From the IMG/VR virus record IMGVR_UViG_3300018080_000120: a DNA stretch of 11,087 nt. One strand, written 5' to 3'. The translations under genes and the position numbers were made by a program. Position 1 is the first letter of the stretch, and each line of letters starts with the position of its first letter. The stretch comes from a virus (taxonomy: Duplodnaviria > Heunggongvirae > Uroviricota > Caudoviricetes). The notes under the pieces are model-generated. The model made no database searches and was not told where the DNA came from. It worked only from the letters and a program-made list of their open reading frames with translations. Shown piece after piece: positions 1-11,087 of the stretch.

Positions 1-1
1 G

Positions 2-838
2 ACGATGGCATTGGATCATCCCAATCATATGACAAGATGGGAGAAGTTTAGAGTCAGTGTTTTGGAAATTTCACCAGTGACTCGGGACATGTTTAATGTT
101 ATGAAAGAAGTAGGTGCAAAAGCTGGCGGAACTGACAACAAATATGGTTGGGTAAATTATCGAAAAGTAAGATTTGATAATAACAAAATCAAAACATTTC
201 ATGTTGAGATGAGAGCGCCCGATTCAACCCTTTGTCCAAGTTATTATGCTGCAGTTGCTTGTTTGTTTTACGCAATGGCAATAAAGGCAGCTGAAATAAG
301 TAGATATGGTCTCTTGAAAGTCGGCGAAGAAGAGTGGATGGAAAAAGCAAAGCAGATGAAAAAGCTTATTCTTAATGGACGTGGTGATTGGGGAGAGGAT
401 AGGGTAGCAGATACCAGCCGATTACTGGATTACCGGGAATATTTCATTGAGGAAAGTATCGATCTTGTTAATCAGTTGAAGGGTATTCTTTTCAAAATCG
501 GACCAGCTTATGATGTCTTGAGAAAACTGGCCGAACGTCCAGCCGCATTGAGAAGGATAGAAGGAGACAGCTGGGAAGAAATAGAGAACCAATTGGCTAT
601 TGAAACTACCCAGACTGACCAAATTGAACAAAAGATGAGAGAAATCATCGAGCTGAGTCTTATTGAAGATTGCGAAGACGAGGAAGAATGGGCATTGGAA
701 GTCAGCAAGGCCATCAATGAAGATGATCAAGTTGATTTTGAAACAAGTGAAGATGAAGTGAAGAAATTTATGGATGCCAAGATGAGAGAAGGCGAATTGA
801 TATGGTCCGAATCTCTTGGTAGAATAATCGCTGTATAG
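2..838 (+). CDS. Putative COOH-NH2 ligase / amidoligase (glutamine synthetase/glutamate-cysteine ligase-like fold), probably 5'-truncated
   Basis: The frame is open from base 2 (acg precedes the ATG at 5), so the gene probably starts upstream. The segment KYGWVNY...TFHVEMRAPDSTL followed by a hydrophobic helix (YYAAVACLFYAMA) resembles the C-terminal (K/R)Y..lN...T.EfR...sTl motif of amidoligases. It sits directly upstream of a class II amidotransferase. Confidence 0.6.
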   Translation, partial: TMALDHPNHMTRWEKFRVSVLEISPVTRDMFNVMKEVGAKAGGTDNKYGWVNYRKVRFDNNKIKTFHVEMRAPDSTLCPSYYAAVACLFYAMAIKAAEISRYGLLKVGEEEWMEKAKQMKKLILNGRGDWGEDRVADTSRLLDYREYFIEESIDLVNQLKGILFKIGPAYDVLRKLAERPAALRRIEGDSWEEIENQLAIETTQTDQIEQKMREIIELSLIEDCEDEEEWALEVSKAINEDDQVDFETSEDEVKKFMDAKMREGELIWSESLGRIIAV

Positions 839-849
839 GAGAGAGAAAT

Positions 850-1668
850 ATGTGTGGTATTTTCGGAATTGCTTATTATGGTGAAACGGCTCCGCCAGCT
901 TCTCAGGCAAAAGCCATGAGGAAAGTCTGTCGGAGCCTTATGTCAGCTTCAGAGATAAGGGGGGCTGATGCTGCTGGCGTGTGTGTTTTGGCAAACAATC
1001 ATGCAACAATATATAAAAACAATACACGCGGCAGAGAAATTGTGAAGCGGCCAATGTTTAACAAAGCCCTTATAAACATAAAATCAGACCCATTTGCTCA
1101 AGCTGTGCTTGGTCATACTCGAGCGCAAACGAAAGGGACACACCATAATAATTTTAATAATCATCCAATCATAACCGAAAATGTTATTGGCATTCACAAT
1201 GGGGTAATACAAAACGATGAAAAGCTTTATGGTCCTATGAATATACCCAGAAAAGGATTGGTGGACAGTGAAGTGATCTTTCAACTCATAGATATGTATG
1301 TGACAAGAAGAGATGCAAGCCTTATAAAAGCTGTAAAGCTTACTACTGAAAAATTGTTTGGGTCATATGCATGTGCTTTTATTCATCTTCAGCACCCAAA
1401 TTACCTTACTCTTTTCCGAAATAGTGGGTACGGAAATATATATGTTTATACCTATGATACTTTTGACACCATGTTGTTTGCTTCGCTCGATACCATTCTT
1501 GATAGAGCAATAGAAAAAAATGCATGGTTTAATAAATCATATCTTTCAGACAGAGTAAAATTGAAAGATGACAGCGGCATGAGAATCAATCTTGAAAATG
1601 GCAAAACATTTTGCTTTGAAATAGAAGACGAATACAGCAACAGTTATAAATACTATTGCTGCGGTTAA
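850..1668 (+). CDS. Class II (Ntn-hydrolase) glutamine amidotransferase #1, stand-alone
   Basis: N-terminal MCGIFG (Cys nucleophile after Met removal), RGADAAG, GHTRAQT, NNHPI, HNGVIQN and DSEVI are hallmark GATase type-2 motifs. SD aggag at 837-841. Confidence 0.93.
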   Translation: MCGIFGIAYYGETAPPASQAKAMRKVCRSLMSASEIRGADAAGVCVLANNHATIYKNNTRGREIVKRPMFNKALINIKSDPFAQAVLGHTRAQTKGTHHNNFNNHPIITENVIGIHNGVIQNDEKLYGPMNIPRKGLVDSEVIFQLIDMYVTRRDASLIKAVKLTTEKLFGSYACAFIHLQHPNYLTLFRNSGYGNIYVYTYDTFDTMLFASLDTILDRAIEKNAWFNKSYLSDRVKLKDDSGMRINLENGKTFCFEIEDEYSNSYKYYCCG

Positions 1669-1682
1669 AGGGGGAGGTAAAT

Positions 1683-2666
1683 ATGTATTCAAAAAGGTTA
1701 AAGTACTATAGAGAAGTCAAAGAATGGAATAAGGAAACCACGCTTAGTGGGACCCTTGTAGCTATGTCTCACGGACTATCTGTAGGCACTCCATGCCTTG
1801 CATCAATAAACAAAGGCACATCTCATAGGCGGCCAGTAAATAGAGCGACGAAAAAAATAGCTGATAAATATGGGTTATTAGACCCATTTGATCCTGCTTA
1901 TGAATCTACCAAAAAAAGCGAATATTCCAAATTGTTAGAATTGATTAAAAATGGGAGCGATATTTCTACAATCCAAAAGCTGTTGTGCTCTAAATACGAA
2001 CTGATTGAAGTCATCATTCCTTTTGTGGAACTCGGATGTGGTATGGGAGATATGACTTCTGTAGTAATTCCACCTCAACAGATTTCTTGTAATTCCCAGA
2101 TTCCTATAATATATGATGACAACTTTTATACTGCGGAAATAGCCTTAGATGATTTCCCAAGGCCATCATTTGTTATTTACCAACTAACTACTCATAGGTT
2201 TGTAAATTATGAGATAAGAATCGGACAATCAAATGTAAAAAAGGTGCAAACCAAATTCAACAAAATGGTAGCAGCTTTCAAAAAATTCTTTCCATTTAAC
2301 ATCTGTACCTATTATCGTAGTAATACAAGTTCAGAAGTATTATTGGACACGTTGTCGATAAGCTTCTATAAACTAAGTGATGTCATACCCGTTTTTGATT
2401 ATAGAAGCTGCAAAGAAGGAATGTGTATGGAAGTAACGCTTGCTAACTCAAGCATAAACAAAATTTACTCAGTGAACCCTAAAACCACCGCAAAATTCAG
2501 ATTTTTATTTTCTGCTACAAAAGAAAACATTCTTTCCATTGATGGAGAGAAGATAACGAGGGGTAAATCTGAAAAGCCAGTAGATGCCGGGATAAAATAC
2601 ATTTATAATTGTATGAACGCCAATATCCCGAATGACAATATAAATATAAAAACTATAGGGTGTTAG
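1683..2666 (+). CDS. Hypothetical protein (327 aa) containing a SAM-binding motif I-like sequence ELGCGMGD
   Basis: Long ORF filling the gap between the two amidotransferases. Start moved from TTG 1656 to ATG 1683 because SD ggaggt lies at 1673-1678. No family recognised with confidence. Confidence 0.8.
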   Translation: MYSKRLKYYREVKEWNKETTLSGTLVAMSHGLSVGTPCLASINKGTSHRRPVNRATKKIADKYGLLDPFDPAYESTKKSEYSKLLELIKNGSDISTIQKLLCSKYELIEVIIPFVELGCGMGDMTSVVIPPQQISCNSQIPIIYDDNFYTAEIALDDFPRPSFVIYQLTTHRFVNYEIRIGQSNVKKVQTKFNKMVAAFKKFFPFNICTYYRSNTSSEVLLDTLSISFYKLSDVIPVFDYRSCKEGMCMEVTLANSSINKIYSVNPKTTAKFRFLFSATKENILSIDGEKITRGKSEKPVDAGIKYIYNCMNANIPNDNINIKTIGC

Positions 2667-2679
2667 GAGGATAAAAATT

Positions 2680-4782
2680 ATGTGCGGAATAGTTGTAGGA
2701 TTAACATTTGGCGAACTACCAGAAGTAGAAGAAAAAATAAGGCAAAAAATGCTGCGATGTATGACAACAGAGCTTTTACTTCTCACCGAATCGAGAGGTA
2801 AAGATGCTACTGGAGCTGCAGCCTTATTTGATGATGGTAGATATATAGGCATAAAAAGAGGGGAAGAAGTTACTTCTTTCTTATCGGTCTTCGGAAACTC
2901 TAAGGAATATTATGGGGGATTTCTGAAGGTGTGGGAGAAACATCCAGCACCAGTCAGAGTTTATTTAGGACATTGTAGAGCTGGAACTGGTGGTGCAAAG
3001 GAAGATAACAACAACAATCACCCAATCAAAATAAGAAACATGATTGGAATCCATAACGGTGTTGTTCACAACGACAAAGAGATATTCGAAAATCTCGGTT
3101 GTAAAAGAGACGGCGAAGTTGATAGTGAGGCCATTTTCCGCTTGTTTGATCATTTTACTAACCATGGAAAAGAACCGTTCACCATGGATATGATACAAGA
3201 AGTTGTGAGAAGGTTGGATAGTTTCCACACTGTTTGCCTTTTCAATGCAGACAATCCATATCAAGTGCCCATATTCAGAGATCGTAGGCCATGTTATCTT
3301 GTATTCATCAAAGAATGGGGATTATTATTTGCCATATCAGAGCCTGGCTTCTGGGCTACTATGAGGTATCGGTATGAAAGAATGGCTAATTATTATGATG
3401 CAAAAATGCCGTCGTTGTTTCGATGTACTATCGAAAAGAAGGAACTACCAGATGATTCCTGCATAATATTTGATCTGACCAAAGGAGTAGAAGATGACAC
3501 TGTTATTGATGACCTCGGTGAATATTCCAAAATACTGAGGACAAACAAAATATGGCAGAAACCAACCACAACCTATACAAGAGGAACTGATTATCAGAGA
3601 AACACATGTGGTTATAAACCTGGATCAGGTAATAACAACAGTGATTCTGATGATAGCACTAGAGCAAAGAAGAGAAGAGTTTTTGACAGGCTGGAGAAGA
3701 AATATGTTATCAAACAAGGTGATAAAGTTCTCAAAGATGATTCATCTATCACAATTGATGTTGATAATTGTGGTGACAATGATGACGACGATGATAGTGA
3801 GACCGGTGGATCTGAGGACAACACTATACATACTCCTGTGACTACAGATTTTGAAGAGCAGGAGAATTTGGGAACAAAAGCCGATAAGACAGACCTTACA
3901 GAATATACGCAAACACAATATAAATCAAAGGAAAAAAAGATAATTGATTCCAAAGAATATGTCACGGTTTACAATTACCTTAAAAGTGAAGGAAGTCTAA
4001 ACGAGCCTCTTTATTCTGAAGATATTGGTGATTTTCTTGCTGGCCGAATCCAAATTGAAATCAAAAGAAGAAAAATAGTCGCGCTAAATCTTCCCGGATA
4101 CTATCTTACATTAAAGCTAAGGGATGTTAAAAAATGGAAAGACTTTCTTGAACTAGTGAATAAGAGAAACTCGGAATTAAAAAAGTTAGCTCTTGATATT
4201 CCTACTCCAACATATAAATATGCAACCACTGATGCAACTACTGATGATGATATTCCTACTATCGAGGCTGAAGTGGTCGATGAGGACGATAAGGATAAAG
4301 GCAAAGATGTAGGTGAAGTTGAAGTAGATATGGATATTGAGCATGCTGCCATTGGCCTTAAAGCAGAATCTTTGTATAAACTAGCTCCAATTCAAGAGAA
4401 AGGATTTATCAATATAAAAGAATTGATAGAAGCAGTTGATATAAAAGACGAAAAGACTGCAAAAGATGTAGGCCCAGTTTTTATTGCTAATCGAGTTGTA
4501 TCTAGAAGTTGGAAACATGGATTTCTTCACGGATATATGTGTAGTCAACAGGAAGATGTCGAAAATCTTAAGAATATAATCTCTCTTTTAGCTGGGGTTA
4601 TTACCGAGAAGAAACATAAAGCTCGGTTGGCAAATGCTGCAATGAAATCTGGTTCATCTGTCGATTTGAATATGGAAAAGATAAAGAAATTGTTCAGTGG
4701 AACCAAAAGACTGGAAGAAATTGCCAACATACTAAATGATGCCCACCAGTATGCTAATACAGGAGGAGAAAAGAAGAAATGA
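2680..4782 (+). CDS. Class II glutamine amidotransferase #2 with a long acidic/helical C-terminal extension (700 aa)
   Basis: MCGIVVG, RGKDATG, GHCRAGT, NNHPI, HNGVVHN and DSEAI lie in the first ~290 aa. SD aggagg at 2665-2670. The remaining ~400 aa are of unrecognised function. Confidence 0.92.
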   Translation: MCGIVVGLTFGELPEVEEKIRQKMLRCMTTELLLLTESRGKDATGAAALFDDGRYIGIKRGEEVTSFLSVFGNSKEYYGGFLKVWEKHPAPVRVYLGHCRAGTGGAKEDNNNNHPIKIRNMIGIHNGVVHNDKEIFENLGCKRDGEVDSEAIFRLFDHFTNHGKEPFTMDMIQEVVRRLDSFHTVCLFNADNPYQVPIFRDRRPCYLVFIKEWGLLFAISEPGFWATMRYRYERMANYYDAKMPSLFRCTIEKKELPDDSCIIFDLTKGVEDDTVIDDLGEYSKILRTNKIWQKPTTTYTRGTDYQRNTCGYKPGSGNNNSDSDDSTRAKKRRVFDRLEKKYVIKQGDKVLKDDSSITIDVDNCGDNDDDDDSETGGSEDNTIHTPVTTDFEEQENLGTKADKTDLTEYTQTQYKSKEKKIIDSKEYVTVYNYLKSEGSLNEPLYSEDIGDFLAGRIQIEIKRRKIVALNLPGYYLTLKLRDVKKWKDFLELVNKRNSELKKLALDIPTPTYKYATTDATTDDDIPTIEAEVVDEDDKDKGKDVGEVEVDMDIEHAAIGLKAESLYKLAPIQEKGFINIKELIEAVDIKDEKTAKDVGPVFIANRVVSRSWKHGFLHGYMCSQQEDVENLKNIISLLAGVITEKKHKARLANAAMKSGSSVDLNMEKIKKLFSGTKRLEEIANILNDAHQYANTGGEKKK

Positions 4783-6125
4783 AAAAACAGTTAATCTTAG
4801 TTATTTCTCCCCGAATGAATTCTAACAGAAAAAAGGATAGGAATGAAGATCGTCTTATCCGAATGGGGAGTAAAACGAGAGCTAATCTTGGCTTAACGAA
4901 TGATAAAACTGTGGAACTGTGGCCAAATACCAACTCTCAGGAAAGAATATCAAGAAGTAAAGTGCTGACTATTTTTCAAGCATTTTCTTCCGACCTTAAA
5001 AATTTAAAGAAGTCTGGAGTAAGTACAGACGAATTTAATAGATCAGGGTTCGTGACGGAAAAAACATTTCATTATATATGCTCCGATGGAAGGCGTAAGA
5101 AAAGTGATATATGGCTTGCGGATTCCATTGAAGATACAGTTATCGGAGCAGATCCAGAATTCGCACTTTATGATAAAAATAAGAATCTTGTACATTATGC
5201 TGGCCATGTGCCGGGGTTTCCTTTCAGTGGCGAACTGTCTTCTGATGGACCATTAGCAGAAATAAGACCTGATCCTGATGAAAACATTGAAAAATTCATC
5301 AAGAATATCGGGAAAATTTTAAAGACCAGCCCAAGCAGAAAATCTATTGAAAAATTTGATTGGCTTGTCGATCCATATTTCCGTGGGCGACCTGCTGATA
5401 ATCCTAATCAAGGTATTAGAGATTGGACAATTGGTGGTCATATTCACATAGGTACGCCATCTTTATTAAGAGAGTCTGAATTAATGACCGAAGCCACCAG
5501 TTATTTTCAGAAAGCCTCACACTATCCGGGATTTTTGCCCTTTTTGAACAAAGCGCTCGATGAATATATTGCAATTCCATTGATGAAAGTGGCTGGCAAA
5601 GAACCATCCGTAAAAAGAAGAAAGTCCGGATATGGTAAATATGGTAGCTATCGTGGAGAAAATGTTGGAAGATTGGAATACCGAACTTTAAGTGGTATCT
5701 GGCTCGCTCATCCTGAAATAGCAAAAGCCGTTATCGGAGCCACAAAAGCGGTTTCTGATGCTTTCTTTAAAATACTTGAAGAAGGAGAATACAAACGGAA
5801 TTTGTTACCCCTGCCTAAAAGTTCTTATAGCAGGGTATTCCACGCTGATTATGACGGATGGAAAGACTCTAAGGCGATGAAAGAAATTCAAGCAATAAAA
5901 TCTTCTCATCGAATGAAAGAAATATTACATGAAGGACAAATGACATATAATAAACAATACTATACAAAACTAAGAAAGATGTTCAGATCTCTATCAACTT
6001 ATAAAAAATATGCAAAATATATTGACAGATTTCTGGAGATAGTATCTTTACCGAACGAAAATTTGAAAAAGATAAATCATAATATCAAATATGGTTGGGT
6101 AGAAGGTGCAGACTTTATTATATAA
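4779..6125 (+). CDS. Phage phiEco32-like COOH-NH2 ligase type 2 with an extra N-terminal domain
   Basis: Family motifs IGADPEF (5142-5162), DGPLAEIRP, GGHIHIG and LEYRTLSGIWL. ATGA overlap with the upstream amidotransferase. SD aggaggag at 4761-4768. Confidence 0.88.
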   Translation: MKKQLILVISPRMNSNRKKDRNEDRLIRMGSKTRANLGLTNDKTVELWPNTNSQERISRSKVLTIFQAFSSDLKNLKKSGVSTDEFNRSGFVTEKTFHYICSDGRRKKSDIWLADSIEDTVIGADPEFALYDKNKNLVHYAGHVPGFPFSGELSSDGPLAEIRPDPDENIEKFIKNIGKILKTSPSRKSIEKFDWLVDPYFRGRPADNPNQGIRDWTIGGHIHIGTPSLLRESELMTEATSYFQKASHYPGFLPFLNKALDEYIAIPLMKVAGKEPSVKRRKSGYGKYGSYRGENVGRLEYRTLSGIWLAHPEIAKAVIGATKAVSDAFFKILEEGEYKRNLLPLPKSSYSRVFHADYDGWKDSKAMKEIQAIKSSHRMKEILHEGQMTYNKQYYTKLRKMFRSLSTYKKYAKYIDRFLEIVSLPNENLKKINHNIKYGWVEGADFII

Positions 6126-6136
6126 GGAGGAGTAAT

Positions 6137-7216
6137 ATGAGCAAATATTTATGGTATTCTGGAGCAACTGATATAACAGGAAAGAAACTGGCGGAAGCAC
6201 TCAACCTCGAAGGCGGTAAAGCCAAACCGAAAAGCAAGGACATTGTGATTGGGTGGGGAACCAAAACAAAAGAGGGCGTGAATCTGGGAAAGGCAAAGGT
6301 TTTGAATCATCCGAACACCATTCGGAAAAACCGAAACAAATTGACCACATTGAAAACCCTGGCTGCAAATCAGGATGTTTCTTCGGCAATTATGAGTTTT
6401 AGCTCCGCCAATAATGTGGACAGCATATTGGGAGAAATTTCCCTGCCGATGGTAGGTCGAACCAACTATCATCAAGGCGGAAAAGGTTTTTGGCTCTGCT
6501 TGACCAAATCCCACATCACTCGTGCTCTTAAAGAAGGCGCTCAATATTTTCAGAGTTTCATTGATATCAACAATGAATACCGAATTCATGTTGCATTCGG
6601 TAAGGTAATTTATGCGGTCAAAAAGGTAGAAAATGCCTCTCTGGAAAGCTGGATAGCCCAGAGAAAAGAGAAGATTGAAGACTATGCTCAGAAAAACAAC
6701 GTAAATCTGGACGCGGCAACAATGAAATACGTACTCGAACGTCTTGCCAAAGAGGCCAAGCTGCCGGATATAATCATCCGAAGCAACCGGAAAGGCTGGA
6801 AATTCAGTAACGTCCCAATTGCCAGCTTAAGCACTGCATTGAAAAATGCCGCTGTCAAGGCCGTTGAGGTTATAGGATTGGATTTTGGAGCAGTCGATTG
6901 TGCAATTTCAACCAGCAACAAACCCTATATCATCGAGATCAACAGTGGTCCTGGCCTAAAAGGTACCGCTTTTGAAAAATATGTGGATGCTTTCAAGGCC
7001 AAAATATCTGAACTGGAAGCACCGCCGGCTCCTGCCGCCAAGAAAGCTCCTGCCGCCAAGAAAGCCCCCGTGGCTGCAAAGAAAGTCGCTGATGGAGTAG
7101 GCGCGGATAATGCCGCTCCTGCCATCAAGGGTGAAGCAATGGTTCATATAATGAACGAAGTGAAAAGTGCCGACGAAGCGAGGAAGGTTCTTGACCTATT
7201 AATGGGAAAGGCTTAA
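6137..7216 (+). CDS. ATP-grasp peptide ligase (RimK/YheCD/phiEco32-like), 359 aa
   Basis: VIGWG, NKLTTLKTL, GRTNYHQGGKG loop, EYRIHV, GLDFGAVD and IIEINSGPGL (E-x-N metal-binding motif). Start moved to ATG 6137 behind SD aaggagg at 6124-6130. Confidence 0.92.
   Translation: MSKYLWYSGATDITGKKLAEALNLEGGKAKPKSKDIVIGWGTKTKEGVNLGKAKVLNHPNTIRKNRNKLTTLKTLAANQDVSSAIMSFSSANNVDSILGEISLPMVGRTNYHQGGKGFWLCLTKSHITRALKEGAQYFQSFIDINNEYRIHVAFGKVIYAVKKVENASLESWIAQRKEKIEDYAQKNNVNLDAATMKYVLERLAKEAKLPDIIIRSNRKGWKFSNVPIASLSTALKNAAVKAVEVIGLDFGAVDCAISTSNKPYIIEINSGPGLKGTAFEKYVDAFKAKISELEAPPAPAAKKAPAAKKAPVAAKKVADGVGADNAAPAIKGEAMVHIMNEVKSADEARKVLDLLMGKA
7028..7084 (+). repeat. In-frame 18-bp tandem repeat encoding APAAKK, within the ATP-grasp C-terminal linker
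   Basis: gctcctgccgccaagaaa occurs exactly twice (7028-7045, 7046-7063), followed by a degenerate 21-bp third copy gcccccgtggctgcaaagaaa (7064-7084). Confidence 0.9.
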
Positions 7217-7217
7217 T

Positions 7218-7697
7218 ATGAACAAATTTAGATTGACAATCACGTCTGATTCAATAGCTGCCCAAATAGCCAGCTTATTAAATGCTGGCGGGCAGTTATT
7301 TTATCACTTCAATAAAAACACGATATTACAGAGCGATGTCCAATATCTAATTGAGCTGGACAAGGACAAAGTCACAGGTGTAATAGGGCTGCAACAAAAA
7401 ACGGCTCGGGTCACAGAAATAAAACATCTATGCGTCCATCCAGATTATAGGCGTAAAGGTTTGGGCAAAAAATTGCTTGAAATGGCTATTAAAGCCACAT
7501 CAACAGAGTTTTTATATGGTACGGTGAGAGAAAGTAATCATGTTAACATCCGGAATAATTTCAGAGTTGGAATGAAAGCCATTGGAAAGTTTCGAGGCAG
7601 AGGATGTAATGTGATAATATTTGCAAGGAGGAAAGATGGCATTGGGTATCGAATACAAAAAGGGCAAACTGAAAGGCCTGCATTATATAGTAGTTGA
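7218..7697 (+). CDS. GNAT-family N-acetyltransferase
   Basis: EIKHLCVHPDYRRKGLGKKLL contains the acetyl-CoA-binding motif A (V.P.YR.KG.G..L). Size 159 aa. Starts 1 nt after the ATP-grasp stop. Confidence 0.92.
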   Translation: MNKFRLTITSDSIAAQIASLLNAGGQLFYHFNKNTILQSDVQYLIELDKDKVTGVIGLQQKTARVTEIKHLCVHPDYRRKGLGKKLLEMAIKATSTEFLYGTVRESNHVNIRNNFRVGMKAIGKFRGRGCNVIIFARRKDGIGYRIQKGQTERPALYSS

Positions 7698-8454
7698 TCT
7701 GAAGCTGAAGAAAGAAACTTTACATCGTAGAGATGTAAAAGGACTATTTATAGGTGTACGATCTCTTTACGAAAAAGATGCTGCCGTCGTATTGACGAAA
7801 GATCCATTTATCTGGATTCAAAAAGGTGAGTATGTTCACATGCTCAATCTTACGAGATATGACGTGACAACAATAGAAATATCGGACGGTAGTGTGTCAA
7901 GCAGCACTATTTATACTGATCTTAACCAAGATTTGGCGCGGGAAAGATTGCAGCTCCTAATGGATTGTGTGACATCAGAGAAAAGAGTGCATGCCAATGG
8001 ATTGATTGACATCAATACATACAAAAGAATTCCAGAATACCTGGTGAAGGGAGTGGAAGAAGACTCAGAAATAAAACGTGGCACCACGACATTACCATCG
8101 CAGAATAAGTATACTAGTTCCTCTTCAACTACGACCAAGAAAACATGTACCGGAAATAAAAAACAAACTCAATCTTGGATAAAGAAAGTCCATACCAGTA
8201 CGTTCAAACGGACAACAAAATATGGTATTAAAAATGCTATGGAAAATATGGCGGCAAAAATAGACGCCATAAAGAATGGTACATATGAAGCGCCACAACT
8301 AAAAGAGATACCTGGAGACAAAGAGAAAGAAGAGCCGGCGGATAACACTCCTAAGTCTGCAATCACAGAAAATTGCGGTCATGTGCCTGCTGCCTTGGCA
8401 GCTCTCGCTAGCTATTCGCACGATGATGATCTTTTACCGGCAGGAATGTGCTAA
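7636..8454 (+). CDS. Hypothetical protein (272 aa) with a Ser/Thr/Lys-rich linker
   Basis: Long ORF. Start moved from TTG 7621 to ATG 7636 behind SD aaggagg at 7625-7631. Overlaps the GNAT 3' end by 62 nt. No family recognised. Confidence 0.8.
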   Translation: MALGIEYKKGKLKGLHYIVVDLKLKKETLHRRDVKGLFIGVRSLYEKDAAVVLTKDPFIWIQKGEYVHMLNLTRYDVTTIEISDGSVSSSTIYTDLNQDLARERLQLLMDCVTSEKRVHANGLIDINTYKRIPEYLVKGVEEDSEIKRGTTTLPSQNKYTSSSSTTTKKTCTGNKKQTQSWIKKVHTSTFKRTTKYGIKNAMENMAAKIDAIKNGTYEAPQLKEIPGDKEKEEPADNTPKSAITENCGHVPAALAALASYSHDDDLLPAGMC

Positions 8455-8460
8455 TTTCAC

Positions 8461-8490
8461 CTAGCAAAATCTTTATTTTATTCTATAATA
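8461..8490 (+). promoter_or_regulatory. Possible sigma-70-type promoter upstream of ruvB-sigma-cca-like genes
   Basis: Perfect TATAAT at 8484-8489 in the only sizeable, AT-rich intergenic gap. The hexamer 17 bp upstream (ctagca, 8461-8466) matches TTGACA at only 3 of 6 positions. Confidence 0.35.
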
Positions 8491-8511
8491 CATATAAAAA
8501 GAGGTAAGAGT

Positions 8512-9567
8512 ATGAAAATAATAGGCAATAAGGACATTATGAGTCAGCTTGCAGTTGCCGCTCATTCTGCCACTGTAGAAAATAGATCTCTGCCTCACAC
8601 TCTTTTAAGTGGGGCCGCTGGTTGTGGTAAAACCAGTACAGCTCGCCATATCGCTGAAAGAACTGGTTGTGGTATAATAGAAGTTCCGCCGGAGGGCATA
8701 AAATCTCGCGATGACATGTTGAGAATACGAGAAGCTTTTGATATCACTGGATATGATAGAATTGGAAATAAAGTCGGCAAAATAAGACCATCCATTCTAT
8801 TTATTGATGAGATTCATCGACTTCCCATCCGAGGCCAAGAGCATCTGGGTATAGCTATGGAAAATTGGATAATACCTCTTGATGAAAATCAAGTGAAACT
8901 TGGTTTGAATCTCAAAGAAAGTGTCCAATTTGGTTCAGCTGCCAAAGGCAGGGGTAGATGGTGTCCTCGGTTTACTTTGATTGGTGCAACAACTGATGAT
9001 GGACTACTTTCAAAACCATTTAAAGATCGATTTAAAATGAAATTCATATTCAATACTTATTCATTAGAAGAATCGATCGAAATAGTTAGTGTTCATGCAG
9101 AAAGATTGAAAGTGGAAATCACAGAAGATGCAGTGGAAGCTGTAGCGAAAAGAGGTCGAGGAGTGCCAAGAATTCTTGTGGGTCTCCTTGAAAGATGTAG
9201 AGACACTGCAATATCAGCCAAACTAAATACGATAAATGTAAATGTATGTAAAGTAGCTTTCATGTTGATGGGAGTAGACAACACTGGCCTAACCCAAACT
9301 GATATAAAGATATTGAAAACTCTTTATAAAAGCGGAGATCCTGTTGGTCTGGACAATCTGTCAATAATTGTAAATGAGTCTCGTAAGACCATCAGCGAAA
9401 CTATTGAACCATATCTTGTACAAAGGGGATTTATTTTGAGATCCTCAAGAGGCCGAACTTTAACAAAGAAAGGCCGGGAATATTTGATAGAAAATGGACA
9501 TGTTGAAGGAGAAGAAAACAATGTCGATTATATTGATATCCCATTAGATTACGAAAGGAGCATCTAA
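8512..9567 (+). CDS. ruvB: Holliday junction branch-migration ATPase RuvB homologue (divergent)
   Basis: Walker A GAAGCGKT, Walker B ILFIDEIHRL, FTLIGATT, arginine-finger KDRF, sensor-2 RGVPRI, and C-terminal winged-helix motifs PVGLDNLS and IEPYLVQRGFILRSSRGR. SD agaggt at 8500-8505. Confidence 0.9.
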   Translation: MKIIGNKDIMSQLAVAAHSATVENRSLPHTLLSGAAGCGKTSTARHIAERTGCGIIEVPPEGIKSRDDMLRIREAFDITGYDRIGNKVGKIRPSILFIDEIHRLPIRGQEHLGIAMENWIIPLDENQVKLGLNLKESVQFGSAAKGRGRWCPRFTLIGATTDDGLLSKPFKDRFKMKFIFNTYSLEESIEIVSVHAERLKVEITEDAVEAVAKRGRGVPRILVGLLERCRDTAISAKLNTINVNVCKVAFMLMGVDNTGLTQTDIKILKTLYKSGDPVGLDNLSIIVNESRKTISETIEPYLVQRGFILRSSRGRTLTKKGREYLIENGHVEGEENNVDYIDIPLDYERSI

Positions 9568-10472
9568 TGCCAATAAGAGAAAGAATAATCAAGGATGAGA
9601 AAGGCAATCCAGTTATAGATCCAGAAACGAATGAACCGAAAGTGGAAGTGGAAAAATTCTTGCCACATTTTCTTGGCGATACAGAGGCAGAAGCAACTGC
9701 AACTCTCAAAGAATACGAAAAAACAATGAAAATATTGGCTGACAAATTTCACATGATCACCGGTCTTGACGCCGACGATCTGAAAAGTGAATGTATGATT
9801 GGACTGGCAAGAGCAAAAAGAGATTTTGAAGAAGAGCGCAGCGAAATGTTTCGAACATTCGCCATCTACAAGATGAAAGACGCTCTCCGTGAATTCACAA
9901 CCAAACAAATGCTGGATGTTAAAGTTCCTCAGTATGTGAAAGATGCAGAGAAACTAATAAATGATCTGGCAAAATTGGTTGAAGCATGTCATGTAGTAAA
10001 AAATGCCAGCTTCCGTGACATCTGGTTGATGTCAGAAGCATGTGATGGGGATAAAAATATCCAAAAAGATATCGAGCGGATAAGAGAAAGCTTGACTAAT
10101 TTAGCGAACAGGTCTCATACCAGTGTAATTCAGTTATTGGAGAGAGCAGAAATGCTACCATCATCCACAATAGAAATAACTGACCACAATGTTTCGAATA
10201 TATCTATTGATACACACGAAGATGGGATGTTGGATAAGTTAAACATAAATGAGACCATAAAGAAATTGAAAAATTTCTTAACGGAAGATGAATATAAACT
10301 GCTATATGATTACTACGTGAACGGAAAAACAGAAAGGGAATTAGCCGTAGAATTAGGCATAAAGGCTCCATCAGTCCATATAAGATTACACAATACGTTA
10401 ACCAAGGTGAAAGAGCATAAGAAGGAGATCTTAACCGATGGAAGCGATCAAATTACTGAAGAGGCTGAATAA
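9567..10472 (+). CDS. RNA polymerase sigma-70 family sigma factor (group 3-like)
   Basis: Region 2: DDLKSECMIGLARAKRDFEEERSEMFRTFAIYKMKDAL, then VKVP. Region 4 HTH: LTEDEYKLLYDYYVNGKTERELAVELGIKAPSVHIRL. TAATG overlap with ruvB. SD aggag at 9556-9560. Confidence 0.9.
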   Translation: MPIRERIIKDEKGNPVIDPETNEPKVEVEKFLPHFLGDTEAEATATLKEYEKTMKILADKFHMITGLDADDLKSECMIGLARAKRDFEEERSEMFRTFAIYKMKDALREFTTKQMLDVKVPQYVKDAEKLINDLAKLVEACHVVKNASFRDIWLMSEACDGDKNIQKDIERIRESLTNLANRSHTSVIQLLERAEMLPSSTIEITDHNVSNISIDTHEDGMLDKLNINETIKKLKNFLTEDEYKLLYDYYVNGKTERELAVELGIKAPSVHIRLHNTLTKVKEHKKEILTDGSDQITEEAE

Positions 10473-11087
10473 AGAAACAGCAGCTGACGTATATTACTCA
10501 GGTGAATTCGTTAGAGATGTCGCAAGAAGAAAAAGATCAAACGACATAAGTGTAATCGTAAGGAATTTACCTTTCAAAAAAATTCTTAGTTTTATCAATT
10601 CATATAAAAAACGTCTGCACAAAATCTATTCTAACACAAGAAATAGTTATATACGATTTCAGCTGAAGGAAAGTAAGAACACGGTACATGTTCATCTGCC
10701 TCAAAAAAATGGTAAGCATAGTCCTTACTATACCTTAAACGAAGATGCTCGATGTCGAGACTTCACAATAAATGCCATGTATCTATCAGTTCAATCCATG
10801 TCAAGAGATCTTATAATAGATCCAGTTGGTGGACTGAAAGATATAAAACGGCGAAAAATAAAGACAGTGAGGGCCGCTCGGTATTTAGTAAAAAGAAATC
10901 CAGCGTCAATGATAAAAGCGGTGGCTTTATCTGCTAAGCTCAGATATCGAATAGATAACAACTTATTTTATGCCATAAAGGTCAATCATCAACTTGTGTC
11001 TCGGGTAAAAACTTCAGACATAAGAAATTCATTGGTAAATATACTACTTAGCCACCGACCGTCGAGATATTTTCGGATAATGAATGA
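10438..11087 (+). CDS. CCA-adding enzyme / poly(A) polymerase (class II nucleotidyltransferase) homologue with degenerate catalytic motifs; 3'-truncated and not in the ORF track
   Basis: Manual translation from ATG 10438 (SD gaaggag 10421-10427) stays open to the window end: MEAIKLLKRLNKETAADVYYSGEFVRDVARRKRSNDISVIV...LNEDARCRDFTINAMY...IIDPVGGLKDIKRRKIKTV...RNPASMIKAVALSAKL...DIRNSLVNILLSHRPSRYFRIMN. RDFTINAM and DPxGGLxD are diagnostic of the family. Confidence 0.88.
   Translation, partial: MEAIKLLKRLNKETAADVYYSGEFVRDVARRKRSNDISVIVRNLPFKKILSFINSYKKRLHKIYSNTRNSYIRFQLKESKNTVHVHLPQKNGKHSPYYTLNEDARCRDFTINAMYLSVQSMSRDLIIDPVGGLKDIKRRKIKTVRAARYLVKRNPASMIKAVALSAKLRYRIDNNLFYAIKVNHQLVSRVKTSDIRNSLVNILLSHRPSRYFRIMN

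Follow-up and report, generated by a model that had tools for sequence, protein, structure and literature searches.

The stretch of DNA analysed here (the window, 11,087 nucleotides) carries seven open reading frames that occupy positions 2-7697, all on the plus strand and with gaps or overlaps of not more than 14 nt. A preliminary description of the locus had reported seven packed, co-oriented genes; the spacing and the strand hold, whereas the first frame (2-838) is a partial gene and the unit extends past the window. The full block was found to contain nine genes in the order A1-A2-G1-U3-G2-A3-ATP-grasp-GNAT-U8, the last gene most likely being U8 (7636-8454), and the left part of the block lies beyond the window edge. 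The window thus holds most of the nine-gene module, with A1 and the N-terminal half of A2 upstream of it. The module is proposed to be co-transcribed. Five of the genes in the window, which encode two class-II amidotransferases (G1 and G2), one PF14395 ligase (A3), a RimK-like ATP-grasp protein and a GNAT, score above the Pfam gathering scores (GATase_6, 27 bits; PF14395, 25; RimK, 21; Acetyltransf_1, 20.7) and have kept their catalytic residues. The source is probably a large uncultured phage, as suggested by PHROG matches and flanking gene content; no structural genes were seen among the genes examined in the window and flanks.

The first frame (2-838) encodes the C-terminal half of A2, residues ~272-549 of 549. 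The complete A2 gene lies at 8340-9989 of L001, on which the window starts at 9152, and A2 begins 812 nt upstream of the window. No Pfam match was found for A2 even at E<=10, and sequence-level searches gave no support for an amidoligase assignment. Its neighbours in the ESM Atlas are PF12224 clusters (TM 0.73 by hit, 249 residues), and its FHVEMR motif contains invariant H338, E340 and R342, all in the part within the window. From these structure neighbours and conserved motifs, A2 is predicted to be a divergent ligase of the GS-like/Amidoligase_2 fold (Amidoligase_2/GCS2). The N-terminal half, upstream of the window, has 16 invariant cysteine residues. A3 (4779-6125, 448 amino acids) is a phiEco32-type COOH-NH2 ligase type 2 (PF14395, 1.7e-25, 90.1 bits), in which E127, E161, R163, H221, H223, R280/281, E300, R302 and H311 are invariant. 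Upstream of A2, the 402-residue A1 is also a PF14395 ligase (E 6e-24, above the curated cut-off), and A1 and A3 are paralogues (blastp 1.5e-22). Two COOH-NH2 ligases had earlier been counted in the window; A3 was verified by PF14395, whereas the second is half of the divergent A2, so that there are three COOH-NH2-type ligases across the whole cassette (A1, A2 and A3) and one and a half within the window. Both A1 and A3 bear an N-terminal cradle-loop barrel (DPBB/AbrB-like), which in A3 spans ~90 amino acids (4779-5063) and which the cultured-phage homologues lack. The barrel profile matched DPBB proteins in the PDB (E 5.8e-10), and also CDC48-N/AbrB.

G1 (850-1668, 272 amino acids) is a stand-alone class-II (Ntn) glutamine amidotransferase domain (GATase_6, 2.7e-10, 40.8 bits). 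It starts with MCG[IVL] in all 35 complete orthologues, and its alignment to the E. coli GlmS glutaminase domain (1xff) has shown equivalents of Arg73, Asn98-Gly99 and Asp123. In G2 (2680-4782, 700 amino acids), a class-II amidotransferase domain at residues ~1-260 (GATase_6, 5.7e-10, 39.8 bits), with C2, R100, N126-G127 and D148 invariant across 37 orthologues, is followed by a C-terminal extension of 440 residues. This extension consists of short conserved helices and acidic low-complexity linkers, had no match in Pfam, PDB or PHROG, and its structure prediction reached a pLDDT of 33. The stop codon of G2 and the start codon of A3 overlap as ATGA at 4779-4782, from which translational coupling of the two genes is predicted.

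Ammonia release from glutamine had been assigned to both G1 and G2. The two GATase_6 domains stand above cut-off, but a gamma-glutamyl amidohydrolase function of EgtC type may also be considered. In EgtC the same Ntn domain acts as a gamma-glutamyl amidohydrolase, and EgtA (a GCS2 ligase) and EgtC (GAT-II) are an established ligase/hydrolase pair. G1 and G2 might then cleave off a gamma-glutamyl group that the ligases had attached transiently, rather than donate ammonia, which we regard as a tenable but doubtful role for these two proteins. It is favoured by weak EgtC model matches of G1 and G2 (4.8e-5 and 2.2e-4), by the bare glutaminase domain of G1 without a synthase domain, and by the gamma-glutamyl-specific GGACT/GGCT and peptidase C26 present in cultured-phage cassettes. 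However, the top matches of G1 and G2 are GlmS-type glutaminase domains (9e-22 and 5e-11; 1xff), the residues binding the alpha-amino and alpha-carboxyl groups of glutamine fit free glutamine equally, and the close A2-G1 and G2-A3 pairing resembles glutaminase and synthase pairs. The block resembles EgtA/EgtC in combining a GCS2/GS-fold carboxylate-amine ligase with a stand-alone class-II Ntn amidotransferase-fold enzyme, whereas EgtB, EgtD and EgtE are missing from it and the EgtC score is 22.8 bits against an equivalog cut-off of 218.65 bits. An EgtC-type role of G1 and G2 can be combined with any hypothesis about the substrate.

The ATP-grasp and GNAT assignments of the preliminary description were confirmed, both being above the Pfam cut-offs. 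The RimK-like ATP-grasp ligase (6137-7216, 359 amino acids; PF08443, 2.8e-7; RimK, 30.8 bits) matched phrog_2599 at 4e-37 and rimK_fam at 8e-14, the latter under the subfamily cut-off; K163, D254, E267 and N269 do not vary across 22 orthologues, and the protein has a linker rich in A/K/P and a conserved helix at its C-terminus. The GNAT N-acetyltransferase (7218-7697, 159 amino acids; PF00583 (Acetyltransf_1), 1.6e-11, 45 bits) has RRKGLG as motif A, with G81 and G83 invariant, and its top NCBIfam model is rimI (5e-10, under cut-off). The nearest relatives of the ATP-grasp are RimK alpha-L-glutamate ligases and that of the GNAT is RimI, a kinship that suggests glutamate tailing of a protein C-terminus and acetylation of an N-terminus. 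On the other hand, both scores fall well short of the family cut-offs (51.6 vs 143.4 bits and 39.6 vs 86.4 bits), and no S6- or S18-like substrate is encoded near the block.

U3 (1683-2666, 327 amino acids) belongs to an unannotated family; its AF2 model is confident (pLDDT 90.4, pTM 0.86). The family has 108 clusters/representatives among 1.84 billion proteins, and no Pfam match was obtained in 81 family members. The model predicts a barrel of SH3/KOW-like type at the N-terminus and, at the C-terminus, an alpha/beta domain without an assigned fold; it gave no Foldseek match in PDB, AFDB or BFVD, and its top VIA Z of 6.5 was to SH3-like barrels only. U3 represents a new family and shows no recognisable amide chemistry. 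It lies always between G1 and G2, directly before G2 in 52/52 loci. Together, U3 and the G2 extension make up about one quarter of the block and have no assignable activity. U8 (272 amino acids, plus strand), the probable final block member, was recognised by synteny; it overlaps the 3' end of the GNAT gene, follows it directly in 20/20 loci and had no match in Pfam, PHROG or NCBIfam. Its N-domain is conserved, and it has a linker rich in S/T as well as the motif FKRTTKY.

A synteny survey had been suggested for co-occurrence in related genomes, and the genes were found together in all the related genomes examined. Of 56 related metagenomic loci, 55 have the identical contiguous order with no insertions, so that the clustering far exceeds what chance would give. 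U3 identities across the syntenic loci are 24-37%, and in each family the catalytic residues do not vary among its 19-37 orthologues. The flanks were observed to be constant in all loci, with a helicase and SSB at one end and a RuvB-like ATPase and sigma factor at the other, and the block is proposed to belong to the fixed core of a single lineage of large phages from sediment.

Iyer, Abhiman, Burroughs and Aravind reportedly predicted in 2009 (cited in PMC10580990) an amidoligase cassette of the phiEco32 / LUZ24 / tf / PaP3 / Bjorn / RIO-1 type, and the present cassette is an enlarged version of this phage gene cassette. The HMMs of A1/A3 (PF14395 core), G1/G2N (GAT-II) and the ATP-grasp match the cassettes of the cultured phages Bjorn and Lbo-JY46, and Bjorn shares the relative order PF14395, Amidoligase_2, long GAT-II and ATP-grasp (gp20, gp22, gp23 and gp25). 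Together with the PF14395 match itself, these results support the earlier view that the locus elaborates on a phage module in which a COOH-NH2 ligase type 2 is combined with a class-II amidotransferase and an ATP-grasp. Compared with the small cassette, which likewise adjoins replication genes, the present one has two copies each of the PF14395 ligase and the GAT-II through internal duplication, an N-terminal cradle-loop barrel gained by both PF14395 copies, an insert with 16 Cys in the amidoligase A2, and U3, GNAT and U8 as additional genes; the block itself is free of GGCT/GGACT and C26 genes. The G2C HMM did not match the C-terminal parts of Bjorn gp23 or of the Lbo-JY46 729-aa protein. The cluster of the cultured Leptolyngbya phage Lbo-JY46 (PP438436, 125 kb), at 20.8-29.3 kb, likewise combines PF14395, ATP-grasp, Amidoligase_2 and a GAT-II fusion of 729 aa in a single run of co-oriented genes, whereas it also carries a SNO class-I GATase, GGCT and two C26 peptidases, lacks U3, GNAT, U8 and the barrel domains, and has a different gene order.

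In RIO-1-like phages, the cassette contains a gamma-glutamyl amidoligase, a second amidoligase, an ATP-grasp, a GATase and GGCT (PMC5498523; PMC10580990). The small cassette is conserved and its function hypothesised (PMC5498523; PMC3890496; PMC10580990); our literature search, in agreement with the preliminary description of the phiEco32-type module, found no experimentally defined product. The name 'peptidoglycan modification cassette' has been used for it (PMC5498523), and in RIO-1-like phages it was hypothesised to alter the cell surface (PMC5498523; PMC10580990). Remodelling of the host cell wall (peptidoglycan stem-peptide) against superinfection would have a precedent in MurT/GatD, which amidates a stem-peptide carboxylate in a Gln-dependent manner (PMC3267633). 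This role is nevertheless very improbable here: signal peptides, Mur-ligase domains and lipid-II-related genes are absent from the block (Pfam and NCBIfam profile searches), its strict helicase/RuvB-like/sigma linkage gives no hint of an envelope role, and the literature search found no test of the cell-wall reading in any phage.

We favour, with a probability of about 0.55, an expanded descendant of the phiEco32/LUZ24/RIO-1-type cassette that builds a peptide-like adduct on a bound macromolecule. From family chemistry we infer that A1, A2, A3 and the ATP-grasp would each turn a carboxylate into an activated acyl-phosphate and then couple it to an amine. G1, beside A2, and G2, coupled to A3, would supply Gln-derived ammonia to the neighbouring ligase, converting carboxylate to carboxamide, or alternatively would trim gamma-glutamyl amides, and the GNAT would acetylate a free amino group. 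The joint outcome would be a short peptide-like adduct, probably glutamyl-containing, that is built and edited; the N-acetyl-capped, amidated oligopeptide proposed earlier is a purely conjectural product. As to the substrate, the extra binding modules and the invariant block among replication/transcription genes lead us to infer that the adduct would be assembled on a bound macromolecule, of which a protein is the likeliest kind, and would not be released as a free metabolite. The candidate modules are the cradle-loop barrels of A1 and A3, the 16-Cys cluster of A2, the SH3-like barrel of U3 and the long tethers of G2; these accessory domains could instead serve enzyme-complex assembly. Within the block, neither a conserved gene for a small acidic peptide nor an obvious substrate protein with a tail was seen.

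The main rival to the macromolecular peptide-like adduct is hypermodification of DNA (or RNA) bases, in which the ligases would add amino acids or ammonia to a carboxylate or amino handle on the phage nucleic acid, to be capped by the GNAT; the phage genome would then be shielded from host nucleases. The phage ATP-dependent amide ligase CmoY couples glycine to DNA 5-carboxymethylcytosine, and some of its relatives with a class-II glutaminase domain are proposed users of Gln-derived ammonia (PMC12783734), while viral contigs pair amidoligase and amidotransferase genes with thymidine hypermodification genes (PMC8989533). The position between helicase/SSB and RuvB-like ATPase/sigma factor in all loci, the adjacency of the small cassette of Bjorn to primase/helicase and DNA polymerase, and the nucleic-acid binding common for AbrB-type cradle-loop barrels and Cys clusters point in the same direction. 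However, CmoY has an Asn-synthetase-type (PP-loop, AMP-forming) fold against the GS-like/ATP-grasp folds here, and DPBB barrels of CDC48-N type are protein binders. Among the Pfam-labelled called genes in ~10 kb around five loci, moreover, no handle-making gene was seen (dUMP hydroxymethylase, 5-HMUDK, aGPT-Pplase, CmoA/CmoX, to which CmoY is linked, or TET/JBP). Base hypermodification is held to be unlikely.

A free small molecule, namely a soluble N-acetylated amidated di-/tripeptide or gamma-glutamyl amine needed in infection or packaging, was considered as well and appears rather improbable. An NAGGN-like osmolyte and a polyamine conjugate are examples of such compounds. Small peptides and gamma-glutamyl compounds are typical products of GCS2/GS-fold ligases and ATP-grasps, and the RimK-family matches indicate glutamate ligation. 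The parallel drawn earlier to NAGGN synthesis (AsnO and Ngg) is upheld for the reaction types only, i.e. Gln-dependent amidation, peptide ligation and N-acetylation, whereas Asn-synthetase and Ngg-type domains are absent from the block in Pfam and NCBIfam profile searches. Four ligases, two glutaminases and two non-enzymatic-looking proteins also seem too many for a dipeptide, four proteins with accessory binding domains are unusual among soluble-metabolite enzymes, and an invariant core site amid replication/transcription genes is atypical of auxiliary metabolic genes. Beyond the syntenic loci, a contig assigned by binning to an Atribacteria MAG carries a further copy of the block, and the codon changes in A2/G1 between two strains were 78 synonymous vs 21 non-synonymous.

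In the window lies most of a nine-gene cassette, a novel and more elaborate form of a phage cassette that is known but still unsolved. The new facts about it are the strict conservation of the nine genes, the family of the unannotated protein U3 and the barrel-bearing ligases. All long ORFs of the window lie on the + strand, and those from 2 to 8454 are packed with gaps of at most 14 nt or with overlaps. ORF 2-838 is followed by G1 (850-1668), a class-II amidotransferase of the GATase_6 family, then by U3 (1683-2666) and by a second amidotransferase, G2 (2680-4782), in which GATase_6 is limited to the first ~210 residues and is followed by a 440-residue C-terminal part. The PF14395 ligase A3 (4779-6125, 'phiEco32-like COOH-NH2 ligase type 2'), an ATP-grasp with the RimK domain of Pfam (6137-7216), a GNAT matching the Acetyltransferase family PF00583 (7218-7697) and the unannotated U8 (7636-8454) complete the block. 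Five of these ORFs (G1, G2, A3, ATP-grasp and GNAT) exceed the curated Pfam cut-offs, and PHROGs and NCBIfam concur. ORF 2-838, U3, U8 and the C-terminal part of G2 belong to no family in Pfam, PHROGs or NCBIfam.

A look-up of G1 led to identical DNA on an 85-kb ENA contig (L001) and, because base 1 of the window maps to position 9152 of that contig, ORF 2-838 is recognised as the C-terminal end (~277 residues) of A2, a protein of 549 aa. The upstream neighbour of A2 is A1, a 402-aa PF14395 ligase (E 6e-24). The gene cluster reported earlier for 2-7697 was thus a real observation with wrong bounds, as the cassette continues past the left edge and one of the supposed ligases was half a gene. 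Two paralogue pairs were detected by blastp, A1 with A3 (1.5e-22) and G1 with the N-terminal domain of G2 (6e-23). A scan for promoters and terminators gave a site count not above that of shuffled sequence. The GNAT gene overlaps at its 3' end with U8 by 62 nt in the window (7636-7697) and in the related locus L004, by 41 nt in L007 and not at all in L009, and the actual start of U8 may lie further downstream than 7636. An ORF of 294 aa, termed A0 (L001 6263-7147), lies upstream of the window; the precomputed Pfam table labels it weakly as DUF8385, and a rescan gave no match. It stands before A1 in the L001 genome and in L007 (30% identity) and is missing from L003 and most other loci; A0 is an optional additional member of the cassette.

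Relatives of G2 and U3 gave the same gene order first on six contigs, and a search with the U3 alignment among JGI metagenome contigs provided 49 more loci. All 56 loci were annotated with HMMs built from our own alignments, and 55 of them are contiguous sub-runs of the order HEL-(A0)-A1-A2-G1-U3-G2-A3-AG-NAT-U8-RUVB-SIG, where HEL is a helicase, AG the ATP-grasp, NAT the GNAT, RUVB a RuvB-like ATPase and SIG a sigma-like factor. The co-occurrence in related genomes, on which the earlier proposal of a functional assembly line depended, is therefore borne out. In the lone exception, L052, a single stop divides A3 into two ORFs (approx. 3798-5200), a split that may reflect a sequencing error or mark a pseudogene. 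The interval from A1 to U8 is free of any foreign gene in the loci, and the distances before A1 and after U8 vary. Since the identity of U3 to the window copy is as low as 24-37% across the loci, this conservation of gene order is deep. The IMG/VR scans with A3 and with the U3 alignment gave no relatives, none of 50,697 phage records matched the window by megablast, and tblastn against the phage records found nothing for A3 and reached G2 only via its glutaminase domain.

Downstream of the cassette, the window holds a RuvB-like AAA+ ATPase with RuvB_N, lid and winged-helix domains and then a sigma-like factor with weak matches to sigma region 2 and region 4 (together 8512-10472, +). The RuvB-like gene follows U8 in 17 loci and the sigma gene follows it in 15, that is, wherever the contig extends far enough. 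A CCA/poly(A)-polymerase-like ORF (10438-11085, +; PolyA_pol head domain, 1.4e-13) is open at its 3' end, and the full gene of the relatives encodes a CCA-adding-type enzyme of 441-453 aa with an HD domain.

For G1, G2, A1, A3, the ATP-grasp and the GNAT, the conserved residues point to intact catalytic domains. With GATase_6 (cut-off 27), G1 scored 40.8 bits and G2 39.8 bits. The catalytic cysteine comes straight after the initial Met, in the motif MCG[IVL], in 35/35 complete G1 and 37/37 G2 orthologues; two further G1 orthologues without this start are truncated by contig ends. On comparison with the E. coli GlmS glutaminase domain (1xff), the HTR, HNG and DSE motifs of G1 align with Arg73, Asn98-Gly99 (oxyanion hole) and Asp123. 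R91, N117-G118 and D139 of G1 are kept in at least 97% of the orthologues, and Cys2, R100, N126-G127 and D148 of G2 are invariant among 37. The G1 protein has no synthase domain of its own. With PF14395 (cut-off 25), A3 reached 90.1 bits and A1 85 bits, and the motifs DPEF, AE.RP, G.HIH.G.P, R..YG, LEYR and HP are invariant in both ligases (8-sequence alignment; 21 and 25 orthologues). Their invariant Glu, His and Arg set is that expected of GS-like ligases, and these residues may serve as metal and phosphate ligands.

The ATP-grasp matches PF08443 at 30.8 bits (cut-off 21), with K163, D254, E267 and N269 invariant, whereas its score against the RimK family alpha-L-glutamate ligase model (NCBIfam TIGR00768) is 51.6 bits, below the cut-off of 143.4. 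It is RimK-like by fold only, and this likeness does not imply the substrate. The GNAT scored 45 bits with PF00583 (cut-off 20.7) and presents motif A (R/Q-x-x-G-x-G/A) as RRKGLG, with G81 and G83 invariant. In PHROGs and NCBIfam the nearest families are RimK for the ATP-grasp and RimI for the GNAT, both far under those families' own cut-offs.

No Pfam match, to PF12224 or any other family, was obtained for ORF 2-838, either as the fragment or as full A2, even at E<=10; A2 also has no NCBIfam match, its hhalign probability against the A1/A3 profile is 0.2, and a profile search of the PDB with the A2 family returned nothing meaningful. In the ESM Atlas, the A2 model (pTM 0.66) has PF12224 cluster neighbours with TM 0.73 by hit and 0.40 by query over 249 residues, and among the neighbours by features GCS2 is found at 0.83. 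The family alignment contains the motifs EFEF, G.EIITVGRR, HMH and FHVEMR. On account of the Amidoligase_2/GCS2 structural neighbours and the conserved motifs, A2 is taken, at the level of the predicted fold only, for a probable, divergent GS-fold amidoligase. In the stretch from residue 53 to 135, 16 cysteines are invariant, and this insert is probably metal-binding.

The U3 family comprises 108 representatives at 50% clustering of 1.84 billion proteins, and a Pfam scan of 81 members found no domain in any. The AF2 model of U3 from the family alignment is of high confidence (pLDDT 90.4, pTM 0.86), and it gave no match at E<=0.001 in the PDB, AFDB clusters or BFVD with Foldseek, or in the ESM Atlas shape search. 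The profile search of the PDB was likewise without a meaningful hit, and hhalign detected nothing in common with the A1/A3 family. For residues ~12-140, VIA-align returned matches to SH3/KOW-like barrels only, with Z up to 6.5, and U3 is assigned to no fold. A hot-dog-like fold for residues 150-300 was considered and not accepted, the VIA-align rows being faint (Z 3-4). The invariant residues of U3 are mainly polar (D145, R172, D222, S227, D233, N282, D287 and R293) and, as a pattern in the alignment, would be consistent with a ligand-binding or catalytic site. The extension of G2 consists of short conserved helices and acidic low-complexity linkers; its AF2 model is unusable (pLDDT 33), its ESM Atlas model is poor, and a 31-sequence profile found nothing in the PDB. 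The predicted complex of U3 with this extension scored 0.00, which speaks neither for nor against binding.

Both A1 and A3 have a separate domain in the first ~90 residues. A 30-sequence profile of this domain matched the designed DPBB proteins 7dvf and 7dvc in the PDB (E 5.8e-10 and 1.1e-9) and the natural CDC48-N structures 7dg9 and 7dg7 at ~0.02. In Pfam, 8/30 members matched MazE_antitoxin (MazE/AbrB; best 6e-5) and 5/30 matched CDC48_N. From these profiles the N-terminus of A1 and A3 is predicted to be a cradle-loop barrel, of the double-psi or the swapped-hairpin type (DPBB or AbrB-MazE).

A phage amidoligase cassette was reportedly predicted in 2009 by Iyer et al. A small cassette is reported for many cultured tailed phages, among them phiEco32, 7-11, LUZ24, PaP3, tf, RIO-1 and CW02 (PMC5498523), and in LUZ24-like phages genes for PF14395, PF12224, a GATase of ~486 aa, an ATP-grasp and a GGCT-like protein follow one another (PMC3890496). 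The seven-gene version of RIO-1-like phages, described as common to phiEco32, 7-11, PA11, tf, MR299-2, LUZ24, PaP3 and CW02, was read, without experiment, as serving peptidoglycan modification (PMC5498523; also PMC10580990). Cell-wall modification is a possible role of the present cassette. Our literature search found no experimentally defined product for any version. The components of the phiEco32-type module, a PF14395 ligase, a class-II GATase and an ATP-grasp, are present together within 2680-7216. The preliminary description had therefore chosen the right family, while the amidated, N-acetyl-capped oligopeptide that it envisaged as the product was speculative. It had also drawn a parallel with the NAGGN osmolyte pathway (AsnO/Ngg), whose Asn_synthase- and Ngg-type domains are absent here (Pfam, NCBIfam). 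A free metabolite is a possible product.

The A1/A3, G1/G2N and ATP-grasp HMMs match gp20, gp23 and gp25 of the cultured phage Bjorn and their counterparts in the Leptolyngbya phage Lbo-JY46 (best-model E 6e-8 to 2e-19). The Bjorn run consists of gp20 (PF14395-like), gp22 (Amidoligase_2), gp23 (GAT-II, 586 aa), gp25 (ATP-grasp) and gp26 (GGACT), and primase/helicase comes next. Its order of ligase-2, amidoligase, GAT-II and ATP-grasp equals A1, A2, G and AG of this cassette, and for this reason an internal duplication (G1...G2-A3), with gain of U3, GNAT, U8 and the barrels and loss of GGCT, is the simplest history. The PF14395 proteins of Bjorn and Lbo-JY46 are of 265-271 aa and lack the N-terminal barrel of A1 and A3. 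Unlike many cultured-phage versions, the genes from A1 to U8 contain no gamma-glutamyl cyclotransferase or C26 domain in Pfam. Lbo-JY46 (PP438436) is a cyanophage of 125 kb available in culture. Its large cassette at 20.8-29.3 kb has another arrangement, lies directly after PncB and PrsA and comprises an SNO GATase, GGCT, PF14395, C26, an ATP-grasp (536 aa), a GAT-II (729 aa), an Amidoligase_2 (495 aa) and another C26. This phage could be an experimental model.

GS-fold ligases and ATP-grasps form an acyl-phosphate and then couple an amine, Ntn glutaminases either liberate ammonia or hydrolyse gamma-glutamyl amides, and GNATs acetylate amines. Because A2 and G1 are separated by 12 nt and G2 and A3 overlap by 4 nt, two glutaminase and ligase couples are suggested, in which A2 and A3 are inferred from adjacency to be the ammonia-accepting partners of G1 and G2. 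The enzymes of the cassette would then build a peptide-like adduct on a macromolecule. Such assembly on a macromolecule is favoured because accessory binding modules are numerous, because the block does not vary and because it lies among genes for replication and transcription. The boldest reading, to which we give roughly one chance in five, supposes that the block is essential, defines its lineage and serves to mark a polymer with a peptide-like tag of several residues, amidated and acetylated. The polymer might be the phage DNA or else an important protein of phage or host, e.g. of the adjoining transcription apparatus. Here U3 would be the central new enzyme or carrier fold, the tail of G2 a scaffold and the A1/A3 barrels the grip on the substrate.

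DNA is a serious rival as the target of this chemistry. The phage amide ligase CmoY was shown to glycylate 5-carboxymethylcytosine (PMC12783734), and in viromes, genes for thymidine hypermodification occur together with amidoligase and amidotransferase genes (PMC8989533). However, none of the handle-making enzymes (hydroxymethylase, 5-HMUDK, aGPT-Pplase, CmoA/CmoX, TET/JBP) occurs among the Pfam labels within ~10 kb of the cassette in L001, L005, L007, L009 and L010, the genome being at least 124 kb. With its extra substrate-binding domains and the obligate partner U3, the cassette directs attention to a macromolecule as the target. If this is DNA, the hypermodification chemistry would be of a new class; if it is a protein, the cassette would be a new viral post-translational tagging system. 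U3 and the added domains of this lineage give pull-downs, co-expression and mass spectrometry something concrete to start from, and the U3 family is worth structural and biochemical study whichever target proves correct.

A further copy, beyond the 56 loci, is found on L065 (JAWLDD010000125.1), a 7.1-kb low-coverage contig from a Candidatus Atribacteria MAG, which carries G1-U3-G2-A3-AG-NAT-U8 with a frame-broken U3; this is probably a mis-binned phage contig, and its bin is a weak lead at best towards an Atribacteria host. The near-identical strain L005 shares 98.9% identity with the window, and the codon changes in A2 and G1 comprise 78 synonymous and 21 non-synonymous ones. An apparent loss of the GNAT gene in this strain was rejected, as only the gene call is missing and the sequence there is identical. 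Of the 108 changed codons, 99 fall within 1-1668 (C-terminal half of A2 and G1) and only 9 in the other 9.4 kb (1669-11087), a pattern that looks like a recombination tract with its end near the G1/U3 junction.

Follow-up and report, generated by a model that had tools for sequence, protein, structure and literature searches.

A clade of phage CCA-enzyme orthologues with an eroded polymerase site and a conserved HD site

The window (the whole analysed stretch of DNA, 11,087 nt) ends within a gene for a class II tRNA nucleotidyltransferase homologue. Judged from its sequence, the polymerase of this protein is dead, and the hydrolase of its HD domain looks alive. We propose that the protein may be a CCA-enzyme orthologue that would have lost the polymerase chemistry and been kept as a tRNA-directed HD phosphohydrolase. 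This would mean that, in nature and across a whole clade, the two activities of the multifunctional CCA enzyme have been separated, with intermediate stages seen in syntenic orthologues. The gene is regarded neither as decaying nor as encoding a pseudo-enzyme as a whole, because it is under purifying selection, the HD ligands are kept and a canonical copy is encoded separately.

The phage sigma factor, a single-chain RNA polymerase, an amidoligase cassette, tRNA arrays and syntenic IMG/VR genomes of 238-298 kb indicate that the source is a large phage. The sequencing runs carrying the phage were sediment and seawater metagenomes, with no RNA run among those listed.

The gene and its polymerase and HD sites

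As had been noted earlier, the reading frame of the homologue contains no stop up to the window end, the rest of the gene being located outside the window. By look-ups with the sigma and RuvB proteins three further assemblies of the same phage were found (L083, L084 and L085). L083 equals the window over 5,449 nt and carries the whole gene (L083:4800-6182, protein P0002, 460 aa), and no stop follows immediately downstream, a point which the earlier note had wanted checked. Between L083 and L085 there is no difference over 5.4 kb; L084 is a strain of 98.9% identity with a single base change in the gene, which does not affect the motifs. The motif codons are the same in these three independent assemblies, and an assembly or sequencing error is thereby ruled out.

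The gene shares its first 35 nt with the 3' end of the sigma gene, and its ribosome-binding site is as good as had been described (Table 1). The window ORF matches the Pfam PolyA_pol head with E=1.4e-13 and also matches E. coli poly(A) polymerase and CCA enzymes. The richness in Lys and Arg that had been remarked upon was borne out: these residues make up 21% of the head, which has a net charge of +31, compared with about -5 in bacterial-type matches.

Table 1. Features of the window (positions are those of the whole stretch; residues are those of the window protein; n=112 eroded relatives)
Feature	Position	Strand	Remark
Two glutamine amidotransferases, COOH-NH2 ligase, ATP-grasp, GNAT	850..7697	+	synteny markers
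RuvB-like AAA+ ATPase	8512..9567	+	in conserved gene order
Sigma-70-like phage sigma factor	9567..10472	+	conserved upstream neighbour
Shine-Dalgarno sequence AAGGAG	10422..10427	+	10 nt 5' of the ATG, within the 3' end of the sigma gene
Class II tRNA nucleotidyltransferase homologue, codons 1-216 of 460 aa	10438..11087	+	head, neck and start of body; ATG at 10438
Motif A, first half	10501..10518	+	second Gly replaced by Glu23 (G22-E23); position 23: E57, K13, G13, A10
Metal-binding DxD position	10543..10551	+	D36-I-S38; by alignment
Third-carboxylate strand, then shortened flexible loop	10684..10725	+	His84; strand 10684-10701; by multiple alignment
Motif B region and conserved structural stretch 3' of it	10741..10779	+	C106-R107-D108 (10741-10761); D103 in 111/112
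Motif C, retained	10819..10842	+	D128 invariant, G132 in 105/112
Motif D amino-acid template	10894..10908	+	E, D, R replaced by R153, N154, S157
Motif E region	11014..11028	+	D194-I-R196 (11017-11025); Arg196: R 107/112, K 5/112; Glu position variable

All motif strings which the earlier note had read from the window are present where it had placed them. The register of the DxD was set by alignment to E. coli poly(A) polymerase, and as relatives we counted the 112 non-identical members of the eroded clade. The GG of motif A and the DxD of class II CCA-adding enzymes are both missing from the window protein. The two closest relatives have E-I-K at the DxD position, and a strict DxD is found in 0 of the 112. 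Position 38 is still acidic in 98/112, positions 36 and 38 are both acidic in 15/112, and R26, R30 and R107 are retained. An acid at position 84 occurs in eight relatives, never along with both other acids, and none of the 112 is acidic at each of the three carboxylate positions. The flexible loop comprises 8 residues (positions 88 to 96) versus 15-21 in canonical homologues; this deletion is a further loss beyond the motifs listed earlier.

The EDxxR template of motif D is absent as well, and the template positions vary freely across the 112 relatives. In the earlier note the eroded templating motif had been given as EDxxRRD. This label was mistaken, as the template is EDxxR (motif D) and RRD belongs to motif B (PMC11784652, PMC7947759), but the conclusion of erosion stands because both sites are eroded. 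In the ranking by entropy the lost catalytic positions 36, 84, 153 and 157 fall into the 86th-96th percentile. A new conserved chemistry at the old polymerase site is unlikely, since few positions of the protein vary more than these.

The HD domain which had been suspected downstream does exist. It is situated in the part of the gene past the window end (about residues 241-369) and is followed by the tail. The HDIG-type ligand set H...HD...H...H...D is complete in the full protein: H248, H269, D270, H293 and H325 are invariant, and position 368 is Asp or Glu in 112/112 (Glu in four). The full protein scores 45.7 bits with PF01966 (cut-off 22) and 37.8 with TIGR00277 (cut-off 27.6). Across the clade the mean identity amounts to 0.64 in the HD region, 0.58 in the tail and 0.43 in the head, and 40 of the 80 positions conserved at >=95% are located in the HD region and only 8 in the head. 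The view of the protein as a catalytically dead scaffold is therefore not supported in the form in which it was put: with an HD site that is invariant in 112/112 and lies in the best-conserved region, the protein has most likely remained an enzyme.

With matches to PF01743, PF12627 and PF13735, a pol-beta head plus neck, body and tail is present. For the AlphaFold model (pLDDT 94.6) the best Foldseek match was the Aquifex CC-adding enzyme-tRNA complex (E=4e-16). The HD region by itself again gave the Aquifex CC-adding enzyme as the best fold match (Z 12.9, rmsd 2.8, 141 aligned residues). Rel chains reached a Z of 5-6, well under the CCA-family match, and no RSH profile was among the Pfam and NCBIfam matches of the protein. 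Profile and fold search both give an HD signature of the CCA-enzyme type.

Selection, locus history and the second CCA enzyme

More than 100 homologue clusters were collected, with identities of 43-83% and lengths of mostly 450-467 aa. Full-length members keep head, neck, body and tail, with all domains under selection, and their median net charge is +21 versus +2 in the canonical paralogues. The dN/dS of the head is 0.08-0.19 among eroded pairs (0.10-0.14 in the least saturated) and 0.11-0.12 versus the two closest relatives (dS above 1), all values being approximate as dS is near saturation in several pairs. Stops, frameshifts and a dN/dS near 1, as they would mark a pseudogene, are absent from the full 460-aa gene. 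In agreement with the earlier opinion that the gene is not decaying, the substitutions are shared by orthologues at a dN/dS of about 0.1; neither are they unique to one assembly, which had been raised as a possible objection.

Members of the eroded clade were not found in IMG/VR viral contigs, among the top 80 matches in GTDB genomes, or among the listed matches in GenBank phages (24-32% identity). The GTDB top 80 contained four DxD-intact phage-like contigs, three with GG+DxD and one with N-x-D. Fusions of more than 805 aa were not found either, which is weak evidence. A description of such proteins was not met with in the literature searched, the coverage of which was incomplete. For more than 100 sequence clusters the label "CCA-adding enzyme" given in databases is probably mistaken.

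The gene order COOH-NH2 ligase, ATP-grasp, GNAT, unknown gene, RuvB, sigma, CCA homologue is shared; it was scored in homologues with enough flanking sequence, and in a few of them sigma was too diverged to score. The order of the amidoligase cassette (window 850-7697) is conserved across the family. In the IQ-TREE phylogeny the fully canonical syntenic orthologues L002 and L050 are basal, followed by two sister clades (each 100/100). The eroded proteins form a single clade (100/100) nested among syntenic orthologues still having the DxD. In the sister clade (L001:10001-11410, L027-L049, L051, L093, L105, L106) GG and DxD are present in 22/22, and Gln occupies the third carboxylate position in 22/22. 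The flexible loop is missing here, the template Asp is replaced by Ser, Gln or His, and the last HD Asp by Glu in 21/22. This clade possibly represents a nucleotidyltransferase of altered specificity. The loss looks stepwise within one orthologous locus, from canonical over DxD with altered template to dead, a reading that hinges on the rooting by bacterial and paralogue rows and on an alignment in which the motif columns were kept. The linkage to sigma predates the loss of the polymerase, because it is also found in the canonical orthologue L050 and in the DxD-intact group.

Some irregular members of the family were observed. In a single record (P0130, 785 aa) a sigma-70 region is in-frame with a DxD-intact member, which is either real or an artefact of the overlapping genes. 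Two further DxD-intact members are each split by one in-frame stop (L028:5378-5380 and L047:2884-2886; TAA and TGA), which may be an error or a true break. In the 545-kb phage L101 / G007 the pieces of a CCA/HD-like gene are separated by about 2 kb, and a second copy lies elsewhere in the genome. L103-L106 are contigs with this phage gene order inside bacterial bins of unrelated taxa; they are probably mis-binned phage DNA and give no evidence for a host.

A second CCA enzyme, P0271, is linked to the eroded gene on the basis of overlapping contigs. On the contig SRR21285571_3618 (98.9% identity to the window) the final 42 residues of P0271 come first and are followed by Rnl2 and RtcB; the contig breaks off in the eroded gene, about 34 kb downstream of P0271. 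P0271 has all canonical CCA motifs and an intact HD motif, and it belongs to a separate 66-member phage family which groups with bacterial enzymes in the tree. A recent duplication was rejected, as P0002 and P0271 are only 25% identical and located in different branches. Both CCA types are also present, with RtcB and Thg1, on a second phage contig (SRR35109389_7256), and the eroded gene is absent from the P0327 contig. The co-occurrence of eroded and canonical enzyme thus comprises two genomes only. No second copy was found in two large genomes with a DxD-keeping syntenic copy (298 kb, complete; 238 kb, 87% complete). This pattern, two genomes versus two, fits a replacement of the polymerase function by the acquired enzyme.

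Arrays of tRNA genes are located downstream of the eroded gene. At six eroded-clade loci CCA is encoded in 10/49 tRNA genes, which contradicts the idea that the enzyme became dispensable because the phage tRNAs encode CCA. With so few CCA-encoding genes, CCA addition would still be needed, from P0271 or from the host. The eroded gene sits with sigma and RuvB, apart from the RtcB/Rnl2/Thg1 cluster, and a stand-alone HD gene is also present in the same phage genome. An RlaP-family nucleotidyltransferase (L083:10738-11535) is found about 4.5 kb 3' of the eroded gene, just 5' of the tRNA array. Upstream of the single-chain RNA polymerase a conserved block (L194:881-9449 and L200:8656-17839) comprises RtcB, a canonical CCA enzyme, a lytic transglycosylase, a COOH-NH2 ligase, a stand-alone HD protein and a NUDIX protein; it differs in containing Rnl2 in one phage and Thg1 in the other.

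Possible functions of the eroded protein

We consider that the protein could be a tRNA-binding 3'-end phosphatase (a tRNA/RNA 3'-end phosphohydrolase) that unblocks tRNA ends, and give this proposal about an even chance. The basic head, neck, body and tail would still grip tRNA or a similar RNA, as the fold, the charge and the ancestry of the protein suggest. The HD site would then take a blocking group off the 3' end, be it a 2',3'-cyclic phosphate, a 3'-phosphate or a toxin-added pyrophosphate. The unblocked tRNA could be used again by the canonical CCA enzyme, RtcB, Rnl2 or aminoacyl-tRNA synthetases, which would serve to sustain translation in the face of host defences that target tRNA. 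The protein is a candidate phage answer to tRNA-targeting immunity. The two activities are known to be separable: in the M. tuberculosis enzyme a DLD-to-ALA mutation abolishes CCA addition and leaves the HD phosphohydrolase activity in place (PMC10673834). The HD domain of the E. coli enzyme removes 2',3'-cyclic phosphate from damaged tRNA (PMC6961547).

Some points speak against a phosphatase. The HD motif of P0271 and the stand-alone HD gene make simple end healing look redundant, and the acid at position 38 and the three retained arginines are left without explanation. The fold search singles out no substrate, and HD domains are promiscuous. Two further objections are the location of the gene next to sigma and RuvB instead of in the RtcB/Rnl2/Thg1 cluster and the small number of genomes, two, in which it co-occurs with the canonical enzyme. 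With an HD motif also in P0271, plain healing would seem redundant, which hints at another kind of lesion. By analogy, the CCA scaffold might hold full-length tRNA while the HD site erases toxin-added 3' groups such as the pyrophosphate of CapRel/FaRel-type toxins, a counter-defence that we consider rather unlikely. It would explain the loss of the polymerase, since removal of a pyrophosphate requires no nucleotide addition. Pyrophosphorylation of tRNA-CCA by toxSAS toxins such as CapRel is an anti-phage mechanism (PMC9712102) and is reversed by HD-type alarmone hydrolases (10.1101/2021.04.30.441581).

As an alternative, the substrates of the HD site might be small nucleotides, be they 2',3'-cNMPs, (p)ppApp or further immune signals, with the head as a structural relic or a nucleotide/RNA sensor. 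R26 and R107 are kept, and HD folds of PgpH, GppA/PPX, Rel and YqeK were matched with Z 6-8.5, but such values are within the range of unrelated helical bundles, and a full basic scaffold under purifying selection is not obviously needed by a small-molecule hydrolase; we take this alternative to be fairly improbable. It is quite unlikely that the protein is a tRNA-directed nuclease or regulator whose scaffold is directed at host tRNAs, or at partners such as sigma, and whose HD domain cleaves or trims RNA. Cas3-HD is the next sequence match of the HD region (E=0.002), and both the conserved sigma linkage and the sigma-CCA fusion P0130 would agree with such a role, but the linkage is older than the loss, the fusion is one unconfirmed record and the HD signature is that of CCA enzymes. 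For a pure tRNA-binding shield or decoy lacking catalysis we see a slim chance: the strongly basic surface, the intact fold and the lost polymerase site would suit it, whereas six HD ligands and their pocket would not be expected to stay invariant, nor half of the most conserved positions to lie in the HD region.

A residual or altered nucleotidyltransferase with a rearranged site (e.g. E23 with 36 or 38) is very unlikely. The frequent acid at 38, the members with acids at both 36 and 38 and the odd template of the DxD-keeping sister group would be in line with it. However, many members have K, A, S, T or G at position 23, three carboxylates occur in none, the window protein has D36 and S38 versus E36 and K38 in its closest relatives, and in the human enzyme no change is tolerated at the template D and R (PMC11784652). 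A decaying pseudogene or an assembly error, which the eroded motifs alone might suggest, has a negligible probability in view of three agreeing assemblies, a full-length open frame, more than 100 diverged relatives and a low dN/dS.

Comparison with known systems

The eroded protein shares the four domains and the HD signature with bacterial class II CCA-adding enzymes with HD(IG) (E. coli, M. tuberculosis Rv3907c, TIGR02692 type). TIGR02692 is its best NCBIfam match (E=7e-62), with a score of 209 far under the cut-off of 439. Unlike the bacterial enzymes it has no DxD, third carboxylate, flexible loop, RRD or template. It appears as the natural counterpart of the engineered DLD-to-ALA mutant (PMC10673834), and the split offers a ready test of the role of the CCA-enzyme HD domain in vivo.

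By structure and by profile, both the complete protein and its HD region find their best match in the Aquifex aeolicus CC-adding enzyme (PDB 3WFO-3WFS). CC-adding enzymes are characterised by a short loop (PMC3925840) and keep the carboxylates and the template D/R (PMC7947759, PMC11784652); the eroded protein has the short loop and neither of the latter, so that the combination of short loop, intact carboxylates and xDxxR is not found in it. The small alarmone hydrolases MESH1 and ATfaRel belong to the HD superfamily and unblock tRNA 3' ends. This is a functional analogy only, as they are stand-alone RSH-type proteins without a tRNA-binding CCA scaffold and the likeness of the eroded protein to Rel is weak (Z 6.3).

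RNA-repair kits with CCA-adding enzyme, RtcB, Rnl2, Thg1 and RlaP have been described for jumbo phages (Iyer et al. 2021, PMC7824862). Like these, the present phage has RtcB, Rnl2, RlaP, a canonical CCA enzyme and tRNAs, and a relative also has Thg1. The difference is that the available part of that description deals only with CCA-restoring enzymes and does not mention a second copy with inactive polymerase and intact HD site. From its motifs the protein is thus a conserved variant of a known enzyme family that falls outside the CCA- and CC-adding enzymes and within the HD hydrolases.
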